Assembly (NCBI GenBank): GCA_047517485.1
Contig: JAKZSU010000012.1
Location: 643-64,642 of the forward strand
Source: Alphaproteobacteria bacterium
GTDB lineage: Bacteria > Pseudomonadota > Alphaproteobacteria > UBA7887
Direction: 5' to 3'
DNA length: 64,000 nucleotides
This document shows positions 1 through 64,000 of this stretch, one piece after another; positions within the stretch are counted from its first letter, which is position 1, and every line of letters starts with the position of its first letter. Under the pieces are notes generated by a model. The model was given only the letters and a program-made list of their open reading frames with translations, had not been told where the DNA came from and did no database searches. Position numbers and translations under genes: made by a program.

Positions 1-161
1 GCCAATCTTTCGGTGCCAACTCTGAGCGTCCGGCTCGTGTATCTGTCGGAACAGGCCCTTGACCGGTTGCTTTTAGGTCTGCCCGTTGCGATCCAACCCA
101 TTGCCCTTTCGCCCTCCAAGGCTATCATGATCGCGCCTTTCGAGAGCAAGGAGTCCCGCGC

Positions 162-449
162 ATGGCCGGCTATGTCATCGCTCAAATCGAAATCACCGAT
201 GCCGAGACGTTCGGCAAATATCGCGACTTGGTGGCGCCCACCATCGCTAAATATGGCGGGCGCTATTTGATCCGGGGCGGCGAGCTGACGCCGTTGGAGG
301 AAACACCGCCGCGGCCGCGCCTGGTGGTGATCGAATTCGAGTCGGTCGAGGCGGCGCGACGGTGGTATGATTCCGATGACTACGCGCCGCTGATCAAGAT
401 GCGCCAATCGGCCGCGAAAGGATCGGCGTATATCGCCGCGGGAGTCTAG
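162..449 (+). CDS. DUF1330-family small protein
   Basis: 95-aa ORF MAGYVIAQIEITD...RWYDSDDYAPL; the size and motif pattern resemble the DUF1330 dimeric alpha/beta family. Recognised by eye only. Confidence 0.6.
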   Translation: MAGYVIAQIEITDAETFGKYRDLVAPTIAKYGGRYLIRGGELTPLEETPPRPRLVVIEFESVEAARRWYDSDDYAPLIKMRQSAAKGSAYIAAGV

Positions 450-517
450 GAACGAAAAAGGCGCTTCCCGGCTTATCGGAAAGCGCCTTTCTTGACTTCG
501 CGGTGCGAGCCCCTCGT

Positions 518-988
518 CTAGGCGGCTTTTTCGGTCTCGATCAGCGGCGCGGCGTCGCTGCCGCCGCCGATAGCGATCTTGCGCGGCTTCAGCGACTCGG
601 GCACCTCGCGCACCAGATCGAGGTACAGAAGTCCGTTCTCGAGGCGCGCGTTTACCACTTCGATATGGTCGGCGAGCTGGAAACGGCGCTCGAACGCACG
701 GGTCGCGATGCCGCGGTGGAGAAAAGATCCGACTTTGTCGTCCTTGGGCTCGCTGCGGCCAGTCACCACCAGGACATTTTCCTTCACCGTCACGTCGAGA
801 TCGCTCTCGGCGAACCCGGCCACCGCCATGGTGATGCCGTAGCGGTCTTGCTCGCGTTTCTCGATATTGTACGGCGGATATCCGGTCGAGGAGTCGACGC
901 CATGGGCGGCGTCAAGAATCTTGTTCAGACGGTCGAATCCAACGCTGGTGCGGAATAGGGGGCTGAGATCATAACTACGCATTGTCAT
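518..988 (-). CDS. Hsp20/alpha-crystallin small heat-shock protein (IbpA-like)
   Basis: 156 aa with an alpha-crystallin domain (VKENVLVVTGRSE...GIATRAFERRFQLAD). A strong AGGAGA RBS sits 6 nt before the ATG on the minus strand. Confidence 0.85.
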   Translation of the reverse strand: MTMRSYDLSPLFRTSVGFDRLNKILDAAHGVDSSTGYPPYNIEKREQDRYGITMAVAGFAESDLDVTVKENVLVVTGRSEPKDDKVGSFLHRGIATRAFERRFQLADHIEVVNARLENGLLYLDLVREVPESLKPRKIAIGGGSDAAPLIETEKAA

Positions 989-1205
989 ATTCTCCTATGA
1001 GCAATATGGGTGTCGGGCCCGCCTCATGCGCGGCCCTGCCACAACGTGCCTCCGGACCCTAACGTGGCATCCGCGGCGCACTGAATGTGGTGATCCGCGG
1101 CGTCTTTTCAAGGGGTTCTGGACAGCCGCCGCCGGCTTGGGCATGCTCGCGGCGCGCCAAGGAAAACCACAAAGGGGGACAGACGTGGCCAACGCTTTGC
1201 GGTCC

Positions 1206-1997
1206 ATGACCCGTCGGCGGGAGCCGGTATTCGGCACATTTGTCGCCGAGTTCGATACGCCGGGGATGGGGCATATCCTCGCCGCCGCGGGCTGTGATTT
1301 CGCCTTTCTCGACATGGAGCATTCGTCGATCACCATCGACCGGATCAAGAGTTCGGTGCGCTATTACGAGGCGGCGGGGGTGCCGCTGATCGTGCGCCCA
1401 CCGTCGAAAGCCTATGCCAATGTGGCTGGGGTGATGGATGCCGGCGCGGAAGGGATCTGCCTGCCGTGCGTCGGCTCCGCGGATGAAGCGCGCCATCTCG
1501 TCTCGATGGTCAAATATCCGCCGCAGGGCGGGCGCGGCATCGGCATTCAATTGGCGCATGATCGTTATCGCGCCGGCGATGCCGCGGCCAAGATCAAGGC
1601 GGCGAACCGGCGCAGTTGTGTGATCCTGCAGATCGAGTCCGCCGAAGGGGCGGCCAATGTCGATGCCATCGCCGCGACCCCGGGGGTCGATGCGCTGTGG
1701 ATCGGCCATTTCGACCTCAGTGCCTCGCTCGGACTTCCCGGCCAATTTGATCATGCCGATTTTCAAGCCGCGGTCCGGCGCACGGCCAAGGCCTGCAAAA
1801 AGCACAAAATATCGCTCGGCATGATCGCCGGCTCGCCCGAGCACGGTCTCGCGCTCATTCGCCAGGGGTTCAACCTAATCAGCTATTCGGGTGATGTCTG
1901 GCTTTTGCGCGACGCCCTCGCTGCCGGAATCACCGCGATGCGCGAAGGCTTGAAAAAGCGCCGCCGCCCGGCGGTCAAAAGAAAGCCGAAATCGTGA
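1206..1997 (+). CDS. HpcH/HpaI-family class II (2-keto-3-deoxy acid) aldolase
   Basis: FLDMEHSS metal-binding motif and TIM-barrel aldolase layout. The internal ATG at 1206 gives a protein of typical ~260 aa; the track ORF starts at 1026. Confidence 0.7.
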   Translation: MTRRREPVFGTFVAEFDTPGMGHILAAAGCDFAFLDMEHSSITIDRIKSSVRYYEAAGVPLIVRPPSKAYANVAGVMDAGAEGICLPCVGSADEARHLVSMVKYPPQGGRGIGIQLAHDRYRAGDAAAKIKAANRRSCVILQIESAEGAANVDAIAATPGVDALWIGHFDLSASLGLPGQFDHADFQAAVRRTAKACKKHKISLGMIAGSPEHGLALIRQGFNLISYSGDVWLLRDALAAGITAMREGLKKRRRPAVKRKPKS

Positions 1998-3034
1998 GTA
2001 AATTCCGCATCGCCCTCTCGGGTGACCTGTTCAACACCGATGGCACACCAACATTCCCGGATTTCGACCTGTCGCGTCTCGATCAAGAATCCGATGTCGA
2101 CTATGCGGTGATTGGACGCGGGCCGATCCTCGGCGCGGCGGAACTCGACGGATTCGACGCGCTCATTCTTTTGGCGCCAAAATTTCGCGCTGAAAGCGTG
2201 CCCGCCGATGGCCGCTTGTCGGTGATCGCGCGTGGCGGGGTCGGCTACGATTCGGTCGATGTCGAGGCCTGCACCGACAACGGCATTGCCTTGGTGATCA
2301 CCCCCGACGCGGTGCGCCGCCCGGTCGCGGTCATGGTGATCACCTTTATGACCGCGCTGGCGGGCCAACTTCTGACGCTCGACCGCATTACCCGCAAGGG
2401 CCCCTGGTCCGACCGCACCACAACGGTGGGCGTCGGCCTGATCGGCCGGACTTTCGGCCAGATCGGGATCGGCAATATCGGTGCCGAGGTGGTCGGGCTC
2501 GCCAAGCCATTCGGGCTCAAGGTGATCGCCAACGACCCCTACGTCGATCCGTCGGTGGCCGACGAACTCGGGATCACCCTGGTCGACAAGGATACGCTTT
2601 TCGAGCAGTCGGATTTCGTGTCGGTGAGCTGCCCGCTCAATGACGAGACCCGCGGTCTGGTGAGCGCGGAAAGGCTGGCGCAAATGAAGGCCAGTGCGTT
2701 TCTGATCAACACCTCGCGTGGGCCGGTGGTCGACCAGGCGGCGTTGACCGAGGCGCTGCGCGATGGCGTGATCGCCGGCGCCGGGCTCGATGTGCTCGAG
2801 AAAGAACCGCCGGATCCCGACGATCCGATCCTCGGCCTCGACAATGTCATCCTGTCGCCGCACTGCATGTGCTGGACCGATCAGATGTTCAAGATCATGG
2901 CCGATCGCGATATCGAGGCGTGCCTCGACGTGATGCACGGGCGGGCGCCGCGCAACGTCGTCAACCAAGAAGTGTTGGAGCGCAACCGCTTCGTCGCCAA
3001 GCTCGACGCCTATCGCGCGGCGTTCGGCTCGTGA
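1994..3034 (+). CDS. D-isomer-specific 2-hydroxyacid dehydrogenase (NAD-binding)
   Basis: GxGxxG NAD fold (GLIGRTFGQIGIGNIG) and a catalytic R/E/H-type layout. The GTG start overlaps the aldolase stop (GTGA). Confidence 0.8.
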   Translation: MSKFRIALSGDLFNTDGTPTFPDFDLSRLDQESDVDYAVIGRGPILGAAELDGFDALILLAPKFRAESVPADGRLSVIARGGVGYDSVDVEACTDNGIALVITPDAVRRPVAVMVITFMTALAGQLLTLDRITRKGPWSDRTTTVGVGLIGRTFGQIGIGNIGAEVVGLAKPFGLKVIANDPYVDPSVADELGITLVDKDTLFEQSDFVSVSCPLNDETRGLVSAERLAQMKASAFLINTSRGPVVDQAALTEALRDGVIAGAGLDVLEKEPPDPDDPILGLDNVILSPHCMCWTDQMFKIMADRDIEACLDVMHGRAPRNVVNQEVLERNRFVAKLDAYRAAFGS

Positions 3035-5130
3035 GCCGATTGCGCGATCTCACGGCCCTCTTGCAGCCGCGTTCCGTCGCCATTATCGGCGCGACACCGG
3101 ACGTGCGTCGCCCGGGCGGGCGGCCTCTCGATTTTCTCCGCCGCTACGGCTTCGCCGGGCCGATCTACCCGGTCAATCCGCGTTACGACGATATCGACGG
3201 CGTGCGGTGCTATGCCAAGATCACCGATCTGCCCGAGCCCGCCGACATGGCGGTGGTCGTGGTCCCGGCGCCGGCGGTGTTGCAAACCCTGCGCGATTGT
3301 CAGACCGCCGGGGTCAAGGCGCTCACCATCTACACCTCGGGCTTTCGCGAGACCGGCGCGGAGGGCGCGGCGATGGAAGCCGAGCTCATCGAAGTGGCGA
3401 ACCAAGCCGGGACGCTGATCTGCGGGCCCAATTGCCAGGGGGTCGCCAATTTTCACGATTCGATGATCGCCAATTTCACCTCGGCGCTGGCGACCGAGGG
3501 AATCGACGCCGGGCCGATCGGCTTCGTCAGCCAGAGCGGCCTGTTCACCGGTATCGTCACTGCTGAGCTGCGCCGCCGCGGCCTCGGTCTCGGCTATCTA
3601 ATCAGCAGCGGCAACGAATCCGTGGTCGATTTCGCCGACGTGCTCGCCTTCATGGCCGAGGATCCGCGCATCAAGGTGGTCGCGGGCTATATGGAAGGCA
3701 TCCGCGACGGCGCCAAACTGCGCGCGGCGGCGGCGGTCGCGCGGCGCAACGGCAAGCCGATGATCCTGCTCAAGGTCGGGCGCTCGCCGGAAAGCGCGGC
3801 CGCGGCCGCCTCGCACACCGGGGCGATGGCGGGCGCCTACGAGGTCTATCAGGCGGCGCTCGCACAATGGGGCTTGATCGAGGTCGACTCGATCCGCGAG
3901 CTGTTCGACGCCATCGAGGCGTTCGCGGTGACCAGCGGCATCGCGCGCGGCGACAAGGCCGGCATTCTGACCAATTCCGGCGGCCTCGGTGTGTTCGGCG
4001 CCGACCAGGTTCGGTCCCAAGGTTTGGCGATGGCAACCTTCAGCGAAACAACCGTCGCCACCATCCAAGACCGCCTGCCGCAATTCGGCTCGGCGCGCAA
4101 CCCGATCGATTTCACCTTGCAGGCGTTTACCGATCCGCAGGCGGTGGGCGCGCACCTCAGACACATGATCACCGACGACGACGTCGATATCGGGCTGGTG
4201 TTCTTTGGCGTGCAATTGCTCAACGTCGATGCTCTGGTCAAGGAGATCACCGACGCCGACGCACTAAACGAAAAACCGATCCTGGTGTCGTGGATGCTCG
4301 GGGAGGCGAGCGCGCCACGGCGCCTCCGCGATGCCGGCATCCCCTGTTACGACGACCCCGAGTCGGCGATCAAGGCGGCGCGGCGGTTGGTCGAGCATGG
4401 CCGTCTCGCGGCGCACGCGGATGCCGCGCGCACACCATCGGCAATGGACGGGGTTGCGCAAAGGTTACCCGGCGCCGGGACGCTCTCAGAATGGCAAGCG
4501 CGCGCGGTTCTGCGGGTTGCCGGGATCGACACGGTGTGGGGCGCGCTCGCGGCCACCGTGGATGAGGCGGCCGCCGCGGCCGCTGCCATCGACGGGCCGG
4601 TGGTCCTCAAAATCGAATCCGCCGATATTGCCCATAAAAGCGAGGCGGGAGGTGTCGCCCTCGGGCTCGACGACGAAACCGCCGTACGAGAAGCATATGA
4701 GCAGGTGACCACGAGCGCGCGGGCTTATGCGCCGGACGCCGATATTACCGGGGTCGGTGTCTATGAGATGATCTCCGGCGCCGTCGAACTCATCGTCGGG
4801 ATCAGCCGCGACACTGCGTTCGGGCCGGTGATCCTGGTCGGCATGGGCGGGATCATGGCCGAAGTCATGGACGATTCCGCGCTCGGCGTGGCGCCACTCG
4901 ACCGCCCCCGCGCCGCGGCCATGCTCGCCTCGCTCAAGGGTTTTCCCATGCTCGACGGCGCGCGCGGCCGGCCCAAATGCGACACCGCCGCGGTGGTCGA
5001 TATTTTGCTGGCTTTGTCGGATCTAGCGCTCGCGTGTCCGAGCATCGGCGAACTCGATATCAACCCGCTGATGGTTATGCCGGTGGGCGAGGGGGCCAAG
5101 GCGGCGGACGCGCTGATTACCGTCAGCTAA
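3031..5130 (+). CDS. acyl-CoA synthetase (NDP/ADP-forming), fused CoA-binding + ATP-grasp subunits
   Basis: N-terminal CoA-binding domain (VAIIGATPD...YPVNPRYD...VPAPAV) followed by succinyl-CoA-synthetase-like and ATP-grasp regions. The GTG at 3031 overlaps the upstream stop; the track ORF 2869 is extended upstream and overlaps. Confidence 0.75.
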   Translation: MSRLRDLTALLQPRSVAIIGATPDVRRPGGRPLDFLRRYGFAGPIYPVNPRYDDIDGVRCYAKITDLPEPADMAVVVVPAPAVLQTLRDCQTAGVKALTIYTSGFRETGAEGAAMEAELIEVANQAGTLICGPNCQGVANFHDSMIANFTSALATEGIDAGPIGFVSQSGLFTGIVTAELRRRGLGLGYLISSGNESVVDFADVLAFMAEDPRIKVVAGYMEGIRDGAKLRAAAAVARRNGKPMILLKVGRSPESAAAAASHTGAMAGAYEVYQAALAQWGLIEVDSIRELFDAIEAFAVTSGIARGDKAGILTNSGGLGVFGADQVRSQGLAMATFSETTVATIQDRLPQFGSARNPIDFTLQAFTDPQAVGAHLRHMITDDDVDIGLVFFGVQLLNVDALVKEITDADALNEKPILVSWMLGEASAPRRLRDAGIPCYDDPESAIKAARRLVEHGRLAAHADAARTPSAMDGVAQRLPGAGTLSEWQARAVLRVAGIDTVWGALAATVDEAAAAAAAIDGPVVLKIESADIAHKSEAGGVALGLDDETAVREAYEQVTTSARAYAPDADITGVGVYEMISGAVELIVGISRDTAFGPVILVGMGGIMAEVMDDSALGVAPLDRPRAAAMLASLKGFPMLDGARGRPKCDTAAVVDILLALSDLALACPSIGELDINPLMVMPVGEGAKAADALITVS

Positions 5131-5185
5131 AATAAATTCGCCGTCCGCCAAGGAAACGCCTTAATCGTGCGTCTTACTAGACAGC

Positions 5186-5737
5186 ATGCTGACGATGACC
5201 GACGACGAAACGCTCGCTCAGCGAGCCGGGACCGGAGATAGGGAGGCGTTCGAGACGCTTCTCGAGCGCCACTACGACCGGGTCTATCGCATTGGCCACC
5301 GCTTGCTCGGAAACCCGACCGAGGCCGAGGATCTCGCTCAGGACATCTGTGTCGGCCTGGTCAAGAAACTGCGGTCCTATCGCGGCGACAGCCGTTTCAC
5401 CACCTGGCTCTATCGTGTCACCGTCAATGCCGCGCGCGACGTGCTGCGCCGCCGTGCGACATCGAACCGCCTCGACCGGTCGTTCAGCGATACCGCGGCG
5501 CTGGTCAAGGCGGGTGACGAAGCCCGGCGGTCCGAGGCGCGCTGGCTCTACGACGCCCTGCAGGCGCTCGGCGAGGATCTGCGCGAAACCGCGCTGCTGG
5601 TGCTGTCCGAGGAACTCAAACATGCCGAGGCGGGGGAAATATTGGGCGTGAAGGAGGCCACCGTCTCGTGGCGCATGCATGAAGTGCGAAAGCAGCTGAA
5701 AGCGCTGGCCGAGGCCGGCGATGGTGTCACGACATGA
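5186..5737 (+). CDS. ECF (sigma-70 family group IV) RNA polymerase sigma factor
   Basis: Region-2 and region-4 signatures (DLAQDICVGLV..., TTWLYRVTVNAARD, ...LSEELKHAEAGEILGVKEATVSWRMHEVRKQL). Confidence 0.85.
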   Translation: MLTMTDDETLAQRAGTGDREAFETLLERHYDRVYRIGHRLLGNPTEAEDLAQDICVGLVKKLRSYRGDSRFTTWLYRVTVNAARDVLRRRATSNRLDRSFSDTAALVKAGDEARRSEARWLYDALQALGEDLRETALLVLSEELKHAEAGEILGVKEATVSWRMHEVRKQLKALAEAGDGVTT

Positions 5738-7899
5738 CCGATGAATTCGACGATCTAAAAATGACCTTGGCCGAGGACGCGCCGTCCTCGAATCCCGTGG
5801 CGCGCAAAGCCGCGATCAAGGCCGGACTGGTCGCGTTCGACGCGGAATTTTCCGCCGCCGCCCAAGGATCGCCGTCCCGAGAACGTCAAAGGGGAAGATT
5901 TTCATCAATCCTCCAAACCCTATTCGGGAGACGTTCCATGACCCTCACGCAACCCCGTTTTCGCTATGTCCTCGCCGGCGGCGCCAGCGTCGCCGTCCTC
6001 GCCCTGGTGGTCTTCGGCAGCAACTTGCCGCGCCAGTTTTCGCAAGAAATTTCATTGCAAAAAGTAGCCGACGACCGCTTGGCGGGCGACTACGACGAAG
6101 GCAAAGTCGTTGCGACGACGAGTCAGTTGAAGAGCGAAGTCGATGCCATTCTTGGCGGGCAGGAGGTGCGTCGCGAATTGGCGGTTCCGCTAACGGATTC
6201 AGAATCATTACCTAGATCGCGCAACAAGTCGGCGCAATTGCCACAATCCGTATCCGAACCGGAGGTTATGACTTGGCATGCACCCAGTGCCGATCAAACT
6301 GCCAAGTCGACTGAGGCCAACCGCGGAATCGCGCAAGAATCCTTTGCCGATTTGTCGGCCGACACCGGCGGGGTTGCCAGCGCGCCGGCGATCATGATGG
6401 AGCGTGCCGACGTGCAGGCCCGCATTGCCGACGCGCCCGCGAAGGCGCAGTACGAGGACCAAGGCCGCGATCGCTTTGCCGATATCGAGGCCAATCCGGT
6501 GAACGTGGTCGCCGAGCAACCGGTATCGACCTTCTCGATCGATGTCGACACCGCGTCCTATGCCTTCATGCGTGGCTCGCTGAACCAAGGCGTTTTGCCG
6601 CAGAAGGACGCGGTGCGTATCGAGGAGCTGATCAATTATTTCGACTACGACTACGCGCTGCCCGACGACCGCGAGGCGCCGTTCCGCGCCCACGTCTCGG
6701 TCATGCCGACGCCGTGGAACGACGAGACCCAGCTGATGAGCATCGGCATCAAGGGCTATGACCTCGACGCGGCGGAGAAACCGCACGCGAACCTGGTGTT
6801 CCTGATCGACACTTCGGGCTCGATGAACCATGAAAAAAAGCTGCCGTTGTTGATCAACTCTTTCAAACTGTTGCTCGACAGCCTCGACGCGGACGATACG
6901 GTGGCGATCGTCACGTATGCCGGCAGCGCGGGCACCGCGCTCGAGCCGACTAAAGTTTCTGAACGGGCGAAAATTCTCGCCAGTCTCGAACGCTTGCGAT
7001 CCGGCGGCTCGACCGCCGGCGCCGAGGGCATCCGCCAAGCCTATCTGTTGGCCGAGCAAAACCTCGTCGAGGACGGGGTGAACCGGGTGATCCTGGCCAC
7101 TGACGGCGATTTCAATGTCGGCATCACCGATCAGGAAGAACTCAAGAGCTACATCGAGCGCAAGCGCGAAACCGGGATCTCGCTCTCGGTCCTCGGCTTC
7201 GGCCGCGGCAACTACAACGACGAGCTGATGCAGATCCTCGCCCAGAACGGCAACGGCAACGCCGCCTATATCGACAACCTGTCGGAAGCACGAAAAGTAC
7301 TGGTCGAGGAAGCGACCTCGACTTTGTTCACCATCGCCAAGGACGTCAAGATCCAGATCGAGTTCAACCCGGCGACGGTCTCGGAGTATCGCCTGATCGG
7401 CTATGAGACCCGCATGCTCGCGCGCGAGGATTTCAACAATGACAAGATCGACGCCGGCGACATCGGCGCCGGGCATACGGTCACCGCGTTGTATGAATTG
7501 ACCCCGGTGGGTACCGGCGCCGAACGCATCGACTCGCTGCGCTATCAACCCTCCGCGGACGTGGAAGGAGAGGCGGCTTCGAGCGAGATGGCGTTCCTCA
7601 AGATTCGCTACAAACTGCCCGACAGCGACACCAGCACGTTAATCACCCAGGCGATCACCGAGGATAACGTCTCGAACGACGTGTCGTCGGCGCCCCGCGA
7701 GGCCCGCTTCGCCGCCGCCGTCGCCGGTTTTGGCCAGCTCTTGCGCGGCGGCCGCCATACCGGCGACTATGGCTATGACCATGTGATCGCCTTGGCGCAG
7801 GGCGCCAAGGGTGACGATGATTTCGGCTACCGGTCGGAATTCATCAGCTTGGTCCGCCTGGCGAAATCCGCCGCCGATTTGGAAGCGCTCCGTCGCTAA
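5734..7899 (+). CDS. membrane anti-sigma-like protein with periplasmic von Willebrand A (vWA) + DUF3520-like domains (YfbK-like)
   Basis: 4-bp ATGA overlap with the sigma gene. One TM helix (YVLAGGASVAVLALVVFG) follows a short cytoplasmic N-terminus. MIDAS motif DTSGSM and a vWA fold. Confidence 0.75.
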   Translation: MTDEFDDLKMTLAEDAPSSNPVARKAAIKAGLVAFDAEFSAAAQGSPSRERQRGRFSSILQTLFGRRSMTLTQPRFRYVLAGGASVAVLALVVFGSNLPRQFSQEISLQKVADDRLAGDYDEGKVVATTSQLKSEVDAILGGQEVRRELAVPLTDSESLPRSRNKSAQLPQSVSEPEVMTWHAPSADQTAKSTEANRGIAQESFADLSADTGGVASAPAIMMERADVQARIADAPAKAQYEDQGRDRFADIEANPVNVVAEQPVSTFSIDVDTASYAFMRGSLNQGVLPQKDAVRIEELINYFDYDYALPDDREAPFRAHVSVMPTPWNDETQLMSIGIKGYDLDAAEKPHANLVFLIDTSGSMNHEKKLPLLINSFKLLLDSLDADDTVAIVTYAGSAGTALEPTKVSERAKILASLERLRSGGSTAGAEGIRQAYLLAEQNLVEDGVNRVILATDGDFNVGITDQEELKSYIERKRETGISLSVLGFGRGNYNDELMQILAQNGNGNAAYIDNLSEARKVLVEEATSTLFTIAKDVKIQIEFNPATVSEYRLIGYETRMLAREDFNNDKIDAGDIGAGHTVTALYELTPVGTGAERIDSLRYQPSADVEGEAASSEMAFLKIRYKLPDSDTSTLITQAITEDNVSNDVSSAPREARFAAAVAGFGQLLRGGRHTGDYGYDHVIALAQGAKGDDDFGYRSEFISLVRLAKSAADLEALRR

Positions 7900-7905
7900 G
7901 ACCTT

Positions 7906-8667
7906 CTACTTCGATCCGCGCCGCTCCAGGAATTTGGCCATGATCTTATGTGGCTCGCCGCTTTCATAGGCGGCACGCTGGAGCGGCGCGGCCGCGACGA
8001 ACGCATCGTCGAACGCCGCTTGCGTCATCTGTCTCAGCCGTATCTTGGTCAATCGAAAGGCGTTCACCGGCTGCTCGGCGAGCGCCTTCGCTTCTGCAAT
8101 CGCGACATCCCGAACCTCCTCCTCGGGCACGATCCGGCTCAGTAAACCGAGCCTCTGCGCTTCCTCGGACTCGACCAGACGCCCCGTCAGCGCCAGGTCT
8201 CGGGTTTGCAGATGGCCCAATGTCAGCGCCATCAGTTGCACGCCGATAACGCTCGCCAAGCCGACATTGATCTCGGGTTGGCCGAGACGCACCCCGGCAT
8301 GGCCGATTCGCGCATCGCACAGCAGGGCGACTTGAAATCCGGCGCCGGCGGCAAGCCCGTTCACCGCCGCGACGCACGGTTTGTCGAGGTCGCGAATGGC
8401 GGTGAGAAAGTGCCGCAAATCGTCGACCCACGCGACCGCCTCGTCGGCGCTGAACGCGGCGGTCTCGGCGAGGTCGTTGCCGGCGCAAAACGCCTTGTTT
8501 CCCGCGCCGGTGATCACGACGCCGCGCAGGTCTTCGCGTCGATTGACCGGCGCTAGCGCCTCGACCACCTCCGCCCGCATCGCCGCATGCAGGGCATTGC
8601 GCACCGCTGGTCGGGCGAAGGTCACGATAAGAAATCCGTCCGCGGTTCGGGTTTCGATAAATTCCAT
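7906..8667 (-). CDS. enoyl-CoA hydratase/isomerase (crotonase family)
   Basis: Crotonase fold motifs (AFCAGNDL, AAVNGLAAGAGFQVALLCD). Confidence 0.85.
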   Translation of the reverse strand: MEFIETRTADGFLIVTFARPAVRNALHAAMRAEVVEALAPVNRREDLRGVVITGAGNKAFCAGNDLAETAAFSADEAVAWVDDLRHFLTAIRDLDKPCVAAVNGLAAGAGFQVALLCDARIGHAGVRLGQPEINVGLASVIGVQLMALTLGHLQTRDLALTGRLVESEEAQRLGLLSRIVPEEEVRDVAIAEAKALAEQPVNAFRLTKIRLRQMTQAAFDDAFVAAAPLQRAAYESGEPHKIMAKFLERRGSK

Positions 8668-8724
8668 GGCGTTGGCCTCCGTTCGCCGGCATTCTGGCGG
8701 TGGTCGGCAAGCGGGGGAAGACCC

Positions 8725-9567
8725 ATGGTTGCAAAATCAGACATGGTGCGGATCGCGCGTTGGGCGGGCTTTGCCGCTACTCTGGTCTGCCAGCAGACCG
8801 CGACGGCGGTCGCCGACAACGAAGCGGCCGAGGTCGCCTACGATCGCGGCGACTATGACAGCGCGATGGTCCAATGGTTGGCCGAAGCCGATCGCGGTGA
8901 TGCCACGGCGCAATACAATGTCGCCACGCTGCTCCGGCTGGGCCGCGGCGGCGCGCCAAATCCCAAGGCCTCGGCGGTCTGGTACCGCGCCGCCGCCGAG
9001 CAAGGCCATTTGGCGGCGCAGACCAATCTCGGGCGGCTGTATCTCGCCGGCGCCGGCCTCAAGCGCGACCCGGCGCGGGCGATGAAGTGGTTCGCGGCGG
9101 CGGCGGAGAAACATTATCCGCCGGCGGAGTATTATTTGGCGGAGCTGTTTCGCACCGGCGAGGGGGTGTTGTGGGATCCCGAGCGCGCGCTCGAGCTTTA
9201 TCTCTCGGCGGCGGAACAGGGTCTCACCCAAGCCGCCTTCAGACTGTCGCGGATGTATCGCACCGGCGACGGGGTACCGCGCAATTTCCGCGCCTCGCGC
9301 GAGTGGACGGTGCGCGCCGCGGTCGGCGGGCACGCGGAGGCGCAATACCATCTCGCGGCGCTTTATTTCCGCGGCGAAGGACATAAGGCGGACCCGGTAC
9401 GCGCGCTGATCTGGTATCACCACGCGGATCGTGGCGGCTATGTCGGTGCCGCGCAAATGCGCGATGCGATTGCACAATCGCTCACCCCCCAACAACGCGC
9501 CGAAATCGACGACATCGCCAAAAAGATCGAGCGCGCATTGACCCGTGCCACCGTCGCCGAGCCATGA
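8725..9567 (+). CDS. Sel1-repeat (TPR-like) secreted protein
   Basis: Signal-peptide-like N-terminus (MVAKSDMVRIARWAGFAATLVCQQTATAVA) and about six Sel1 repeats (AQYNLG/AEYYLAELF/AQYHLAALYFRGEG). Start chosen at an internal ATG. Confidence 0.75.
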   Translation: MVAKSDMVRIARWAGFAATLVCQQTATAVADNEAAEVAYDRGDYDSAMVQWLAEADRGDATAQYNVATLLRLGRGGAPNPKASAVWYRAAAEQGHLAAQTNLGRLYLAGAGLKRDPARAMKWFAAAAEKHYPPAEYYLAELFRTGEGVLWDPERALELYLSAAEQGLTQAAFRLSRMYRTGDGVPRNFRASREWTVRAAVGGHAEAQYHLAALYFRGEGHKADPVRALIWYHHADRGGYVGAAQMRDAIAQSLTPQQRAEIDDIAKKIERALTRATVAEP

Positions 9568-9615
9568 CTCTTGGTATATGCTCGCGCCGTGGAGACGAGA
9601 TCTAAGGGAGCGGGC

Positions 9616-10299
9616 GTGGATTTCATTTTTATGCTCACCCGAGCGGACAAAACGGTTGCGGATTGCGTGAGCGTAATCGACCAGGTTTTGCCGCTCGGCG
9701 TGATGCATATCGGGTTTAAGGACATCGGCGTCGACCGGGCGACGCTGATCACCGCCAATGACGCGATCAAGGGCGCGGGGGCGACGAGTTACATGGAGGT
9801 CGTCAGCACCGGCGCGGCGGACTCCTTGGACTCGGCGCGCATCGCCCGCGATATCGGGGTCGATTGCTTGCTCGGCGGCACCGAAGTCGCGGCGACCCTC
9901 GACATTCTTGACGGCAGCGGGATCGGCTATTACCCGTTCGCCGGCCGGCCGCGCGGCCATCCGACGGTGCTCGACGGCACCGCGGCAGACATCGCCGCCC
10001 AGTGTCGAAGCTTCGAGGCGGCGGGCTGCGCTGGGGTCAATTTGCTGGCTTATCGCGCCACCGAGGACGACCCCATCGCGCTGATACGCGCCGCGCGCGG
10101 CGCCATTGACGGCGTCGTGATCGTCGCCGGCAGCGTCGATTCGCCACAGCGAATCCAGGCGGTCGCGGCGGCCGGCGCCGACGCTTTCACAATTGGTACG
10201 GCGGTATTCGACGCAACCTTCGCGCCGCAAAGCGACACTTTGGCCGATCAGGTACGGGCGATCATCGACGCTTGCGCCGCCACGGAGCCGGTGAATTAG
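9616..10299 (+). CDS. hypothetical protein (possible TIM-barrel fold)
   Basis: Coding-like ORF with no family recognised by eye. GTG at 9616 is preceded by an AAGGGAG RBS; the alternative ATG is at 9571. Convergent with the threonine dehydratase gene. Confidence 0.4.
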   Translation: MDFIFMLTRADKTVADCVSVIDQVLPLGVMHIGFKDIGVDRATLITANDAIKGAGATSYMEVVSTGAADSLDSARIARDIGVDCLLGGTEVAATLDILDGSGIGYYPFAGRPRGHPTVLDGTAADIAAQCRSFEAAGCAGVNLLAYRATEDDPIALIRAARGAIDGVVIVAGSVDSPQRIQAVAAAGADAFTIGTAVFDATFAPQSDTLADQVRAIIDACAATEPVN

Positions 10300-11279
10300 C
10301 CGTCGGACAAGGCCCGGATGAACATGTCGGGCGCGATGTTGCCGCCCGAGACGATCACCAATACGGTTTTTTTCCGGCAGTCGAAGTGGCCGCACAACAC
10401 CGCCGCCAGGGCGACCGCGCCGCCTGGCTCGACCACCACCCGCAAATTTCGGTACGCCCAGGCGACGGCGTTCAAGGCTTCGTCGTCGGTGACCACGACG
10501 CCGTCCGACAGCAGGCGCCGGTTCAGGGCGAAGGTGAGCGCCCCGGGTTCCGGCGCGAGCAGCGCGTCACAGATCGATCGCGCGTCGGGGGCATTGCCGA
10601 CCCGCTGCCCGGCGCCGAGCGATCGCGCGGTGTCGTCAAAACCGGCCGGCTCCACCGGGTGGATGCTGATACCGGGACAATGATTCTCTAGCGCCAAGGC
10701 GCTGCCCGCGATTAAGCCGCCACCGCCGCACGGCGACAGGGCATGGTCGGGGGTCAAGCCCAGCGCGGCCGCTTGCGCCGCCGCTTCGAGGCCGACGGTG
10801 CCTTGGCCGGCAATGATCCTGGCATCGTCATAGGGCGGGACGATCGTCGCGCCGCGCTCGCGGGCGATCGCCGTGCCGATCGCTTCGCGGCTCTCGGTGT
10901 AGCGGTCGTAAAAGACGATCTCGGCGCCGAGCGCCCGGGTGTTGTCGATTTTAGGCACCGGCGCGTCCGACGGCATGACGATGGTCGCTGGCGCGCCGAC
11001 CAACGCTGCCGCGGCCGCCACCCCTTGGGCGTGGTTGCCCGACGACCAGGCGAGGACGCCGCGCGCGATTTCACCCTCGTCGAGCCGGCAAATCCGATTG
11101 AAAGCGCCGCGAAACTTAAACGTGCCGGTGCGTTGCAGGGCTTCGACCTTGAGCAAAATTCGCCCGCCCGATACCTCGTCCAAGGCATCGGAGCGCAGCA
11201 GCGGGGTGAGTACGGCGTGGCCGCGAATCCGCCGCGCGGCATCGACAATGTCGTCTATGGTCGGGAGTCCGTCGTCCAT
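10296..11279 (-). CDS. threonine/serine dehydratase (PLP-dependent, fold type II)
   Basis: PLP-lysine motif TGTFKFRGA, glycine-rich loop, ~327 aa. Confidence 0.85.
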   Translation of the reverse strand: MDDGLPTIDDIVDAARRIRGHAVLTPLLRSDALDEVSGGRILLKVEALQRTGTFKFRGAFNRICRLDEGEIARGVLAWSSGNHAQGVAAAAALVGAPATIVMPSDAPVPKIDNTRALGAEIVFYDRYTESREAIGTAIARERGATIVPPYDDARIIAGQGTVGLEAAAQAAALGLTPDHALSPCGGGGLIAGSALALENHCPGISIHPVEPAGFDDTARSLGAGQRVGNAPDARSICDALLAPEPGALTFALNRRLLSDGVVVTDDEALNAVAWAYRNLRVVVEPGGAVALAAVLCGHFDCRKKTVLVIVSGGNIAPDMFIRALSDG

Positions 11280-11299
11280 CGTGACGTGCGGTCGAGTCC

Positions 11300-13324
11300 T
11301 TAGCGATTGGCCATCTGGCCGGCGCCGCCGATCATATCATCGACAATCCGCAATGGCGGAGGATTGGCCGGGTCGGCCAATAAATGACGATACACCTGGG
11401 CGCCTTCGAGGACACGCTGGACATAGTTTCTCGCCTCCGAGAAGGGAATCATTTCGATCCAATCCACCACGTCGACATCGGCCCGGCGCGGATCGCCATT
11501 TTGGCGGATCCATTTTTTGACCCGGCCCGGGCCCGCGTTATAGGCCGCGAACGCCAAGACCTGCGCCCCTTGATAGGATTTGAACAGACCCGACAGATAC
11601 GCCGTGCCGAGGCGAATATTGTAGGCGTCGTCGCTGGTCAGCCGAGACCGTTTGTAGGAGACACCGATTTGTTTGGCGACCTGGCGCGCGGTTGCCGGCA
11701 TGAGCTGCATCAACCCGCGCGCGCCGGCACGACTGACCGCGCGGCCGTTGAGTTCGCTTTCCTGGCGCGCCAGGCCGAGCACAACACCGAGGTCGGGCAT
11801 ACCGGGCCGCAGCGATGCATTGGCCAACGCCTTGGGGACGGGGTAGGCGGCCGGGGTCACTGTCAGGCCGGACCGAGAGACTTGCTTGGCGCCGCGAATG
11901 GCGACCTTCGCCAGATCGTAATCGAGCGCGAGCATGGCGATCATCGCCCGTTCGACCGGCGTTGTTGCGGAGCGGGCGAGATGAGCGACGATGTGCGACA
12001 TCAGATCGGAGTCCGCCAATTCGCCAAGCATTCGCGCGAGCCGGACCAGCTCGCGGGCCTCGAAAGCCTTGCGCAACGCGGGAGAAGGTTGTGGGTGATA
12101 GGGCAGGGATAGGGTCTTGCGGCCGAGCGCGATGATCGCCAGCTGGCCATAAAACGTCGTCTGCCGGCTCGCCGCCCGCGTATACCAGCGCTCCCGCTCG
12201 AGCGGAAGGCCCGCCGCTTCGGCGGCGCGGCCGCTCCAATAGGCGCCGCGGGCGATGCTGATCGGCATCGCGACGACGTCGTGCATCGTCGTGAAGTGCT
12301 GATAGGCCAGCGCCGGCTCGTCGAGAAATCGCAAAGCGATCCATCCCGCCAGCCATTCCGCCTCGGCGATCCCCGAAGCGCCGGTTTGGCCGTGTCGCGC
12401 CGCTAGGCGATAGGCGTCGGTGATGGCGCCGTCCGCCAAGGTGCGGCGGGCGAGAATATGGCGCTCTTTCCACCATCGCTTTGGCCGTACCAGATCCGCC
12501 GGTGGCTGCGCCAGGAGCGCCATCGCGCCGGCGTCGAGATCGGCGCGGCGGCGCCAGCGAACGCGCTCAAAGATCAAACCGGGATCGGAGAGCAAAGCGG
12601 CGGGAACCCGCTTGATCGTGGCATCGACGCCACCGGCGCGGCTCATCAGCGCGAGACGCGCCAATGCCAATTTGCGGTGACCATCGTCGACCCGTTTGAC
12701 CTGACGTCGCGCCGCCCGCCGTTGATTGTCCCACAGCAGCCGGTCGAGCCGCGCGATGTGGTCGTTGGCGGTCAGCACCTGCTTATGGGCCCTGAGAAAC
12801 GACTTTTCCTCGTGTGAATTGAAATTATGACCGATCCACGCCTCGCGAATATAAGCCTGCCCGCGGTCGACTTGGCCGGCGTCGATCAGTGCCTCGCCGA
12901 GCCGCCGCATGCCCGCACCGGTCATCGGCGGGTAGCGCTCGAACCAGGTGATGACAGCGTGGTCCGGCTCGCTCTCCGGCATCGCCTCCTCGGCGCGCCG
13001 CCGCAACTGATTCAAACCGGGCCAATCTCTGTTTGAATCTATAAAATTCGTTATTTCATAATATGTTGCGACGCTCCTCTTATGTTTTAAATATAGCCAT
13101 TCGACGAATTTCTCGACCAGCGGATCGCTAACCTGGCGGGCGGACGCGCGGGCCGATTTCCAGCGTCTGTTCTGGGCGTCGTTGAAGGCGGCGCGGGCCA
13201 CGCTGAGTTCGCTTTGGGAGAGGATTTGCGGCGCCGCCGCGCTCGCGTCCAGGCTCATCTCGAAGCGCGTCGCGCAAACAAGACCCAGAAAGACCGTGAT
13301 GGCTAGCCGACGCGACGAAAGCAT
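11300..13324 (-). CDS. slt: soluble lytic murein transglycosylase (Slt family)
   Basis: C-terminal SLT catalytic domain (ESELNGRAVSRAGARGLMQLMP...AYNAGPGRV), a long superhelical N-terminal region and a signal peptide (MLSSRRLAITVFLGLVCA). Confidence 0.85.
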   Translation of the reverse strand: MLSSRRLAITVFLGLVCATRFEMSLDASAAAPQILSQSELSVARAAFNDAQNRRWKSARASARQVSDPLVEKFVEWLYLKHKRSVATYYEITNFIDSNRDWPGLNQLRRRAEEAMPESEPDHAVITWFERYPPMTGAGMRRLGEALIDAGQVDRGQAYIREAWIGHNFNSHEEKSFLRAHKQVLTANDHIARLDRLLWDNQRRAARRQVKRVDDGHRKLALARLALMSRAGGVDATIKRVPAALLSDPGLIFERVRWRRRADLDAGAMALLAQPPADLVRPKRWWKERHILARRTLADGAITDAYRLAARHGQTGASGIAEAEWLAGWIALRFLDEPALAYQHFTTMHDVVAMPISIARGAYWSGRAAEAAGLPLERERWYTRAASRQTTFYGQLAIIALGRKTLSLPYHPQPSPALRKAFEARELVRLARMLGELADSDLMSHIVAHLARSATTPVERAMIAMLALDYDLAKVAIRGAKQVSRSGLTVTPAAYPVPKALANASLRPGMPDLGVVLGLARQESELNGRAVSRAGARGLMQLMPATARQVAKQIGVSYKRSRLTSDDAYNIRLGTAYLSGLFKSYQGAQVLAFAAYNAGPGRVKKWIRQNGDPRRADVDVVDWIEMIPFSEARNYVQRVLEGAQVYRHLLADPANPPPLRIVDDMIGGAGQMANR

Positions 13325-13497
13325 ACCTGTCCCCCGCTGAAGACAATTCAATATAGCATTGCGCCCGGCGCTCTCAATTCGCAGCCCGGGGCCCGCTCTG
13401 GCGGTTGCTCGGCGCCGGGCCGGGGAGTAAGGTCCGCATCTTCGGGAGCTAGGCGTGGCCAGACTAGGTTATGCCCCCGATATTGGAGTATTAGACG

Positions 13498-14403
13498 ATG
13501 TTTCACGGGTCGTTCACCGCGCTGATCACGCCGTTCGAGAATGGCAAGGTCGCCGATAGAACTTATCAAGAATTTGTGAATTGGCAGATCGAGCAAGGAT
13601 CGCACGGGCTGGTTCCGTGCGGCACCACCGGGGAATCGCCGACGCTCCGTCATACCGAGCATCGCCATGTCACCGAGCTATGCATCGAAGCGGTCGGCGG
13701 GCGAGTTCCGGTGATCGCCGGCGCCGGGTCCAATTCGACCGAGGAAGCCGTCGATCTGACCAAACACGCGCACCAGGCCGGCGCCGACGCGGTGCTGGTG
13801 GTGACGCCCTATTACAACAAGCCGACCCAGGACGGGCTGTACGCCCATTTCGAGGCGGTCGCCGCGGCCGCCGATATCCCGGTGATCATCTACAATATTC
13901 CCGGGCGCTCGGTGGTCAATATGTCGGTGGCGACAATGGCCCGGTTGGCGTGCTTGGCAAACATCGTCGGGGTCAAGGACGCCACCGCCGATCTGACCCG
14001 CCCGCTCGACGAACGCGCGGCGATCGATGGTGATTTCTGCCTGCTATCCGGCGAGGACGGGACCGCGCTGGCTTATCTCGCCAATGGCGGCCATGGCTGT
14101 ATCTCGGTGACCGCCAATATCGCGCCGGCGCTGTGTGCCGAAATGCAGAACGCGTGGCGAGACGGCGACGCGGCACGCGCCCTGGCGGTCCAGGATTCGT
14201 TGATGCCGCTTCATTCAAATCTCTTCGTCGAAACCAGTCCCGGGCCGGTCAAATATGCCGCGAGCTTGCTCGGTCTGTGCTCGGGCGAGCTGCGTCTGCC
14301 GATGGTCGAGGTGACCGAGGCCACCAAGGATGTGGTGCGCGCCGGGCTCGAAGCGACCGGCCTGTTGAACGAGGGCGTCGAGCAATGGCGAGCGGCGAAC
14401 TGA
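13498..14403 (+). CDS. dapA: 4-hydroxy-tetrahydrodipicolinate synthase
   Basis: DapA motifs (ITPF, GTTGES, VGVKDA) and typical length. Conserved slt-dapA-smpB synteny. Confidence 0.9.
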
Positions 14404-14855
14404 CGACCAAGGTCGTTGCCCAGAATCGCAAGGCGCGGCACGACTATTTCATCGAGGAAACGCTCGAGGCGGGGATGGAGTTGGTCGGGACCGAGGTCAA
14501 ATCCCTCCGTCAGGGCCGCGCCAGTCTCGGCGACGCCTTTGCCCAGGAGCGCGACGGCGAGATGTTTCTCATGAACGCGCATATCTCGGCCTATACCGCC
14601 GCCAACCGGTTCAATCATGAGCCGCTGCGACCGCGCAAACTGCTGCTCCATAAACGTGAAATCGGCCGACTCGCCGGTCTGGTTCAACGTCAGGGGTACA
14701 CGGTGGTGCCGCTCAAGCTTTACTTCAATGAGCGTGGCAAGGCGAAAGTCGAGCTCGGGGTCGCGCGCGGGCGCAAACAGCACGACAAACGCGAACGGGA
14801 AAAAGAGCGCAGCTGGCAACGGGAAAAAGCGCGCCTGCTCCGCGACACGAAATGA
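14385..14855 (+). CDS. smpB: SsrA-binding protein
   Basis: MASGE...[15 protein letters not shown]...GTEVKSLR SmpB signature. The internal ATG at 14385 overlaps the dapA 3' end; the track ORF 14133 is an upstream extension. Confidence 0.9.
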
Positions 14856-14884
14856 CGACGACCAGCGTTACCGGGAGTAAATCG

Positions 14885-15445
14885 ATGATCAGAACATTAT
14901 TTTTAGCCGGCATTATCTTCGTGCTTGGCGGTCAGGTGCCGGCGCCGGTTCTGGCGGCGGACGATATCAGCGCCCATGATTTCGACTTCACCTCGATCGA
15001 GGGCGACCCCCTGCCGATGTCGCGCTTTGCCGGCCAGCCGGTCCTCGTCGTCAACACCGCTTCGTTTTGCGGCTTCACGCCGCAGTACGACGGCTTGCAA
15101 GCCTTGTGGGAGCGCTATCGCGAGCAGGGTCTGGTGGTGCTCGGTGTCCCGTCGAACGACTTCGGTGGCCAAGAGCCGAACGACGAAGCGGCGATCAAAA
15201 ACTTCTGCGAAAGCAATTATCTGGTCGATTTTCCGATGACCACTAAGCAGAAAGTGGTCGGATCGAGGGCGCATCCGTTTTATCGTTGGATCGCCGATAA
15301 CCGCGGCGGCGCCGGCGTACCGCGTTGGAATTTCCACAAATATTTGATCGGCAAGGACGGCCGGGTGATCAGCGACTGGTCGTCCGGGGTCAAGCCGATG
15401 TCGGATCAGATTATCGCCGCGGTGGATGCCGAGCTCGAGAGATAG
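14885..15445 (+). CDS. glutathione peroxidase (Cys-type), secreted
   Basis: GPx motifs (VNTASFCGFT, WNFHKYLIG). Signal peptide starts at the internal ATG (MIRTLFLAGIIFVL), preceded by a GGAG RBS. Confidence 0.85.
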   Translation: MIRTLFLAGIIFVLGGQVPAPVLAADDISAHDFDFTSIEGDPLPMSRFAGQPVLVVNTASFCGFTPQYDGLQALWERYREQGLVVLGVPSNDFGGQEPNDEAAIKNFCESNYLVDFPMTTKQKVVGSRAHPFYRWIADNRGGAGVPRWNFHKYLIGKDGRVISDWSSGVKPMSDQIIAAVDAELER

Positions 15446-16083
15446 TCCCGGATAGCGGCGAACACGGCGGCGAACATCGCCGGCGTCAGGCGCCGGGTAT
15501 TGATGTTGTAGCGCGAGCAGTGATAGCTGTCGAAAAGCGTCAACCCGCCGCGCAAGGCATGGACCGCGCCATGCGCGAACGGGTGATCGACGCGCCTCGC
15601 GTGGGCGACCGCGATAACCGCTTCGTGGGCAATACGGCCGAGCGCCAGGATCGCCTCCAGGCGAGGCATGCTGGCGATTTCTCCGGTAAGAAAGTCCCGG
15701 CACTGGCGAATCTCGGCGGCGACCGGTTTGTTTTGCGGCGGAACACAGCGGACCGCGTTGGTAATCCGGCAATTGACTAAACAGAGTCCATCGTCCGCAC
15801 GTGCTTGATAGGTGCCGTCGGAGAAACCGAAGGAATCGAGCGCGTCGTATAGCAGATCGCCCGCCGCGTCGCCGGTGAACGGCCGACCGGTGCAATTCGC
15901 GCCGCGCAAGCCTGGCGCAAGGCCGACCACCAGAAGACTCGCGGACACCGCCCCGAACGACTCGACGGGCGCGTTATGAAAGTCGGGATGACGGGCTCGG
16001 TTCTCGTCCCGAAACGCCACTAATCTCGGGCAGTACTGGCAATCCACATCCGGTGGATCGAATCGCGCATTGGCGTCATCCAC
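15406..16083 (-). CDS. uracil-DNA glycosylase superfamily protein (family 4-like)
   Basis: CQYCPRL Fe-S-type N-terminal motif, a GLAPG motif-A variant and an HCSRYN motif-B variant. The start is ambiguous: GTG at 16083 avoids overlap with the NYN gene, while ATG at 16158 or 16248 would overlap it by 83-170 bp. Confidence 0.6.
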   Translation of the reverse strand: MDDANARFDPPDVDCQYCPRLVAFRDENRARHPDFHNAPVESFGAVSASLLVVGLAPGLRGANCTGRPFTGDAAGDLLYDALDSFGFSDGTYQARADDGLCLVNCRITNAVRCVPPQNKPVAAEIRQCRDFLTGEIASMPRLEAILALGRIAHEAVIAVAHARRVDHPFAHGAVHALRGGLTLFDSYHCSRYNINTRRLTPAMFAAVFAAIRDYLSSSASTAAII

Positions 16084-16705
16084 CGGCCGCGCCGAGTTCG
16101 TCGGGCTCGTCGTCGTAAACTTCTTCGCCGTCGTCGTCTTCCTCGGCCGGCTCTTCATGGTGCGGGCGATGCTGCGACGGCGTCCGGGCGATTTTGTCGG
16201 ATATGTCCTGAAGCTCGACGAAGGTGTCGGCTTGACGGCGCAATTCATCGGCGACCATCGGCGGCTGCGAACGAACGGTCGAGACCACGGTCACCCGCGC
16301 GCCCCGGCGCTGCACCGCCTCGACCAAACGGCGAAAATCTCCGTCGCCGGAAAAGATTACGACATGATCGATGTGACGGGCCATCTCCATGACATCGATC
16401 GCCAGTTCGATGTCCATGTTCCCCTTGATCTTACGCCGGCCCTGGGAATCGGTGAATTCCTTGGTCGGCTTGGTCACCATCGTATAGCCGTTGTAATCGA
16501 GCCAATCGACCAGCGGTCTAATCGGCGAATACTCCTGATCGTCCAACAGCGCGGTGTAATAGAACGCGCGGATCAGGCGGCCCTGCTCGGCGAAAAGTTC
16601 GAGAAGCCGTTTGTAATCGATGTCGAATCCAAGGGCGCGCGCGGCGTTGTACAAATTGGACCCGTCGATAAACAACGCGATGCGTTCTCCGGGGTAAAAA
16701 TTCAT
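16076..16705 (-). CDS. NYN-domain (LabA/DUF88-like) predicted ribonuclease with acidic C-terminal tail
   Basis: N-terminal IALFIDGSNLY and internal VIFSGDGDF PIN-like acidic motifs typical of NYN/LabA. The tail is EEPAEEDDDGEEVYDDEPDE. Confidence 0.8.
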   Translation of the reverse strand: MNFYPGERIALFIDGSNLYNAARALGFDIDYKRLLELFAEQGRLIRAFYYTALLDDQEYSPIRPLVDWLDYNGYTMVTKPTKEFTDSQGRRKIKGNMDIELAIDVMEMARHIDHVVIFSGDGDFRRLVEAVQRRGARVTVVSTVRSQPPMVADELRRQADTFVELQDISDKIARTPSQHRPHHEEPAEEDDDGEEVYDDEPDELGAAGG

Positions 16706-16850
16706 TATTATGCTTCCTCACAAATGTCGTTGCCCCACCTCCACGGACGAAGGTGGATTTCAATTAAGTGCGTCACGGTGTCCGCTCCAAATTCGAGTCA
16801 CCGCCACGAAGGCTAAAATACTATATCAATTTGTCGAGTATCGAAGCGTT

Positions 16851-17360
16851 ATGTTGCACGAGAAGGATGTATTCGTCGCCTTAGGCGCAAATCTGCCCGA
16901 TTCCGCCGGCAATTCGCCGCTTTCGACGTGTCAGACCGCGGTATTCCGGATTGGCGAACGATTTGGCGGTATTGCCGCCCAGTCGTCTTGGTATTTGTCG
17001 GAACCGGTCCCGCGGTCGGACCAGCCTTGGTATGTCAACGGCGTGATTCGCATTGCCACCGATTGGCCGCCGGCCGAAATTCTGCTCCTCCTGCACGATC
17101 TCGAGCGCCAGGCCGGACGGGTTCGGCGGCAGCGTTGGGAGGCGCGAATTCTCGATCTCGACCTGTTGGCGCACGGCTCCCGAGTCATGACCGGACCGTC
17201 GGGGCCGCACTTGCCGCACCCGCGCCTTGGCGAACGCGCGTTCGTGCTGCGGCCATTATCGGAAATCGCCACCGCCTGGCGGCATCCGGAGAATCAATTG
17301 AGCGCCATGGAGATGCTCAAAAAATTACCGGCTGGCCAGCGCTTGTTACGCTTGCCATGA
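16851..17360 (+). CDS. folK: 2-amino-4-hydroxy-6-hydroxymethyldihydropteridine pyrophosphokinase (HPPK)
   Basis: HPPK motifs (VALGANL, WYVNGV, LDLDLL...PHPR). Start taken at an internal ATG. Confidence 0.85.
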   Translation: MLHEKDVFVALGANLPDSAGNSPLSTCQTAVFRIGERFGGIAAQSSWYLSEPVPRSDQPWYVNGVIRIATDWPPAEILLLLHDLERQAGRVRRQRWEARILDLDLLAHGSRVMTGPSGPHLPHPRLGERAFVLRPLSEIATAWRHPENQLSAMEMLKKLPAGQRLLRLP

Positions 17361-17471
17361 TGACCAATATTACTGTTTACAGTCGGTGCTGTAGGTACCT
17401 ATTATCCCGGCCTTCTTGAAACTTGGCCCATCCGTTGAATTTTCACCGGTGGGCGTTATGGAGTTGTAGCG

Positions 17472-17873
17472 ATGGCGCGTGTAACCGTCGAAGATTGTGT
17501 CACCAAGATTCCCAACCGGTTTGAGCTGGTCATGCTAGCGTCGCAGCGGGCGCGTGACATTTCCGCCGGCTCCGATTTGACGCTCGATCGGGACAACGAC
17601 AAGAATCCGGTGGTTGCGCTGCGCGAGATCGCCGAGGATAAATTTACCCCCGAAGTCTTGCGCGAGGCGCTGATCAGTTCATTGCAACGCCACGCCGAGA
17701 TTGATGAGCCGGAAGAGGATCTGATGGAGCTTCCCGGCGCCGACAGCGAATTGCTTGGCGATCTCGAAGCCAATGCGGCGATTGTCGGCATGCAAGTCGT
17801 CGAGGCGGCAACGCCTTCGGACGCTGTCAAGGTGGCTGATCCGGGCGCAATTTTCGGCGGCGAGAAAGCTTGA
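17472..17873 (+). CDS. rpoZ: DNA-directed RNA polymerase subunit omega
   Basis: [10 protein letters not shown]...NRFELV..ASQRAR omega signature, located immediately upstream of spoT. Confidence 0.9.
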
Positions 17874-17949
17874 CGGCGCGATTACGCGCGCAAAATCCCG
17901 ACCCGGCGTTCCAATCGCGGCTGGAACGCCCTGAATTAGGCATCGAGCG

Positions 17950-20136
17950 ATGACCGCTGTGGAGGTCAGTAAGAAACGGTCTCCGCAGATACGCCAGTAT
18001 GATTTGGTCGAGCGGGTCAGCGCTCACGACCCCGGTGCCGATGAGCAAGCGCTCAATCGGGCCTATGTATTTTCGATGTCGCGCCACGGCGCCCAAAAGC
18101 GGGACTCCGGCGACCCCTATTTCTCCCACCCGCTCGAAGTCGCCGGCATCCTCGCCGATCTGAAATTGGATTCGGCGTCGGTCATCACCGGGCTTCTCCA
18201 CGACACGGTCGAGGATGGCGTCGCCGAGCAACCGGAGATCCGGACACTTTTCGGCGAGGAAATCGGCCGCCTTGTCGATGGTGTCACCAAGCTCAGCAAA
18301 ATCGAGCTGCAGTCTCATACCGAACGTCAGGCGGAGAATTTTCAGAAGTTCCTGCTCGCGATGTCCGAGGATATTCGTGTGCTGTTGGTCAAGCTCGCCG
18401 ATCGGCTGCACAACATGCGGACCCTGGAATTCATCCCGAAATCGGATAAACGACGTCGCATCGCCCTCGAGACGATGGAGATTTATGCGCCCCTGGCGGA
18501 GCGCATCGGCATGCAACGTCTCAAGGATGAATTGGAAGATCTCGCGTTCGCCGAGCTCAACTCGGAAGCGCGCGCCTCCTTGGTGACCCGGTTGGAGTTT
18601 CTGCACCGAACCGAGGGCCAACTGGTTCCGGTCATCGCCGAGGAACTCGAGACCACGTTGACGCGGGAAGGCATCAAGGCCGATGTCGCTGGTCGGGAGA
18701 AACGGCCCTATTCGATTTGGCGCAAGATGGAGCGCAAACATATTCCGTTCGAACAAATCGCCGACGTCATCGCGTTTCGCATCATTGTTGATGACGCGGC
18801 CGCTTGCTACCAAGCGCTGGGCGCGGTTCATCGCGCCTATCCGATGATCCCGGGACGTTTCAAGGATTACGTCTCGACGCCGAAACAAAACGGCTATCGC
18901 TCGCTGCATACCGCGGTCATCGGGCCGCAGAAACGGCGCATCGAAATTCAAATCCGCGACCATCACATGCACGAGATCGCCGAGCTCGGTGTTGCCGCGC
19001 ATTGGCTCTACAAGCGGGGTGCCGACGATAATGCGGCGCGGCCCCATGAAGGGCGGCAATATGGTTGGCTTCGCCACCTCCTCGACATTCTCGAACACGC
19101 GTCGGGGCCGGAGGAATTTCTCGAACACACCAAGCTCGAGATGTTCGCCGACCAGGTGTTTTGCTTTTCCCCGAAAGGCGACTTGATCACCCTGCCGCAC
19201 GGCGCGACGCCGGTGGATTTCGCCTATGCCGTCCATTCCGATATTGGCGACACCTGTGTCGGGGCCAAGATCAACGGCCGGCTCGGGCCGCTCCGCACTA
19301 TTCTGAGCAATGGCGATCAAGTCGAGATCCTGCGGTCCAGCGTTCCCGCGCCCGACCCCAATTGGGAGAATTTCGTGGTCACCGGCAAGGCGCGGGCGCG
19401 GGTGCGGCGTTTCGTACGCCAGCGCGAGAGCGCCGAATATGCCAGCCTCGGACGATCCATCCTCGAAAAGACCTTCGCCAATCACGACCAGCCGTTCAAC
19501 GACCAGCAAGTCAAGCCGGTATTCGATAAGTTCAACGTTTCCAAGGCTTCCGAATTATGCGCCGCGGTTGGCCGCGGCGAGATCGATCCGAATTTGGTCC
19601 TCACCGCCGTGCGGCCCGATCTCTCGGCCGACTCGAACACCGTGGTGCCGATCGCGCGCGGTCAACGCCAGCGTGGGCCCGGCGGCGCGGTGCCGATCAA
19701 GGGTTTAACCCCTGGCATGGCGGTGCATATGGCGGAGTGCTGTTATCCGTTGCCCGGCGACCGCATTGTGGGGTTGGTCACAGAAGGGCGCGGCGTCACC
19801 GTCCACACTATCGATTGTGATGTATTGGAGAGTTTTTCCAATGCGCCGGAACGCTGGCTGGACATCAGCTGGCAAACCGAACGCGATTTGCCCGACGTGC
19901 ATACCGGGAGCATCGTCACGGTGATCAATAATGTCCCGGGCAGCTTGAACGCGCTGACCGAGGCGATCGCGCGCAACGGCGGTAACATCAGTAATTTGAA
20001 AGTGGATTATCGTTCGCCGGATTTTTTCGAACTCGTGGTCGATGTCGAAGTCGAGGACGTTCGCCATTTGACCACTATCGTTGCCGCCTTGCGCACCGAC
20101 CCGGCGATCTACCGCGTCGAACGCGCCCGCGGTTAG
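17950..20136 (+). CDS. spoT: bifunctional (p)ppGpp synthetase/hydrolase (Rsh/SpoT)
   Basis: HD hydrolase (HPLEVA...HDTVED), RelA/SpoT synthetase (RPYSIWRKM), TGS and ACT-like C-terminus; 728 aa. Confidence 0.9.
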   Translation: MTAVEVSKKRSPQIRQYDLVERVSAHDPGADEQALNRAYVFSMSRHGAQKRDSGDPYFSHPLEVAGILADLKLDSASVITGLLHDTVEDGVAEQPEIRTLFGEEIGRLVDGVTKLSKIELQSHTERQAENFQKFLLAMSEDIRVLLVKLADRLHNMRTLEFIPKSDKRRRIALETMEIYAPLAERIGMQRLKDELEDLAFAELNSEARASLVTRLEFLHRTEGQLVPVIAEELETTLTREGIKADVAGREKRPYSIWRKMERKHIPFEQIADVIAFRIIVDDAAACYQALGAVHRAYPMIPGRFKDYVSTPKQNGYRSLHTAVIGPQKRRIEIQIRDHHMHEIAELGVAAHWLYKRGADDNAARPHEGRQYGWLRHLLDILEHASGPEEFLEHTKLEMFADQVFCFSPKGDLITLPHGATPVDFAYAVHSDIGDTCVGAKINGRLGPLRTILSNGDQVEILRSSVPAPDPNWENFVVTGKARARVRRFVRQRESAEYASLGRSILEKTFANHDQPFNDQQVKPVFDKFNVSKASELCAAVGRGEIDPNLVLTAVRPDLSADSNTVVPIARGQRQRGPGGAVPIKGLTPGMAVHMAECCYPLPGDRIVGLVTEGRGVTVHTIDCDVLESFSNAPERWLDISWQTERDLPDVHTGSIVTVINNVPGSLNALTEAIARNGGNISNLKVDYRSPDFFELVVDVEVEDVRHLTTIVAALRTDPAIYRVERARG

Positions 20137-20400
20137 AGCATGCCATCTCTTAATGGAACCGGTTTGATGGGCCAAATTGGCTTTTCGGGTAGGCGCGGCG
20201 CGATGGGCGATGTGTGTGCATCGGCAGAGCGTCGCAACGCACCAGAAAAGCCAAGTTGGCCCACCGAAGGCCGCGTTCCCGCAGCCCCTGGCCGCGTCGC
20301 GCGCCTTGCCCGATGCACCCACATCGCGCGGCGCCGCGCTCCTAGCCAGGGGCTGCGGGAACGCGGTCAAACCGGTTCCATTAAGAGATGACATGCTCTA
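20134..20400. repeat. ~267-bp nested inverted-repeat (multi-hairpin) element in the spoT to DUF2062 intergenic region
   Basis: Outer 34-nt arms at 20134-20167 and 20367-20400 (1 mismatch). Inner perfect 22-nt inverted repeat at 20271-20292 / 20345-20366. A second hairpin lies at 20169-20186 / 20245-20262 (1 mismatch). The two hairpin loops are about 75-80% complementary to each other. Confidence 0.7.
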
Positions 20401-20433
20401 AATCCGGCTTGAGCAGGCATTTCGGGGGCACCG

Positions 20434-21024
20434 GTGTTTGGTAGGCGACAGCGTCTCGCATGGACGGATTGGGTAGGCCGAATTTTCTGGCCGCGAACCG
20501 GTTGGCGTCGCGCCGGTGCCTATTTCAGCCATCGGGTCAGGCGTTTGCCCGGGTCTCCGTACAGCATCGCGGTTGGTGTCGCGTGCGGTGTCGCGGTCTC
20601 GTTCACGCCGCTGATCGGATTGCATTTCGTTATCGCCGTGATTCTGGCGTGGCTGCTCGGCGGCAGTCTAATCGCTTCGGCGCTCGGCACCGCGGTCGGC
20701 AATCCCTGGACGTTTCCGCTGATTTGGATCGCCAGTTATCGTCTGGGGTCGTGGATGCTTGGATTGGAGCCCAATGTCGATGGGTTGACGATGGAGGACA
20801 TTCGGCAAAACTTTTTGGCGGTGTTCTTGCCGATGATGGTCGGCGGGCTGGTGTTGGGCATTGTTGCGTGGCTGGGCTCGTTCTGGCTTGTCCGACGCGC
20901 GGTCTCGCGCTATCAGCTCATCCGCCTGTCGCGGATTCGCCGCCGTGCGGAACGGAGCGCGGTGGCGCAGATCAAAGAGGCCTCCGGCGATGACAGCCGT
21001 CAAGGTGGCCCCGACGCCGGTTAA
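20434..21024 (+). CDS. DUF2062-like polytopic membrane protein
   Basis: Three to four TM segments with an arginine-rich N-terminus. Its position immediately upstream of pdxJ is a common alphaproteobacterial arrangement. Family assigned from memory. Confidence 0.6.
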   Translation: MFGRRQRLAWTDWVGRIFWPRTGWRRAGAYFSHRVRRLPGSPYSIAVGVACGVAVSFTPLIGLHFVIAVILAWLLGGSLIASALGTAVGNPWTFPLIWIASYRLGSWMLGLEPNVDGLTMEDIRQNFLAVFLPMMVGGLVLGIVAWLGSFWLVRRAVSRYQLIRLSRIRRRAERSAVAQIKEASGDDSRQGGPDAG

Positions 21025-21053
21025 AGATTACGGCGTGCGATTGGAGAGCGGAA

Positions 21054-21815
21054 ATGGGTGACACGGAATTTCTTCGACTAGGCGTCAATATCGACCATGT
21101 CGCGACCATCCGTAACGCGCGCGGTGGCCGCCACCCCGATCCGGTGCGCGCCGCGCGGGTCGCCGCCGATGCCGGCGCCGACGGCATCACCGCCCATCTT
21201 CGCGAAGACCGCCGGCATATTTCAGACGATGATATTCGCCGGCTGGAATTGGAAATCGCGCTGCCGCTCAATCTTGAAATGGCGGCGACCGAGGAGATGT
21301 TGGATATCGCCCTGGCGACGGCGCCCGATCATGTTTGCCTGGTGCCGGAAAAACGCGCCGAACTCACCACCGAGGGCGGCCTCGATGTCGCCGCGCAGCA
21401 CGGCCATTTGGCGACCTTCGTCTCACGGCTCCGTGATGCCTCGGTGCGGGTTTCGTTATTTATCGATCCCGATCTGGTGCAGATAGCCGTCGCCGAGGCC
21501 CTCGGGGCGCACTGCGTCGAGCTCCATACCGGCGCGTATTGCGACGCCACCGAGGCGGTTCGCGACGTCGAGTTCGAACGCCTGAAATTGGCCGCGGTCG
21601 AAGCGACCTCGCGCGGCCTCGAATGCCATGCCGGACATGGTCTGAGTTTCGATACCGTTGGGCCGGTCGCCGCGATTGCTGAAATCGTCGAGCTCAACAT
21701 CGGCCATTTTCTCGTCGGCGAAGCGATTTTTGGTGGCCTCGAAAGCAGCATCAAACGGATGCGGGCCTTGATGGACAAGGCGCGCGCCGATGCCAGCGGC
21801 AGGCGAAGCGCATGA
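21054..21815 (+). CDS. pdxJ: pyridoxine 5'-phosphate synthase
   Basis: LGVNIDHVATIRNARG...DPDL.Q...ELHTG signature. Confidence 0.9.
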   Translation: MGDTEFLRLGVNIDHVATIRNARGGRHPDPVRAARVAADAGADGITAHLREDRRHISDDDIRRLELEIALPLNLEMAATEEMLDIALATAPDHVCLVPEKRAELTTEGGLDVAAQHGHLATFVSRLRDASVRVSLFIDPDLVQIAVAEALGAHCVELHTGAYCDATEAVRDVEFERLKLAAVEATSRGLECHAGHGLSFDTVGPVAAIAEIVELNIGHFLVGEAIFGGLESSIKRMRALMDKARADASGRRSA

Positions 21816-22225
21816 TCATCGGGATCGGCCACGATGTGTGCGACGCCGCTCGCATCGAAAAGACCCTCGAACGGTTCGGCGACCGTTTTACCCATCGCGC
21901 CTTTACCGCGCTTGAGCGCGAAAAATGCGATCGCCGGGCCAAGCGGGCGGACTCCTACGCCCGCCGTTTCGCCGCCAAGGAGGCGTGCTCGAAGGCTTTG
22001 GGAACCGGCTTTCGACGCGGTGTCCATCTCGCGACCATCGGCGTGGTCAACTTGCCGGGCGGCAAACCAACCTTGGAATTAACCGACGGGGCGTTGGACA
22101 GATTACGCGAGATCACGCCCGCTGGGACGGTGGCGAGAATCGATGTTTCGCTGACCGACGATCGCGGTCTTGCCTATGCCATCGTGTTGATCACCGCGGT
22201 TCCGAATACACCCGTGGCGGATTGA
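21812..22225 (+). CDS. acpS: holo-[acyl-carrier-protein] synthase
   Basis: MIIGIGHDV...FAAKEA AcpS signature. 4-bp overlap with pdxJ. Confidence 0.85.
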   Translation: MIIGIGHDVCDAARIEKTLERFGDRFTHRAFTALEREKCDRRAKRADSYARRFAAKEACSKALGTGFRRGVHLATIGVVNLPGGKPTLELTDGALDRLREITPAGTVARIDVSLTDDRGLAYAIVLITAVPNTPVAD

Positions 22226-22304
22226 CGCTATTAATAGGCGTTGCATCGCGGACGCCGCCGAATACAGTGCGCCAAACCGAGACGATTGGCCAAAGGATAC
22301 ACAG

Positions 22305-23099
22305 ATGACGGAAAACGGCGCAGATCCCAATGAACCGAGCGCGGCACGCGCGCGGTCAAAATCGGCTGGCGTGTTGAGCGGGTGGCTGGATACCTTCAAA
22401 ACTGTCTTCTACGCCATCATACTGGCGGTCGTCGTGCGGACTTTCGCCTATGAGCCGTTTCATATTCCGTCGGGCTCGATGATCCCTACCCTGCTAATCG
22501 GCGATTATCTGTTCGTGTCGAAGTTCTCCTACGGCTACAGCAAATATTCCTTCCCCTTCGGCAAGGGCATGTTCGAAGGCAGGGTTTGGGAAACCCCTCC
22601 CGAACGTGGCGACGTCATCGTGTTCAAGCTGCCGCGCGATAACGAAACCGACTATATCAAACGCCTAATCGGATTACCGGGCGATCGAATTCAGATGCGC
22701 GACGAGGTCTTGTTCATCAACAACGAAGCGGTGGAGCGGCGGCCGGTCGACGAGTACGACTACGAGGATGGCTTCGGGTTGGAGACCGTCAAAGTCCGCC
22801 AATACGTCGAGACCCTTCCCAATGGCGTGAGCTATCGGATCATCGAAAAGTCCGACCGTGGGACTCTCGATGACACCGAGGTCTATGTGGTTCCTGACGG
22901 GCATTACTTCTTCATGGGTGACAATCGCGACGGCTCGTCCGACAGCCGCGTGCTCAGCAATGTCGGCTATGTTCCTGTCGAAAACCTCGTTGGCCGCGCC
23001 GAAGTGCTGTTTTTCTCGACCGACGGAACCGCGAAATTCTGGCAAGTTTGGAAGTGGCCCTTCGCGACCCGATTCAGCCGGTTCGGCAACTTCCTGTGA
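22305..23099 (+). CDS. lepB: signal peptidase I
   Basis: SGSMIPTL (Ser box), YIKRLIGLPGD (Lys box) and GDNRDGSSDSR. Confidence 0.9.
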   Translation: MTENGADPNEPSAARARSKSAGVLSGWLDTFKTVFYAIILAVVVRTFAYEPFHIPSGSMIPTLLIGDYLFVSKFSYGYSKYSFPFGKGMFEGRVWETPPERGDVIVFKLPRDNETDYIKRLIGLPGDRIQMRDEVLFINNEAVERRPVDEYDYEDGFGLETVKVRQYVETLPNGVSYRIIEKSDRGTLDDTEVYVVPDGHYFFMGDNRDGSSDSRVLSNVGYVPVENLVGRAEVLFFSTDGTAKFWQVWKWPFATRFSRFGNFL

Positions 23100-23803
23100 C
23101 CGCGGCGCGGATCCCCAACGCTCTCACCGATCTCACCGCCGCCCTCGGCCTGTCGTTCAACGATCCCGAACTGTTGGTCGAAGCGATGACCCATCCCAGC
23201 GTGGCGTCGGGGCCTGCGCGTAAACGCCGAAGTTATCAGCGCCTCGAATGGCTGGGCGACCGGGTTCTGGGGCTCATCGTCGCGGATCAGCTGTTTCGGT
23301 CGTTTCCCGACGAAGAGGAGGGGCCATTGGCGCGTCGCATGGCGGCCTTGGCGAGCGAGGCCAGTCTCGCCAAAGTCGCCCGCGAAATCGATCTCGGGCG
23401 CTATTTGATCATGGACGGTGGCGAGGCGGCGAACCGCGGCGGCGAAAACGCCGCCAATCTCGCCGATGCGTGCGAGGCGTTGATCGGCGCGCTCTACGTC
23501 GATGCCGGTCTCGAAGCCGCGCGCAAGTTCGTCGAGGCGCGATGGGCGCCGATGATCGCCGAACAGGGCGCGCCGCCCAAGGATGCCAAATCGGCGCTGC
23601 AGGAATGGGCCCAGGCGCGCGGTATTGGATTGCCGAAATATCAGGTTGTCGCCAGCGACGGGCCAGATCACCGCCCGACCTTCACGATCGCGGTCGAGGT
23701 CGAGGGCCACGGCGCCGCGGAGGCCGACGGCAGCGGCAAGCGCGAGGCCGAGACCAAGGCGGCGCAACGCTTGCTCGACAAGCTGGAGCCGGCCGGTGAG
23801 TGA
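23096..23803 (+). CDS. rnc: ribonuclease III
   Basis: RNase III signature ERLEWLGDRVL and a C-terminal dsRBD. The GTG start overlaps the lepB stop; the track ORF 23048 is slightly longer. Confidence 0.85.
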   Translation: MTAARIPNALTDLTAALGLSFNDPELLVEAMTHPSVASGPARKRRSYQRLEWLGDRVLGLIVADQLFRSFPDEEEGPLARRMAALASEASLAKVAREIDLGRYLIMDGGEAANRGGENAANLADACEALIGALYVDAGLEAARKFVEARWAPMIAEQGAPPKDAKSALQEWAQARGIGLPKYQVVASDGPDHRPTFTIAVEVEGHGAAEADGSGKREAETKAAQRLLDKLEPAGE

Positions 23804-24722
23804 TGGACACGCGATCCACCGGTGCGGCTTTGTCGCTCTCATCGGCGCCCCCAATGTCGGCAAGTCGACCTTGCTCAACTGGATGGTGGGCACCAAGGTT
23901 TCGATCGTCAGCCCCAAGGTGCAGACCACCCGCTCGCGCGTGCTCGGGATCGCGATGGCGGATGCGGCGCAGATTATTTTCATCGATACCCCGGGCGTGT
24001 TCGCGCCGAAAAAGCGGCTCGAGCGCGCCATGGTGTCGGCGGCGTGGGGCGGGGCGCGGGACGCCGACGAGATTGTCGTCTTGATCGACGCGCGGCGCGG
24101 TGTCGACAAGGATTCGCGGCTGATCATCGATCGCCTGCGCAATGACCGCCGATCCGCGACTTTGGCGATCAACAAGGTCGATGCGGTGCGGCGCGATAGT
24201 CTGCTGGCGCTCGCCGCAGAACTCGACCGCGAGCGGATCGAGTCGGGCGAGCGCCTGTTCGCGGACTCGTTCATGATATCCGCGCTGACCGGCGATGGCG
24301 TGCCGGACCTCCGCGACTTTCTCGTCGCCCGGGTACCGGAAGGTCCCTGGCACTATCCCGAGGACCAGGCCGCCGACATGCCGCTGCGCCTGCTTGCCGC
24401 CGAGATCACCCGGGAAAAAGTCTTCATTCAGTTGTCGCAGGAACTGCCCTACGCCGTCGCCGTCGAGACCGAGGCGTGGGAGGATCGGGACGATGGCAGC
24501 ACCCGCGTCGGCCAGATCATTTATGTGCGTCGCGACAGCCAGAAGATGATCGTGCTCGGCAAGGGGGGACGCCGGATCAAGGCGATCGGCAGCGCGTCGC
24601 GGCAGGATCTGGAGCAGATACTCGAGCACCGGGTTCATCTTTTCATTCACGTCAAGGTCCGCGAAGGATGGCAGGAAGATCGCGAGCGCTATCGCGACCT
24701 CGGCCTCGATTTCGACGTGTAG
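23796..24722 (+). CDS. era: GTPase Era
   Basis: G1 GAPNVGKST, G3 DTPG, NKVD and a C-terminal KH domain. GTG at 23796 overlaps the rnc stop. Confidence 0.9.
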   Translation: MSDGHAIHRCGFVALIGAPNVGKSTLLNWMVGTKVSIVSPKVQTTRSRVLGIAMADAAQIIFIDTPGVFAPKKRLERAMVSAAWGGARDADEIVVLIDARRGVDKDSRLIIDRLRNDRRSATLAINKVDAVRRDSLLALAAELDRERIESGERLFADSFMISALTGDGVPDLRDFLVARVPEGPWHYPEDQAADMPLRLLAAEITREKVFIQLSQELPYAVAVETEAWEDRDDGSTRVGQIIYVRRDSQKMIVLGKGGRRIKAIGSASRQDLEQILEHRVHLFIHVKVREGWQEDRERYRDLGLDFDV

Positions 24723-24728
24723 ACCGCC

Positions 24729-25478
24729 ATGGAGTGGCGCGAGGAAGCGGTCGTGCTGTCGAGCCGAAGACATGGCGAATCCGCCTTGATCGTCAGCGTG
24801 ATGACCGAGGGGCATGGCCGCCATGCCGGGTTGATCCGCGGCGGCGGCGCGCGGGCGTCTCGCGGCGTGTTCCAGCCCGGCAATCAGATCGCCTGCGCCT
24901 GGCGCGCGCGTCTCGCCAGCCATCTCGGAACCTTCACCGCGGAATTGGTCAAACCGCGGGCCGCCGACCTGCTCGATGACGCGGGTCGCCTCGCCGGCTT
25001 GAGTTCGGCGTGCGCGGTCTTGGACACCATGTTGCCGGAGCGCCAACCCCATTCGGCGGTCTATCGCGGTTTGGTCGTGCTCCTCGATTCGCTGATCGAC
25101 CGAGAACACGAAAGCGCGGCGTGGGGCGCCGCATACGTGGGTTGGGAATTGGGCGTGCTGCGCGAACTCGGCTTCGGCCTCGATTTGTCGTCGTGCGCCG
25201 CGACCGGGACGACCGAGGATTTGGTCTGGGTATCGCCGCGGACCGGTCGCGCGGTCTCGCGATCCGCCGGTGCTCGGTATGCCGACCGCATGCTGGTTTT
25301 GCCCGGATTTCTTGTCGGCGCCGAGCCCGCGACCATAGTCGCGATCCTCACGGGTCTCCGCTTGACCGGCCATTTTCTCGGCCGCCACGGGCTGCATGGC
25401 AAGGACACGTCCTTGCCTGCGGCGCGCGACCGCCTGTTGGCCATATTGGGGCGTGAAACCCCCATATCTGGTGGTTGA
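24729..25478 (+). CDS. recO: DNA repair protein RecO
   Basis: ~249 aa RecO-like N-terminal OB region. Its position after era is the conserved rnc-era-recO order. Confidence 0.8.
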   Translation: MEWREEAVVLSSRRHGESALIVSVMTEGHGRHAGLIRGGGARASRGVFQPGNQIACAWRARLASHLGTFTAELVKPRAADLLDDAGRLAGLSSACAVLDTMLPERQPHSAVYRGLVVLLDSLIDREHESAAWGAAYVGWELGVLRELGFGLDLSSCAATGTTEDLVWVSPRTGRAVSRSAGARYADRMLVLPGFLVGAEPATIVAILTGLRLTGHFLGRHGLHGKDTSLPAARDRLLAILGRETPISGG

Positions 25479-25500
25479 TGTCAGTATTCCATGCTAGAAA

Positions 25501-27735
25501 TTGAATATGGCCCGCAAGACTGATAGCGCCCAGATTATCCCCGTATCCCTCGCCGAGAGTTTGAGCGAACGCTATTTGTCGTATGCCATGTCGACGATCA
25601 TGGCGCGCTCGCTGCCCGACGTTCGCGACGGCTTGAAACCTGTACATCGCCGTCTGCTTTACGCCATGCGGCAGCTCAAACTCGACCCCAAGTCCGGCTT
25701 CAAGAAATGCGCGCGGGTGGTTGGCGACGTGATCGGCAAATATCATCCGCACGGCGAATCCGCTGTCTATGACGCGATGGTCCGCCTCGCGCAGGATTTC
25801 GCGGTGCGCTATCCGCTGGTCGACGGGCAGGGGAATTTCGGCAATGTCGACGGCGATGGCGCGGCGGCGATGCGCTATACCGAGGCCCGCCTGACCGATG
25901 TCGCCGAGGCCTTGCTCGAAGGGATCGACCAGGGCACGGTCGATTTTCGCGACACCTATGATGGCGAGGAATCCGAGCCCGTGGTGTTGCCCGCGGCCTT
26001 TCCCAACCTGCTGGCCAACGGCGCCAACGGTATCGCGGTCGGCATGGCGACCTCGATTCCACCGCACAACGCGCATGAATTGTGTGACGCCCTGATCCAC
26101 TTGATCAAGACGCCGAACGCGCGCATCGAGACCCTGGTCGACATGGTGCCGGGACCCGATTTCCCCACCGGCGGGGTGCTGGTCGAAAGCCGCGCGGCGA
26201 TCGTCGAGGCCTATGCCAGCGGGCGTGGCGCGTTTCGCGTGCGCAGTTGCTGGCAGCTCGAGAAAATCGGTCACGGTCAATATCAGATTATCGTCACCGA
26301 GCTGCCGTACCAGGTTCCCAAGGCGCGTTTGATCGAGAAAGTCGCCGACCTGATGGCGGCCAAGAAGCTGCCGTGGCTTAGCGATATCGTCGACGAATCA
26401 GCGGAAGACGTGCGCATCGTATTGGTGCCGAAATCGCGCGGCGTCAAAGCCGAGGCGTTGATGGAATCGTTGTTCCGCGTCACCGAGTTCGAGGCCAGGG
26501 TCTCGCTCAACCTCAATGTGCTCGACGCCGACAACCGCCCGCGTGTCATGTCGTTGCGCGATGCGCTGCAGGCGTTTCTCGACCATCGCCGGGTCGTGCT
26601 CCAGCGCCGAAGCGCCCATCGATTGGCCCAGATCGAACGTCGGCTCGAGGTCTTGGGCGGCTATTTGATCGCCTACGTCAATCTCGACGAAATGATCCGC
26701 ATCATCCGCGAGGAGGATGAGCCCAAAGCGGTGATGATCGCGCGCTGGGACCTGAGCGAGGTCCAGGCCGAAGCCATCCTCAACATGCGATTGCGCAATT
26801 TGCGCAAACTCGAAGAAATCGAAATTCGCCAAGAGCTGATTGGTCTCAGCGACGAGCAAGCTGCGTTGGAGGCCTTGCTCGGCGACGAGAAGGCGCAGTG
26901 GCGGCGGATTACCGAAGAGATCAAGGGCATCCGTAAACGCTTCGGCAAGGACACCAAACTGGGTGCGCGGCGAACCGAGATCGGCGCCGCGCCGACCGCC
27001 GAAATCGTTCCCCTCGAGGCGATGGTCGAGCGCGAACCGGTGACCGTGATCTGTACCGAAAAGGGGTGGATCCGCGCCGCCAGGGGGCATCTCGCCGACG
27101 ATGTCGAGCTCAAGTTCAAGGAAGGCGATCGGTTATGGTTGCGGGTTCATGCCTATTCGACCGACAAAATTTTGGTCTTCGCGACCAACGGCCGGTTCTA
27201 CACCCTCGGCTGTGATCGATTGCCCGGCGGACGCGGGTTCGGCGAGCCGTTGCGGATGATGATCGAGCTCGGCAACGACCATGATCTGGTCGCCCTGATG
27301 GTGCAAATGCCCGAACGCCGCTATCTCGTGGCGGCCAGCGACGGGCGCGGATTTCTCGTCGATACCGACGGTGTGGTCGCGCAAAAACGCGCCGGCAAAC
27401 AAGTGCTCAACGTCTCCGGCGAAGTCGAGGCGATACTCTGTGCGCCGGCCGACGGCGACCATATCGCGGTGATCGGCGAGAACCACAAGCTCCTCGTCTT
27501 CAAGATCGACGAGGTGCCGGTGATGACCCGCGGGCGCGGCGTCATTCTCCAGAAATTCAAGGATGGCGGCCTGTCCGACGCCCGCGCCTTCGCGTTGTCC
27601 GATGGCTTGAGTTGCCGCCAGGGATCGCGCATTCGGACCTTTGTGCAAGCGGAAATCGACGACTGGATCGGCCGTCGCGGCAACGCCGGACGCCTGGCGC
27701 CGAAGGGATTTCCAAAAAGCAACAGGTTCGCGTAA
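25501..27735 (+). CDS. parC: DNA topoisomerase IV subunit A
   Basis: GyrA/ParC N-terminal domain ([34 protein letters not shown]). The 744-aa length favours ParC over GyrA. Confidence 0.85.
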
Positions 27736-27745
27736 CCGACGAAGC

Positions 27746-28459
27746 CTATTCGGCGGCGAGTCCTTCGGCGTTCTCCACCGGCCGCGGCAGGCCGAGCCGC
27801 CCGAGCATCCGCTGTTTGACCACGGCGATCACCTGTTCGACCCGATCCGGCGAATAGCTGTCCCAACCAAGACTGCGCAAAATCACCGAATCCGTCTTGC
27901 AAAAAGTCAGGAAATCCCCCGCCAAGGCGGCGCTCAATACGCCCAGACGATCAGGGTCGGTCTCGCCGGTAGCGGCGGTCGCAAGTCTTTTCATGATCAT
28001 GTTGGCGGGCTTGAAGACCGCTTCATAAATTGGTTCCTCGCCGCTCGGCAGGCTGCTCATGGCGCGGATGAGCACCGTCACCCACCATTTCTCCCGCGCC
28101 GTCGGCAGCGCCGCGCCGAGGAAGGAGTCGACAAACCGCGACACCGCGCCGGCGAGTCGGTCGGGATCGCCGTCGGCCTCCTCTACGCCTTGCGACAGCG
28201 CCTCGAAAATGCCCCAGGTCTGGGTGGCGCAGGATGCGATGACGTGGTCGACGACAGCATCCTGAAGCCCCTTCTTGCCGCCGAAATAATAGGCGATCGC
28301 CGCCAGATTGACGCCCGCGGCACTGGTGATCTCGCGCGTCGAGAACGCGGCGCCGCCGCGCTCGGCATAGAACACGCCGGCGGTATGGAGCAGCCTTTCT
28401 CGGCAGCAACGAGGGTTGCTACAGAGCGACTCGAGGATTTTCTCGACACCTTTGGGCAT
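27746..28459 (-). CDS. TetR/AcrR-family transcriptional regulator
   Basis: N-terminal TetR HTH (RERLLHTAGVFYAERGGAAFSTREITSAAGVNLAAIAYYF). Confidence 0.75.
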   Translation of the reverse strand: MPKGVEKILESLCSNPRCCRERLLHTAGVFYAERGGAAFSTREITSAAGVNLAAIAYYFGGKKGLQDAVVDHVIASCATQTWGIFEALSQGVEEADGDPDRLAGAVSRFVDSFLGAALPTAREKWWVTVLIRAMSSLPSGEEPIYEAVFKPANMIMKRLATAATGETDPDRLGVLSAALAGDFLTFCKTDSVILRSLGWDSYSPDRVEQVIAVVKQRMLGRLGLPRPVENAEGLAAE

Positions 28460-28505
28460 GGGCCCTTCACATCGGATCCGAACGCGCGCCGACTATAGCC
28501 GACAG

Positions 28506-28536
28506 CTTACGCAGTGCAAGCACGTGTGTGCGTAAG
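28506..28536. promoter_or_regulatory. 31-bp palindrome (8-bp arms CTTACGCA...TGCGTAAG) about 50-75 bp upstream of the tetR start; candidate TetR operator
   Basis: A perfect 8-bp inverted repeat flanks a 15-bp spacer. It lies in the tetR promoter region, divergent from the small-protein / TRAP side. Confidence 0.35.
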
Positions 28537-28656
28537 ATTTAGCCGCCTCCCCGCGGCGAAGCGGGGAGGCGGTGAGCGAATCCGACCGTTTGTTTGCAGG
28601 CGCCGACGATGCGGCGTGGTCGCAGTCGCTCTACCCTAAATCCAGGCCGAATAGGG

Positions 28657-28992
28657 TCAGTGGCCGGCGGAGAGACCGCGCGGGTGCGTGTGCTCGGCGA
28701 TCTCGCGACCGGTAAGCGGCGCGGTGACCACGGTCGGGCGTTCGTCGGTGGTGCCGTGGGCGAAGGTGGTGGCGCGGGTATTGGCGGTCGCGCGGCCGGT
28801 GGAGGGCGTGGTGGCCTTGCTGATTGCATTGACGGTCGCGGTCACCGCGGTCGTCGCGACGGTCTTGGCATAAACGTTCGATGCCGGCATGGCATGGCTT
28901 GTCGCGATGAAAAACCCGCCGGCCATCGCCGTGGCAATCAGGGTTCGGGCAAAGGCGGAGGAGGTCTTGGTGAGGTTCGAGTGGCGGGTCAT
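28657..28992 (-). CDS. small secreted Thr/Ala-rich protein with His-rich C-terminus (hypothetical)
   Basis: AAGGGAA RBS 8 nt upstream of the ATG and a signal peptide ending SHA|MPA. The mature ~77-aa region has low complexity (TVATTAVTATV...HTHPRGLSAGH). The coding call is uncertain. Confidence 0.35.
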   Translation of the reverse strand: MTRHSNLTKTSSAFARTLIATAMAGGFFIATSHAMPASNVYAKTVATTAVTATVNAISKATTPSTGRATANTRATTFAHGTTDERPTVVTAPLTGREIAEHTHPRGLSAGH

Positions 28993-29280
28993 CGTTGCAT
29001 TCCCTTACGGTTCCAGGCTCGTATCGTGGCGATGGCACAGCTATGACACGGCGTGCGCGCGCGTCCTATGAAGCGGCTCACGGTCGCGGTGTGAACTACT
29101 TCATAAGGACGCACATGGGTTTTCGGAAAGGCGCAAAAACCGCAGCAATTTATTCGATTTTTCTGTCTTGGATCAGGTATTTCGTCGTCAGCGCCGCTTA
29201 TCACTTGGTCTCGGAGGCGGAATTCAATAGGTTTGCCGCTCTGATGAGCGAATCCGTCGAACGCTGGGGTACCGCGCGCC

Positions 29281-29823
29281 GTGAACGCACTGTTGGGCAT
29301 AGCCCGATTTATCGATAATTTCAACGACCGGGTCGGCCGCGCCGTTGCCTGGCTAACGCTTCTCATGGTGATCGTGACCGTCATCATCGTGGTGCTGCGC
29401 TATGGCTTCAACATCGGCTTCATATGGATGCAGGAATCGGTGCGTTTCATGCATGCGTTCGTGTTCCTGCTCTGCGCCGCCTATACCTATCGCCATAACG
29501 AGCATGTTCGGGTCGACATTTTCTATCTCAAGATGAGCGAGCGCGGCAAAGCGTGGATCGATTTGTTCGGCAATCTCGCCTTCATGATCCCGGTCTGTGG
29601 GGTCATCATCTGGTTCTCGATCGACTATGTGCTCAACAGCTGGTCCGCGCTGGAAGGCTCGCTCGAGGAGCGCGGGCTCCACGCCGTATTCCTGCTCAAG
29701 ACCTGCATCTGGATTTTCGCCGGCACCATGATCGCCCAGGCGCTCTCGCGAATCATCCACTGCATCGCCACCATCACCGGATTCGAGCACGAGTCTCCCG
29801 ACACTCACGAGCACGCGTTGTAG
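29281..29823 (+). CDS. dctQ: TRAP transporter small permease subunit
   Basis: Four-TM DctQ-like protein; immediately followed by dctM. Confidence 0.8.
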   Translation: MNALLGIARFIDNFNDRVGRAVAWLTLLMVIVTVIIVVLRYGFNIGFIWMQESVRFMHAFVFLLCAAYTYRHNEHVRVDIFYLKMSERGKAWIDLFGNLAFMIPVCGVIIWFSIDYVLNSWSALEGSLEERGLHAVFLLKTCIWIFAGTMIAQALSRIIHCIATITGFEHESPDTHEHAL

Positions 29824-29835
29824 GGGCGACGGCGG

Positions 29836-31227
29836 ATGGTCTACGAGTTTTTTGTCGTCGCCATGATCCTCACCTTGTGCGGCGCCCTGCTGCTGGGCTT
29901 CCCGGTCGCCTTCACCCTGTCCGGCGTCGCCCTGATCTTCGCCTATGTCGGCTTTGGCCTCGACCTGTTCGAACTGGCCTTCGTGCAAGCGTTGCCCAAC
30001 CGCATCTACGGCATCATGACCAACGATCTGCTGATCGCGGTGCCGCTGTTCGTCTTCATGGGCGTCATGCTCGAGCGCTCGAAACTCGCGGAAGCTTTGC
30101 TCGACACCATGGCGCTGTTGATGAGCGGGGTACGCGGTGGCCTCGGTATCGCGGTGTGCATCGTCGGTGCATTGTTGGCCGCTTCAACCGGTATTGTCGG
30201 TGCCACCGTGGTCACCATGGGTCTGCTTTCCTTGCCGACCATGTTGAAGCGCGGTTATGGAGCGCCCATCGCCTGTGGCTCGATTTGCGCCGCTGGAACC
30301 CTGGGACAAATCATTCCGCCCTCGATCGTCCTCATCTTGCTCGGCGATCAGATTTCCGCTGCATATCAGCAGGCGCAGCTGGCGGCGGGAAATTTTGCCC
30401 CCGAACCAGTCTCGGTCGCCGATCTTTTCGTTGGCGCCTTGATCCCGGGCTTCGTTCTGGTCGGGCTCTATATCGTTTGGCAATTCGTCTACGCAACCAT
30501 TTATCCTGACCAGATGCCGCCGGTGCCCGCCGAGGAACGCGCGGCGATCAAGCGTTCCGAGATGATTGGCCGGGTTCTTAAGGTCTTGATGCCGCCACTC
30601 ATGTTGATCGTTCTCGTTCTCGGATCGATTCTGATTGGCTTGGCGACTCCGACCGAGGCTGCTGGGGTCGGCGCCATGGGGGCGATCGGGCTCGCCGCGT
30701 GGCGACGCCAGGTGACCTTGGTGAACCTGCGCGCGGTGATGCAATCGACCGCCAAGATCTCGTCGATGGTTTTCGTCATTCTCATCGGCGCGCAACTGTT
30801 CAGCCTGGTTTTCCGCGGCTTCCAGGGCGACGAGATCGTTGCCGACTTCCTGCAAGGGCTGCCCGGCGGCATCTTCAGCGCCATGCTGCTGACCATGGTG
30901 CTGATGTTTCTGCTCGGCTTTTTCCTCGACTTTATCGAGATCGTATTCGTCGTCGTGCCGATCGTCGGCCCGGCGCTGCTGGCGCACGAGGGGATCAGCC
31001 CGGTGTGGTTCGCGATCATGATCGCGGTCAACATCCAGACCTCGTTCCTGACCCCGCCGTTCGGCTTCGCGCTGTTCTATTTGCGTGGCGTCGCGCCGGA
31101 CTCGGTCAAAACCATCGACATCTATCGCGGCGTCGTGCCGTTCGTGTTCATTCAGCTCTTGATGCTGGGCATTCTCGCCGCGTTCCCGGCGATGGCGACC
31201 TGGCTACCGAAAGTGGTCTACGGCTAA
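29836..31227 (+). CDS. dctM: TRAP transporter large permease subunit
   Basis: 12-TM DctM family; 463 aa. Confidence 0.85.
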   Translation: MVYEFFVVAMILTLCGALLLGFPVAFTLSGVALIFAYVGFGLDLFELAFVQALPNRIYGIMTNDLLIAVPLFVFMGVMLERSKLAEALLDTMALLMSGVRGGLGIAVCIVGALLAASTGIVGATVVTMGLLSLPTMLKRGYGAPIACGSICAAGTLGQIIPPSIVLILLGDQISAAYQQAQLAAGNFAPEPVSVADLFVGALIPGFVLVGLYIVWQFVYATIYPDQMPPVPAEERAAIKRSEMIGRVLKVLMPPLMLIVLVLGSILIGLATPTEAAGVGAMGAIGLAAWRRQVTLVNLRAVMQSTAKISSMVFVILIGAQLFSLVFRGFQGDEIVADFLQGLPGGIFSAMLLTMVLMFLLGFFLDFIEIVFVVVPIVGPALLAHEGISPVWFAIMIAVNIQTSFLTPPFGFALFYLRGVAPDSVKTIDIYRGVVPFVFIQLLMLGILAAFPAMATWLPKVVYG

Positions 31228-31593
31228 ACGGAAGATTTATTTGATCGAACGCTGGTCGCGCCGCGTTTTGCCTTTCCGGCTGATAACCATCCGCCGCGAT
31301 CTCGACTGTTGGCGAGCGGCGGCGCGACCATCGATACGGATTCGATTTTAGATCTTCACCCAGTATGAGCGGAGACCACTATATCGAGCAAGTTTATCGA
31401 GAAGATAACTTAGGCTCATTGTCGGTGGTTCGGCCCCACGCCGCCCCTTCGGCACCCATTTCCCAGTCGAGAAAACTGGATATAGAACTAAATCACCGGT
31501 TGTCAACATGCCGGAAACACAACATTATCCCGAAATTATGGCATAGAATCCAATCTATGGATGTACGGGTAAATCGACCGCCGGGAAACCGGT

Positions 31594-32685
31594 CTAAGAC
31601 GCCCGATCGTTCATGTATCCTTGTTCGGCGAACGGCGCGCGCGCCACCGATTCGGCGCGGAACTTGGCCCAGCTTTCATAGATTCGCTTGGCCAGTTCGC
31701 CTTCGTTCGCGGTTTCGCTGACCACGTCGTGTGACGCCGCGAACATCGCTTTCACGACATCTTTCGGAAAGCTGCCGATCTTCACGCCATGGACCTCGAC
31801 AAGCTTGGTTTGCGCCGCGCTGTTGCCGGCGGTGAATTCGCTCAAAGTGTAGCTCGTCTCGGCGGTGCAGGCGGCCTCGACGATCGCCTGCAGATCTTTC
31901 GGCAGCTCTTCGTATTTGTCTTTCGCCACGATGACCTCGATCGACGAGCTCGGCTCATGAAAGCCCGGTCCGTAATAATATTTGGCGATCTTGTGAAAGC
32001 CGAACGCGAGATCGTTCCACGGTCCGACCCACTCGGTGGCATCGATCACCCCCGATTGCAGCGCCGGCATGATCTCGCCGCCGGGCATATTGACCGCGGT
32101 CACGCCCAACCGGTTGATCACCTCCGCGCCGAGGCCGGGCATCCGCATTTTCAAGCCCTTGAGGTCGTCCAGCCCGTTGATTTCCTTCTGAAACCAACCG
32201 CCCATCTGCACCCCCGAGCCGCCCGCCAGGAAGGCTCTCAGCCCGAATTCCGCATACAATTCGTCCCACAGCTTCTGGCCGCCGCCGTGATAGATCCAGC
32301 CCATGTGCTCCTGGTGGGTCAGGCCACCCGGCACGGTGCAGAAGAACGGTGTGCTCTTGTGCTTGGCGACCCAGTAGTAAGACGCGTCGTGGCTCATCTC
32401 GGCGATGCCCTCGCGCACCGCGTCGAAGGCTTCGAAAGCGGGCACCAGTTCGCCCGCCGCGTACAGCCGGATATCCATCCGTCCATCCGACATGGTCTTG
32501 ATGCGGTCGGCCACCCGCTGCGCACCGGTGCCGAGGCCAGGGAAATTCTTCGGCCAAGTGGTCACCATTTTCCACCGCACATTGCCCTGGGCGATCGCCG
32601 GTGCGGGAAGGGCGGATGCCGCCGCGGCCGAACCTGCCGCCGCGCCAACCAGAAAACGCCGTCGAGCGTTGGATTTGACCGTCAT
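31594..32685 (-). CDS. TRAP transporter substrate-binding protein (DctP-type, COG4663-like), paralog 1
   Basis: Tat-type signal (MTVKSNARRRFLVGAAAGSAAAA) and conserved WPKNFPGLGTGAQ...KYYYGPGFHEP blocks shared with the two upstream paralogs. A GGGGAA RBS precedes the internal ATG. Confidence 0.8.
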   Translation of the reverse strand: MTVKSNARRRFLVGAAAGSAAAASALPAPAIAQGNVRWKMVTTWPKNFPGLGTGAQRVADRIKTMSDGRMDIRLYAAGELVPAFEAFDAVREGIAEMSHDASYYWVAKHKSTPFFCTVPGGLTHQEHMGWIYHGGGQKLWDELYAEFGLRAFLAGGSGVQMGGWFQKEINGLDDLKGLKMRMPGLGAEVINRLGVTAVNMPGGEIMPALQSGVIDATEWVGPWNDLAFGFHKIAKYYYGPGFHEPSSSIEVIVAKDKYEELPKDLQAIVEAACTAETSYTLSEFTAGNSAAQTKLVEVHGVKIGSFPKDVVKAMFAASHDVVSETANEGELAKRIYESWAKFRAESVARAPFAEQGYMNDRAS

Positions 32686-32710
32686 TTTTATTCCCCTGTC
32701 TCGGTTTGAA

Positions 32711-33820
32711 TTAGAGATCGCGCTGATTGAGCGCGCCTTGCTCCGCATACGGCGCCAAAGCGATTACCTGGGTCTTGAACCGTGACCAATTATCGTAAAT
32801 TCGTCGTGGCAGCTCGCCGTCTTCGGCGGTCTCCGCGACAACCTCGGCGCTGATCGCGCGTAAGCCCCGGATCACGTCGTCGGGCATCGGCCGGGGCACG
32901 ATGCCGTGATCGCGCGCCAACGACTCGAGCGACGCCGCGTTGCCGGCGGTGAACTCGGACAGCATGCGCTGGTTCTCGGCTTCGGCGGCATGGCGCACGA
33001 TGATTTTCAAATGGGGCGGCAAACCATCCCATTGCTCGCGATTGATCGCCAACTCCAGCGTCGCGCCGGGCTCGTGAAAGCCCGGCCCATAATAATATTT
33101 CGCCGCCTTGTGGAAGCCGAACGCGAGATCGGTCCACGGTCCGGCGAACTCGACCGCGTCGATCACACCGGACTGCATGCTGCTCATGATTTCGCCGCCC
33201 GGCATGCTGATCGCCACCCCGCCGGCGCGATTGATGACTTCGCCGGCGAGCCCCGGAATGCGCATCCGCAAGCCCTCGATATCGCTCAGGCTGTTGATCT
33301 CCTTATTGAACCAACCGCCCATCTGGGTGCCGGTATTGCCCGCCGGCCAGGCTTTCAGCCCGTACTCGCCGTAGATCTCGTCCCACAGCTCCTGGCCGCC
33401 GCCGTAGGCGAGCCAGGCGTTTTGTTCTTGCGCGACCAAACCGCCGGGGACCACCGCGAAGAACGCGAAGTTCTTGCTTTTTCCCGTCCAATAGGCCGCG
33501 CCGGCGTGCCCCATTTCGGCGGTTCCCTGTCGCACCGCATCGAAAATCTCGAATGCCGGCACCAGCTCCCCGGCGGCATAGAGTTTTATCGCCAACGCGC
33601 CCTCGGACATCTCGGTGATCGAATCCGCGATCCGTTGCGCCCCGGTCCCGAGACCGGGAAAATTTTTCGGCCACGCGGTCACCAGGCGCCACTGACGGCG
33701 ACCTTGCGAGAGCGCCGGCGCGGGCAGGGCGGCGGTGGCGGTGGCCGCCGCGCCGGCGGTCAACACGGTGCGACGCGATAGCCGGCCGCGCTGTAAAATT
33801 TCGGAATCTTTTTTCGTCAT
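32711..33820 (-). CDS. TRAP transporter substrate-binding protein, paralog 2
   Basis: Same family blocks. Start taken at the internal ATG (MTKKD...RRTVLTAGAAATATAA), forming an ATGA overlap with paralog 3. Confidence 0.8.
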   Translation of the reverse strand: MTKKDSEILQRGRLSRRTVLTAGAAATATAALPAPALSQGRRQWRLVTAWPKNFPGLGTGAQRIADSITEMSEGALAIKLYAAGELVPAFEIFDAVRQGTAEMGHAGAAYWTGKSKNFAFFAVVPGGLVAQEQNAWLAYGGGQELWDEIYGEYGLKAWPAGNTGTQMGGWFNKEINSLSDIEGLRMRIPGLAGEVINRAGGVAISMPGGEIMSSMQSGVIDAVEFAGPWTDLAFGFHKAAKYYYGPGFHEPGATLELAINREQWDGLPPHLKIIVRHAAEAENQRMLSEFTAGNAASLESLARDHGIVPRPMPDDVIRGLRAISAEVVAETAEDGELPRRIYDNWSRFKTQVIALAPYAEQGALNQRDL

Positions 33821-34962
33821 GCGTCTTGTGCCTTGCCTCGATTGTGAATGAATCCATAGTCGGATAACGGTTGATACGCCATCGCCCGCTTTCGGAAACT
33901 GCTCCAGCTTTCGTAGATCCGCCGATTGAGATCGCCTTCCGATGCCGTCTCGGCGTTCACCTCGGCGGAAATCTGAAAGGCTCTCTTGAGCACGTCTTCG
34001 GGAAAATGCCGCACGATGACGCCGTGCTCGTTGACCAACGTGTCGAGGGTCTCGGCACTGCGCGCGAAATACTCGGCCGGCAATTTCATGTTCGCTTCCT
34101 GGCACGCGACGCGGACGACCGCTTGCAAATCGGCAGGCAGGCTTCGCCACTTGTCCTCGTTGATCAGCAGCTCGCTGGCGGTGCTGCCTTCATGAAATCC
34201 GGGTCCGTAATAATATTTCGCGACCTTATAGAACCCCATCGCCAGATCGACCCACGGTCCGACCCATTCGGCCGCGTCGATGACGCCGGACTGCAATGCC
34301 GGCATGATCTCGCCCGCCGGCATGTTGACCGCGGTCGCGCCCATCCGATTGAGAACTTCGGCGCCGAGACCGGGAATACGAATGTTGAGCCCGTCGAAAT
34401 CAGCCAGCGAGTTGATTTCGTTTTGATACCAGCCGCCCATCTGGGTGCCGGTATTGCCGCACATGAAGGCGCGCACGCCGAATTCGGCGTACAGCTCGTC
34501 CCACAAGGCTTGCCCGCCGCCATAGAGAATCCAGGCATTGTGCTCGATCACGCTGAGACCACCGGGAACGGCGCAGAAAAACGGCAAGCTCTTGTTCTTC
34601 GCCACCCAGTAATAGGGGGCGTCGTGCGAGCAATCGGCGGTACCCTCGCGCACCGCATCGAAAGATTCGAACGCCGGCACCAATTCGCCGGCGGCGAACA
34701 ACCGCAGGGCCAGCCTGCCGTCGGACATCGCGGTAATGGTATCGGCGAGTTCTTGCGCCGCGGTCCCGGCGCCGGGGAAATTCTTCGGCCACGTGGTGAC
34801 CATTTTCCACTCGTGCAGGCCCTTGGCGACCATCGGCGCCCGGCCCGGCGCCTCGGGCGTCCCGGGCGCCATTGGAGTCGGCCCGGTCCTCGCCAGATAC
34901 GTCGCACCAGCGGCGACGACCGCGCCGGTGGCGGCGCCAGTCAGAAAATCCCGACGTTGCAC
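33817..34962 (-). CDS. TRAP transporter substrate-binding protein, paralog 3
   Basis: GTG start with a GGGGAGG RBS and a Tat signal (QRRDFLTGAATGAVVAAGA). Same family blocks. Confidence 0.8.
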   Translation of the reverse strand: MQRRDFLTGAATGAVVAAGATYLARTGPTPMAPGTPEAPGRAPMVAKGLHEWKMVTTWPKNFPGAGTAAQELADTITAMSDGRLALRLFAAGELVPAFESFDAVREGTADCSHDAPYYWVAKNKSLPFFCAVPGGLSVIEHNAWILYGGGQALWDELYAEFGVRAFMCGNTGTQMGGWYQNEINSLADFDGLNIRIPGLGAEVLNRMGATAVNMPAGEIMPALQSGVIDAAEWVGPWVDLAMGFYKVAKYYYGPGFHEGSTASELLINEDKWRSLPADLQAVVRVACQEANMKLPAEYFARSAETLDTLVNEHGVIVRHFPEDVLKRAFQISAEVNAETASEGDLNRRIYESWSSFRKRAMAYQPLSDYGFIHNRGKAQDA

Positions 34963-35021
34963 GAAGTCCTCCCCTGATCGGCCACACGTGGCCGTTCAGC
35001 GGGATTATAAGTCGGCGAGGG

Positions 35022-35810
35022 CTATTTGTCGCTCGCGTTTGGACGAAATAGTGTCCACTCCTCGCCAATCAGCGCTTCAAGCGGTTGAAACCGGGCCTTG
35101 TAGGCCATTTTCGGGCTCTCGCCGATCCAGTAGCCGAGATAGACATAGGGCAGGTCGAGGGCACGCGCGCGTTCGATATGCCACAGGATCACATAGGTGC
35201 CGGGACTGGTCCGCGACCGGTCGGCGACGAAAAACTTATAAACGCCCGACAGACCATCGCCCAGCCGATCGGTCAGCGAGACCGCTATGAGCCTGTTATC
35301 GGCGCCGCGGAACTCAACGATCCGGGTTTCCACCGGAGTATCCTCGACCATCGAGCGATAGTCGCTGAAATCCATCAATGCCATGTCGCCGTCGCTATGG
35401 CGGGTTTGCTCATATCCTTGAAAAACGTGGAACTGTTCCGCGGTGGCGATCGGCGGGCGTTCGACCGCGGTCAGATCGGCGTTCCGAATCAGCACCTTAC
35501 GCATCGATCGGCTCGGACGAAAACCGTCGACCACCACGCGAACCGGGACACACGCGCGACAATTCTCGCATGCCGGGCGATAGGCGATGCCATGACTGCG
35601 ACGAAATCCCGCCTGGCTCAACATATCGTGCAGCCGCGGCGCGCCCGGGCCGACGAGCTCGGTCACCGCCTTCGCCTCGAATTTGCCCTTGATATACGGA
35701 CACGGCTGTCGCGCGGTGCCGAAAAAGAACTGCAGATCTCGCGGATCGATATTGAGCATGTCTCTTGGTATCGCCCGATGCGGGTTATTGGCCGCTAAGT
35801 GGTAGACCAT
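35022..35810 (-). CDS. bpt: arginyl-tRNA-protein transferase family protein (bacterial Asp/Glu leucyltransferase Bpt)
   Basis: ATE N- and C-domain motifs (CPYIKGK, CENCRACVPVRV, ...GVYKFF). Confidence 0.8.
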   Translation of the reverse strand: MVYHLAANNPHRAIPRDMLNIDPRDLQFFFGTARQPCPYIKGKFEAKAVTELVGPGAPRLHDMLSQAGFRRSHGIAYRPACENCRACVPVRVVVDGFRPSRSMRKVLIRNADLTAVERPPIATAEQFHVFQGYEQTRHSDGDMALMDFSDYRSMVEDTPVETRIVEFRGADNRLIAVSLTDRLGDGLSGVYKFFVADRSRTSPGTYVILWHIERARALDLPYVYLGYWIGESPKMAYKARFQPLEALIGEEWTLFRPNASDK

Positions 35811-37680
35811 AGTACCACGGTGCGAAGGCCGTGAAACAGGCCCATATCAACAACAGGAGCGGCAGCCCGCTGCGGACATAGTCGACGAAACGATAATGAC
35901 CCGGCGCCATTACCAATAAGTTGGTCTGATAGCCGACCGGAGAAGCGAACGAACAACTCGCGGCGAAAATCACCGTATAGACGAACGGCATCGGGTCGAC
36001 ACCGAGCTGGATCGCCAAATTTACCGCGATCGGGGTGAACAAAACAGCCGAAGCATTATTGCTCAGCACGTTGGTAAGCAGCGCGATCAGCAAGAAAAGC
36101 GCCGACATCAGCCAACCCGGGCTGGCGCCGTCCATCGTGGTCACCAGCGCGTTGGCGATGAACGCGGCGCCACCGGTCTCGCTCATCGCCAGGCCGAGCG
36201 CCAGGGTCGCCGCCACCGTCATCACCACCGTTCGATCGATTGCGCGGGCGGCCTGGCGCGTGGTCAGACATCCGGACAGCATCATCGCCACCGCGCCGCC
36301 GACGGCGGCGACGACGATCGGTAGCACATTGGTCGCCGCCAAGATTACCACCGACGCGAAGATGGCCGCGGCCCGGCGGGCGTGGAAATAGTTCGGCAGC
36401 GTCTGCTGCGTCCATTCGATCAAGATCACGTCGCGGTTGGCGCGCAACGATTGAACGTCTTCGGGGCGGCCCTGCAACAACAGCACGTCGCCAGCCTCGA
36501 GCCGAATGTCGGTGACGCGTTGGCGGAACATGCGCGAACGCCGCTGAACCCCGAGAACGATGCAGTCGAAGCGATGGCGAAATCCGTAGAGTTCCAAAGT
36601 CTGGCCGATCATCCGCGACGCCGGTGTGATCATCACTTCGGCAAGTGCCTGCTCGCCGCCCTCCCACGGCGCGGGCTCGGCGCCTTGCTCCTGTTCGGCT
36701 TGACCTTGTTCATATTGCTGGTGCGTGAGGCTGGGGTGAAGCGAGCCCGGATGGCGCGCCAGTAAATCGGTCAACGCCTTGCGTGTCGCGGCGACCACGA
36801 TGGCATCGCCGGCTTGCAGTTCGAGATCGTCGAAAGGCGGCAGGAACGCGTGTTCATCACGATGCACCATGCGAACCGTGGCATCCGGCAAGCTGCGAAA
36901 CATGCCGGCGACCGCGGCATCGCCGACCATCGCATCGCCGTCCTGAACCTCGACCTGGGCAATGAATTGGCGGCCGTCCCCGGTAAGTATTCCCGCCAGC
37001 GTCGCGCGATCGGGCAGCAAGCGCGGCAAAATGACGATCAGATAGACCAGTCCGACCCCGGCGAGAACCAAGCCCGGAACGACGAAATCGAAAAACCCGA
37101 TTGTCGGCAGGCCGAGATCGCGGGCCACCCCGGCGACCAGGAGGTTGGTCGAGGAGCCGATCAGTGTCGTCATGCCGCCGAGGATCGAGGCAAAACTCAA
37201 GGGCAGGAGAATGCGGCTTACCGAAACGTTCAAGCGTTCGGCCAACGCGCTCATGATCGGGATGAAGATCACCACCACCGGGGTATTGTTGAGCACGCTC
37301 GAGAGCGCGGCAACGGGAATCAGACTGATCGTCATGGCAATCAGCAATCGGCCACCGCTAATCCGGTGAAGAAAGCTCGCGACGCCTTCCAAGGCGCCGG
37401 TGCGCACCAACGCTTGGCCGATAACCAGCAGCGCGACCACGGTGATCAGCGCCGGATTGGCGAATCCCTCGAGCAAGCGCGCCGCCGACAGCCGGTTGAG
37501 CCCGTCGGCATCCTCCAGCGGCGCGATTTGGAACAACAGTAGGAGGATCGCGAGCAGCGCCACCGCGGTCAATTCGAGCGGCGCGCGATCCGCGATGAAG
37601 GCGACGATCGCCCCCAAGACCAACGCGAGGACGGCCCACATCTGCCAAATGTGGCCGTCGAGAAGGGTTTCGCTGATCAT
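35785..37680 (-). CDS. anion permease of the SLC13/DASS (ArsB/NhaD superfamily) type with two central TrkA-C domains
   Basis: About 12 TM segments plus two cytoplasmic TrkA-C-like repeats; 631 aa. Confidence 0.7.
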   Translation of the reverse strand: MISETLLDGHIWQMWAVLALVLGAIVAFIADRAPLELTAVALLAILLLLFQIAPLEDADGLNRLSAARLLEGFANPALITVVALLVIGQALVRTGALEGVASFLHRISGGRLLIAMTISLIPVAALSSVLNNTPVVVIFIPIMSALAERLNVSVSRILLPLSFASILGGMTTLIGSSTNLLVAGVARDLGLPTIGFFDFVVPGLVLAGVGLVYLIVILPRLLPDRATLAGILTGDGRQFIAQVEVQDGDAMVGDAAVAGMFRSLPDATVRMVHRDEHAFLPPFDDLELQAGDAIVVAATRKALTDLLARHPGSLHPSLTHQQYEQGQAEQEQGAEPAPWEGGEQALAEVMITPASRMIGQTLELYGFRHRFDCIVLGVQRRSRMFRQRVTDIRLEAGDVLLLQGRPEDVQSLRANRDVILIEWTQQTLPNYFHARRAAAIFASVVILAATNVLPIVVAAVGGAVAMMLSGCLTTRQAARAIDRTVVMTVAATLALGLAMSETGGAAFIANALVTTMDGASPGWLMSALFLLIALLTNVLSNNASAVLFTPIAVNLAIQLGVDPMPFVYTVIFAASCSFASPVGYQTNLLVMAPGHYRFVDYVRSGLPLLLLIWACFTAFAPWYYGLPLSGQ

Positions 37681-38138
37681 TCCGGTGGATTCGACAACCG
37701 GTCCCGCAGCTCCTTCGGAAGTGGCGCCGGACGCTGAGTTTCAGGATCCACTTTCACCAACACTTCTTCGGCTGTGGCCGTACATACCCCATCTTGAAAT
37801 AGCCCCTGACCCACCCTCGTCGAAGTTCGCCCGATGCGCATCACCCGGGTGCCCACATTGACCTCACCGGGATAATGCATCTGCGCGCGAAAATCGATCG
37901 TCATGTGGACGATCATGAAATCATCCGCCGGCAGGACTACGCCCGACCCGCACGCCCCGAAAAACGCGATTCGCCCGGATTCGCAAAACCGCATGAACTG
38001 GACATTGTTGATATGACCCAATCCATCGGTATCCCCCCAGCGCATGATATCGGTCGACCAGAACCGGTACGAGGCCGGATCGGCAAGATCGAATGTCGGG
38101 AAATCGGTCGAGCGAGGCTCGGTGCTGTCGGGCATCAA
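37677..38138 (-). CDS. acyl-CoA thioesterase (hotdog fold, 4HBT-like)
   Basis: GHINNVQFMRFCESGR hotdog signature. 4-bp overlap with the downstream permease. Confidence 0.75.
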   Translation of the reverse strand: MMPDSTEPRSTDFPTFDLADPASYRFWSTDIMRWGDTDGLGHINNVQFMRFCESGRIAFFGACGSGVVLPADDFMIVHMTIDFRAQMHYPGEVNVGTRVMRIGRTSTRVGQGLFQDGVCTATAEEVLVKVDPETQRPAPLPKELRDRLSNPPE

Positions 38139-38184
38139 ACCATCATGATACCGCGCCGTGCGCTTGCCAAGGGCGCGTGTTCGC

Positions 38185-38793
38185 TTAGTCCAACTCCATA
38201 ATTTGGTAGTCCAGCGGTACCTCGAACAGCGCGGGATCGACGGGTCCGCGCACCACGTTCGACAAAAGCATCGAGACTTTGGTCGATCCCGTCATGCCCT
38301 CGAATTTGATTGCGATTCCATCTTCCGTGACCCACAAAAATCCACGCACACCCGTGTTGCCCCCCGATCCGCCTTCGACGCGGTACTTGATCGTCGCCTC
38401 GTCGGAGATCATTTCTCGGCCCACTTCCTCGGCGTCGAGACTGGCGAGCGTTTCCTCGCTGTAGTAGCGCATCTCAGGTTTGAGTTTGAGTTGCATGACC
38501 GCTTTGTTGTCGGGGCTGATCATGAAAACGAGGCCTTGATCGGGGCGCGTGATCAGGATCACGTCTTGGGTATCCATGACCATCTCACGGCGCTCCAAGC
38601 CGCCGTCGTACCACATCGGGCCATCCATCTGCACAGTGTCCCCGGCGCGAAATTTCGCGTCGGCGCGAAACGGCGATTGCGGCGGCTTCAGCTCCGCGGC
38701 CCACGCGCTCGCGGCGAGGGGGATCGCAATAAACAGTGCCATACTTAACAAATGACGCAGAACTTTGCGTCCGAAGTGGATTCCGAAATTCAT
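38185..38793 (-). CDS. secreted hypothetical protein
   Basis: Signal peptide (MALFIAIPLAASAWA). No family recognised. Confidence 0.5.
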   Translation of the reverse strand: MNFGIHFGRKVLRHLLSMALFIAIPLAASAWAAELKPPQSPFRADAKFRAGDTVQMDGPMWYDGGLERREMVMDTQDVILITRPDQGLVFMISPDNKAVMQLKLKPEMRYYSEETLASLDAEEVGREMISDEATIKYRVEGGSGGNTGVRGFLWVTEDGIAIKFEGMTGSTKVSMLLSNVVRGPVDPALFEVPLDYQIMELD

Positions 38794-38842
38794 GCCGTTT
38801 CCCTATTCGAGGTTCGTCGCGGTATATCAAGCTGCATCAATA

Positions 38843-40162
38843 ATGACCGGATCGAGCGAGTCAACAATGCAAAATGCCGGCAATGACCGATCCGACGGGC
38901 ATATCGATTCGTTCTATGCCGCGAGCGTGGCGCGGGTCGCCGAGCAGCCGCCGCTCGATCGCGATCGTTCGGCGAAGGTCTGTGTGGTCGGCGGCGGGCT
39001 GACCGGGCTTTCGCTGGCGCTTGAGCTGGCAAACCGCGATATCGACGTCGTCGTGCTCGAAGCGCGGCGTCTCGGCTGGGCCGCGTCGGGGCGCAATGGC
39101 GGGCAAGCCCTGGTCGGGTTCACCGGCGAGATGGCGAATTTGCGACGCCTCGTCGGGGCCGAGACGGCGCGCGCGCTTTGGGACATGAGTGTCGACGGCG
39201 TCGCCTTGATCGAGCAGCGCTGCGCGGAACACGGCATCGACTGCGATTTGCGCCACGGCACCCTGACCGCGGTCACCAGCGAGCGCAATATGGCGGCTCA
39301 CGCCGCATGGCGCGACGAGGCTGCCGCGTATGGCTACGACCATCTCGAACCTCTCGATCGCGCCGGGATCCGCGGCGAAATCGCTTCCGATCGTTATTGT
39401 GGCGGTTTGTTGGATAGCCACGGCCGCCATCTGAACCCGCTAAAATACTGTCTCGGATTGGCACGTGCCGTGATCGAGGCCGGCGTAACGGTGCACGAGA
39501 AGTCGCCGGTCACGCGCATCGATCCCGGTGCGCCCCTGTCCGTTCATACCCGGCGCGGCAATGTCAAAGCCGACCACGTGGTGCTGGCGTGCAACGCCTA
39601 TCTCGGCGGTCTCAATCCGGCTGCTCACCGACAAATTATGCCGGTCACCAGCTATGTCTGCGCCACCGAACCCTTGGGCGAGACCCGCGCGCGCGCCCTC
39701 ATACCCAACGACATCGCGATATGCGACGATCGTCATGTGCTGGACTATTATCGGACGAGCGCGGATCATCGGCTGCTGTTCGGCGGCGCGGCGAGCTATT
39801 CGGCGCGGACACGGAACGACCTCCGCGCTTTCATGCGTCGCCGCGTGCTCCGGGTATTTCCCCAACTCGGCGACGTTGGCATCGACCACGCCTGGAGCGG
39901 CAAGCTGGCGATCACCCGCAACCGGTTTCCCGATCTCGGCGTCCTGGCGGCCAATCTCACTTATGCCCAAGGCTATTCCGGTCATGGCTTGGCGTTCAGC
40001 GGCATCGCGGGGCGCGCACTGGCCGCCGCAATCTTTGGCGACCGGCGTGATTTCGAGGCACTCGCGTCGATCCCCCACCAGCCGTTCCCCGGCGGACGCC
40101 GCTTTCGCGCCCCCTTGCTCGTGCTCGGTCAGCTTTGGTACCGCCTGAAAGATGCGCTCTAA
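38843..40162 (+). CDS. FAD-dependent oxidoreductase (DAO family; gamma-glutamylputrescine/amine oxidase-like)
   Basis: N-terminal dinucleotide-binding motif VCVVGGGLTGLSLALELA. Start taken at the internal ATG 38843. Confidence 0.8.
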   Translation: MTGSSESTMQNAGNDRSDGHIDSFYAASVARVAEQPPLDRDRSAKVCVVGGGLTGLSLALELANRDIDVVVLEARRLGWAASGRNGGQALVGFTGEMANLRRLVGAETARALWDMSVDGVALIEQRCAEHGIDCDLRHGTLTAVTSERNMAAHAAWRDEAAAYGYDHLEPLDRAGIRGEIASDRYCGGLLDSHGRHLNPLKYCLGLARAVIEAGVTVHEKSPVTRIDPGAPLSVHTRRGNVKADHVVLACNAYLGGLNPAAHRQIMPVTSYVCATEPLGETRARALIPNDIAICDDRHVLDYYRTSADHRLLFGGAASYSARTRNDLRAFMRRRVLRVFPQLGDVGIDHAWSGKLAITRNRFPDLGVLAANLTYAQGYSGHGLAFSGIAGRALAAAIFGDRRDFEALASIPHQPFPGGRRFRAPLLVLGQLWYRLKDAL

Positions 40163-41359
40163 ATGACTTCGCCCACGCGCCCGGGCTCGATCGGCCCGCT
40201 GTTCTGGATTTTTCTCAAACTCGGCCTGACTTCGTTCGGCGGTCCGACCGCGCACATCGCCTATTACCGCGAAGCCTTCGTCGTCAAACGCGATTGGCTG
40301 AGCGAGCAGGCGTTGGCGGACTTGCTCGCGGTGGCGCAATTGCTGCCCGGGCCGACCTCGAGCCAGATCAGCATTTCGATCGGTGCGATGCGGGCCGGCC
40401 CGGTGGGCGCGGTCGCCGCGTGGCTCGCCTTCAGCTTGCCCTCGGCGGTCTTGATGGTCGCCTTCGCGTTCGGGCTCGGCGCGTTCGAAGACCCGGCCGC
40501 GAGTGGCTGGCTCGCCGGGCTCAAGCTCGCGGCGCTCGCGGTGGTCGCCAATGCCCTGCTCGGCATGGCGCGGACCTTGGCCCCCGACCGGGCGCGGGCG
40601 ACCATCGCCGCCGTCGCGATGGCGCTCGTCGTCGTGGTATCCGGTTTTGCCGGCCAGGCCGCCGCCATCGCCGTCGGTGCCGTGGTCGGCGTCGTTTTGT
40701 ACCGCGATCGCGCGACCGCCGATGCGGGCCTGCCGATGGCGCTGGTCAGCCGGACATTCGGCATCGGCTGTCTCGCTTTGTTCGCGATCCTCATCGTCGC
40801 CTTGCCGATCGCCGTCCGGGTTTGGGATGTCCCGGCGCTGGGGCTTATCGACGGCCTGTTCCGCACCGGCGCGTTGGTGTTCGGCGGCGGCCATGTGGTG
40901 CTGCCGCTGCTCGAGACGGTGGTGGTGCCGCCGGGGTTTCTCGACCGCGAAACTTTCGTCGCCGGCTATGGCGCGGCGCAAGCGTTGCCCGGCCCCTTGT
41001 TCACCGTATCCGCCTTCATCGGCGCCGCCGCGGCGCCGGGGCTGGCCGGAATCGGCCTCGCCATCGCCTGTCTGGTGGCGATTTTCCTGCCTGGATTCCT
41101 GCTGGTGCTCGGGGTGCTGCCGTTCTGGGCGGGCCTACGCGACCGGCCTTCGGTTCACGGTGCGCTCACCGGGGTGAACGCCGCCGTCGTCGGTCTGCTC
41201 GCGGCGGCGCTCTACGATCCGGTGTGGACCAGCGCGATCGGCTCGCCGATCGACGTCGCCTTGGCCTTGGCGGCGTTCGTCGCGCTCAATCGCTGGCGGG
41301 TTCCGTCATGGGTGGTGGTCGCGGTGCTCGCGGCGGTCGGCGCCGCGCTGGCCTACTGA
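40163..41359 (+). CDS. chrA: chromate transporter (duplicated CHR domains)
   Basis: FLKLGLTSFGGPTAHIAY...QLLPGP motif, repeated in the second half. Confidence 0.85.
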   Translation: MTSPTRPGSIGPLFWIFLKLGLTSFGGPTAHIAYYREAFVVKRDWLSEQALADLLAVAQLLPGPTSSQISISIGAMRAGPVGAVAAWLAFSLPSAVLMVAFAFGLGAFEDPAASGWLAGLKLAALAVVANALLGMARTLAPDRARATIAAVAMALVVVVSGFAGQAAAIAVGAVVGVVLYRDRATADAGLPMALVSRTFGIGCLALFAILIVALPIAVRVWDVPALGLIDGLFRTGALVFGGGHVVLPLLETVVVPPGFLDRETFVAGYGAAQALPGPLFTVSAFIGAAAAPGLAGIGLAIACLVAIFLPGFLLVLGVLPFWAGLRDRPSVHGALTGVNAAVVGLLAAALYDPVWTSAIGSPIDVALALAAFVALNRWRVPSWVVVAVLAAVGAALAY

Positions 41360-43683
41360 GGGGTAAGAATGAGCCGGTGCGCGGCGATATCCTCGACGGC
41401 ATCGCGGCTCATCGGCACGGTCAAATAGTCGCCCCGCGCCCAGAGGTCGGCGAGATCGTCATAATGCGGCGACAACACATGTCCCGATTGGCCGGTATTT
41501 ACCATCGCTTGGGATCCGTCCGGATCGGCGAGATCGAATATCGTGCGCAGGCTGGCGCCGTGGGTTTCGCTGAACGGCGCCGCCGCATCGCCGATCCGGG
41601 TATTCGCCTGCATCACCGTGTACGGCCCGCCGCCGTGCTCGCGCTCGATGGTGAACAGTGGGCCGACGACCGGGAGGCTCGAGAGCATGGCGTTGCGACT
41701 GACCGCATGATGCGCGTCGCCCCAACGCCAACCCGCCGGGTCGGCGCCGTAATGCTCGGTCAACCATCGCGTCGCGTCGTCGAGCGCCGCGGCGATCTGC
41801 ATATCACAGGTTTCCGCGGCAGCGGTTCGCGTATCGTCGCACCAGGCGGTGTCGGATCGCAATATGCGTCGCAGCGCCGCCGGTCTGCGGCCGAAGTACT
41901 CATGAAAATATTCGCCGAGTTCGTCTTCGAGCAACCGCTGGGCCAGGGCGCGGTACCAGGCCTGAAAAATCAACGGCGCCGCGCCGTCCACGGTCATCTC
42001 GCCATCCCATGCCGAGACCATCCGGTGCAGTTCGCTGGCGTCATCGCCGTTGGGCGCGACCGCGAGCAGGAGCGGCAAAAACTCCAAGGCCATCAGCGAC
42101 AGCGTGTCGGTCTGCATCGCCTGGAAATCAGCCACGTCGTGCGCCTCGCGGGCGTCCAGCATGGCGGCGATCCGCCGCGCGCGATAGCCGGTCGGCCAGC
42201 TCTTGGCGATCAAATACGGATATCCCGCCGGCGTAATTCGCTGATTGGCGGTCAACAGGCGACCACTGGCGGGATTGCGCGTGCGTGGCAGCTCCTGGTA
42301 CGGAATATGATCGATCCAAGCGCCCTTGCCGGTCGCGGCTTCGCTCGGGAACCAGCCGTCGTGGTCGCGCCGAACCGGCACCCGCCCCGCGGCGACGAAG
42401 GCAATATTGCCACCCGCGTCGCCAGCGACGAAATTCATCTGCGGTCCATGAAAAGCGCGCAATCCCGCGACCAAATCATCGGCATTCGCCGCCCTGGCCA
42501 AGGCGAACGCGGCTTCCATCGTTACGTCATCCGCGGCGAGCGCGGTCCACGCCAGTGCCAGCGCCGCGCCGTCCGCGACCGGCATCGCGGACATCGGCAA
42601 TCCCGCATCGGTGACCACCGGGCCATGGACGGTGGTCCGGACGGTCTGCACCACGGCCGCCTCGCCCTTGACGGCGATGGTCTCTTGTCGTTCCGCCACC
42701 ACATCGCTCGCGGTCACGACGAACAGGTCCTGGACGTCGGGCCCGGTGTCGGTCACGCCCCAGGCGGTTGTGGCGTTACGGCCGACGATGACCCCGGGAA
42801 TTCCGGGAATGGTCGCGCCCACGACTTCGAACCCCGGCGCACTCAGATGCGCGAGATACCATGGCGCGGGCGCGGTCAAGCCGAGGTGCGGGTCGTTGGC
42901 GAGCAGCGGCAATCCCGAGGTCGACCGCGGCCCGGCAACCACCCAGTTGTTGGAGCCGACATGGATCGGCGGTGTCCGGGGCAGGACCGACAACGCCAGG
43001 TCCGCCAAGCCGGGATCGATCGCGGCGCGTCCATCGGGTCTGGGCCCATCGCCGGGATTGACCGGATAAAGCGTGTCAATCTGATCGTCGGTCAGGCGCC
43101 CGCTCATTTTCCACCGCAGCGCCTCGGCGCGGGCATTCCCCGCGAGCTGCGCCGCCATCATCTTGATCGCCAGGATCGAGTCGGTGGGGCGCCACTTCTC
43201 AGGCGATCCGCCGACCAGCGTCATCTCGATCGGCCACGCGCCGCGCCACGTTACCAATGCTTGATTGACCCCGGCGGCATAGGCCTCGGCAAGCGCCCGA
43301 CTGTCATCGCCAAGTCGGGCGAAATTGTCTTCCGCGACGCGACTAAGGCCCAAAGTGCGGTAATAGCGATCGTGCGACAGCGCGCGTGTCCCGAACAGCT
43401 CCGACAAACGGCCGGCGCCGGCGCGACGCGCCAATTCCATCTGCCACAAGCGATCCTGGGCGTGAACGAAACCCAGTCCGAAATAGGCATCGCCTTCGGT
43501 GCCGGCGAAAATGTGGGGAACTCCGTACGAATCCCGAACGATCTCGATTTCACCGTGGCTGCCCGCGACGGGTATCTCGCCATCAAGCGTCGGCAGAGAA
43601 CTCCGCGCCCAAATATACGCGCCGACACCAAGCGCGACAGCCAGGAGAAGGACGGCGGCCGCGATGCGTCGGATCCATTTCAT
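41353..43683 (-). CDS. penicillin acylase family protein (Ntn-hydrolase amidase)
   Basis: Signal/TM N-terminus (MKWIRRIAAAVLLLAVALG). Internal nucleophile motif SNNW (HVGSNNWVVAG), typical of penicillin/AHL acylases. Confidence 0.85.
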   Translation of the reverse strand: MKWIRRIAAAVLLLAVALGVGAYIWARSSLPTLDGEIPVAGSHGEIEIVRDSYGVPHIFAGTEGDAYFGLGFVHAQDRLWQMELARRAGAGRLSELFGTRALSHDRYYRTLGLSRVAEDNFARLGDDSRALAEAYAAGVNQALVTWRGAWPIEMTLVGGSPEKWRPTDSILAIKMMAAQLAGNARAEALRWKMSGRLTDDQIDTLYPVNPGDGPRPDGRAAIDPGLADLALSVLPRTPPIHVGSNNWVVAGPRSTSGLPLLANDPHLGLTAPAPWYLAHLSAPGFEVVGATIPGIPGVIVGRNATTAWGVTDTGPDVQDLFVVTASDVVAERQETIAVKGEAAVVQTVRTTVHGPVVTDAGLPMSAMPVADGAALALAWTALAADDVTMEAAFALARAANADDLVAGLRAFHGPQMNFVAGDAGGNIAFVAAGRVPVRRDHDGWFPSEAATGKGAWIDHIPYQELPRTRNPASGRLLTANQRITPAGYPYLIAKSWPTGYRARRIAAMLDAREAHDVADFQAMQTDTLSLMALEFLPLLLAVAPNGDDASELHRMVSAWDGEMTVDGAAPLIFQAWYRALAQRLLEDELGEYFHEYFGRRPAALRRILRSDTAWCDDTRTAAAETCDMQIAAALDDATRWLTEHYGADPAGWRWGDAHHAVSRNAMLSSLPVVGPLFTIEREHGGGPYTVMQANTRIGDAAAPFSETHGASLRTIFDLADPDGSQAMVNTGQSGHVLSPHYDDLADLWARGDYLTVPMSRDAVEDIAAHRLILTPQ

Positions 43684-43687
43684 GGGT

Positions 43688-44845
43688 CTAGCCCTTGTCG
43701 AGCTCGTCGAGAATGGATTGCCGATGCTCATCGAGCTTGGGAACCGGCCCGCGCGACGCGGGGTCTTCATGATTCGACAATTTGATCGGATTGCCGGCGA
43801 TCCGGATCGGCCCCGCCGCCGGGTCATCGATATCGACCACCATATTCCGCGCGACCGATTGCGGATGCTCCACAACTTGCCCGACGGTGTGCAGCGGGCC
43901 GCACGGCACCCCCGCCGCTTCCAGCTTGGCGAGCCAATGGTCGGTGGTGTCGGTCTTGAGCACCGTTTCGAGCTCCGCCTTCAGCGCCTCGACGTTCTCC
44001 ATCCGATCCGGGTTGGTGGCAAAGCGCGGATCCTCGATCAGATGGCTCGCCCCCAGGGCGTCGCATAATTTTTGATAGAGCACTTCGTTGCCGGCGGCCA
44101 TGATGATGTGCCCGTCGCCGCTTTCATAGCACTCGAATGGCGCGATCGCCGGGTGGCGGGCGCCGGTCGGGCCGGGACTTTGCCCGGTCGAGAAATAGCG
44201 CGCGATGGCATTTTCCAGGATCGCCAATTGGCAATCCAGCATCGCGATATCGATAAATTGCCCGCGCCCGGTTTGCGACCGCTCGTAGAGCGCGGAATTG
44301 ACCCCGATGGCGGTAAACATCCCCGCCGTTATATCGCCGATCGCGGTGCCGACGCGGGTCGGCGAGCCACCCTCGTGGCCGGTCAGACTCATGATGCCGC
44401 CCATGCCCTGGACCACCATGTCGTAGGCCGGGCGTTGCGACAGCGGGCCGGTTTGCCCGAACCCCGAACAGGCGGCATAGATCAGCTTGGGATAGCGCTC
44501 CTTCAGTTCGTCCCAGCCGTAGCCCAGCTTGGCCATGGTTCCGGGGCGATAATTTTCGATCAGCACGTCGGCCTTGATCAGCAATCGGTCGAGGATCGCG
44601 CGGTCGGCATCGTCCTTGAGATTGAGCGATATGCTTTCCTTGCCGCGATTGAGCGACATGAAATAGGCCGACTGGCCATCCACCCAGGGTCCATAGGCGC
44701 GCGCGTCGTCGCCGCCGGGCGGCTCGACCTTGATTATCCGCGCGCCGAGGTCGGACAGAATCATCGTGCAATAAGGGCCTGCCAAAACCCGGGTCATATC
44801 GATTACGGTAATGCCCGAGAGCGGGCCCGAGGGAGGATTGGTCAT
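43688..44845 (-). CDS. CoA transferase family III (CaiB/BaiF)
   Basis: GITVIDMTRVLAGPYCT...ENYRPG family signature. Start taken at internal ATG 44845. Confidence 0.85.
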   Translation of the reverse strand: MTNPPSGPLSGITVIDMTRVLAGPYCTMILSDLGARIIKVEPPGGDDARAYGPWVDGQSAYFMSLNRGKESISLNLKDDADRAILDRLLIKADVLIENYRPGTMAKLGYGWDELKERYPKLIYAACSGFGQTGPLSQRPAYDMVVQGMGGIMSLTGHEGGSPTRVGTAIGDITAGMFTAIGVNSALYERSQTGRGQFIDIAMLDCQLAILENAIARYFSTGQSPGPTGARHPAIAPFECYESGDGHIIMAAGNEVLYQKLCDALGASHLIEDPRFATNPDRMENVEALKAELETVLKTDTTDHWLAKLEAAGVPCGPLHTVGQVVEHPQSVARNMVVDIDDPAAGPIRIAGNPIKLSNHEDPASRGPVPKLDEHRQSILDELDKG

Positions 44846-44924
44846 TTCAGGCTTCCACGCGGTGAAGGTTGGGATCGGATAGCGCAGCGCGAACCGGGGC
44901 GCAAGTCGTGGCGCCCGGTCGACG

Positions 44925-46958
<2,034 letters not shown>

Positions 46959-47063
46959 TCAAGAAACGCGGCGCCGTTATAGCAGAGCTATGGCGATCGT
47001 TGACAGGGTCCAGGCGCTGGCTACGATCGCGCGACTACTGATCACGGGACCGGGGAGAGCGGT

Positions 47064-48215
47064 GTGGATTTTGAGCTGAGCGATGAACAAGTCGCTTTTC
47101 AGGACGTGGCGCGGGTTTTCGCCAGCGAACGAGTGGCACCGAATGCCGCCGAGTGGGACGAGGACGGCATATTTCCCGTCGATACCCTGCGTGAGGCCGC
47201 CGCGCTCGGTTTCGCCGGTATCTATTGCCGCGAGGCCCATGGCGGCAGCGGTCTCGGGCGCCTCGACGCGACAGTGATTTTTGAGGAACTGGCGGCGGCC
47301 TGCCCCTCGACCGCGGCCTATATCTCGATCCACAACATGGCGACCTGGATGATCGACAGCTTCGGCACCGATGACCAGGCCGCGCGGTGGCTGCCCGGGC
47401 TCACCTCGATGGACCTGATGGCGAGCTATTGCCTGACCGAGCCGGGTGCGGGGTCGGACGCCGCGGCCTTGAAGACCCGCGCCAAGCGCGACGGCGACGA
47501 CTACGTCCTCAATGGCACCAAGGCTTTCATTTCCGGCGCATCGACCTCCGACATCTACGTCTGCATGGTGCGCACCGGCGGCGACGGGCCGGACGGCATC
47601 TCGTGCCTGGTGGTCGAAAAGGACGCGCCGGGCCTGTCCTTTGGTCAGCAGGAAAAGAAGCTCGGATGGCACTCGCAACCGACCGCCGCGGTGATATTCG
47701 AGGACTGCCGGGTTGCCATCGCCAATCGCATCGGCGCCGAGGGCGACGGCTTCAAGATCGCCATGGCCGGGCTCGACGGCGGCCGCATCAACATTGCCGC
47801 GTGCTCGATCGGCGGCGCCCGCGCGGCGCTCGAGGCAGCCCGCGATCATCTTCTGGTGCGCGAACAGTTCGGGCGAAAACTGGCGGAATTCCAGGCGCTT
47901 CAATTCAAGCTCGCCGACATGGCGACGGAATTGGAGGCGGCGCGCCTGATGGTTCGCCAAGCCGCCGCCAAGCTCGATGCCGGCACGCCCGACGCCACCA
48001 CCTTGTGCGCCATGGCTAAGCGGTTCGCCACCGATGCCGGATTCATGGTGTGCAACGAGGCGCTGCAGCTGCACGGCGGCTACGGGTACTTGCGCGATTT
48101 TCCGGTCGAACGCCATTTGCGCGACCTCAGAGTCCACCAAATTCTCGAAGGGACCAACGAAATCATGCGCGTCATCATCGCGCGGCGACTTTTGCGCGGC
48201 AACGCACCGCTGTGA
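47064..48215 (+). CDS. acyl-CoA dehydrogenase (isobutyryl-CoA dehydrogenase-like)
   Basis: ACAD fold with a catalytic Glu near the C-terminus ([17 protein letters not shown]). Confidence 0.85.
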
Positions 48216-49249
48216 ACGAGGCCGCCGAAATCCACTTCGCCGTCGACCGCGGAGTCGGTCGGATCGTCCTCGACCGTCCGCGGACGCTCAACGCGCTGAC
48301 CCTCGGGATGGTGCGCCAGATCGACCCCATGCTGCGCGCCTGGGCCATTGATCCCGAAATTCGGGAAGTCGTCATCAGCGGCGCCGGCGATCGCGCGTTC
48401 TGCGCCGGAGGCGATATTCGCACCCTCTATGAAGAAAAAAACGCCGGCGGCGATTTCGCGCGCGGATTTTTCGCCGAGGAATACATCCTCAATCGCCTCA
48501 TCAAGCGTTATCCCAAACCCTATATCGCCATCCTTGACGGCATCACCATGGGTGGCGGCGTCGGCGTTGCGGTCCACGGTGGCTATCGGATCGCCACCGA
48601 TCGGACGGTCTTCGCTATGCCGGAACTGGCGATCGGTTTTTTCCCCGATGTCGGTGGCGGCTGGGTCCTGGTTCACGCCGCCGGCCGGATCGGCCTGTAC
48701 CTGGCGCTTTCCGGCGGACGGACGAAAGCCGCCGACAGCCTCTACACAGGCACCGCGACGCACTATGTCGGCGACGACCACTTGGCCGATTTCGTCGCCG
48801 CGATTGGCGACGCCCCGATCGAGGATTTGCTGGAACGATTTGCGAGCGATCCCGGGCCGGCGCCGCTTGCCGAAAACGCGGACGCGATTACGCGATGTTT
48901 TTCGCACCCCACAGTCGAGGACATTATGGCGGCTCTCGATATTGAGGCCGGGGAATGGGCGGAGAAAGCGGTCGCCAGTATGCGACGCGTTTCTCCGACC
49001 AGTCTGAAAGTCGCCAAACAGCATTTGGACCGCGCGATCGATCTCACCTTCGAGGCCAATATGGTTCTGGAATATCGGATGAGCCAGCGCTTCATAGCCG
49101 AGCATGATTTTTGCGAAGGCATACGGGCTCTGGTAATCGACAAGGACAATACGCCTGAGTGGCGCCCGTCTAATCTACAGGATGTGACCGAGGCGGAGGT
49201 TGCCGCCTATTTCGCGCCGCTCGGCGATCGCGATCTGCGCTTCGATTGA
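48212..49249 (+). CDS. 3-hydroxyisobutyryl-CoA hydrolase (crotonase superfamily)
   Basis: FCAGGDI and GITMGGGVG motifs; the long C-terminal extension is typical of HIBCH. GTG start overlaps the upstream stop. Confidence 0.8.
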
Positions 49250-49272
49250 GTGAACGAAGAAGGGACCTGGAA

Positions 49273-50157
49273 ATGAAAATCGGCTTTATCGGCATCGGCA
49301 ACATGGGGGGGCCGATGGCGCGCAACTTAATCGCCGCCGGTCACCAGGTCGCCGTATTCGACCTGTCGCCGGACGCCATCGCGGCGCTGGTCGATGCCGG
49401 CGCGACCGCGGCCGGGTCGCCGGTCGATGCGGCATCAGGCGTTGATGCGGTGATATCGATGCTGCCCGCCGGTCGCCACGTTCGCGAGGTCTATTGCGGC
49501 GACGGCGGTATCATTGCCGCGGCCGGCGCGGGCGCCTTGTTAATCGACTGCTCGACAATCGACGTCGTGTCGGCGCGCGCGGTCGCCGAGGAAGCATCCA
49601 AACGCGGTCTATTCGTGCTCGACGCGCCGGTCTCCGGCGGAGTCGCCGGTGCCGAGGCCGCCGCGCTGACATTCATGGTGGGCGGCGATGCCGCCGCCTT
49701 CGCCCGCGCCGAGCCGATTCTCAGCACGATGGGAAAAAAGATCGTTCACGCCGGCGCCAGCGGCAACGGTCAGGTCGCCAAAATCTGCAACAATATGATC
49801 CTCGGGGTGTCGATGATCGCGCTTGGCGAGGCCTTTACCCTCGGCGAGAAGCTCGGTCTCGAACCCCAGACCTTGTTCGACATTTCGTCGAATGCATCGG
49901 GCAGCTGTTGGGCCATGCTCAACCACCTTCCGGTGCCCGGAATCGTCGAGACAGCGGCGGCGAATCGGGATTTCAAGCCGGGATTCGCGGTCGATATGAT
50001 GCTCAAGGATTTGCGCCTCGCCCAGCAAGCGGCCCAAGATGTCGGCGCCGCGACACCGATGGGAGCGGAGGCCGCCGCCTTGTTCGGCATGTTTTCCAAT
50101 GCGGGCAATGGCGGGCTGGATTATTCCGCCATCGTAAAAATGATTGCCGGGCGCTAA
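49273..50157 (+). CDS. mmsB: 3-hydroxyisobutyrate dehydrogenase
   Basis: MKIGFIGIGNMGGPMARNL Rossmann N-terminus, preceded by an AAGGGA RBS. Confidence 0.85.
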   Translation: MKIGFIGIGNMGGPMARNLIAAGHQVAVFDLSPDAIAALVDAGATAAGSPVDAASGVDAVISMLPAGRHVREVYCGDGGIIAAAGAGALLIDCSTIDVVSARAVAEEASKRGLFVLDAPVSGGVAGAEAAALTFMVGGDAAAFARAEPILSTMGKKIVHAGASGNGQVAKICNNMILGVSMIALGEAFTLGEKLGLEPQTLFDISSNASGSCWAMLNHLPVPGIVETAAANRDFKPGFAVDMMLKDLRLAQQAAQDVGAATPMGAEAAALFGMFSNAGNGGLDYSAIVKMIAGR

Positions 50158-50256
50158 ACCGTCGCGCTATGGTCACAGGTGATTCTGCCCGTCGGGGTCC
50201 TGTTGACGGGGTGTGTGTCGGGCGTGGGGCGCCCAGCAACATATGTATGGGATGTC

Positions 50257-50766
50257 ATGGAAGACGCGGTTCCAGTCGTCGAAACACAGTCGATGGATCC
50301 CGAGACGGATTCAAAGCAGGCATTTCTCGAGTGCATTCGCTTGATCGAGCGCCTGCATCGTCGGTTTTTGGACGTCGTGAAAAGCGAACTCGAACGGCTT
50401 GGCATCGAGGACATCAACAATGTCCAGGCGGTATTGCTGAGCAACATCGAAAACGAGAACGTAACCATCGGCGAGCTGACGCTGCGGGGCTACTACATGG
50501 GCTCAAACGTCTCGTACAACGTAAAAAAGCTAGTCGAGAACAATTATCTGGTTCAGGAACGCTCTGCCCACGATCGGCGTACGACGCGCGTCCGACTGAG
50601 CAAAAAGGGCCAGTCCGTGGTGAGCGCGGTCAACGATTTGTTCGAGCACAATATTACCGCGCTGGCGGAAAATGGGCTGGCCAGCGACGAGCTACGCGGG
50701 GTGACCGCCAACCTTCGGGTTCTCGAACGATTCTGGTCCGATTACGTCAATTACGGCCCCGCCTAG
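50257..50766 (+). CDS. MarR-family transcriptional regulator
   Basis: Winged-HTH region (ELTLRGYYMGSNVSYNVKKLVENNYLVQERSAHDRRTTRVRLSKKG). Start placement is uncertain. Confidence 0.6.
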   Translation: MEDAVPVVETQSMDPETDSKQAFLECIRLIERLHRRFLDVVKSELERLGIEDINNVQAVLLSNIENENVTIGELTLRGYYMGSNVSYNVKKLVENNYLVQERSAHDRRTTRVRLSKKGQSVVSAVNDLFEHNITALAENGLASDELRGVTANLRVLERFWSDYVNYGPA

Positions 50767-50925
50767 TCGTCAAAAACGCGACATTTAATCGATCCGACCA
50801 TCCGGCGCACGGAACTGGTGCGGTAAAATGGCGTCGTCTCCAGAGTGTGAAATCGTTTACAGGCGCTTATCGGCCCGTTAAATCGGTATGACGCCCGCGC
50901 AAGAGGCGAACCGAGGGAGTGCCGA

Positions 50926-51342
50926 ATGAAGTCTCGACCAAAAAAAACCGAGGCCGCCGCCGTCGAGGCGGTGGGGCCGACGAGCGCCGAGAAAGCGCCC
51001 TGGTCGATCAAGAATTTGAGCCATGCCTGGAACGGCCTTCTCGTCGCCTGGCGCGTCGAGACCGGGTTTCGCAATCATGTTCTCGGCGGACTGGCGATGC
51101 TGACCCTGCTGATTTTCCTGCGCCCGGAACCGATGTGGTGGGCCGTGGCGCTGCTGTGTTCTGCCTTTCTGATCACCCTCGAACTGATCAACACGACGAT
51201 CGAGAGACTGGTCGATTTCGTCGATCGACGATCGCATCCGAAGATTCGGATTATCAAGGACATGTCCGCCGCCGCGGTCATCGTCGGCTCCGCGGGGGTG
51301 CTTATCGTCGGAATCGTGATGATCGTCGATACTGTTTTTTAG
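50926..51342 (+). CDS. dgkA: diacylglycerol kinase (prokaryotic DgkA)
   Basis: Three TM helices and the LITLELINTTIE motif (ELxNSAIE-type). Confidence 0.8.
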   Translation: MKSRPKKTEAAAVEAVGPTSAEKAPWSIKNLSHAWNGLLVAWRVETGFRNHVLGGLAMLTLLIFLRPEPMWWAVALLCSAFLITLELINTTIERLVDFVDRRSHPKIRIIKDMSAAAVIVGSAGVLIVGIVMIVDTVF

Positions 51343-51348
51343 CGTTCC

Positions 51349-52566
51349 CTACTTAAAGGCTTGAATGCCGGTCTGGGCACGGCCGAGAATCAGGGCGTGC
51401 ACGTCGTGCGTCCCTTCATAGGTGTTGACCGCCTCGAGATTCATCATGTGGCGAATTACGTGATACTCGTCGGCAATTCCGTTGCCGCCGTGCATATCGC
51501 GCGCGACACGGGCGATATCGAGCGCCTTTCCGGTGTTGTTGCGCTTGATCAGTGACACCATTTCAGGGGTCGCCCGGCCCTCGTCCTTGAGGCGTCCGAC
51601 CCGCAGCGCCGCCTGAAGACCGAGGGTGATCTCGGTCTGCGTGTCGGCGAGCTTTTTCTGCATCAGTTGCGTCGCCGCCAGTGGACGGCCGAACTGCTTG
51701 CGGTCGAGGACATATTGGCGCGCCGCCTGCCAGCAGAACTCGGCCGCCCCCATCGCGCCCCAGGCAATGCCGTAGCGGGCATTGTTCAGACACCCGAAGG
51801 GCCCGCCCAAGCCGCGAATATCGGGGAACGCATTTTCTTCCGGTACAAAGACCTCGTCGAGCACGATCTGGCCGGTGGGAGAGGCCCGGAGCGAGAACTT
51901 GCCCTCGATTTTGGGCGTGCTCAGGCCATCCATGCCGCGTTCGACGATGAACCCGCGGATCGCGCCGGCATCGTCTTTCGCCCATATCACCAGGGTGTCG
52001 GCAAGCGGGCTGTTGGTGATCCAAGTCTTGGTGCCGGTCAGCCGGTACCCGCCGTCGACCGCGCGGGCACGGGTGATCATGCTACCCGGGTCCGAGCCAT
52101 GGTCGGGCTCGGTCAGGCCGAAACTGCCGATATGCTCACCGCTCGCCAATGGCGGCAGAAAGCGCTCCTTCTGGTCTTCCGTCCCGTACGCAAAGATCGG
52201 CCACATCACCAGACTGGACTGCACCGACAGGCACGACCGGTAAGCGGAATCGACGTTCTCGACTTCGCGCGCGATCAAGCCGTAGGCCACCGAGCTGGCT
52301 CCGACGCAGCCATAGCCGTCGATGGTCGCGCCCAACAAGCCGATCGCGCCCATCTCTTGCATGATGCCGCGATCGAAAGTCTCGTGCCGGTTGGCCTCGA
52401 CGATCCCCGGCATCAGCCTGTCCTGAGCGAAGCTCCGCGCGGTGTCGCGGATCATCCGTTCGTCTTCCTCGAGCTGGTCCTCGAGCAGAAACGGATCGGC
52501 CCAGTCGAACACCGCCTTGTCGGCGAGGCGCGTGGTGGGGGCTTGCGGGCTGGGCTGGCTGGTCAT
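51349..52566 (-). CDS. gcdH: glutaryl-CoA dehydrogenase
   Basis: ACAD fold with a GCD-like N-terminus. Assignment is by overall similarity from memory. Confidence 0.8.
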
Positions 52567-52609
52567 GGTCGGCGGCCTCCGAAACGGAAGCCCGGGACGG
52601 TGCGACCGC

Positions 52610-53239
52610 TCAATCGATGTGAAAGGAATTGGCGATCGCGACCAAATGGCGCAATCGACGCTCGTTCATAGTGCGAATCCGCGTGTAGTACCAGACCCCG
52701 TCGAGGTCCTGCAGCCGGAACACGAGATGCTGGGTGAGGGGGCCGATGGCGAAGACGCATGTCATTTCCCGATACGGGCCGGCGCGATTGGCGCTGGTAT
52801 TCGGCGGTTGGCAAAAATCGAGCGGCAATTTGCCGAGTGATTGGAGGCTTTCCAGCATCGATCGGACCGAGTCCCGCATAGCGTCGAAGGCGGGATCGGA
52901 TAGCGGACTGTCGGGGCTGTCGAAGATCCCGTCGGAGTCCGGTTGCGGCAGCTCGATATCAGCGGTCACGCGACCTCTCAGCCAACCGTCGGGGTCGGCG
53001 ATCGAGTCGATGATCGGCCGCATCTCGATGGTGCTAAGGTCCGCGAAGGCGCCATCGTCGGGCCGGATTCGCAGCACCGCCACCGATCCGCCCTCGGTCG
53101 ATTGACGAACGATTTCGCTGGAAAATCCGTCAGGAATTTCAAAAGTTTGCGCCGCCACGGGCACTGCGGCCATAAAGCAGACGAAATACGCGCCGGCGAC
53201 CGCGCCGATCGATTGTTTATCGAATTTGATCCCTATCAT
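52610..53239 (-). CDS. secreted hypothetical protein
   Basis: Signal peptide ([31 protein letters not shown]). Start taken at an internal ATG. Confidence 0.5.
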
Positions 53240-53298
53240 GGGCAAACACGTAGGGCGCCGAAAGCGTCGCGTCAATGGTTGGCAGTGTCCTGAACTGA

Positions 53299-54615
53299 CT
53301 AGAATTCTACCGCCGCGCCGCTTGGCGTTCCGATTAACTCGTCGTCTTGCATGACCAGGTTTCCGCGAATGATGGTGGCGATCGGCCACCCCGTCACCTG
53401 GTCGCCCTCGAACGGGCTCCAGCCGCATTTGCTGGCCAGCCAGTCACCGGTAATCGTCCGCCGCGCCTTGAGATCGACCAGGGTGAGGTCCGCGTCATTG
53501 CCCGGCTTGATGCCGCCTTTTCGCCGCGCGCCATAGAGCCGCGCCGGCGCGGTGGAGATCAGCTCGACCAAGCGGTCGAGGCTCAGGCGGCCGGCATTGA
53601 CGTGATCGAGCATCTTTGGCAACAAGGTTTGCACCCCGGGCATGCCGGACGGGCTTTGCGGATACGGCAGCGCTTTTTCCTCCGCCGTATGCGGCGCGTG
53701 GTCGGAGCCGATGATATCGACCACGCCGTCACCGATGCCTTGCCAAAGCGCGTCGCGGTGCCGGGAGTCGCGGATCGGCGGGTTCATCTGCGCGAACGCG
53801 CCCAATCGATCGTAGCAGTCCGGCGCCGCAAGGCTCAGATGCTGGGGCGTGCACTCGACGCTCATCCATGAAGGCCGGTCGGCGAGCAGGGCGATCTCCT
53901 CGGCGGTGGTGATATGCAAGACATGCGCCGGCCGTCGCGTTTCGCGCACCAAGGCGATCAGCCGTTCGGTCGCCAACCGCGCGGTTTCGACATCGCGCCA
54001 ATGCTGGTGCTGGGCGACATCGCCGCCTTCGGCAACGCCGTGCCGCGCGATCAAGCGGTCTTCGTCCTCGGCATGGACGGCGACGCGCCGGGTCCCGTTT
54101 CTGAGCACGCGTTCCAAGGTTTCGTCATCGGGAACCAGCAGGTCGCCGGTCGAGGACCCCATGAAGATCTTGACCCCGCAGCAGCCGGGATCGGTCTCGA
54201 GCGCGCCCAGGGTATCGGCATTCTCCGCCGTCGCGCCGACAAAGAACGCGAAGTCGGTCCAGGCGCGGCCGGTCGCGCGGTCGATCTTGTCGGCCAAGGC
54301 GCTCGAATTGGTGGTTGAAGGCTTGGTATTGGGCATCTCGAAAACCGCGGTGACGCCACCCAAAGCCGCCGCCGCGGTGCCCGTCGCCAGGTCTTCCTTG
54401 TGCTCGTTGCCGGGCTCGCGAAAATGGACCTGGCTGTCTATGACCCCGGGCAGGACATGAAGACCATGGGCATCGATTTTTTGCGCGGCCTCGGCGTGCG
54501 ACAGATCGCCGATCTCGACGATTTGCCCGTTGCGGACGGCGATATCGGCGTGGTCATGGCCGGCCGCGGTTACCACGGTGCCGCCGCTGACAATAAGATT
54601 GAAAGCTTGCGCCAT
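53299..54615 (-). CDS. pyrC: dihydroorotase (cyclic amidohydrolase superfamily)
   Basis: HxH metal motif (DSQVHFREPG), a carboxylated-Lys region and DHAPH; 438 aa. Confidence 0.75.
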   Translation of the reverse strand: MAQAFNLIVSGGTVVTAAGHDHADIAVRNGQIVEIGDLSHAEAAQKIDAHGLHVLPGVIDSQVHFREPGNEHKEDLATGTAAAALGGVTAVFEMPNTKPSTTNSSALADKIDRATGRAWTDFAFFVGATAENADTLGALETDPGCCGVKIFMGSSTGDLLVPDDETLERVLRNGTRRVAVHAEDEDRLIARHGVAEGGDVAQHQHWRDVETARLATERLIALVRETRRPAHVLHITTAEEIALLADRPSWMSVECTPQHLSLAAPDCYDRLGAFAQMNPPIRDSRHRDALWQGIGDGVVDIIGSDHAPHTAEEKALPYPQSPSGMPGVQTLLPKMLDHVNAGRLSLDRLVELISTAPARLYGARRKGGIKPGNDADLTLVDLKARRTITGDWLASKCGWSPFEGDQVTGWPIATIIRGNLVMQDDELIGTPSGAAVEF

Positions 54616-54644
54616 GGTTCGCGCCTAGGTCACCGGAGACCGGC

Positions 54645-54887
54645 TCACGTGAACGCCTTGAACGCGATCGTCGTGAACGTGTCGGCGACACCGGCGACGG
54701 TCTGAATCCGCTCGTTCACGAAATGACCGAGGTCCTGGCCTTCGTCGAGATAGGCCTTGAGCAGCAAATCATACTGACCGGATGTCGAATAGACCTCGGA
54801 GACCTCGTCGACGTTCTGAACCAGATCGTCGGCGACGTCGTAGGCCTTGCCTAGCGCGCATTTCACCGACACGAATATTGTCTGCAT
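54645..54887 (-). CDS. stand-alone AsnC/Lrp-type ligand-binding (RAM) domain protein
   Basis: 80 aa, beta-alpha-beta-beta-alpha-beta RAM-like sequence (VYSTSGQYDLLLKAY...). Confidence 0.65.
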   Translation of the reverse strand: MQTIFVSVKCALGKAYDVADDLVQNVDEVSEVYSTSGQYDLLLKAYLDEGQDLGHFVNERIQTVAGVADTFTTIAFKAFT

Positions 54888-54955
54888 TGCCGCTCCCTCC
54901 CAAATCGACGCTTCGCCGGTTGGGGTGATAGCCGAGGGATGTCGCGGCTAACGGG

Positions 54956-56377
54956 TCAACCGATTGTGCGAGCTGGTTTTAGCATGAACGCGGGCACATG
55001 GTCTCCCATGCCGATCACGCGGCCTTTGTCTTTTGCCGGATCGGGTTGGCGCTTGCCTTGCCGATTTGGCCTGGCGTCGGACTTAGGCGGCTCGGTCTTA
55101 GGCGGCTCGGCCTTTGGCGCCTCGGCCTTGGCGGGTTCTGCCTTCGCCGGACCGACATTTTGTTTGGCCTTGGCCACCGCGATTTTGGGCTTGGCCGCGG
55201 TTCGCCGCGTGCGTCCCCGGGTCGGGGCGGCCTCGACGGTCTCGAGTGCCGCGGAGGCGAAGCTTTCTATCTCGATTTTGGGAATATCATGACCGATAAG
55301 CGCATTGATCGCGGAAACATACTTCGCGTCGGCTGGCGTGGCGATGGTGAACGCCCGGCCGGGGCGCCCCGCGCGGCCGGTTCGGCCGATGCGATGAACA
55401 TAGTCCTCGGCGTGCATCGGCACGTCGAAATTGAAGACGTGGCTGAGCCCCTGGATATCGAGCCCACGGCCGGCGACATCGGTCGCCACCAACACGGTCA
55501 CCTTGCCATCCTTGAACGCCTGCAAGGTCTCGGTTCGCGCCGGCTGCGACATATCGCCATGCAGTGCGGCGCTCGACAGGCCGTGTTTGCGCAGCGATTT
55601 GTCGAGGATGTCGACATCTTTTTTACGATTGCAGAATACCAAGGCATTCTCGACCGCCTCGCTTTTAATCAGCGACCGCAAGGCTTCCTGCTTCTTCCTG
55701 CTATCGACCACGGTGACCGCCTGGGTAACCGTGTCCGCTGTCGAGGCCGGCGGCGCGACGGCGATCTCCTTTGGCGAGCTGAGAAACTTGTCGGCCAGCC
55801 GCTTGATTTCCTTCGGCATGGTCGCCGAGAACATCAAGGTCTGTCGGATCGGCGATACCAGGCCGACGATGCGCTCGACATCGGGAATGAACCCCATATC
55901 GAGCATGCGATCGGACTCGTCGATAACCAGGATTTTGACCCCGGTCAACAGGATGTTACCGCGATCGAAAAGGTCGAGCATACGGCCCGGCGTGGCGATC
56001 AGCACATCGACGCCGCGATCGAGCAAGCGCCGCTGATCGACCATCGAGACACCGCCGATCAAAAGCGCCTTGGTGAGCTTGTGATATTTGCCGTAGGTTT
56101 CGAAATTATTGGCGATCTGGGTCGCCAGCTCTCGCGTCGGCGTAAGGATCAACGATCGCGGCATGCGCGCCCGCGCCCGCCCGGAGCTGAGAATTTCGAT
56201 CATCGGCAAAGTGAAGGACGCCGTCTTGCCGGTGCCGGTCTGGGCGCAACCAAGTACGTCGCGCCCCTGGAGCACGATCGGAATGGCTTGGCTTTGAATC
56301 GGGGTGGGCTCTCGGTATCCGGCGTCCGAGACAGCGCGCAGTGTATCGGAGCCTAGCCCCAGCGTATCAAAACTCAT
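54956..56377 (-). CDS. DEAD-box ATP-dependent RNA helicase (RhlE-like) with basic Lys/Ala/Pro-rich C-terminal tail
   Basis: Motifs I AQTGTGKT, Ia PTRELA, TPGR, II variant DESD, SAT, VI HRIGRTGRAG. The tail repeats AKAEPAKAEAPKAEPPK. Confidence 0.9.
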   Translation of the reverse strand: MSFDTLGLGSDTLRAVSDAGYREPTPIQSQAIPIVLQGRDVLGCAQTGTGKTASFTLPMIEILSSGRARARMPRSLILTPTRELATQIANNFETYGKYHKLTKALLIGGVSMVDQRRLLDRGVDVLIATPGRMLDLFDRGNILLTGVKILVIDESDRMLDMGFIPDVERIVGLVSPIRQTLMFSATMPKEIKRLADKFLSSPKEIAVAPPASTADTVTQAVTVVDSRKKQEALRSLIKSEAVENALVFCNRKKDVDILDKSLRKHGLSSAALHGDMSQPARTETLQAFKDGKVTVLVATDVAGRGLDIQGLSHVFNFDVPMHAEDYVHRIGRTGRAGRPGRAFTIATPADAKYVSAINALIGHDIPKIEIESFASAALETVEAAPTRGRTRRTAAKPKIAVAKAKQNVGPAKAEPAKAEAPKAEPPKTEPPKSDARPNRQGKRQPDPAKDKGRVIGMGDHVPAFMLKPARTIG

Positions 56378-56605
56378 GCAGTAGATATTGCCTGTATGTT
56401 GTCGGCGCCACGAAAAATTGAGAATTTACTTCGAGAAAAAAGGAAATACGTCGCAAGGCGGGAATATCGTTATAAAAGCGCAGAAAATCAACAAAGAAAC
56501 GAGTAAATCGAAACAAAAGAGCCTTTTTTTATGTCCAAATTACGACTTGGTGGCGAATGGTCACACTTTCTGGACACCCAAGGCGCGAACTAAATAAGGA
56601 AATCC
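56378..56605. promoter_or_regulatory. AT-rich divergent promoter / long 5'-leader region between the DEAD-box helicase and the alpha/beta hydrolase
   Basis: About 228 bp, markedly lower in GC than its surroundings (runs such as gaaaaaattgagaatttacttcgagaaaaaagg). Confidence 0.4.
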
Positions 56606-57304
56606 ATGGCGAATAAATTGATCCTTTGTCCAGGACTATTGTGCGATCCGGCACTTTGGCGCGCCCAAATCGATGGGCTGCAAGACTGTACGACCCTTCA
56701 TGTTGCCGATTTTACCACTGACGACTCGATCACTGCGATGGCCGAACGCGTTTTAGACGCGGCGCCGGATACATTTGCGCTGGCCGGACTGTCGATGGGT
56801 GGCTACGTCGCGCAAGAAATTGTCCGCCAGGCACCGGAACGAGTCAGCCGCTTGGCCTTGCTCGATACATCCGCCCGCGTTGACTCCGAAACCGTATCGC
56901 GTCGGCGACAAGATTTTATCGCGCTCGCCGGTCGTGGACGATTCCGCGGCGTAACACCGAAGCTGATGCCATTGCTGATCCACCCCGAACGCCTCGACGA
57001 CGCGGCTTTGACCGATGATATCCAGGCGATGGCCGAACGCGTCGGCGGCGATGCCTTCCTCCGCCAGCAAAAGGTAATTCAGGCGCGGGTCGATGGGCGT
57101 GAGGATCTTCGACGCATTAGGTGTCCGACATTGGTTCTCTGCGGGCGGGAGGACCAGTTGACGCCGCTTGATGCGCACATCGAAATGGCGGAGAACATCC
57201 CCGGCGCCGACTTGGTGGTCTTGGGGCGGTGCGGCCATATGTCAACCATGGAGCGGCCCGGCGATGTGACGGCGGCGCTAAGAAACTGGCTGCTGAGGAC
57301 CTAG
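56606..57304 (+). CDS. alpha/beta-fold hydrolase
   Basis: GLSMGG nucleophile elbow and a C-terminal GHM(S) motif; 232 aa. Confidence 0.8.
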   Translation: MANKLILCPGLLCDPALWRAQIDGLQDCTTLHVADFTTDDSITAMAERVLDAAPDTFALAGLSMGGYVAQEIVRQAPERVSRLALLDTSARVDSETVSRRRQDFIALAGRGRFRGVTPKLMPLLIHPERLDDAALTDDIQAMAERVGGDAFLRQQKVIQARVDGREDLRRIRCPTLVLCGREDQLTPLDAHIEMAENIPGADLVVLGRCGHMSTMERPGDVTAALRNWLLRT

Positions 57305-57315
57305 ATAATTTGGCT

Positions 57316-57846
57316 CTAGGGTGTCGGAGGACCGCGGTACAATCGCTCCGCCATTTGCTCGATGAGGCTGAGAAAGGTCGGATCATCGGGGCTGTCGACG
57401 TCTCCGACTGTGCCTTCCACGCGGGTTAACGCGGCGCCGCCGTGGCACACCGCCATGCGTACCTTGACCGTCCCGGGCGCCGCCGGGACGAGTTCCACGG
57501 GCTTAATGTCGAGACATTCGTATGCGGTTGGTCGTACCGCCGCGTCGAAGACCACTGAAAAATACGGCTCGTCCGGCACCACGCTGTCACTGTGTACCAG
57601 CAATGTCCGCTTGGCGCGGCGGCTCATCGATTCGGCGACCGCGGCGTCCACCGCCGACTGGGTCGAGTCGAACGGGTTTCCCCACACCAGGATTTGGAAG
57701 GGTTCGTCGGAGTGCCAATCGATCAGTTCGGGCCAGCGATCATGGTATTGCACATGGTTGTATACGATCGGAAGGCCGGCGCATCCCTGTGCCAAAATCC
57801 CAAACAGCGCGGCAACGATACCGGTTTGCCACGCGCCGAGGGTCAT
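57316..57846 (-). CDS. lipoprotein of unknown function, paralog A
   Basis: Lipobox-like ILAQGCAG. Shares VYNxxQYHDRWP, WGNPF and a Cys-containing C-terminal block with the next two genes. Confidence 0.5.
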   Translation of the reverse strand: MTLGAWQTGIVAALFGILAQGCAGLPIVYNHVQYHDRWPELIDWHSDEPFQILVWGNPFDSTQSAVDAAVAESMSRRAKRTLLVHSDSVVPDEPYFSVVFDAAVRPTAYECLDIKPVELVPAAPGTVKVRMAVCHGGAALTRVEGTVGDVDSPDDPTFLSLIEQMAERLYRGPPTP

Positions 57847-58427
57847 GATGGATCCGCGCCCTCGGTGCCGCTTGGATTGTGACCGGGCCGCACTTCAAAC
57901 ACTTTTATGGCGACTTGATATACCTGCTCGCGAAAACGCTCGTCATCTGGTCCGGTGACGCCGCTTACCCGCCCCTGCGCGCGGGTGAGGGCGGTGTCGC
58001 CGCGGCACAGCGCGGCATGAAGTTCGATGTTGCCGGTCGACCGCACGGGGGTGGCGGTGGCAAGGTCGCCGCAGGGCGCGCCGCCGGGTGATTTTGCCGG
58101 ATTAATCATGATGGCTAGACGGGGTGCGAGCGGGTCCGGATTGCCGGGTTCGGTTGAAAAACGATACCCGGGTCGGTTAAAGGCGATGGTGACCGCATCG
58201 AGGACGACCGCCACGGTTTCGCTTTTCTGTCCCGCAAACGGGTCGCCCCAGATTACCGCGAGATACTCCTGGCCTGGCGCGCCGGAAAAGAAATCCGGCC
58301 AGCGATCATGATAGACTTGGGCATTGTAAACCGTCGGCGCGCGCGCGTTGCACGCAGCGAGTAGCGCCGCGATCGCGGTAACGAAAAGCAGCGGAAACGA
58401 CCGTTTTCGACGTGCTGTGCTCATGAC
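57843..58427 (-). CDS. lipoprotein of unknown function, paralog B
   Basis: Signal plus lipobox (LLFVTAIAALLAAC). Motifs VYNAQVYHDRWP, IWGDPFAG, ALCRGDTALTRAQGRV. 4-bp overlap with paralog A. Confidence 0.55.
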   Translation of the reverse strand, partial: VMSTARRKRSFPLLFVTAIAALLAACNARAPTVYNAQVYHDRWPDFFSGAPGQEYLAVIWGDPFAGQKSETVAVVLDAVTIAFNRPGYRFSTEPGNPDPLAPRLAIMINPAKSPGGAPCGDLATATPVRSTGNIELHAALCRGDTALTRAQGRVSGVTGPDDERFREQVYQVAIKVFEVRPGHNPSGTEGADPS

Positions 58428-58524
58428 CAACGACCTCTGATTTGAACCGCCAAGGACAGGCCAAATCAAATCACAGCCGATGCACATTCGCCGGGCACAA
58501 CCCCGTGAGCAGCGCCGCCGGATA

Positions 58525-59058
58525 CTATGGCGCGTTCATCGGTCCCGCCTCGAACATCCTCAAGGCCATGTCGCGAATGAGCAGAACGAAGTCGCGATCC
58601 CCGGCGCCGCCGCTGCGCGGAATTCGGCCTTCGATGCTGACCAGGGGTGCGGTGCCGAAACAGAAAGCCATCATGGCGCGTACCGTCTTACTGCTCGGTG
58701 CCCACGGCATTCGGCCCGGTGCACGGCACAGCACCGCCGGTTTGGTGCCCACTGGCGGGTCGAAGGCGACGACCATGATCATGTTTCTCCGGACATTTTC
58801 GGTCGGTCGGGTGACAAAAGTGACGGAGGTGTTCGCAAAGGCGCTTTGTAGCCCGGCGCCGACGATATTGGCCAAGGTCTCGGGCGCCACGCCGAAGGGA
58901 TTGCCGGAAATGTGGGTGGCGATGTTCGACCCGGTTTGGCCGTCGGCATAGAGGTACCCGGAGGGGTCCGAGCGATGGGTGATCAGATTATAAATCCGCT
59001 CACCACCAACCGCGCATCCGGCGACCAACAGAAACGCGATCATGATCCTGTACCGCAT
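58525..59058 (-). CDS. lipoprotein of unknown function, paralog C
   Basis: Lipobox LLVAGCA. Motifs ISGNPFGV and AFCFGTAPLVSIEGRI, related to paralogs A and B. Confidence 0.5.
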   Translation of the reverse strand: MRYRIMIAFLLVAGCAVGGERIYNLITHRSDPSGYLYADGQTGSNIATHISGNPFGVAPETLANIVGAGLQSAFANTSVTFVTRPTENVRRNMIMVVAFDPPVGTKPAVLCRAPGRMPWAPSSKTVRAMMAFCFGTAPLVSIEGRIPRSGGAGDRDFVLLIRDMALRMFEAGPMNAP

Positions 59059-59075
59059 ATCGTGTGCCAACATAT

Positions 59076-61049
59076 TCAAATATCGAGCTCGTCGACATCG
59101 CCGCCATGTTCACGGATGAATTGCATGCGTTTTTCCGGATTGCGGCCCATCAAGTCCTCGACCCGTCGCGCCGTCGGTATTTCGCTGTCGGCGTCGATCC
59201 GGACCTGGAGCGAGGTCCGGGTCGCGTGCGCCATGGTGGTGGTTTTGAGCTGCGCCGGCGGCATTTCGCCAAGCCCCTTGAAGCGGCTGACATCGACTTT
59301 CGCATTGGCCTTGAATTCGGATTTGAGCAACTGTTCGAGGTCGGCGTCGTCGCGGGCGTAAATGGTCCGGGCACCGTGAGTGAGACGGTACAACGGCGGT
59401 TGCGCGATATAGAGATGCCCGCCGCGGATCAAATCCGGCATTTCGCGATAGAAAAATGTCATCAGCAGAGCCGCGATGTGGGCGCCGTCGACATCGGCAT
59501 CGGTCATGATGATAACGCGCTCGTAGCGCAATCTGTCTTCGCGATAGTGGCTGCCGGTGCCGCAGCCCAAAGCCTGGATCAGATCGCCGAGTTCCTTATT
59601 GCCCCGCAATTTGTCGGCCGTCGCCGATGCGACGTTGAGAATTTTGCCGCGCAGGGCGAGCACCGCCTGGTTTTCCCGCACTCGCGCTTGTTTCGCCGAC
59701 CCGCCGGCGGAATCGCCCTCGACCAAGAAGACTTCCGTGTCCTTCGCGTCACGCCGGGTACAATCGGCAAGCTTACCGGGCAGGCGCAATTTCCGGGTCG
59801 CGGACTGGCGCGCGACTTCGCGGTCCTGGCGTCGCCGCAAGCGCTCGTCCACCCGTTCCAGCACGTGGCTCAGAAGATCGTTCGCCGCGTCCGGGTCGTT
59901 TGCCAACCAGTGATCGAAATGATCCTTCAGCGTGGTTTCGACGAGGCGGGTGGCTTCGACGGTGGCGAGGCGGTCCTTGGTTTGCCCCTGAAACTGTGGA
60001 TCGTGGATGAAGACCGACAACAGGCCGCACGCGTCGGCCAGGAGATCATCCGCCGTTATCTGGCTCGCCCGCTTGTTCTTGGCGAGCTCTCCGTAACCGC
60101 GCAGGCCCTTGGTTAGCGCGCCGCGCAGGCCGGTCTCGTGAGTCCCGCCGTTTCGCGTCGGCACCGTATTGCAATAGGAATTGAGAAACGGGTCTCCGGC
60201 CCCCGATAGCCAGGTGATCGCCCATTCGACGCGGCCCGCGCCGCCGGTCAGCTTGGCCTCGCCGGTAAACGGCGTCGCGGTGACAGTGTCCGCCTTGTCC
60301 ACCGACGAGGCGAGAAAATCGACCAATCCGCCAGGGAAATGCAGCACCGCTTGGGCCGGCGTTTGGTCGTTTTCCCCGATCAGCGATGGGTCGCACAGCC
60401 AACGAATTTCAACGCCGCGGAACAAGTACGCTTTCGATCGCGCCATGCGGTGGAGGCTGGCCGGGCGGAACCGCGCGGCTTCGGGAAAAATCGTCCGGTC
60501 GGGCAGAAATCGGACCATCGTACCGCGCCGATTGTGCACCGGACCGGCATCCTCGAGCGCGCTTTTCGGCGCGCCGCGACGATAGGTCTGGCGCCACAGG
60601 CGGCGGTCGCGCGCGACTTCGACCGTAAGGCTTTCCGCCAGCGCGTTGACCACCGAGACACCCACGCCGTGCAACCCGCCGGACGTCTGGTACGATTTGC
60701 CGGAGAATTTTCCCCCCGAATGCAGCGTTGTCATAATCACTTCAAGCGCCGATTTCTTGCGAAATTTTGGGTGCGGGTCGATCGGGATGCCGCGCCCATT
60801 GTCGCGCACCGTGATCGCGCCGTCCGCATCGAGCTCGAGATCGATGAACGTCGCGTGTCCCGAGACCGCTTCGTCCATCGCGTTGTCGAGCAGTTCGGCG
60901 ACGAGATGATGCATCGCGGTCTCGTCGGTGCCGCCGATATACATGCTGGGGCGTCGGCGCACTGGTTCGAGGCCTTCGAGGACCTCGATATCCTTGGCGG
61001 TATAGTCGTCGGAAGCGGTCTCTGTCGCCGCTTGAAAAAGGTCGGGCAT
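59076..61049 (-). CDS. parE: DNA topoisomerase IV subunit B
   Basis: GHKL ATPase domain (VLEGLEPVRRRPSMYIGGTD, ELLDNAMDE) and TOPRIM. The ~657-aa length favours ParE over GyrB. Start taken at MPDLF. Confidence 0.85.
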   Translation of the reverse strand: MPDLFQAATETASDDYTAKDIEVLEGLEPVRRRPSMYIGGTDETAMHHLVAELLDNAMDEAVSGHATFIDLELDADGAITVRDNGRGIPIDPHPKFRKKSALEVIMTTLHSGGKFSGKSYQTSGGLHGVGVSVVNALAESLTVEVARDRRLWRQTYRRGAPKSALEDAGPVHNRRGTMVRFLPDRTIFPEAARFRPASLHRMARSKAYLFRGVEIRWLCDPSLIGENDQTPAQAVLHFPGGLVDFLASSVDKADTVTATPFTGEAKLTGGAGRVEWAITWLSGAGDPFLNSYCNTVPTRNGGTHETGLRGALTKGLRGYGELAKNKRASQITADDLLADACGLLSVFIHDPQFQGQTKDRLATVEATRLVETTLKDHFDHWLANDPDAANDLLSHVLERVDERLRRRQDREVARQSATRKLRLPGKLADCTRRDAKDTEVFLVEGDSAGGSAKQARVRENQAVLALRGKILNVASATADKLRGNKELGDLIQALGCGTGSHYREDRLRYERVIIMTDADVDGAHIAALLMTFFYREMPDLIRGGHLYIAQPPLYRLTHGARTIYARDDADLEQLLKSEFKANAKVDVSRFKGLGEMPPAQLKTTTMAHATRTSLQVRIDADSEIPTARRVEDLMGRNPEKRMQFIREHGGDVDELDI

Positions 61050-61240
61050 GGGTCTCGAACTGTGTTTTGCGGTCGTGCGGCGATCCGCCGCGCGATCAAT
61101 CATATGGTAGTCGGTGGCGTCTTGGAAACAACATCTTGTGCCGAATCCCTATGATGATCGGAAATCGACGCAAATTCGCCGGGATCGTTCTTAACGAGAT
61201 TGGTGGCCCGGCCCGGTTGACTATACTTGGCGATGGTTGG

Positions 61241-61279
61241 GAAAAAATAAAGGCCCGCCGGTCGATCCCGGCGGGCCTT
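61241..61279 (-). terminator. rho-independent terminator downstream of glnA
   Basis: A perfect 11-12 bp GC-rich stem (aggcccgccgg / ccggcgggcct) with a 6-nt loop, followed on the minus strand by TTATTTTTT. Confidence 0.65.
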
Positions 61280-61304
61280 CTTTCGGCGTGGTGATCTCGC
61301 GACC

Positions 61305-62720
61305 CTAGACCGAATAATACATGTCGAACTCGATCGGATGCGGCGCTTGCTCGAAACGGATCAGCTCTTCTCGCTTGAGATCGAGATAGGCCGCGATCTG
61401 CTCCCCGGTGAACACGTCGCCGGCGGTGAGAAAATCATTGTCGTCTTCCAGGGCGCCGATCGCTTCGCCGAGCGATCCGCACACCACCGGCACGCCCTCG
61501 AGCTCTTCCGGCGGCAAATCGTAGAGATCCTTGTCGATCGCCTCGCCCGGGTCGATGCGGTTCTGGATGCCGTCGAGGCCGGCCATCATCATCGCCGAGA
61601 ACGCGAGATAGGGGTTTGCCGCCGTATCCGGGAAGCGGACTTCGACGCGCTTGGCCTTCGGGCTCGCGCCATAGGGAATACGGCATGCCGCCGAGCGGTT
61701 GCGCGCCGAATAGGCGAGCAGCACCGGCGCCTCGAAGCCCATGACCAGGCGTTTGTAGCTGTTGGTCGTAGGGTTGGTGAAGGCGTTCAAGGCGCGCGCA
61801 TGTTTGATGATGCCGCCGATGTAATGCAGCGCCGAGTCGGACAAGTCGGCATACCCGGTGCCGGCGAACAGCGGCGAGCCGTCCTTCCAGATCGATTGAT
61901 GCACATGCATGCCGGAGCCATTGTCGTCGAACACCGGCTTGGGCATGAAAGTCGCGGTCTTGCCGTAGGAGTGCGCGACCTGGTGCACGCAATACTTATA
62001 GATCTGCACCATGTCGGCGCAATCGACCAGCGGCGCGAAAGCGAAGCCGAGTTCGTTCTGACTCGGCGCGACTTCATGATGGTGCTTCTCCATCGCCAAG
62101 CCCATTTCGAGCATCGCACTGACCATCTCGGCGCGCAGGTCCTGCATCGAGTCGACGGGGGCGACCGGAAAATAGCCGCCCTTGGGACCCGGGCGGTGAC
62201 CGATATTGCCGCCTTCCATCTCGGCCCCGGAATTGTACGGGCCTTCCTCGGAATCGATGCTGTACATCGTCTCGTTTTGCGACACTTTCCAGCGCACGTC
62301 GTCGAACACGAAGAACTCGGGCTCGGGCCCGAAATAGGCGGTGTCGCCAATGCCGCAGGACTTCAAATAGGTTTCCGCCTTGACCGCGGTCGAGCGCGGG
62401 TCGCGCGAATAGGGCTGACCGGTCAACGGTTCCAGCACGTCGCACACCAGGATTAAGGTCGGTTGCGCGGTGAACGGATCCATCACCGCGCTTGCCAGGT
62501 CGGGCTTGAGGTTCATGTCGGACTCGTTGATCGCCTTCCAGCCGGCGATCGAGGAGCCGTCGAACATGATCCCGTCCTCGAGCAAGTCCTCGTCGACGGA
62601 TTCCGTGGTCTGCGCGGTATGCTGCCATTTGCCGCGCGGGTCGGTGAAACGGAAGTCGACATACGCGACCTCGTTGTCCTTCATCATTTCGAGGACTGTC
62701 TTGGCATCGGACATGGTCAA
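61305..62720 (-). CDS. glnA: glutamine synthetase type I
   Basis: GSI signatures throughout (FDGSSI, ...GPEPEFF..., NGSGMHVH, adenylylation-site region NPY). 471 aa. Confidence 0.95.
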
Positions 62721-62917
62721 TTCTTCCTGCTTTGTTGCTTTACTACCGTGGTGCTCGAACGCCGGTCTCGGATAGCGGACCGACCGCCTAGCCGTCGGCC
62801 AGCGCGCTTGCTAGCCTAGGTCGACGGATCGCGCCTGGATTTGGTGTCGCGAATTCGTCTCGGTCGGTTTGATCGCTTGCCCCCTTGTTGCGCCGTCGTC
62901 TGTCGCGCGAGGCCACG

Positions 62918-63576
<659 letters not shown>

Positions 63577-63656
63577 TTAAATCAATACGTTGCGGAAGAT
63601 TTGCGTTTTGCGATTTTCGCCATGGTCGCACATTGATCGTGAATTCGCGGCGGTCG

Positions 63657-64000
63657 CTAAATTCTCCGCTTGACCCATGACCACGCCGCCATGACGTCAC
63701 CCGCCGGTTTGCTTTCGGGGTCCCGCTCCTGGACGCCGTGACCATCGGTCAGCGCCTCCGCCAATGCCGAGCTGTATCCGATCGGCGTCGGGCAGATCGG
63801 CAATTCATACGAATGCAGGATCTTGCGCGCCTCGTCGGCGAGGGCGTCAATCGAGCGGATGGCGTTGACCACGATCACCGCGCGCGCCTCGGCTTGGCGA
63901 ACGATCGCCACCGTGGAGGCCAGCTCTTCCAAGTCGCGCGCCGATGCCAGAGTCGGAATGACCACCAGGGCAGCCAACGATGCCGCGGCCAAGGCGGCGC
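63657..64000 (-). CDS. ParA/MinD-like ATPase, C-terminal part (gene continues beyond window end)
   Basis: Only the C-terminal ~110 aa is visible; the pattern ...VIVVNAI... is compatible with a ParA-type partition ATPase. Weak. Confidence 0.4.
   Translation of the reverse strand, partial: AALAAASLAALVVIPTLASARDLEELASTVAIVRQAEARAVIVVNAIRSIDALADEARKILHSYELPICPTPIGYSSALAEALTDGHGVQERDPESKPAGDVMAAWSWVKRRI

Follow-up and report, generated by a model that had tools for sequence, protein, structure and literature searches.

Within the window, i.e., the whole 64-kb stretch of DNA that was analysed, a predicted promoter of an ECF sigma factor is located inside the reading frame of its putative anti-sigma factor. 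We consider it probable that the two overlapping ORFs form a self-contained ECF289-type module and give rise to three products, i.e., the sigma factor, a full-length membrane protein with a periplasmic vWA module, and a shorter isoform of the latter driven from the internal promoter (P2). The pairing of sigma and anti-sigma-vWA genes is already known as ECF289, while P2 within the anti-sigma gene is the new point. All features are listed in Table 1.

Table 1. Features of the sigma/vWA locus (positions refer to the window).
Feature	Positions	Strand	Description
P1	5148..5173	+	CCAAGGAA-N14-CGTC; in the 55-nt spacer ahead of the sigma gene
ECF (group 4) sigma gene	5186..5737	+	183 aa; sigma-2 and sigma-4 regions only (Pfam, NCBIfam)
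ATGA overlap	5734..5737	+	bases common to the stop codon of sigma and the start codon of anti-sigma (direct reading)
Full-length anti-sigma::vWA gene	5734..7899	+	721 aa; based on ORF, domains and residues 1-68 kept in homologues
Putative anti-sigma domain (ASD)	5734..5859	+	residues 1-42; two helices with a Pro-rich turn between them (AF2, ASD HMM)
P2	5862..5887	+	gcC CAA GGA TCg ... CGT Caa = A43 Q44 G45 S46 ... R51 Q52
Internal Shine-Dalgarno (SD) GGGAGA	5926..5931	+	6 nt before the internal ATG
Predicted short isoform	5938..7899	+	from M69, 653 aa; 8-9 residue stub, TM helix and entire periplasmic part, without ASD
TM helix	5965..6021	+	about residues 78-96, YVLAGGASVAVLALVVFGS; cytoplasmic side Arg-rich
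Periplasmic linker	6022..6462	+	residues 97-243; variable, low-complexity, disordered; AF2 pLDDT about 30-40, unconserved in the alignment
vWF_A PF12450	6463..6738	+	residues 244-335, Pfam E 5.7e-36; N-terminal to the VWA fold
VWA PF00092	6790..7287	+	residues 353-518, Pfam E 3.7e-16
MIDAS DTSGS	6808-6822	+	D359-T-S361-G-S363, with T427 and D457
YfbK_C PF12034 (formerly DUF3520)	7318..7866	+	residues 529-711, Pfam E 2.5e-72

An ECF sigma gene that overlaps with a 721-aa gene in ATGA had been reported by the sequence-only reading, and both genes are present where it had placed them. The sigma protein matches Sigma70_r2 (residues 25-91, E 1.6e-20) and Sigma70_r4_2 (residues 119-171, E 1.2e-5) of Pfam as well as the NCBIfam model TIGR02937 for ECF-type sigma70 factors (E 2.9e-28). 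ECF (group 4) sigma factors are about 180-200 aa long and comprise sigma-2 and sigma-4 but neither region 1.1 nor region 3, which is the composition found here. Its relatives in the PDB are SigE, SigW and CnrH (the latter with E 6.4e-10), i.e., the protein appears akin to CnrH and the ECF20-type sigma factors, which is indirect evidence for a placement in ECF289. The ATGA overlap indicates that sigma and anti-sigma genes are translationally coupled. Neither known RNA families nor a sigma-70-type promoter were found within positions 4800-8300.

To place the gene pair in a wider context, we compared 80 species-level vWA loci from Alpha- and Gammaproteobacteria, Desulfobacterota and Binatia. A homologous ECF sigma gene is found directly upstream and on the same strand in 62/80 of them, which is far above chance, with a gap between the genes of usually -8, -4 or +2 nt. 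Hosts of the system include Mesorhizobium, Methylobacterium, Ruegeria and Sphingopyxis. That is, the co-occurrence whose absence would have spoken against the pairing is conserved. YfbK homologues without a sigma gene begin with lipoprotein signal peptides instead. When flanking ORFs are clustered, the sigma-vWA pair itself comprises the sole genes conserved across lineages, and no conserved third gene (ligand, protease or efflux, cf. ECF281, ECF290 and ECF291) appears among the clusters, which reflect only family-level synteny of Phyllobacteriaceae. A look at the neighbourhood in the ECF classification, as the sequence-only reading had suggested, leads to the same pairing: ECF289 is a group of ECF classification 2.0 that was split from the original ECF20 and is described, on a bioinformatic basis only, with this type of +1 protein (Casas-Pastor 2021, PMC7826278). 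The gene pair is the same as in the window, with PF12034, PF00092 and PF12450 in the +1 gene and the ATGA overlap with sigma, while the main text describes no internal promoter, internal start, split Sphingomonadales variant or two-helix module. ECF289 is not mentioned further in the literature searched.

With regard to the N-terminus of the 721-aa protein, residues 1-68 are kept as protein in dozens of homologues. The AF2 model places helices at 2-14, 21-38 and 40-43 (pLDDT 65-84). We built an HMM from the first 40 alignment columns (ASD HMM), which matches 59/62 of the sigma-linked loci vs. 0/18 of those without sigma and has one site only in the 64-kb window. In Sphingomonadales, the ASD is detached from the vWA module: within the same cluster, it forms part of a separate TM-TPR protein, the gene of which follows that of a vWA lipoprotein. 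The doubt that the N-terminus might be too short or too poorly conserved for binding sigma is not borne out, as it proves conserved and modular.

The sequence-only reading had held that this N-terminus is not a canonical zinc or RskA domain, and this view stands: the comparison with anti-sigma families that it had called for, done here with residues 1-100 against Pfam and NCBIfam, returned no match at E<=1, and residues 1-68 contain zero Cys and zero His. A search of the N-terminal profile against all PDB sequences gave chance-level matches to unrelated proteins only (best E 0.46). An assignment to ZAS/RskA or any other solved anti-sigma family is unsupported by these sequence comparisons. As to further domain partners of the module, six short fragments are all that its profile retrieved from a database of 5.8 billion proteins. 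Class I anti-sigma domains are four-helix bundles of about 80-90 aa, to which ZAS adds the zinc motif HxxxCxxC. With about 42 structured residues in two helices and without Cys or His, the module does not fit a class I domain (ZAS, RskA, RsiW, RseA). Class II domains (CnrY, NepR) are cytoplasmic, comprise about 30-50 aa and bridge sigma-2 and sigma-4 with two helices. Size and the two predicted helices fit this class, while the ASD shows no sequence similarity to any PDB chain. The roughly 40-residue module appears to be without counterpart in Pfam, NCBIfam and PDB as searched. What the protein shares with membrane anti-sigma factors in general is the adjacent gene, a single TM helix with the N-terminus inside and the C-terminus outside the cytoplasm, and a module that covaries with sigma. 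Pairing and module distribution are the comparative evidence that supports the vWA protein as the cognate, non-canonical anti-sigma factor of the ECF sigma factor, as had been proposed.

ECF sigma factors typically autoregulate via a GGAAC/CGT-like promoter upstream of their own operon. For the sigma gene studied here, a conserved motif CCAAGGAW-N14-CGTC in this position is the predicted promoter (P1), and the same motif recurs inside the anti-sigma ORF (P2). The exact motif has two matches in 64 kb, i.e., P1 and P2, where 0.01 are expected, and no further copy appears in the window when one mismatch is allowed. Within 923 kb of loci, it occurs 97 times, always on the gene strand. P1-type motifs precede sigma in about 48 related loci, and in L081 and L082, which are closely related to the window, P1 shows no change at all. 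Its -10 element CGTC ends 12 nt ahead of the sigma ATG, such that the sigma mRNA probably has little or no leader. The logos of P1 and P2 agree (CCAAGGAt-N14-CGTCnnA). In Sphingomonadales, the motif is found in non-coding DNA ahead of the stand-alone vWA gene. Micavibrio (locus L007) shows the order sigma', ASD-like-TM-X, motif, and then a separate TM-X gene (34% identity, E 6e-38).

We assessed the conservation of P2 in 56 genes, i.e., those of the 55 class-1 loci and the window. At this position and in this frame, 43/56 genes match it exactly and 48/56 under relaxed matching; the other 8 show a degenerate P2 only, 7/8 of them with a one-mismatch version. The codons covered by the motif are nearly fixed to rare synonyms: Gln is encoded by CAA in 46/46 genes (background 25% of Gln codons), Gly by GGA in 48/50 (8.3% of Gly codons) and Arg by CGT in 50/50 (12.4% of Arg codons). 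The loci share ancestry, with about 14 of them from Mesorhizobium or its close relatives, such that these codon counts are not independent events. The flanking bases are nearly fixed as well: the codon before Gln has C as third base in 49/50 genes, although it stands for nine different amino acids, and the codon after Arg starts with C in all 50 genes, whether it encodes L, Q, R, P or H. Rare codons and flanking bases that are fixed while amino acids vary suggest that P2 is under selection at the DNA level, and its constant reading frame points to one origin. For a sigma-dependent promoter inside the ORF of the cognate anti-sigma factor we found no precedent in the literature searched, the coverage of which is incomplete, such that absence is not proof. 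The paper on the S. meliloti ECF regulon mentions neither the vWA partner nor the CCAAGGAW-N14-CGTC motif.

Downstream of P2, an in-frame ATG follows after 32-65 nt in 48/48 genes. An SD-like core is located at -16..-5 of this internal ATG in 48/48 genes vs. 36/591 (6%) of other internal Met codons, and it is encoded by different amino acids in different lineages. The TM helix starts 4-13 residues after the internal Met in 46/48 genes. In the alignment of 26 sequences, M1, G45, R51 and M69 are the only invariant columns of the N-terminus. P2 most likely yields a TM-vWA isoform that is driven by sigma but lacks the domain for binding it, as judged from these comparisons. For the identical protein P0001 (653 aa), gene calls in public records begin at M69. 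We rejected M69 as the only true start, given that homologues keep residues 1-68 as protein and the sigma-linked module lies within them. Since public gene calls often start at M69, many database entries lack the anti-sigma domain, and the annotation of the family does not go beyond 'VWA domain-containing protein' or 'Ca-activated chloride channel homolog'.

For the remainder of the protein, Pfam, alignment and hydropathy agree with the layout given by the sequence-only reading, i.e., a cytoplasmic N-terminus, one TM helix, and a vWA domain with intact MIDAS followed by DUF3520. The TM helix reaches a hydropathy maximum of 2.02, and its LAGGASLAVLA is conserved. The MIDAS residues D359, S361, S363, T427 and D457 are invariant in the 26-sequence alignment. 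PF12450, VWA and PF12034 together with an intact DxSxS...T...D MIDAS place the protein in the YfbK family. According to the AF2 secondary structure, YfbK_C is a beta-sandwich followed by a helical C-terminus; the full-length AF2 model, built from the 26-sequence alignment, is mediocre (mean pLDDT 59). Foldseek relates its VWA domain to ArnB, ITIH1, pilus-tip adhesins and integrin beta. The best matches to the periplasmic part (E 5e-17 to 1e-12) are ITIH1 (6FPY), archaeal ArnB (8S05, 5A8J) and the pilus-tip proteins PitA and SpaC, with 12-15% identity and low TM-scores of 0.25-0.44 on a model of medium confidence. All of them combine a MIDAS vWA with a flanking beta-sandwich, and their MIDAS binds protein partners; unlike the window protein, none is linked to a sigma factor.

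E. coli YfbK and its family of >8000 homologues, labelled 'Ca-activated chloride channel homolog' in KEGG, share the three-domain periplasmic module of the window protein (PF12450-VWA-PF12034), including an intact MIDAS. In contrast to the window protein, an ordinary YfbK has a signal peptide or lipobox and neither a cytoplasmic domain nor an adjacent sigma gene or the motif. The papers that mention YfbK merely list it. Another instructive case is CnrH-CnrY-CnrX of Cupriavidus metallidurans (class II ASD, PDB 4CXF), the sigma factor of which is the CnrH relative found above. CnrY has a cytoplasmic domain of about 45 residues with two helices, followed by one TM helix. This domain matches the predicted two-helix module in size and secondary structure but shows no sequence similarity to its N-terminal profile. 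Furthermore, the periplasmic sensor of the Cnr system is the separate metal-binding protein CnrX, while here a 600-residue vWA module is fused as presumed sensor. We know of no intragenic promoter in cnrY. The CnrH group, ECF291, is a sister group that is likewise derived from ECF20 (PMC7826278).

Three other explanations have to be weighed against this reading. The locus might be an ordinary ECF289 pair only, in which Q-G-S...R is a protein motif that, e.g., contacts sigma or forms a juxtamembrane element. Its likeness to a promoter would then be incidental and M69 merely conserved. P2 is indeed always found in one reading frame, where it encodes a recognisable QG[ST]x4R peptide, and an internal promoter is absent from the main-text description of ECF289 (PMC7826278). 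A peptide motif does not, however, account for the fixation of rare synonymous codons, for flanking bases that stay fixed though their amino acids vary, or for an SD core before M69 that is kept despite differing encoded amino acids. Moreover, the same 12 specified bases with their spacing occur in non-coding DNA before sigma and before the vWA genes of Sphingomonadales, and the anti-sigma proteins of the split systems lack QG...R. We hold this explanation to be very improbable, slightly more so than the following two.

These two are likewise very improbable in our view. One of them considers the vWA protein a co-transcribed target of sigma but not its anti-sigma factor; the N-terminus would serve targeting or stability, and sigma would be controlled from elsewhere. 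The lack of a match between residues 1-100 and any known anti-sigma model is in accordance with that, and the vWA module with predicted promoters ahead of it in all three architectures appears to be a clear sigma target. Yet the N-terminal module tracks sigma and not vWA, and in Sphingomonadales it moves to another TM protein but stays in the sigma cluster. Coupling, a cytoplasmic N-terminus with a single TM helix and no other conserved neighbour are the standard signature of a cognate anti-sigma factor, and P2 is placed exactly such that the module is left out of the second product. The other explanation takes P2 as a real sigma-dependent promoter from which no isoform is translated, i.e., P2 might raise the level of the 3' mRNA, give rise to a regulatory RNA or occlude transcription that reads through from P1. 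Other bacteria do have ECF and FliA promoters within genes whose RNAs are non-coding or unstable, according to titles and abstracts of the respective reports. Here, in contrast, P2 is followed in all 48 genes by the in-frame ATG with its SD, always just before the TM helix, and M69 is invariant. Split systems express the same module stand-alone (secreted or as lipoprotein) from the same promoter. Furthermore, the next gene in the window is convergent and located 6 nt past the stop codon of the 721-aa gene, such that P2 is without any other coding target.

Given the module with a P2-driven isoform, we propose the following course of events. P1 would be recognised by sigma itself and yield a nearly leaderless mRNA for sigma, the translation of which is carried on to the full-length 721-aa protein via the ATGA overlap. 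Residues 1-42 would act as a short two-helix ASD, class-II-like in size, that holds sigma at the membrane, and the periplasmic YfbK-type module (vWF_A, MIDAS-VWA, YfbK_C) would be the sensor, which most likely binds a protein ligand via the MIDAS metal site. Once free, sigma would transcribe a shorter mRNA from P2, which is embedded in codons 43-52, i.e., downstream of the ASD and upstream of the TM helix. Using its canonical SD and the start M69, this mRNA would give a TM-vWA isoform that is unable to bind sigma. The short isoform may be the main local output of the system and probably feeds back, e.g., if it and the full-length sensor compete for a ligand or a protease. The P1, sensor/ASD and P2-isoform steps draw on comparative sequence evidence, while sigma binding, the output role and feedback are what we infer. 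An implication is that the vWA module would be system output as well as presumed sensor. This implication, like the internal promoter and the internal start, had escaped the sequence-only reading.

The broader idea is that a sigma promoter is dual-coded in the gene of its own anti-sigma factor (Q-G...R = -35/-10), such that activation switches production from the sensor to a head-less copy and the free periplasmic module sets the pathway activity (decoy or product feedback). We see the chances for and against such a so far undescribed ECF logic as evenly balanced. If true, the principle 'sensor domain equals output' recurs in at least three forms, i.e., as internal promoter, as split operon of Sphingomonadales and as duplicated genes of Micavibrio. 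A possibly related pair is known from bacteroids of M. huakuii, where adjacent yfbK and sigma genes are up 13.9x and 15.6x, respectively (PMC3973600). This induction of about 14- to 16-fold may hint that the system acts in symbiosis or in remodelling the envelope.

Signalling via ECF sigma factors is of major importance in bacteria, and ECF289, like many of their groups, has been no more than an entry in a database. It would gain a promoter motif (CCAAGGAW-N14-CGTC), a minimal anti-sigma module that is defined and comprises about 40 residues, and a circuit proposal in which sigma's only conserved target is its own anti-sigma factor in the form of a truncated isoform. It is rare that conserved promoters within coding sequence, for which the constraint on synonymous sites can be measured, are so cleanly documented. 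Here, P2 is separable from the protein, i.e., synonymous changes could kill the promoter while the protein stays unaltered.

The features of the sigma/vWA gene pair are collected in the table. Everything that the sequence-only reading had described for this pair was found, i.e., the ATGA overlap, one TM helix (the single hydrophobic helix of the 721-aa protein, residues ~78-96), an intact MIDAS and the DUF3520 region. The MIDAS residues D359, S361, S363, T427 and D457 show no variation in an alignment of 26 homologues. Residues 1-100 matched no Pfam or NCBIfam model.

Coordinates of features in the window and of the paralogous set in Micavibrio locus L007
Feature	Position	Strand	Details
P1	5148-5173	+	exact motif, 12 nt before sigma ATG
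ECF sigma gene	5186..5737	+	183 aa; Sigma70_r2 1.6e-20, Sigma70_r4_2 1.2e-5, TIGR02937 2.9e-28
ATGA overlap, sigma stop/downstream start	5734-5737	+	read from sequence
vWA ORF, 721 aa	5734..7899	+	three Pfam domains
vWF_A, PF12450	residues 244-335 of 721-aa protein		Pfam
VWA	residues 353-518 of 721-aa protein		Pfam
YfbK_C, PF12034 (former DUF3520)	residues 529-711 of 721-aa protein		Pfam E 2.5e-72
P2	5862-5887	+	exact motif, inside anti-sigma ORF
Internal SD GGGAGA	5926-5931	+	window
Internal ATG (M69)	5938	+	start chosen by gene callers for identical protein
L007 paralogous sigma	3225-3767
L007 ASD-like N-terminus + TM helix + domain X	3754-4557		overlaps sigma gene
L007 promoter motif	4588-4613		after ASD-like gene
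L007 separate TM + domain X gene	4651-5373		after motif

A comparison of flanking genes revealed no other gene that is conserved beside the pair across lineages. Within the window, the mechanically called acyl-CoA synthetase-like ORF (2869-5130, +; CoA_binding, Succ_CoA_lig, ATP-grasp_5) begins too far upstream, such that it runs into the 2-hydroxyacid dehydrogenase gene (1994-3034); its homologue in the related locus L081 has 696 aa, which places the true start near 3040. A Sel1-like-repeat ORF (8587-9567, +; repeats seen by eye in the translation) lies just past the convergent enoyl-CoA hydratase gene (7906-8667, -). L081 and L082, both close relatives, retain this arrangement; their Sel1-like homologues have no recorded Pfam match. 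A VWA/Sel1 gene cluster is among the induced genes reported for Azospirillum RpoE6 (PMC12826043).

We scanned one genome per species and obtained 80 related loci, which show three architectures, apart from three or four loci that end at a contig edge. In class 1 (56 loci), the sigma gene lies directly upstream of a vWA protein that has a TM helix in addition to the N-terminal module. These loci stem from Hyphomicrobiales, Rhodobacterales, Micavibrio, Caulobacterales and Parvibaculaceae as well as from Gammaproteobacteria (three loci), Desulfobacterota (two) and Binatia (one); their ECF sigmas are 33-60% identical to the window sigma, and the gap to the vWA gene is mostly -8, -4 or +2 nt. Class 2 comprises six Sphingomonadales loci, where the gene after sigma encodes a vWA lipoprotein that has a lipobox but lacks a cytoplasmic domain. 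Wherever the contig is long enough, there is a third gene, whose product begins with the same N-terminal module (e.g., DDELKAFLPEPPPPAPKRREAAIAGALARFDG) and continues with a TM helix and, in the periplasm, a TPR domain. Such a split system, i.e., sigma, a promoter motif in the spacer, vWA lipoprotein and a separate anti-sigma N-terminus-TM-TPR protein, was seen in L015, L018, L029 and L039 (e.g., L039 5029-8699). Class 3 (about 15 loci) has no sigma, and its vWA protein has a signal peptide or lipobox at the N-terminus.

An HMM of the module, restricted to the first 40 columns of the alignment, matches 59 of the 62 sigma-linked loci versus none of the 18 sigma-less ones, with one site per locus; its sole match in the 64-kb window is at 5734. 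That is, the module tracks the sigma rather than the vWA domain and is able to sit on different membrane proteins, which is how an anti-sigma domain should behave. In the AlphaFold2 prediction, the N-terminus forms two helices (2-14 and 21-38/40-43, pLDDT 65-84), followed by disorder. The predicted module is alike in size and shape to class II anti-sigma domains of the CnrY/NepR type, as known from their structures; a search among solved chains gave none of similar sequence. From the distribution of the module and its predicted fold we infer that residues 1-42 bind sigma. The earlier proposal of the vWA protein as anti-sigma factor is thus supported by the HMM counts, and the 721-aa protein is very probably the cognate anti-sigma factor of the window sigma.

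The identical public protein P0001 (653 aa) is called from the internal methionine M69, as are several relatives. Residues 1-68 are conserved as protein in dozens of homologues (consensus MTDELDxLKxAFxxxxPxPxxxARxAAIxAAMxAFDEE...QGS....R...M), and on this conservation we consider the long ORF to be genuine. Among P0001, P0002, P0012, P0089, P0096, P0106, P0120 and P0121-P0126, calls that start at the internal Met drop the 68-residue N-terminus with the anti-sigma domain, and small fragments with the anti-sigma domain alone are called as separate proteins. Since public calls often begin there, many database entries are without the putative sigma-binding part.

A conserved ECF-like motif is located between the sigma and vWA genes of the class 2 loci from Sphingomonadales. 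The same motif, CCAAGGAW-N14-CGTC, is also present upstream of sigma in nearly all class 1 loci; in the split systems of L015, L018, L029 and L039 none was found at that place. The 64-kb window holds exactly two copies (P1 before the sigma gene and P2 inside the anti-sigma ORF) and no third, versus 0.01 expected, and 0/100 shuffles gave two. Within 923 kb of loci the exact motif occurs 97 times, invariably on the gene strand and typically as a pair, with one copy ahead of sigma and the other some 115-165 nt inside the vWA ORF. The logo common to the P1 and P2 sets is CCAAGGAt-N14-CGTCnnA. In L006 (2443-3918), an extra exact copy precedes a 470-aa PQQ/BamB-like beta-propeller gene, which may be a further regulon member there.

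P2 is read as C/CAA/GGA/W...CGT/C, i.e., it encodes the conserved peptide Q44-G45-[ST]...R51. A purely protein-level explanation of P2, for which this peptide would speak, is ruled out by the existence of non-coding copies of the same motif. At P2, the Gln codon is CAA in 46/46 cases (25% of Gln codons in the same genes), Gly is GGA in 48/50 (8.3%) and Arg is CGT in 50/50 (12.4%); the codon preceding CAA has C as third base in 49/50 with varied residue (A, S, R, T, F, L, P, I, D), and the codon following CGT has C as first base in 50/50, again with varied residue (L, Q, R, P, H). Common descent raises these numbers, as about 14 of the loci are Mesorhizobium-like, but they clearly speak for selection on the DNA. 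Peptide variants retain the DNA pattern (e.g., AAA GGA), and spacers and neighbouring codons differ widely among genes. Of the 8 genes without a relaxed P2 match, seven have a version with one mismatch, equally placed and spaced. No QG...R peptide is present in the anti-sigma proteins of the split class 2 systems. We predict, with high confidence, that P1 and P2 are both sigma-dependent promoters.

The sole invariant columns of the N-terminal alignment are M1 (start codon), G45 (-35 element), R51 (-10 element) and M69 (internal Met). All 48 genes having P2 show an in-frame ATG 32-65 nt after CGTC with a Shine-Dalgarno (SD) core at -16..-5, compared to 36/591 (6%) of the other internal Met codons in these genes. 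In 46/48, the TM helix starts 4-13 residues past this Met. The SD core is encoded by unrelated residues (FGRRSM in the window, LWSEIM in Mesorhizobium, VRRFYM in one Micavibrio relative), and its retention through such differing residues indicates selection on the RNA. P1, P2, SD and ATG are unchanged in L082 and the syntenic L081, with many changes in the anti-sigma-domain codons; the proteins of these two and the window are only 70-78% identical. All three share the stretch GAACGTCAAAGGGGAAGATTTTC (window 5884-5906, running from the P2 -10 to within the predicted 5' leader) without any difference, third codon positions included, which may reflect an extra leader constraint or the mere closeness of the three sequences.

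Regarding P1, the sigma start codon lies 8-12 nt past CGTC in 31/50 loci (5173-5186 in the window). Given this short distance, the sigma mRNA is probably leaderless or nearly so, such that the full-length protein would rely on translational coupling. The P2 transcript is predicted to have a leader of 30-60 nt with a canonical Shine-Dalgarno, and it seems likely that this mRNA yields the M69 isoform, i.e., TM-vWA without the putative sigma-binding head. Conservation at both the DNA and the RNA level strongly supports a dual-coded embedded promoter with an internal start.

In L007 (Micavibrio sp. JBKBNU010000001.1, 3225-5373), a paralogous set adjoins the main system. The N-terminus encoded by the gene that overlaps its sigma resembles the putative anti-sigma domain (ASD) by eye only; the module HMM gives no match. 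Domain X, for which there is no Pfam match, is present in two copies with 34% identity over 221 residues (E 6e-38). Together with classes 1 and 2, this gives three architectures in which a sigma-type promoter stands before a head-less copy or partner of the periplasmic part of the anti-sigma factor.

The AlphaFold2 model of the 721-aa protein has a mean pLDDT of 59 (60-90 for the folded part). The nearest Foldseek matches to the periplasmic module (E 5e-17 to 1e-11, 12-16% identity) are MIDAS vWA proteins in which a beta-sandwich flanks the vWA domain, namely ArnB of archaea, a vWA protein of Catenulispora, human ITIH1, two pilus-tip adhesins (PitA and SpaC) and integrin beta. All of these matched proteins bind protein ligands via the MIDAS metal site; by analogy, a protein or envelope ligand is the most likely signal.

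In the resting state, residues 1-42 of the full-length protein would hold sigma, and a periplasmic event at the vWA module would lead to its release, which in such systems usually proceeds by regulated proteolysis. Sigma, once free, would transcribe from P1, giving more sigma and full-length anti-sigma at a coupled ratio, and also from P2, giving the M69 isoform, whose N-terminus may either stay as an anchor or be cleaved off as a signal peptide. Only tentatively do we propose that this isoform is the main local output; it may compete for a ligand, partner or protease of the sensor and so close a feedback loop, of either sign.

The sigma/vWA anti-sigma pairing is already catalogued, uncharacterised, as group ECF289 of the ECF classification 2.0, where ECF20 was divided into four groups that include ECF289 and the CnrH group ECF291 (Casas-Pastor 2021, PMC7826278). 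Our literature search found no further paper that mentions ECF289, no experimental study of such a pair and, in the accessible literature, no description of the embedded promoter and internal start. An RNA-seq table of Mesorhizobium huakuii lists the adjacent MCHK_2864 (yfbK, vWA protein) and MCHK_2865 (sigma-70 family) as up 13.9- and 15.6-fold in bacteroids (PMC3973600), which would agree with co-regulation of such a pair if the two are orthologues of the window genes. While the anti-sigma pairing by itself is already catalogued, the predicted dual-coded promoter embedded in the anti-sigma ORF and the internal start that follows it appear to be new.

Follow-up and report, generated by a model that had tools for sequence, protein, structure and literature searches.

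The DNA analysed is a single stretch of 64 kb (the window), in which spoT/rsh, encoding a bifunctional (p)ppGpp synthetase/hydrolase of 728 amino acids with the Pfam domains HD_4, RelA_SpoT, TGS and ACT_4, occupies positions 17950-20136 of the forward strand. The next gene on the same strand, a DUF2062 gene identified by Pfam (20434-21024), now lies 297 nt from spoT and begins the gene run DUF2062-pdxJ-acpS-lepB-rnc. Of the 297 nt separating the spoT stop codon (20136) from the start of DUF2062 (20434), 267 are occupied by a structured element that extends from TA to TA at 20134-20400 (267 nt).

Along the element the order is TA, a 32-nt arm, two long hairpins, a second 32-nt arm and TA. A repeat search of the window showed that the outer arms, delimited by that search as 20133-20167 and 20367-20401, are 35 nt long and 97% complementary. 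The left TA (20134-20135) and the right TA (20399-20400), neither of which is assigned to a strand, are the first and second copy of a putative target-site duplication. The left outer arm, a terminal inverted repeat with the sequence GAGCATGCCATCTCTTAATGGAACCGGTTTGA, was placed at 20136-20167 on the forward strand by the repeat search together with arm alignments across the family; its conserved parts are the terminal GAGC and the inner GGAACCGGTTTGA, and its positions 5-20 are peculiar to the spoT copy. The right outer arm (20367-20398, reverse strand) has one mismatch to the left arm. Arm 1 (20168-20264, forward strand) is a long imperfect hairpin, in which a variable stem within 20163-20190 / 20241-20268 (28 nt, 86% complementary) carries a conserved module on top. 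This apical module, TAGGCGCGGCGCG..GCGATG-loop-CATCGG..AGCGTCGCAACGC, lies at 20191-20240 with its sense on the forward strand, and was defined using nhmmer (match at 20185-20244, forward strand, E = 2.7e-14) and the alignments A1 and A2. At the three-way junction an unpaired linker, CGAAGG (20265-20270, forward strand), forms part of the conserved CCACCGAAGGCCG motif. Arm 2 (20271-20366, forward strand), recovered by both the repeat search and folding, is a hairpin with a perfect stem of 22 bp (20271-20292 / 20345-20366; 100% complementary), and its apical module (20293-20344) is an inverted copy of module 1, with its sense on the reverse strand, 70% identity to module 1 and an nhmmer match at 20349-20289 of the reverse strand (E = 5.7e-13). 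The first-pass annotation had described the perfect 22-bp stem correctly; its other stem, given as 18 bp with one mismatch, is the core of the longer 28-nt stem.

Both strands of the element folded into the same three-way junction, with minimum free energies of -197.8 kcal/mol (forward) and -201.5 kcal/mol (reverse) relative to about -119 +/- 5 kcal/mol for dinucleotide shuffles (z = -15.0 and -17.1, respectively; 0 of 200 shuffles as good), and the large nested inverted-repeat structure reported 3' of spoT is thus real. Complementarity between the hairpin loops (20187-20240 versus 20294-20347, 54 nt) is also present, at 72% rather than the 75-80% initially claimed, and follows from the make-up of the two tips: both carry the same module in opposite orientation, and they are 60-75% alike in every copy of the family. 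The terminal loops are non-complementary in most family members; a conserved kissing-loop interaction was rejected, and the description "kissing-hairpin-like" does not hold.

The element is non-coding. Stop codons are present in all frames, and the small internal open reading frames have no Pfam match, are not gene-called in eight conspecific contigs and are not kept from subfamily to subfamily, in agreement with the initial view that the three of them listed are not genes. Spurious reading frames of the element have already been deposited as hypothetical proteins. A promoter scan predicted no promoter within the element. Comparison of the window with Rfam gave no match at the gathering threshold and nothing meaningful below it (E <= 10), the best being plant microRNA precursor models with E values of at least 0.14. 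An intrinsic (Rho-independent) terminator was rejected, as there are 0 terminator-like sites in 19900-20600 and no T-run after any stem, the sequence directly 3' of the element being AATCCGGCTTGAGC.

The stop codon of spoT, TAG (20134-20136), lies within the outer arm of the element, which had previously gone unremarked, and is composed of the apparently duplicated TA and the first G of the element. The C-terminus of SpoT (...YRVERARG*) is identical to that of relatives without the element. In the three nearest SpoT relatives (L125, L126 and L128; 88, 83 and 75% identity, respectively) the element is absent from the spoT 3' end, and the final residue of SpoT at the empty site is the same as in the window. 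In relatives, DUF2062 either follows spoT at a distance of 3 nt or comes immediately behind a phosphoribosyltransferase gene located between the two. In silico excision of the element and one TA gave GGT TAA, the stop actually found in one relative; this comparison is not base-for-base, the empty-site relatives being distant (75-88% SpoT identity) and different in gene content, with the phosphoribosyltransferase gene present there in two of them. The element is present in all eight conspecific contigs; its sequence is unchanged in seven of them and has three substitutions in the other.

Evolution of the element as a locus-specific cis-regulator of spoT or the downstream operon, whether as attenuator, terminator or small RNA, would be along the lines of the structured ncRNA or attenuator placed 3' of spoT in the first-pass annotation. 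In its favour, the element sits directly 3' of the stringent-response gene and fills the spacer, is extremely stable on both strands and is fixed in all conspecific contigs. The absence of the element at the spoT site of the three nearest relatives and the missing terminator T-run count against it, as do homologues found beside unrelated genes (thiolase, acyl-CoA dehydrogenase, epimerase), in both orientations and also on a plasmid; this explanation is very improbable, and is already contradicted by the distribution of the family.

When species-representative genomes were scanned for the motif and then searched with nhmmer, the module was located in 29 alphaproteobacterial assemblies, at 45 loci in total, which bears out the suspicion of a MITE/RIME-like dispersed repeat with many copies. 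Full convergent module pairs that fold to the same three-way junction account for 20 of the 45 loci, and terminal inverted repeats are present in every full copy. Several copies occur per genome, with unrelated flanks (six loci in JAZGAE, five in JADFJG, and three each in JACZQV, JADFTO and CBDEGD). The metagenome LKGT01 is likewise a high-copy host, and cultured carriers of the family include Agrobacterium sp. MA01, Roseibium marinum DSM 17023 and Mycoplana rhizolycopersici. BLAST identified an element on an Agrobacterium plasmid that shares the layout of the spoT copy and has different arm sequences, and the family reaches Rhodospirillales-like and marine lineages beyond the Rhizobiaceae. 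With the commonest arm sequence as query, 29 further metagenome loci were retrieved, comprising full copies, half copies and relics of ~34 nt; the 21-mer from the arm of the spoT copy itself gave 0 matches in JGI metagenomes.

All 16 distinct copies with the end type of the spoT copy read Y-TA-GAGC...GCTC-TA-R, a sequence pattern that indicates duplication of TA at YTAR sites, a duplication of only 2 bp being weak evidence by itself. Target forms are CTAG, TTAA or TTAG, and the bases beyond TA are Y and R without always being complementary, for example in L134 (t...g). A 4-bp CTAG duplication, and also a longer inverted repeat, were ruled out by TTAG...CTAA copies and by the TTAG...CTAG copy of L134. 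The Rhizobiaceae branch has TNA direct repeats in four of six independent copies, and looks as if it duplicates TNA instead of TA. A long open reading frame ends in the terminal TAG in 10 of the 16 copies, and L056 has one at each end; enrichment at stop codons beyond the YTAR preference in a GC-rich genome was not significant (42% background, p = 0.08). IS630 elements duplicate TA at NTAN/CTAG-type targets. The Y-TA-R target fits the IS630/Tc1-mariner type, and is non-discriminating as the flanks of the IS5/IS427 group are similar.

At spoT, the insertion site would have been T-TA-A, formed by the TAA stop codon of the gene, and its TA would have been duplicated; due to the element starting with G, the upstream TA would then read TAG, leaving SpoT unchanged. 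The presence of a copy directly 3' of spoT would be explained by the family targeting YTAR, which in GC-rich genomes often means stop codons. Movement presumably depends on a TA-duplicating DDE transposase acting in trans, of an IS630/Tc1-mariner-like or IS5/IS427-like kind. Searches of the plasmid collection, the 29 metagenome loci and 1.14 Mb of fetched loci turned up neither an autonomous element nor a transposase bounded by matching ends: against plasmids, BLAST with the arms alone gave at most short MITE-like relics, the metagenome loci retrieved with the commonest arm sequence contained no transposase, and a regular-expression search of the 1.14 Mb for inverted TAGAGC ends 0.6-3.5 kb apart gave nothing new. 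In one candidate parent, L151, the two arm matches, spaced by 1.6 kb, proved to belong to separate copies on either side of an acyl-CoA dehydrogenase gene. Neighbouring genes were screened unsystematically, and no tyrosine or HUH transposase gene was noticed beside any copy.

Because outer arms from different subfamilies were misaligned when whole elements were aligned with MAFFT (A1), arms and outer stem were analysed separately (A2, A3). All three helices co-vary strongly although their sequences diverge among subfamilies. In the arm stems, 90.9% of cells are paired, relative to 36-44% with slid partners, and 29 of 35 pairs are changed on both sides; the outer stem is 94.6% paired, with both sides changed in 20 of its 24 pairs. 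Conservation across the family is found in the terminal GAGC, the junction sequences and the ~50-nt module at each hairpin tip. The pattern used for the genome scan lies inside the tip module, so that these positions are in part bound to look invariant in A1 and A2; conservation of the module is also backed by independent retrieval through BLAST and reading-frame homology. Positions 5-20 of the outer arm are completely different between copies with 86-92% identical interiors, and these positions and both hairpin stems are swapped between subfamilies with complementarity kept, the helix from terminus to junction having a fixed length of 26-27 nt. Such wholly divergent arm positions would be unexpected under a purely sequence-specific transposase.

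It is possible, and we propose it tentatively, that the three-helix fold rather than the inverted-repeat sequence defines and propagates the family, with recognition or selection acting on the folded single strand, be it DNA or RNA. At each end, the inward strand would then bear a conserved tip module of ~50 nt, and the helices would be free to change while they pair. In the favoured reading of the element as MITE-like, the fold probably matters in the single-stranded state, either as DNA during transposition or as RNA produced by read-through from the upstream gene.

In each arm, the better-paired strand is the one that reads inward from the closest end of the element. The module-sense strand gave the better fold in 35 of 37 arms, which share ancestry and do not represent 37 independent events, and on this strand G-U-type pairs exceed A-C mismatches (78 versus 18 cells; 19 versus 6 when counted by stem clade, p = 0.015). 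No strand bias was seen for the whole element (83 versus 70 G-U pairs, same energies); the bias exists only per arm and is symmetric about the two ends. The excess of G-U-type pairs, the better fold of the module-sense strand and the strong covariation in all three helices would suit a mobile cassette with RNA as the selected form, in which a read-through transcript folds the first arm. The inverted arrangement of the modules, which makes the first arm "sense" whichever side a gene reads in from, and the reading frames ending in the terminal TAG of 10 of 16 copies point the same way. The first arm could stabilise the 3' end, be a site of processing or, in a factor-dependent manner, block transcription in both directions, and benefit or harmlessness would account for the conserved fold. 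This explanation allows for mobility, its sole point of difference being the force that maintains the structure. We consider it rather unlikely, as no T-run lies behind any stem, no promoter was predicted, an Rfam match is absent and, over the whole element, G-U counts and energies are equal on both strands; furthermore, the stop-codon association is no stronger than the YTAR background, shared arm ancestry undercuts the independence of the 35 of 37 arms, and folding of one DNA strand per transposon end predicts the same strand symmetry.

Movement via a folded single-stranded DNA intermediate that is read by shape, as for IS200/IS605 ends, REPINs/RAYT and integron attC, would be in keeping with the replacement of arm positions 5-20 and hairpin stems by sequences that are still complementary, with the fixed terminus-to-junction helix, with conservation limited to the terminal GAGC, junction motifs and tip modules, and with the symmetric per-arm strand bias about both ends. 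However, IS200/IS605 elements and REPINs are without terminal inverted repeats or target duplications and the present family has both, and the unsystematic neighbour screen showed no tyrosine or HUH gene. Template switching at quasi-palindromes can yield concerted arm change without selection, and could have changed both arms here. Movement of this kind is accordingly improbable, and assignment to an IS200/IS605-derived element or a REPIN was rejected due to the long inverted repeats and TA flanks.

Bacterial MITEs are defined as elements usually of <200 bp, and up to about 400 bp, without a transposase gene (PMC3184786). The spoT copy is 267 bp long without a transposase, and has terminal inverted repeats, flanking TA and both filled and empty orthologous sites; multicopy dispersal is seen as 3-6 loci per assembly in other genomes, the source genome being represented by the 64-kb window with its one copy. 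Among TA-duplicating MITEs, RUP of Streptococcus pneumoniae, Nezha of cyanobacteria and Correia/NEMIS of Neisseria (reviewed in PMC2229807 and PMC3184786) are likewise small, non-coding, dispersed and mostly intergenic; they end in inverted repeats next to TA, occupy a given orthologous site in some genomes and not in others, and fold over their whole length into a long stable stem-loop. They differ from the present family in being single hairpins, whereas the present element is a three-way junction with two arms of roughly 45 bp; in addition, the middle of the inverted repeat is unconserved between subfamilies here while the interior modules are conserved, and the ends of RUP and Nezha match a known IS630-family element, whereas no parent was found for the present family. 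Two independent stem-loops, like those of the present element, occur in bcr1 of the Bacillus cereus group, a Firmicutes element, and in CIR (CcrM-associated intergenic repeats) of Caulobacter and Brucella (PMC3184786, PMC2229807). CIR is also found in Alphaproteobacteria, and consists of about 110 bp with two arms and a linker, no 5'-3' closing stem, and GANTC at the terminal loop (PMC2229807). Identity with CIR was rejected, as the present element is 267 bp long and GANTC is absent from the spoT copy and from 10 of 16 aligned copies, the other six having it within the outer arm. bcr1 is about 155 bp long, and its target repeats differ.

RIME1 and RIME2 (Rhizobium-specific intergenic mosaic elements; Osteras et al. 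1995, cited in PMC2573895) resemble the present family in being intergenic and mosaic, with two large palindromes and alphaproteobacterial hosts. RIMEs reportedly measure 108-109 bp, occur only in Rhizobiaceae and are abundant in S. meliloti. The suggestion of a RIME proper was not upheld, given the size of 267 versus 108 bp and the lack of a BLAST match on Sinorhizobium replicons, although pSymB is in the collection. Plant Stowaway MITEs, which are mobilised by Tc1/mariner elements, show TA duplication, a short conserved terminus, variable subterminal sequence and strong hairpin potential; the likeness is an analogy only, Stowaway being eukaryotic and without a conserved internal two-arm architecture. 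A literature search found no paper containing the conserved motif strings, and a search of the MITE and RIME literature returned reviews and no account of the present family, which is an addition to the bacterial MITE-like repeats.

The element at 20134-20400 is most probably one copy of a non-coding, non-autonomous MITE-like mobile element, from a family widespread in Alphaproteobacteria, that inserted into the stop codon of spoT. Annotators should mask the block as repetitive sequence instead of describing it as a spoT attenuator, a small RNA or small genes. Its effect at the spoT locus is most likely passive, and its very stable structure between spoT and DUF2062-pdxJ-acpS-lepB-rnc may hinder read-through or provide RNase sites. 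The SpoT protein is intact, and a stable structure of 267 nt now parts spoT from the genes that adjoin it in relatives, a separation that could uncouple spoT and downstream expression in the source lineage. Widespread in marine and soil Alphaproteobacteria that have been little studied, the family shows landing in stop codons with regeneration of the stop codon. Strong helix covariation combined with unconserved inverted-repeat sequence makes it a clean test case for whether transposition reads structure or sequence. If the three-helix fold does define the family, it would represent a bacterial MITE class that covaries like RNA and is missing from Rfam; it might also be a portable module, landing in stop codons, that forms 3' ends or blocks transcripts in both directions.

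A repeat search bore out the structured block that the first-pass annotation had described between spoT and the DUF2062 gene, matching it at 20133-20401 (surrounding genes folK, rpoZ, spoT, DUF2062 and pdxJ). The outer arms are 35 nt each with 97% complementarity, and the two hairpins have stems of 28 nt (86% complementary) and 22 nt (perfect), with two ~54-nt hairpin 'loops' whose mutual complementarity in this copy is 72%. MFE folding predicted a single three-way junction for each strand, at -197.8 kcal/mol (+ strand) and -201.5 kcal/mol (- strand) against a mean of about -119 ± 5 for dinucleotide shuffles (z = -15 and -17, respectively). The outer arm contains the spoT stop codon TAG (20134-20136), a point absent from that annotation. 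A 229-aa antisense ORF (19705-20394, - strand) extends out of the element into the 3′-terminal part of spoT and is probably a GC-rich shadow ORF with its start at an ATG inside the arm. Close to the window end, at 63500-63573, there is a tRNA gene (71.3 bits).

Among contigs with an identical SpoT, drawn from several metagenomes and a single MAG, the element is present in eight that span the region (seven unchanged, one with three substitutions). The closest SpoT relatives (88, 83 and 75% identity) keep the gene order and lack the element; in all three, the next gene, starting within a few bases of spoT, encodes a phosphoribosyltransferase or is DUF2062, and the SpoT C-terminus reads ...ERARG* or ...ERAHG*, with the final residue at the same position across relatives. 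When the element and a single TA are removed in silico, the window reads GGT TAA ATCC, restoring the GGT TAA that is the true stop context in relative L126 (L-numbers denote loci fetched for comparison), and sequence comparison thereby points to insertion of the element in a spoT TAA stop codon. The present TAG is made up of the upstream TA and the first G of the element, and the SpoT protein is unaltered. Three independent conspecific short-read contigs (L121, L123 and L124) are cut off within the element, after 65, 7 and 41 nt respectively, breaks that may faintly hint at an element repeated in that genome or may reflect palindromes breaking assemblies. The phosphoribosyltransferase gene (195-201 aa) lies between spoT and DUF2062 in the two closest relatives (L125 4699-5286, L126 4674-5279) and is absent at window 20137-20433 and in L128, the 75% relative; genes were therefore gained or lost at this site in events distinct from insertion of the repeat.

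The arrangement Y-TA-GAGC...GCTC-TA-R was found in 16/16 distinct copies of this end type. The inner G and C are invariant while the outer flanking bases vary (C..G in most copies, T..A in the window copy, L098, L135 and L154, and T..G in L134), a pattern that marks TA as the apparent duplication and YTAR as the apparent preferred target, and that excludes a 4-bp CTAG duplication. The terminal TAG closes a long ORF in 10 of the 16 copies (for example >1474, 474, 418 and 377 codons), and does so at both ends of L056. However, 42% of YTAR sites in the 62.7% GC window already terminate an ORF that is 100 codons or longer, and against this background the stop-codon association was not significant (p = 0.08), so that target choice explains it. 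In the Rhizobiaceae branch (L001, L006/L092, L068, L080, L103 and L130) the ends read TNA-TACCAAG...CTTGGTA-TNA, with the same N left and right in 4 of 6 independent copies, which hints at a 3-bp TNA duplication, compared with TA in the other branches.

Within the 64-kb window the outer arm was found at the element only, and no Rfam family matches the element. BLAST against plasmids identified a single locus laid out in this way, in Agrobacterium sp. MA01 (33-nt outer arms, two hairpins), its likeness to the window copy being confined to the 'loops', with arm and stem sequences unlike. A loop-derived motif scanned over species-representative genomes matched at least 113 loci, many by chance; using BLAST and an nhmmer profile, the loop unit (the conserved ~50-nt sequence capping each hairpin) was located at at least 45 loci in at least 29 assemblies among the matches listed, and every such assembly with a class-level label was alphaproteobacterial. 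Hosts were Rhizobiaceae, Hyphomicrobiaceae, Roseibium, Mycoplana, Rhodospirillaceae, Inquilinaceae, Kiloniellaceae, Pelagibius, Denitrobaculum and MAGs, some labelled just Proteobacteria, Pseudomonadota or 'uncultured bacterium'. Convergent unit pairs ~105 nt apart, with the same junction fold as the element, occur at 20 loci among the matches listed; several copies, differing in their flanks, can be present in one assembly, and many of the copies are located at the ends of contigs. A second scan, with the commonest arm sequence as query, added 29 metagenome loci. The dispersed MITE-like repeat that the first-pass annotation had offered as an alternative is upheld by these copies, dispersed with unrelated flanks across Alphaproteobacteria, and we consider it likely that the element is an inserted member of this family. 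The small ORFs had also been correctly judged as probably not genes, the 83-aa ORF of the element and like ORFs in other copies being spurious. Searching with this 83-aa ORF retrieved closer relatives, L163-L170, with interior identity to the window copy of 86-92% in L163-L168 and about 74% in L169/L170. Spurious ORFs of 56-105 aa across these copies are deposited publicly as hypothetical proteins (P0121-P0129) and can be used as bait for further copies.

In an alignment of 37 distinct arms (the internal hairpins), with an RNAalifold structure of 35 pairs, 29/35 pairs were altered on both sides, 90.9% of cells were paired compared with 36-44% with slid partners, and the covariation score was 0.50 compared with at most 0.13; 0/500 shuffles equalled the observed values. 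Arm stems fall into 18 clades with 46% identity between clades, and the tip module (the loop unit) is 79% identical between clades. Outer-arm positions 5-20 of L163-L170 are of three types, wholly unlike the window copy, and in each copy the two outer arms still match one another. Across 21 distinct outer stems, 94.6% of cells were paired and 20/24 pairs were altered on both sides (covariation score 0.80, at most 0.12 when slid); the terminal GAGC/GCTC never varies, and the spacing from terminus to junction motif (TTTGA) is constant at 26-27 nt. The family shows a strikingly well-kept three-helix fold while helix sequence is not conserved; why the fold is maintained is a matter that we infer. 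In L053 (2465-2733), arm position 11 has changed from T to C and the opposite arm carries the complementary change, neither being present in sibling copies L056 and L100 of the same MAG (JADFJG), which suggests that the two arms alter in concert.

Whole elements fold equally on both strands (G-U pairs 83 versus 70). For single arms, the module-sense strand was more stable in 35/37, with a mean gain of 5.3 kcal/mol and 78 G-U-type cells versus 18 A-C cells; counting the variable helix once per stem clade gave 19 versus 6 (p = 0.015), arm statistics that are weakened by shared ancestry. Because of the opposite orientation of the two modules, the 'sense' strand of each arm is the one running 5′ to 3′ inward from the nearer end. 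This symmetry would result from a particular DNA strand folding at each transposon end, and would also result from RNA entering from either flank and meeting a well-formed arm first; the data are consistent with both.

The 'kissing-hairpin-like' loops initially proposed did not translate into a conserved kissing interaction. Loop-loop complementarity is 57-75% in every copy because the tip of arm 2 is an inverted copy of that of arm 1, and the terminal loops (3-5 nt) are freely variable and mutually complementary in few copies only. The element is also not a RIME, its size being wrong and no match being found in Sinorhizobium replicons though the plasmid collection includes pSymB, and it is not an intrinsic terminator. 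GANTC is absent from the window copy, which is therefore not a CIR, and the inverted repeats and duplication set the family apart from the IS200/IS605 or REPIN type. Measured against a working definition (PMC3184786), the family qualifies as a bacterial MITE, though no parent element was found in the loci searched and the 64-kb window holds one copy. Two-armed repeat folds are on record for bcr1 and CIR (PMC3184786, PMC2229807), making the architecture uncommon, not unprecedented; a literature search found no paper with the conserved motif strings, and the family seems undescribed.

Arm-only plasmid searches recovered short relatives only and no parent element. One-armed variants of ~170 bp, on Rhizobium sp. 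SSA_523 plasmid pHM1 (L130 about 4001-4170, directly next to the TAA that ends an annotated epimerase gene) and at L086 4589-4700, have the usual outer arms but one hairpin and one module; the plasmid searches also yielded an Ensifer relic of ~110 bp and an arm standing alone. No transposase was found in the 29 metagenome loci, which instead held full copies, half copies and ~34-nt relics. L151, considered as a larger element, proved to be two inverted copies, one full (5765-6032) and one truncated (7258-7343), either side of one acyl-CoA dehydrogenase gene. Its layout resembles a composite transposon, and the upstream thiolase gene is closed by the element's TAG; no other pair of inverted TAGAGC ends with a spacing of 0.6-3.5 kb turned up in 1.14 Mb of fetched loci. 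Hairpin relics of ~34 nt (TAGAGCGGTTCTTGGTAGATAGGAACCGCTCTGG and variants) lie at at least four distinct loci (L136 about 2740-2775, equal to L146 1983-; L139 about 850-882; L148 887-; L157 1849-, equal to L161 4289-; L135 about 1244-1276, equal to L144 3302-). In each, 25 nt from the start of the left arm are fused to the 9 nt that end the right arm; repeated internal deletion at a GAA microhomology could account for these relics, or they could represent a minimal mobile form. At L073 234-545, near a MAG contig end, a perfect palindrome reaches into both flanks (at least 312 nt, the stretch inspected) and is probably an artefact of fold-back assembly with the element at its centre. We infer the type of transposase acting on the family; the element itself is of an ordinary type, a small palindromic repeat that is mobile and whose landing in the stop codon of spoT was harmless.

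Follow-up and report, generated by a model that had tools for sequence, protein, structure and literature searches.

Pairing between a TRAP substrate-binding protein (SBP) and its QM membrane components is "usually unique" (PMC12599236). In the 64-kb window of DNA that we analyzed, three SBP genes lie beside one dctQM pair, and the locus is a natural case for testing whether several binding proteins can share one TRAP permease. On balance, we consider it probable that one TakP-type permease is served here by three ligand-specialized SBPs, a reading built from sequence comparison. A preliminary description of this DNA had reported one dctQM pair converging on three DctP-type SBP genes, and both the Pfam and NCBIfam assignments and the gene coordinates agree with it (Table 1). 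DctM scored 302 bits against NCBIfam TIGR00786 (cutoff, 268), the three SBPs scored 157 to 175 bits against PF03480, and an independent gene caller reproduced the gene models on conspecific metagenome contigs.

Table 1. Features of the TRAP locus and its surroundings (positions in the window)
Feature	Coordinates	Strand	Evidence or remark
TetR-family regulator, TetR_N + CecR_C	27746-28459	-	PF00440, 30.4 bits; PF09209, 41 bits; divergent from dctQM
Perfect 8-bp inverted repeat, CTTACGCA-N15-TGCGTAAG	28506-28536		47 bp upstream of TetR start; once in window
Hairpin, GC-rich 12-bp stem	28543-28572		Downstream of 111-aa ORF; 100% complementary
111-aa ORF, Thr/Ala-rich, signal-peptide-like N terminus	28657-28992	-	Codon statistics
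Imperfect palindrome, TATGAAG..CTTCATA	29067-29105		Repeat search; between 111-aa ORF and dctQ
dctQ, TRAP small membrane subunit, 180 aa	29281-29823	+	PF04290, 72.8 bits, E = 3e-20
dctM, TRAP large membrane subunit, 463 aa	29836-31227	+	PF06808, 254.9 bits, E = 2e-75
Spacer dctM-SBP1, 366 bp, convergent	31228-31593		Lower GC, about 0.56
SBP1, 363 aa	31594-32685	-	PF03480 (DctP), 175 bits
SBP2, 369 aa	32711-33820	-	PF03480 (DctP)
SBP3, 381 aa	33817-34962	-	PF03480 (DctP)
Inverted repeat, 15-nt arms	34971-35002		Repeat search; between promoter-like site and SBP3
Promoter-like site, GCGACA-17-TATAAT	35032-35004	-	Consensus scan, 10/12; just upstream of SBP3
ate, arginyl/leucyl-tRNA-protein transferase	35022-35810	-	Pfam/NCBIfam; upstream of and co-directional with SBPs
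DASS/CitMHS permease, two TrkA_C domains	35785-37680	-	Pfam/NCBIfam; upstream of and co-directional with SBPs

SBP2 and SBP1 are separated by 25 nt. The ATGA overlap first described between SBP3 and SBP2 is borne out by both translations and the alignment end, which place the stop of SBP3 and the start of SBP2 together in bases 33817-33820. No second TRAP gene was found elsewhere in the 64-kb window. Promoter-like consensus matches were, region-wide, no more numerous than in shuffled sequence. The dctM-SBP1 spacer yielded no inverted repeat and no terminator-like hairpin in a scan for both; it carries 13.7 SNP/kb in the population and is an insertion hot spot, with 2 to 3 extra genes there in relatives. 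dctQM and the SBP operon form two distinct transcription units that converge, an arrangement that counts against shared use.

The three SBPs are clearly paralogous, as had been claimed, with pairwise identities of 57 to 61% and the WPKNFPG and KYYYGPGFHE blocks in all. They matched TakP (2HZK/2HZL), 7UG8, 4PET, 5CM6, and 4YZZ over nearly their full length (E = 1e-65 to 1e-81; SBP1 against 4YZZ/5CM6/4PET/2HZK/7UG8, 1e-74 to 1e-81) and the Thermus lactate-binding protein TTHA0766 (2ZZV) at 1e-36 to 1e-40. By homology, they belong to the TakP-like, cation-dependent 2-oxo-acid subfamily; this identity, the conserved parC/ate/DASS synteny, and the N-terminal extension of SBP3 go beyond the preliminary description. 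In alignment, the solved subfamily members 7UG8 (a "ketoacid-binding protein"), 4PET, 5CM6, 4YZZ/4YIC, and 2ZZV have the same Q-R-E-E cation/carboxylate scaffold; 7UG8 has Phe215 as in SBP2 but keeps Tyr99, and 4YZZ has Thr99/Met100, unlike the SBPs here. We take the ligand of 4PET and 5CM6 to be pyruvate and that of 4YIC to be picolinate. TakP of the Rhodobacter sphaeroides TakP/TakQM system (2HZK/2HZL, E = 8e-76 and 5e-72; Gonin et al. 2007, PMC1839085) resembles SBP1 to SBP3 in residues Y100, Q156, R177, E214, and E240, in its Tat-type RR signal, and in its C-terminal extension. It prefers 2-oxobutyrate and 2-oxovalerate over pyruvate (PMC1839085), a preference that need not transfer to SBPs only about 40% identical to it, and a 2-oxo/2-hydroxy acid ligand class is suggested here by homology at that same level. 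The TakP paper deals with a single binding protein, whereas the window locus has three with different pocket linings. A related cation-dependent TRAP SBP of SAR11, possibly a member of the TakP subfamily, binds isethionate (PMC11485210), which counts against a firm assignment of ligand class.

Comparison of the pockets bears on what the three copies might do. We took ligand, cation, and pocket residues from the TakP study (PMC1839085) and give positions in TakP numbering. The anchors Y100, Q156, R177, E214, and E240 were invariant in the alignment of SBP1 to SBP3 and more than 60 single-copy relatives, and the SBP1 pocket is of the ancestral type. SBP2 differs by Y99A/G (Y99A in the window copy), T213V, W215F, and V216A, and SBP3 by L47A/G, T213A, P241G, G242S, and a polar residue at 245. 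The SBP2 signature was present in all 16 protein clusters at least 67% identical to SBP2 and also in L008, L012, L091, L092, and L094; within each orthogroup, pocket signatures were identical in at least six lineages at 66 to 80% identity. The side-chain pocket of TakP is lined by Y99, I47, T213, P243, and V245 (PMC1839085), and the substitutions that define the orthogroups concentrate at such lining positions. Their fixation across lineages is the pattern expected for changed specificity. The preliminary description had offered either a broadened substrate range or a divided high/low-affinity role; since the anchors are invariant and the paralog-specific linings are conserved among orthologues, a broadened range is the best reading, and the affinity split is less favored.

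A division of roles on one ligand, with SBPs differing in affinity, cation dependence, expression condition, or location, is distinctly unlikely in our view. It would fit the identical anchor residues of SBP1 to SBP3, and the N termini suggest one form of it. Each SBP has the RR-type Tat signal previously described (ARRRFLVG in SBP1, SRRTVLTAG in SBP2, and QRRDFLTG in SBP3). An AxA site (PAPAIA/QG) follows in SBP1 and an AxA-type site (PAPALS/QG) in SBP2, whereas SBP3 alone has no clear AxA site and carries a Pro-rich extension of ~25 aa (GTPxxPGxAPxV), which in L009, L015, and L012_1 stands after a Tat-lipoprotein lipobox. SBP1 and SBP2 might thus be free and SBP3 membrane-near, giving high/low-affinity or near/far capture. 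However, the orthogroup-defining substitutions fall in the side-chain pocket lining and are fixed across lineages, and the h-region of SBP3 does not exceed those of SBP1 and SBP2 in hydrophobicity (Kyte-Doolittle estimate, about 1.4 versus 1.5), so that a stable membrane anchor is not indicated.

We see only a slight chance that the coexpressed paralogs form mixed dimers, with two different binding sites per DctQM-docking unit. TakP is a back-to-back dimer with a swapped C-terminal helix, dimeric in crystals and in solution via residues 326-365 (PMC1839085), and all three SBPs align through this region; the translational coupling of SBP3 and SBP2 and the conservation of C-terminal tails within each orthogroup would also suit such pairing. 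Against free mixing, SBP1 and SBP2 have one kind of tail (P[YF]AEQG) and SBP3 another (PLSDYGF), and the relevance of dimerization to transport is not established even for TakP.

The distribution of the array among relatives indicates its age. Across 80 related genome loci, parC-dctQM-SBP-ate-DASS is a shared syntenic block, and an old one, in which dctQ adjoins dctM nearly always, ate adjoins the SBP gene in 31 loci and DASS in 16, and both do in all three-SBP lineages. As to whether orthologous loci carry one or several SBPs, a check proposed in the preliminary description, one was found in 60/80 and three in 2/80 (L008 and L012 only). The order ate, SBP3 type, SBP2 type, SBP1 type is repeated in four metagenomic lineages (L091, a JGI contig, L092/93, and L094/95), with ate and SBP3 overlapping by 4 nt in L092 and the JGI contig. 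In the tree, likewise proposed there together with the pocket comparison, SBP1 to SBP3 and the single SBPs of L009 and L015 form one clade, and SBP1 is the orthologue of the single SBP at related loci. The three SBPs are old, intact paralogs beside a single dctQM. As a hint from context, an aminotransferase and a D-2-hydroxyacid dehydrogenase are encoded directly upstream of dctQ in L012.

Common descent and linkage also bear on whether SBP2 and/or SBP3 serve another TRAP QM elsewhere, or periplasmic sensing, with their position reflecting origin only; we regard this as unlikely. SBPs can act in signalling, and the SBP operon is transcribed apart from dctQM. One lineage (L094/L095) has an intact array with no adjacent dctQM, the one case that touches the pairing with other dctQM loci that the preliminary description had considered. 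Solitary TakP-like SBP genes with other pocket variants (P0023, P0045, and P0069) occur in related metagenomic bacteria with no QM within 7 kb, and L012 encodes one more SBP paralog elsewhere; with these genes in view, some swapping of partners is possible. They recall the orphan Bug/TctC proteins of the tripartite tricarboxylate transporter family in Bordetella (PMC5812351), where SBP genes outnumber permease genes and solitary ones are scattered among metabolic genes, although the SBP family and membrane components there are unrelated and the expansion is far larger. On the other side, the cognate SBP of this locus gave rise to the paralogs; linkage of the array to dctQM is kept in the window, L008, L012, L091, L092, and the JGI contig; and the 64-kb window contains neither a sensor kinase or chemoreceptor nor a second QM.

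Selection acts similarly on all three copies. Compared with L091, dN/dS was 0.077 for SBP1, 0.098 for SBP2, 0.088 for SBP3, and 0.082 for DctM, ratios by which SBP1 to SBP3 are under purifying selection between lineages. The picture within the population differs for the accessory copies. SBP3 is frameshifted in 3/6 conspecific contigs (L001, L003, and L004, the deletion in L001 possibly an assembly error), with two independent 1-bp deletions, and carries a 21-bp duplication in L006; SBP2 of L002 has a 6-bp deletion. SNPs in SBP2 and SBP3 numbered 13 nonsynonymous to 2 synonymous, versus 10:13 in seven neighboring genes (Fisher two-sided P = 0.016); dctM had 0 nonsynonymous and 3 synonymous, and SBP1 had 1 of each. 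One population change, Y244N, falls in the invariant KYYYGPGFHE block. Because of the frameshifts, the duplication, and the nonsynonymous excess, the function of accessory SBP2 and SBP3 may be eroding in some members of the population. That they are simply surplus duplicates drifting to pseudogenes, for which these same lesions and SNPs speak, is very improbable, and as a general account it is largely refuted: the window and at least six further lineages, diverged to 66 to 80% identity, have the three genes intact, dN/dS is about 0.09, and pocket signatures are fixed. Pseudogenization, which the preliminary description had named as contrary evidence, is touched on by the frameshifted conspecific copies of SBP3 but not by the window copies; decay, if real, is recent and limited to some strains.

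Under the preferred reading of three specialized SBPs on one permease, an ancestral single SBP gene would have triplicated within a single clade of uncultured alphaproteobacteria that resemble Rhodospirillales and been retained as an operon, SBP3-SBP2-SBP1, downstream of ate, with SBP3 and SBP2 translationally coupled and all three products Tat exported. The system would take up small 2-oxo/2-hydroxy monocarboxylates or closely related anions in the TakP manner, with a common Arg-plus-bound-cation site holding the carboxylate and the 2-oxo/hydroxy group. SBP1 would retain the ancestral side-chain pocket; that of SBP2 would be enlarged and remodeled (Tyr99 to Ala/Gly, Trp215 to Phe, Thr213 to Val, Val216 to Ala), and SBP3 would offer another (Leu47 to Ala/Gly, Thr213 to Ala, Pro241 to Gly, polar 245), its Pro-rich N-terminal extension corresponding to the segment that links domain to lipid anchor in related proteins. 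Each SBP might then bind its own member of a single chemical family and dock on the same DctQM, so that one permease would import a wider set of substrates, with SBP1 as the core partner and SBP2 and SBP3 as accessories dispensable in some strains. We infer the ligand class, the differing specificities, and the docking of all three on this DctQM from sequence, the docking from adjacency and common descent.

Several SBPs per permease are established for ABC importers, e.g., HisJ and the LAO protein with HisQMP (Thomas 2010, Mol Microbiol 75:6, cited in PMC12599236). That system, with paralogous SBPs of related but distinct specificities on one translocator, resembles the mechanism proposed here but belongs to another transporter superfamily and uses another energy source. 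Among TRAP systems, a closely related DctP-type SBP has been proposed as a second partner for the QM of Pseudomonas aeruginosa IctPQM (PMC12599236). This cross talk involves an SBP from another complete system and is presented as noncognate leakage, whereas the extra SBPs here lie within the locus of the permease itself and are conserved.

The TetR gene, earlier suggested to belong to the unit, is a candidate local regulator: an orthologue lies between dctQ and parC in L091 (61.5% identity) and in the JGI contig, both three-SBP lineages, but none of the 80 recovered genome loci has the gene, and parC there usually stands immediately next to dctQ. The perfect palindrome proposed as its operator does lie exactly where it had been placed, unique in the window. 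With as many as 3 mismatches allowed, 11/100 shuffles also contained a match, so by itself the palindrome is statistically unconvincing; in L087/L088, the closest relatives with both genes, its arms carry mutations and a 136-bp insertion splits them, leaving an operator role doubtful. The neighboring hairpin, which lacks a U-tail, is kept in L087/L088/L090.

The 111-aa ORF probably is a real but lineage-restricted gene, as judged from codon usage (GC3, 0.85; log-likelihood, 0.405 per codon, in the range of real genes and unlike overlapping frames). It had no family match in Pfam or NCBIfam, and its matches among 5.8 billion proteins fell into just three clusters (100, 86, and 75% identity), all of 111 aa and all encoded between TetR and dctQ. 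Membership in the conserved system, as earlier suggested, is not supported: the ORF occurs only in lineages at least 75% identical, has a dN/dS of 0.35 to 0.8, and is missing from L091 despite the presence of TetR and the array there. The imperfect palindrome between this ORF and dctQ persists in L087/L088, where a compensatory change gives TATGAGG/CCTCATA.

A single dctQM pair converging on three DctP-type substrate-binding protein (SBP) genes was recovered by family scans, by the ORF list, and by a second, independent gene caller, whose gene models were identical on conspecific metagenome contigs. The three SBPs scored 157 to 175 bits against PF03480, all exceeded the cut-off for NF037995 (TRAP_S1), and their genes lie on the opposite strand to dctM, 366 bp away. 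No TRAP genes besides dctQM and SBP1 to SBP3 were found in the 64-kb window. The SBPs are paralogous (57 to 61% identity) and share the sequence blocks quoted in the preliminary description; each carries a twin-arginine motif of an RR-type Tat signal at its N terminus, the SBP3 stop and SBP2 start overlap in ATGA, and SBP2 and SBP1 are separated by 25 nt. With family identities, paralogy, RR motifs, and the ATGA overlap all checked, the layout first described for this locus is confirmed. Every component comes from a known family: TRAP DctQ and DctM, TakP-type DctP-family SBPs, and a TetR regulator. The best-supported reading is one DctQM permease fed by three ligand-specialized TakP-like SBPs, of which SBP1 would be the ancestral core partner.

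Features of the transporter locus and its flanking genes in the window
Feature	Coordinates	Strand	Evidence or size
parC	25501-27735	+	ORF list, family scans
TetR/CecR-like regulator	27746-28459	-	PF00440, 30.4 bits (cut-off 24); PF09209 CecR_C, 41 bits
111-aa ORF	28657-28992	-	ORF list
dctQ, small membrane subunit	29281-29823	+	PF04290, 72.8 bits (cut-off 28.3)
dctM, large membrane subunit	29836-31227	+	PF06808, 254.9 bits; TIGR00786, 302 bits (cut-off 268)
dctM/SBP1 convergent spacer	31228-31593		366 bp
SBP1	31594-32685	-	363 aa; PF03480
SBP2	32711-33820	-	369 aa; PF03480
SBP3	33817-34962	-	381 aa; PF03480
ate, arginyl/leucyl-tRNA-protein transferase	35022-35810	-	Family scans
DASS/CitMHS permease with TrkA_C domains	35785-37680	-	Family scans

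The best PDB matches of SBP1 to SBP3 were 4YZZ/4YIC, 5CM6, 4PET, 2HZK/2HZL, and 7UG8 (E values of 1e-65 to 1e-81), with matches spanning about residues 8 to 359. Entry 2HZK/2HZL is TakP of Rhodobacter sphaeroides, deposited under an old SmoM annotation, and 7UG8 is a "ketoacid-binding protein." The Thermus lactate-binding protein 2ZZV matched at E values of about 1e-36 to 1e-40, and classical DctP and SiaP-type proteins scored far lower than the TakP group. TakP binds pyruvate by an Arg177 salt bridge and a Tyr100 hydrogen bond, holds its cation with Gln156, Glu214, Glu240, and the Trp215 backbone, and lines its alkyl-chain cavity with Y99, F40, V97, V245, A212, residue 213, P243, T153, and I47; these positions were mapped on a TakP sequence rebuilt from the printed alignment (PMC1839085). 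Y100, Q156, R177, E214, and E240 were kept in SBP1 to SBP3 and in every one of >60 related SBPs examined, and the residue that forms the carboxylate salt bridge (R177) was Arg in all three paralogs and all relatives aligned. SBP1 and SBP3 have Trp at residue 215 and SBP2 has Phe; TakP uses only the backbone of this residue. Given this full set of anchor residues, SBP1 to SBP3 are considered TakP-like proteins, and, by homology, their ligands are most probably carboxylates with a 2-oxo or 2-hydroxy group, bound together with a cation. The ligand class may extend to related anions: a cation-dependent TRAP SBP of SAR11, possibly of the TakP subfamily, binds isethionate (PMC11485210).

Around these constant anchors, the pocket-lining residues were uniform within each orthogroup, even among lineages at 66 to 80% identity, and different between orthogroups. 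The SBP1 pocket (W40, L47, A97, Y99, T213, W215, V216, and P241) is the near-universal pattern of single-copy relatives. SBP2 has Ala/Gly 99, Val 213, Phe 215, and Ala 216, while Tyr99 and Trp215 are invariant in all locus-derived sequences other than SBP2; SBP3 has Ala/Gly 47, Ala 213, Gly-Ser at 241 to 242, and a polar residue at 245. Compared with L091, a further metagenomic three-SBP lineage, dN/dS was 0.077 for SBP1, 0.098 for SBP2, 0.088 for SBP3, and no different for DctM (0.082), with dS near saturation; values are given against L091 only, because dS was saturated for more distant lineages such as L092. Constant anchors, fixed paralog-specific changes in the cavity, and purifying selection are the pattern that would be expected for SBPs binding different members of one chemical family.

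A rival reading keeps one ligand for all three SBPs and divides affinity or location among them; the constant anchors speak for it and the differing cavities against it. Location is touched on by the N termini. The twin-arginine motifs (ARRRFLVG in SBP1, SRRTVLTAG in SBP2, and QRRDFLTG in SBP3) are each followed by an Ala/Gly-rich stretch. SBP1 and SBP2 end this region in A-x-A-type sequences (PAPAIA/QG and PAPALS/QG, respectively), both plausible signal peptidase I sites. In SBP3 and all of its orthologues, the RR motif and the conserved Ala/Gly-rich stretch are present, and a cleavage site is not evident. SBP3-type proteins also have a Pro-rich extension of ~25 to 30 residues with the motif GTPxxPGxAPxV ahead of the globular domain, and the same motif follows the lipobox cysteine in the Tat-lipoprotein-type SBPs of the single-SBP relatives L009 and L015 and in L012_1, the SBP1 orthologue of the three-SBP relative L012. 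Because the two linkers are homologous, membrane tethering was considered: SBP3 may be held near the membrane, or it may simply be N-terminally extended. Against anchoring, the h-region of SBP3 does not exceed those of SBP1 and SBP2 in hydrophobicity by our estimate, and AGA/T or YLA/R could serve as cleavage sites, so anchoring of SBP3 is kept as a possibility only. A looser form of the motif, GTPxxPxxAPxV, stands before the globular domain both in SBP3-type proteins and in the lipoprotein-type SBPs closest to the window, those of L009, L015, and L012_1. More broadly, lipoprotein forms are common in the family: an RR motif with a lipobox cysteine, the mark of Tat-exported lipoproteins, was seen in many TakP-like SBPs of these Gram-negative lineages, namely, L009, L015, L012 (the SBP1 orthologue), L013, L019 to L022, L025, L040, L070 to L073, L081, and L086.

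The distribution of the array points to its origin. A total of 80 related loci were recovered from species-representative genomes with DctM as the anchor, and neighbors were placed by tblastn. Exactly one TakP-like SBP was present in 60 of the 80 loci, 18 had no SBP in the available DNA (many of these contigs are short), and only 2, the nearest relatives L008 and L012 (DctM 80 to 81% identical), had three. In 40 loci, the SBP shared the strand of dctQM; in 22, the two were on opposite strands. In a neighbor-joining tree, SBP1 to SBP3 and the single SBPs of L009 and L015 formed one clade, in which each paralog clustered with its own L008 and L012 orthologues and SBP1 was sister to the single-copy genes. 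Searching proteins with SBP2 returned 16 clusters at ≥67% identity, followed by a drop in score from 558 to 502 bits. For the 4 of these 16 clusters whose loci were looked up, the order 4HBT thioesterase-DASS-ate-SBP3 type-SBP2 type-SBP1 type recurred in four further lineages, so that, to the question of whether orthologous loci carry one or several SBPs, these metagenomic lineages add four more arrays of three. Convergent dctM-dctQ lay beyond the array in three of the four lineages, two of them with a few genes in the spacer. The multi-SBP array thus accompanies a single dctQM in the window, L008, L012, L091, L092, and a JGI contig; the exception is L094/L095. Conserved gene order and clade-limited distribution identify the triple array as a clade-specific and stable expansion of a system that ancestrally had one SBP.

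Judged by gene order, the locus belongs to an old syntenic block. This block, parC-dctQM-TakP-like SBP-ate-DASS/CitMHS permease (TrkA_C)-4HBT thioesterase, covers 25501-38138 in the window and occurs in many alphaproteobacterial orders (L009, L015, L024, L026, L030, L091, L092, and others), including lineages of Thalassospira, Pelagibius, Kordiimonas, and Parvibaculaceae. Among the 80 loci, adjacency was found with ate in 31, with parC in 31, with both in 25, and with the DASS permease in 16. A 4-nt overlap of ate with the first SBP gene in L092 and the JGI contig implies cotranscription; we know of no functional link between the N-end-rule aminoacyl-transferase and a TRAP SBP. The chromosome-level relative L012 (2779-8548; MAG CBDCGL010000011.1) has 6.8 kb between parC and dctQ, containing genes for a BTAD/TPR regulator, a class I/II aminotransferase, a D-2-hydroxyacid dehydrogenase, and a response regulator. 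The substrates of such aminotransferases and dehydrogenases are 2-oxo and 2-hydroxy acids, and their position directly upstream of dctQ in L012 is a small contextual hint; no counterpart of the two was found nearby in the window.

From these sequence comparisons, we infer that the three SBPs would differ in specificity and that all would dock on this DctQM. Three findings stand against shared docking: the SBP operon is transcribed separately from dctQM, the L094/L095 array has no adjacent dctQM, and solitary TakP-like SBPs with other residues at position 99 occur among metabolic genes of related bacteria. In L094 (6404-10069) and L095 (3668-7333), an intact three-SBP array follows DASS-ate and is itself followed by SQS_PSY, DUF498, and secF/secD, with no dctQM on the 14-kb contig. 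Solitary genes were seen at L096 7001-8140, L097 7001-8092, and a JGI 3300072015 contig (P0069); they encode Val or Ser at pocket position 99, have metabolic or transposase genes as neighbors, and have no TRAP membrane genes within 7 kb, thereby resembling the orphan Bug proteins of tripartite tricarboxylate transporter (TTT) systems. The same findings accommodate a rival in which SBP2 and/or SBP3 would partner with another permease or have a signaling role. They can also be read as a sign that permease sharing is common in this group. Mixed dimers of SBP1 to SBP3 are a further rival: TakP-type proteins dimerize through a swapped C-terminal helix, so coexpressed paralogs could pair with one another, and SBP1 to SBP3 align with TakP to residues 349 to 353 and then extend further in the region of this long helix. 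It is improbable, in our estimation, that a single TakQM-type permease acts as a hub for a whole panel of TakP-like SBPs (the array trio and scattered solitary paralogs), with mixed dimers giving combinatorial specificity outside the membrane. If true, such a system would parallel, among TRAP transporters, the Bug/TTT orphan expansions and would add a layer of heterodimers.

The usual description of a TRAP transporter pairs one SBP with one QM. Several SBPs per translocator are established for ABC importers (PMC12599236) and assumed for the Bug/TctC expansions (PMC5812351). For TRAP systems, a 2025 account from a TRAP laboratory calls cognate SBP-QM pairing "usually unique," presents reliance on a second SBP as surprising, and suggests one case of cross talk (PMC12599236). 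Against this background, the locus is a naturally evolved and conserved case of three tandem SBPs, with pockets that diverged at defined positions and a close single-SBP outgroup; the anchor residues are constant across SBP1 to SBP3, and so, presumably, are the docking requirements. Diverged pockets, constant anchors, and the single-SBP outgroup would make it a clean system for testing whether several SBPs serve one TRAP QM, which residues set specificity in the poorly characterized TakP subfamily, and how uncultured bacteria expand substrate range. It is a well-defined natural system for a testable question and does not indicate a new mechanism or protein family.

The preliminary description would have been undermined by pseudogenized SBPs, and simple decay of the extra SBPs is a rival on which within-species variation bears. 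All three SBP genes are intact in the window, and those paralogs are under purifying selection between lineages. Six contigs from different metagenome assemblies (~99 to 100% identity at the locus; a small sample of related sequences) were aligned. In L003 and L004, which differ at a nearby SNP, SBP3 had lost one base of a C5 run (window 34615; assemblies ERZ23495149 and ERZ6111505), and it had an independent 1-bp deletion (window 34867; ERZ21829562) in L001. In L006, SBP3 had a perfect in-frame 21-bp tandem duplication (GTGCCAGGAAGCGAACATGAA twice) at about 14050-14090, equivalent to window 34084, that adds 7 residues, and SBP2 had a 6-bp deletion in L002. The ratio of nonsynonymous to synonymous SNPs was 7:0 in SBP2 and 6:2 in SBP3 (13:2 together), compared to 10:13 summed over parC, TetR, dctQ, dctM, SBP1, ate, and DASS (P = 0.016; two-sided Fisher test). 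One replacement, Y244N in SBP2 (window 33091), occurs in the L003/L004 haplotypes within the otherwise invariant KYYYGPGFHE block. Although assembly error is possible, this pattern suggests that SBP2 and SBP3 are accessory genes that some strains are losing or keeping under relaxed constraint, with SBP1 and DctQM still constrained.

The flanking elements fared unevenly. The TetR gene had been proposed as part of the same unit; none of the 80 genome loci had it, and parC was usually directly next to dctQ there, but L091 has an orthologue (61.5% identity) in the interval from dctQ to parC and the JGI contig has a similar gene, which rules out an insertion unique to this species. Given this shared position, the regulator is a recurrent neighbor in some three-SBP lineages and could reasonably be proposed to control dctQM. 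Its suggested operator, the palindrome at 28506-28536, is exact and unique in the window (a comparable match arose in 11 of 100 shuffles), yet it is not conserved: in the close relatives L087/L088, with both flanking genes at ~90% identity, the arms are mutated and parted by a 136-bp insertion, and L091 has no similar repeat. We do not endorse it as a TetR operator. An imperfect 39-bp palindrome (TATGAAG...CTTCATA) lies at 29067-29105, between the 111-aa ORF and dctQ; it is kept in close relatives with a compensatory change in both arms (TATGAGG/CCTCATA), and its conservation is limited to lineages having the 111-aa ORF.

The 111-aa ORF has coding-like codon statistics and a signal-peptide-like N terminus, and its homologues formed only two clusters (86 and 75% identity) among 5.8 billion proteins, both of 111 aa, at the same position, and with dN/dS of 0.35 to 0.8. 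The ORF is probably a genuine gene that evolves fast and is restricted to its lineage. Its proposed membership in the transporter unit is rejected because of this narrow distribution and its absence from L091, an array lineage; distribution and the L091 comparison gave no evidence linking it to the transporter. The overlapping or upstream ORFs 28594-29046, 28631-29038, 28995-29318, and 31365-31721 had noncoding codon statistics and were rejected as genes; a 67-aa gene called upstream of dctQ by the independent caller sits inside one of them.

Within 28543-28656, the 83 nt past the 111-aa ORF stop were conserved slightly better (96 and 89%) than the ORF (90 and 86%; small numbers). At their end is a GC-rich hairpin of 12 bp that lacks a U-tail, and the segment could be a 3' untranslated region element. 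An Rfam search of 27500-35200 (E values up to 1) returned no riboswitch or known RNA. Promoter and terminator scans gave counts equal to those of shuffled sequences, with no terminator-like site in the dctM/SBP1 convergent spacer. This spacer has lower GC, no terminator-like hairpin, and 13.7 SNPs per kb, second among scored segments to the TetR/111-aa-ORF spacer (20.3 per kb); in L091 (10444-11963) and the JGI contig (10245-11548), it carries inserted genes, a ParE/PhdYeFM toxin-antitoxin pair among them. Of the conspecific contigs, only L002 (18816-19721) has an IS-type integrase (rve) insertion downstream of the 4HBT gene. In the 59-bp gap between ate and SBP3, a promoter-like site that includes a perfect TATAAT and, after it, an inverted repeat (15-nt arms, 2-nt center) occupy 34971-35032 and could be a separate regulated start of the SBP operon in this species.

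Follow-up and report, generated by a model that had tools for sequence, protein, structure and literature searches.

A tandem triplet of lipoprotein genes beside parE belongs to a widespread alphaproteobacterial family with a predicted PelC-like fold

The window (the whole stretch of 64,000 nucleotides that was analysed) carries three consecutive minus-strand genes, which a sequence-only reading took for tandem paralogous lipoproteins. They raise the question of what these proteins are, how three copies came to stand side by side and what they might do. We found that the triplet is not an isolated oddity; it is an expansion within a family of at least 1272 clusters that is normally single-copy. 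The genes and their borders are listed here.

56606–57304, plus strand: alpha/beta hydrolase gene (Pfam Abhydrolase_1/6), convergent
57316–57846, minus strand: lipoprotein A, 176 aa
57843–57846, minus strand: overlap of the B stop and the A start (ATGA, 4 nt)
57843–58424, minus strand: lipoprotein B, 193 aa, from the ATG at 58424 (MSTARRKR...)
58425–58524, minus strand: spacer between C and B, 100 nt, with the AGAGG ribosome-binding site of B
58525–59079, minus strand: lipoprotein C, 184 aa, TTG start at 59079
59076–61103, minus strand: parE, DNA topoisomerase IV subunit B (TIGR01055 parE_Gneg match)

All three open reading frames were confirmed, but the initial length range of 176–214 aa does not hold for B. 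The longest possible frame of B (57843–58487) encodes 214 aa; however, translation almost certainly begins with the ATG at 58424, which gives 193 aa, because an AGAGG Shine-Dalgarno sequence lies upstream of it and 193-aa proteins were called independently in other assemblies (P0001/P0203). Gene C has further in-frame ATGs at 59073 and 59058, which are possible alternative starts. The flanking genes are those that had been named, with parE scoring 751 bits against the TIGR01055 parE_Gneg cut-off of 723. No envelope or export genes were found within about 10 kb, which agrees with the remark that the triplet lies away from other envelope genes. The reading of A, B and C as gene artefacts or pseudogenes was rejected, given purifying selection and conserved orthologs.

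The elements that the three proteins share with their relatives were located as follows.

57781–57795, minus strand: lipobox of A, LAQGC (Cys22)
58350–58364, minus strand: lipobox of B, LLAAC (Cys25)
59014–59028, minus strand: lipobox of C, LVAGC (Cys22 predicted to be lipidated; Ala at +2)
57670–57681, minus strand: family motif of A, GNPF
58236–58247, minus strand: family-motif variant of B, GDPF
58894–58905, minus strand: family motif of C, G-N-P-F
58660–58728, minus strand: Cys118–Cys140 segment of C, whose ends are two near-invariant Cys residues

Judged by these lipoboxes, A, B and C are bacterial lipoproteins, that is, predicted Lgt/LspA substrates, as had been proposed from their signals. 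The signal of A departs from the usual pattern: Gln stands at −2, and the n-region has no Lys or Arg. Among 174 family members, 162 matched a PROSITE-style lipobox pattern and the lipobox Cys column was conserved in 97%. The G-N-P-F motif was conserved in the same 174 proteins (G 97%, N 76%, P 96%, F 95%), and its GxPF form follows the lipobox Cys at a median distance of 34 residues (5–95% range 32–38). Two further Cys residues are conserved in 99–100% of the family, corresponding to Cys118 and Cys140 in B and to Cys111 and Cys134 in A. The family signature thus consists of the lipobox Cys, G-x-P-F about 34 residues on, two conserved Cys and a GP-DP-F block, and every element is present in A, B and C. 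Of the shared blocks pointed out at first sight, G-N/D-P-F and the C-terminal Cys block occur in all three proteins, while YHDRWP occurs in A and B only.

A pairwise comparison established that A, B and C are true paralogs, with similarity far above chance (BLASTP 8e-24 for A/B, with 29% identity over 164 aa; 7e-9 for A/C; 2e-8 for B/C), at an identity of just 25–30%. A word-indexed protein search gave 18 proteins and suggested an orphan family, but this was overturned by an exhaustive HMMER profile search, in which the family comprised at least 1272 clusters at 50% identity (E ≤ 1e-3). A, B and C match the family HMM at 1e-43 to 1e-56. Family proteins are about 185 aa long, and among the best 150 matches listed nearly all have 175–205 aa. 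Named members come from Azospirillum, Dongiaceae and Geminicoccaceae and are annotated as "hypothetical" or "Lipoprotein". Scans of A, B, C and 147 relatives against Pfam, NCBIfam and PADLOC gave zero matches, and when PDB sequences were searched with profiles from three alignments (E ≤ 10), only signal-peptide regions came back (for example the N-termini of BamE and PqiC), all at E > 0.04. The first impression that no characterised family applies was therefore upheld. The family is a widespread, uncharacterised group of alphaproteobacterial lipoproteins that is absent from the curated libraries Pfam and NCBIfam. A role in defence was rejected, as PADLOC was negative and the gene context is housekeeping.

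The AlphaFold2 models of A (pLDDT 78.8) and C (pLDDT 85.0, pTM 0.81), whose two alignments were shallow (13 and 28 sequences), show one compact alpha/beta domain, roughly 150 residues long, and in the models and the sequences only 4–6 residues connect the lipidated Cys to the first beta-strand. In Foldseek, PelC was the sole significant match (E 1.4e-4 to 5e-3), the next match having E ≥ 0.09. The fold predicted here comes nearest to that of PelC (PDB 5T0Z, 5T10, 5T11, 9H80), and the likeness lies at the level of the fold only, with 7–13% identity and TM-scores of 0.36–0.56. The models thus have a PelC-like 3D fold, but by sequence the proteins are not PelC members, since PelC was not recovered in the PDB profile searches. 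In the PelBC complex, which exports the Pel exopolysaccharide, PelC is the outer-membrane lipoprotein; it forms a dodecameric ring with the D-loop Asp-119 and the membrane-inserting Trp-149 (PMC12141448). By comparison with PelC, the G-N-P-F motif and the conserved Cys pair are features of the window family itself. The genomic context differs as well. No pelA–G operon or PelB-like barrel was found near any examined locus, and none of these loci has TPR-porin, glycosyltransferase or deacetylase genes; more generally, pel, beta-barrel or other export genes were not found beside the lipoprotein genes at the roughly 20 loci examined.

The same fold as predicted here occurs in the outer-membrane lipoproteins PqiC, TraT, CsgG and LptE. 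The genes for those proteins adjoin their own machines (pqiAB, tra, csg, lptD), whereas the window family has no conserved partner gene: none emerged from a search of about 20 neighbourhoods. Opp-like permease neighbours are confined to loci L009 and L010, and LPG_synthase_TM neighbours to three distinct contigs (L012, L014, L021).

On balance, we favour the explanation that the triplet is an expanded parE-adjacent lipoprotein gene whose products act as a membrane-apposed, non-enzymatic scaffold, possibly oligomeric. Once lipidated, the proteins would reach the outer membrane and stay in its inner leaflet, because none of the three has Asp at +2 (the E. coli sorting rule). The near-invariant Cys pair probably forms a periplasmic disulfide, and the domain would lie flat on the membrane as a scaffold or cap. 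A non-enzymatic role is suggested because conservation falls on Gly, Pro, Phe and Cys; beyond these there are only one Asp that is well conserved and an Asn that is less so. An oligomer is probable by analogy with the 12-mer of PelC, the 8-mer of PqiC and the 10-mer of TraT; ring architectures are described for PelC and PqiC (PMC12141448, PMC10897342). This work defines a sizeable lipoprotein family by its signature, its genomic address beside parE and the PelC-like fold predicted for it. Its value lies mainly in annotation and in generating hypotheses; the function is one that we infer, and no long-standing open question is addressed.

It might be argued that the proteins are very divergent members of DUF4136 (PF13590) instead of PelC relatives. 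We consider this unlikely, though it is the alternative to which we give the most weight. UniRef does name two family proteins DUF4136, but the current PF13590 model did not match these two at E ≤ 10, nor any of 147 family members at E ≤ 1. The putative structural likeness to the DUF4136 protein BT2437 (PDB 4F54) is weaker than that to PelC. A literature search for functional characterisation of DUF4136 found none.

Somewhat less probable still is that these are monomeric adaptors or regulators similar to LpoB, which activates a peptidoglycan synthase, with one periplasmic partner for each paralog. LpoB reaches its inner-membrane partner via a long disordered linker. The C-terminal domain of LpoB and the N-terminal domain of TolB are among the nearest known systems; a long flexible linker sets LpoB apart and a beta-propeller sets TolB apart, whereas the window lipoproteins are single domains kept near the membrane by the 4–6-residue tether. 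The structural likeness to LpoB is below that to PelC.

The expanded-gene explanation draws on the copy number of relatives. In most of them a single copy occupies the same slot, between parE and the convergent alpha/beta hydrolase gene; the latter also adjoins in L002, L017, L020, L022 and Azospirillum brasilense (L019), and it is the downstream border of the conserved slot, outside the lipoprotein system. The cultured strain Azospirillum brasilense Sp7 (L019), with one copy in this slot (NZ_CP012915.1, 864661–865218), is a tractable carrier. Orthologs were identified for C (P0011, P0013, P0015; 49–74% identity), B (in L020 and L002; 50–66%) and A (P0007, P0009, L020, L002; 59–73%). The order C-B-A with 1:1 orthologs of each paralog is found in three lineages, and a neighbour-joining tree places A beside the B clade as its sister. 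Copy number grew stepwise: first one gene (C type), then two (C with the B/A ancestor), then three (C, B, A); C is the ancestral-type copy and A the youngest clade. The three genes arose by tandem expansion, within this lineage, of a single conserved gene whose ancestral place was just downstream of parE.

Such a triplet had been read as the product of diversifying selection on a surface or periplasmic protein; antigenic or phage-receptor variation would be examples. The low identity among the paralogs fits this view, and the lipoproteins have evolved somewhat faster than their neighbours (68–74% versus 82–92% amino-acid identity to L002). However, we calculated gene-wide dN/dS between the window and the orthologous triplet of L002 and obtained 0.15 for C, 0.23 for B and 0.12 for A, values that are approximate because dS is about 1; the adjacent housekeeping genes gave 0.03–0.12. 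Since dN/dS is 0.12–0.23, selection is purifying and not diversifying, and each copy is under purifying selection gene-wide. The A, B and C clades are also old, with orthologs in fixed order, and a search for DNA repeats from a recent duplication found just the short stretch coding for YHDRWP. Diversification at the cell surface is therefore quite improbable, and this part of the first interpretation was abandoned. The stepwise gain from one to three copies, all retained, offers a clean case in which to study subfunctionalisation of envelope lipoproteins.

The junctions between the genes are conserved too. The 4-bp overlap of A and B seen earlier is real (in L002 the equivalent overlap is TTGA), and B and A are placed as expected for translational coupling. 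A second overlap had been overlooked: the parE stop and the C start share 4 nt (TTGA) in the window, and ATGA stands at the equivalent position in L020, L007 and L002, that is, in four lineages with the window included. Counting ATGA, TTGA or TGATG, overlaps of the parE stop with a lipoprotein start occur in five lineages. Upstream of parE there is a promoter-like site (61128–61099, minus strand), and no terminator-like site was found on the minus strand from parE to gene A, the C-B spacer included. Probably parE, C, B and A form one transcription unit, with parE first.

Within the scaffold explanation, a mixed oligomer may form where three subfunctionalised paralogs are co-translated; it cannot be the general mode of the family, because most genomes have one copy. 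A more specific proposal is that A, B and C build a PelC-like ring of mixed composition, seated on the periplasmic side of the outer membrane; this ring would cap or gate a partner and be tied to parE in stoichiometry by the conserved start/stop overlaps with the gene for topoisomerase IV subunit B. We regard this as improbable. If true, Rhodospirillales-like Alphaproteobacteria would possess an envelope module not described before, and PelC would have its first heteromeric relative.

That the coupling with parE reflects a functional link to topoisomerase IV, to chromosome segregation or to the cell cycle is very improbable: the overlap in five lineages and an adjacency to parE that reaches Azospirillum brasilense speak for it, but an exported lipoprotein cannot touch Topo IV, synteny extends over the entire block of parE, lipoprotein, alpha/beta hydrolase and DEAD-box helicase genes, as expected if it was simply inherited, and distant family members lie elsewhere (beside LPG_synthase_TM/Sua5, DUF3618 or an MFS transporter), while L022 keeps the slot with parE absent. 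The neighbours at the examined loci also include glnA.

The mature proteins differ in pI (A 4.7, B 5.6, C 9.35). The pI of C-type orthologs spans 6.3–9.4, and the charge contrast between C and A is not kept in orthologs.

Three consecutive ORFs lie on the minus strand of the window, where the sequence-only reading had described three tandem lipoprotein genes. Its flanking assignments also held: the alpha/beta hydrolase matches Pfam Abhydrolase_1/6, and parE matches TIGR01055 (751 bits, cut-off 723).

Genes of the triplet and a nearby helicase gene
54956-56377, minus strand, DEAD-box RNA helicase gene
57316-57846, minus strand, A, ORF of 176 aa
57843-58487, minus strand, B, maximal ORF
58525-59079, minus strand, C, ORF with a TTG start at 59079

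Gene B exists, but its product is of 193 aa and not the 214 aa of the maximal ORF. The true start is almost certainly the ATG at 58424 (MSTARRKR...), judging from the AGAGG about 10 nt upstream and from the 193-aa product in several public assemblies. The three proteins are paralogs (BLASTP, A/B 8e-24, A/C 7e-9, B/C 2e-8), and each has a lipobox (LAQGC in A, LLAAC in B, LVAGC in C). The motifs quoted earlier do exist, but YHDRWP is common to A and B only and is not found in C. The signal peptide of A (57781-57846) is atypical, with an n-region, MTLGAWQTG, that lacks Lys and Arg and with Gln at lipobox position −2; some A orthologs, such as the protein P0009 (MTRSG..., LLLVGC), have a canonical signal.

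Searches of Pfam-A, NCBIfam and PADLOC gave zero matches for A, B, C or their relatives, and profile searches of PDB sequences gave none either, in agreement with the earlier remark that no characterised family was recognised. A word-indexed protein search found 18 proteins only. A HMMER search, exhaustive over 1.84 billion cluster representatives and based on a profile of 13 sequences, gave 1272 proteins at E<=1e-3 (632 at E<=1e-10). These 1272 relatives rule out an orphan family. Nearly all of the best 150 matches listed, of 1272, are 175-205 aa long. The named members belong to Azospirillum species, Dongiaceae, Geminicoccaceae and unclassified Alphaproteobacteria MAGs, with one Methylobacterium entry, and every one is annotated as "hypothetical protein" or "Lipoprotein". 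The lipoprotein family is new and lies outside every curated library searched.

We computed the family signature over 174 full-length members. The lipobox Cys is 97% conserved, the G-N-P-F motif is conserved (G 97%, N 76%, P 96%, F 95%), two further Cys are 99-100% conserved, and the signature includes a GP-DP-F block (Asp 87%, Phe 91%). The spacing from lipobox Cys to GxPF is tightly held (median 34 residues). About a quarter of members (41/162) have an extra C-terminal Cys pair (e.g., ...CGGGPDC, ...CFMPDC), among them P0031, P0050 and the A. brasilense Sp7 copy (6908-7465), which suggests a second disulfide. A, B and C do not have this pair; their clades have lost it.

With the family HMM, the 64-kb window gave three copies and no others. 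Copy number varies among loci of other genomes, as listed here.

Family copies at loci of other genomes
L002-L006, three copies: parE-C-B-A, then a convergent hydrolase, then DEAD-box helicase and an AsnC-type regulator
L020, more distant, three copies: parE-C-B-A order as in the window
L007/L008, two copies: C and one B/A-like copy
L009 and L010, one copy: C-type, directly after parE
L017, one copy: slot as in the window
L019 (A. brasilense Sp7), one copy: slot as in the window, parE 4723-6783, lipoprotein 6908-7465, hydrolase 7484-8188 on the opposite strand, DEAD-box helicase 8952-10607
L022, two copies: independent array, window-type slot but without parE

The parE of L002-L006 is 89% identical to that of the window, and the L020 proteins share 66% (C), 50% (B) and 59% (A) identity with those of the window. 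In a neighbour-joining tree A and B were sisters within one clade, and the C clade stood apart from it. On this tree the copy history reads as one, then two, then three copies. The triplication is lineage-specific and stably retained.

The triplet had been proposed to be under diversifying selection. We calculated dN/dS between the window and L002 and obtained 0.15 for C, 0.23 for B and 0.12 for A, values that are approximate because dS is about 1; six neighbouring genes gave 0.03-0.12. This argues against gene-wide diversifying selection. The triplet is under purifying selection, with constraint only slightly relaxed.

Gene junctions were compared across lineages. The B/A overlap of 4 bp noted earlier was confirmed (ATGA); it reads TTGA in L002, and L020 has a 185-nt gap with no overlap. 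A second overlap, absent from the sequence-only reading, joins the parE stop to the C start (TTGA, 59076-59079). This junction is ATGA in L020 (914-917), L007 (3793-3796) and L002 (about 7309-7312), and TGATG in L009 (7953). Further in-frame ATGs of C occur at 59073 and 59058; the TTG start is supported because the overlap position is conserved across lineages, and the junctions suggest that translational coupling between parE and the C-type gene is conserved. A promoter-like site precedes parE (61128-61099, minus strand), and no terminator-like site was found on the minus strand from parE to the end of A. A strong, intrinsic-type terminator-like hairpin (61280-61249, minus strand; 13 pairs, 10 G-C, then a T-run) closely follows glnA (61305-62720) and parts it from the parE-lipoprotein unit.

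The AlphaFold2 models of A (pLDDT 78.8, pTM 0.76) and C (pLDDT 85.0, pTM 0.81) agree on a beta-beta-alpha-beta-beta-beta-beta-alpha domain that starts 4-6 residues past the lipidated Cys. The models thus show a short tether and a compact PelC-like predicted domain. In Foldseek, PelC chains alone were significant (E 1.4e-4 to 5e-3), with a gap to the next matches (E>=0.09). At 7-13% identity to PelC and TM-scores of 0.36-0.56, the predicted likeness is at the fold level, with homology not demonstrated. Two Azospirillum members, P0242 (A. thermophilum) and P0272 (A. ramasamyi), are named DUF4136 in UniRef. However, the current Pfam-A model PF13590 matched neither at E<=10, nor any of 147 family members at E<=1. 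Because A, B and C differ from PelC in both sequence and operon context and PF13590 is unmatched, they are treated as a family not yet described, though its structural kind is known.

PelC assembles into a ring of twelve subunits beneath the PelB barrel (PMC12141448). PqiC is an octameric toroid, and its authors noted that rings tend to be formed by its structural homologues (PMC10897342). In their mode of action, A, B and C are predicted to resemble most closely the small outer-membrane lipoproteins of the PelC type. Outer-membrane anchoring would be expected because their +2 residues are Ala, Asn and Ala and Asp at +2 is rare across the family. A disulfide probably joins the two conserved Cys, and by analogy with structural neighbours the proteins may oligomerise. 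No conserved catalytic-type residue constellation was found in the family, and a membrane-apposed scaffold or cap role would be the most likely one. The three genes are co-directional and coupled, with every paralog retained. The mature proteins differ in pI (A 4.7, B 5.6, C 9.35), which would suit a mixed assembly, but this is weak evidence because the charge difference is not kept in C-type orthologs. The family is of use for annotation and offers a tractable hypothesis in Azospirillum.

Truncated or frameshifted A, B or C occur in several public same-species assemblies (P0014, P0016, P0017, P0197/P0201, P0205-P0209), and one 494-kb contig has A broken into 123 + 39 aa. Long-read assembly error is the probable cause, with pseudogenisation in some strains as a possible alternative.

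No conserved partner gene was found near family loci in the neighbourhoods examined, and distant members have unrelated contexts. In L022 (3903-5049) each of the two copies has ~27% identity with A, B and C, and their ORFs share 35 nt; hydrolase and DEAD-box helicase genes adjoin them, and an LTXXQ (Spy/CpxP-like) gene upstream replaces parE. A further copy in A. thermophilum (WP_109333644.1, L018) is plasmid-borne and lies downstream of an MFS transporter gene. In two GTDB MAGs, Opp-type ABC permease and ATPase genes follow the single C-type lipoprotein (L009 8498-9535, L010 9496-10395), and the L009 permease ORF begins within the lipoprotein stop, with a 4-nt overlap. On three distinct contigs an LPG_synthase_TM (PF03706) membrane protein gene divergently adjoins a distant single-copy member (L012 4827-5822, L014 4720-5700, L021 4053-5231), and a Sua5/YrdC gene is convergent with it; this may hint at a link to membrane-lipid modification.

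The intergenic DNA that separates the hydrolase gene from the DEAD-box helicase gene (56378-56605) has a low G+C of ~0.49 vs 0.62. An IS1595-family transposase is inserted in this interval in one near-identical strain (ENA ERZ28763718; L025 11395-12363), and IS elements (DDE_Tnp_1, rve) also occur upstream of glnB in L024 and L025. The C-terminal tail of the helicase gene contains a 15-nt tandem repeat of 3.9 copies (55077-55134) with a low-complexity AKAEP/PKxEP product. The sole Rfam or ARAGORN match in the window is tRNA-His (GTG) at 63500-63576.
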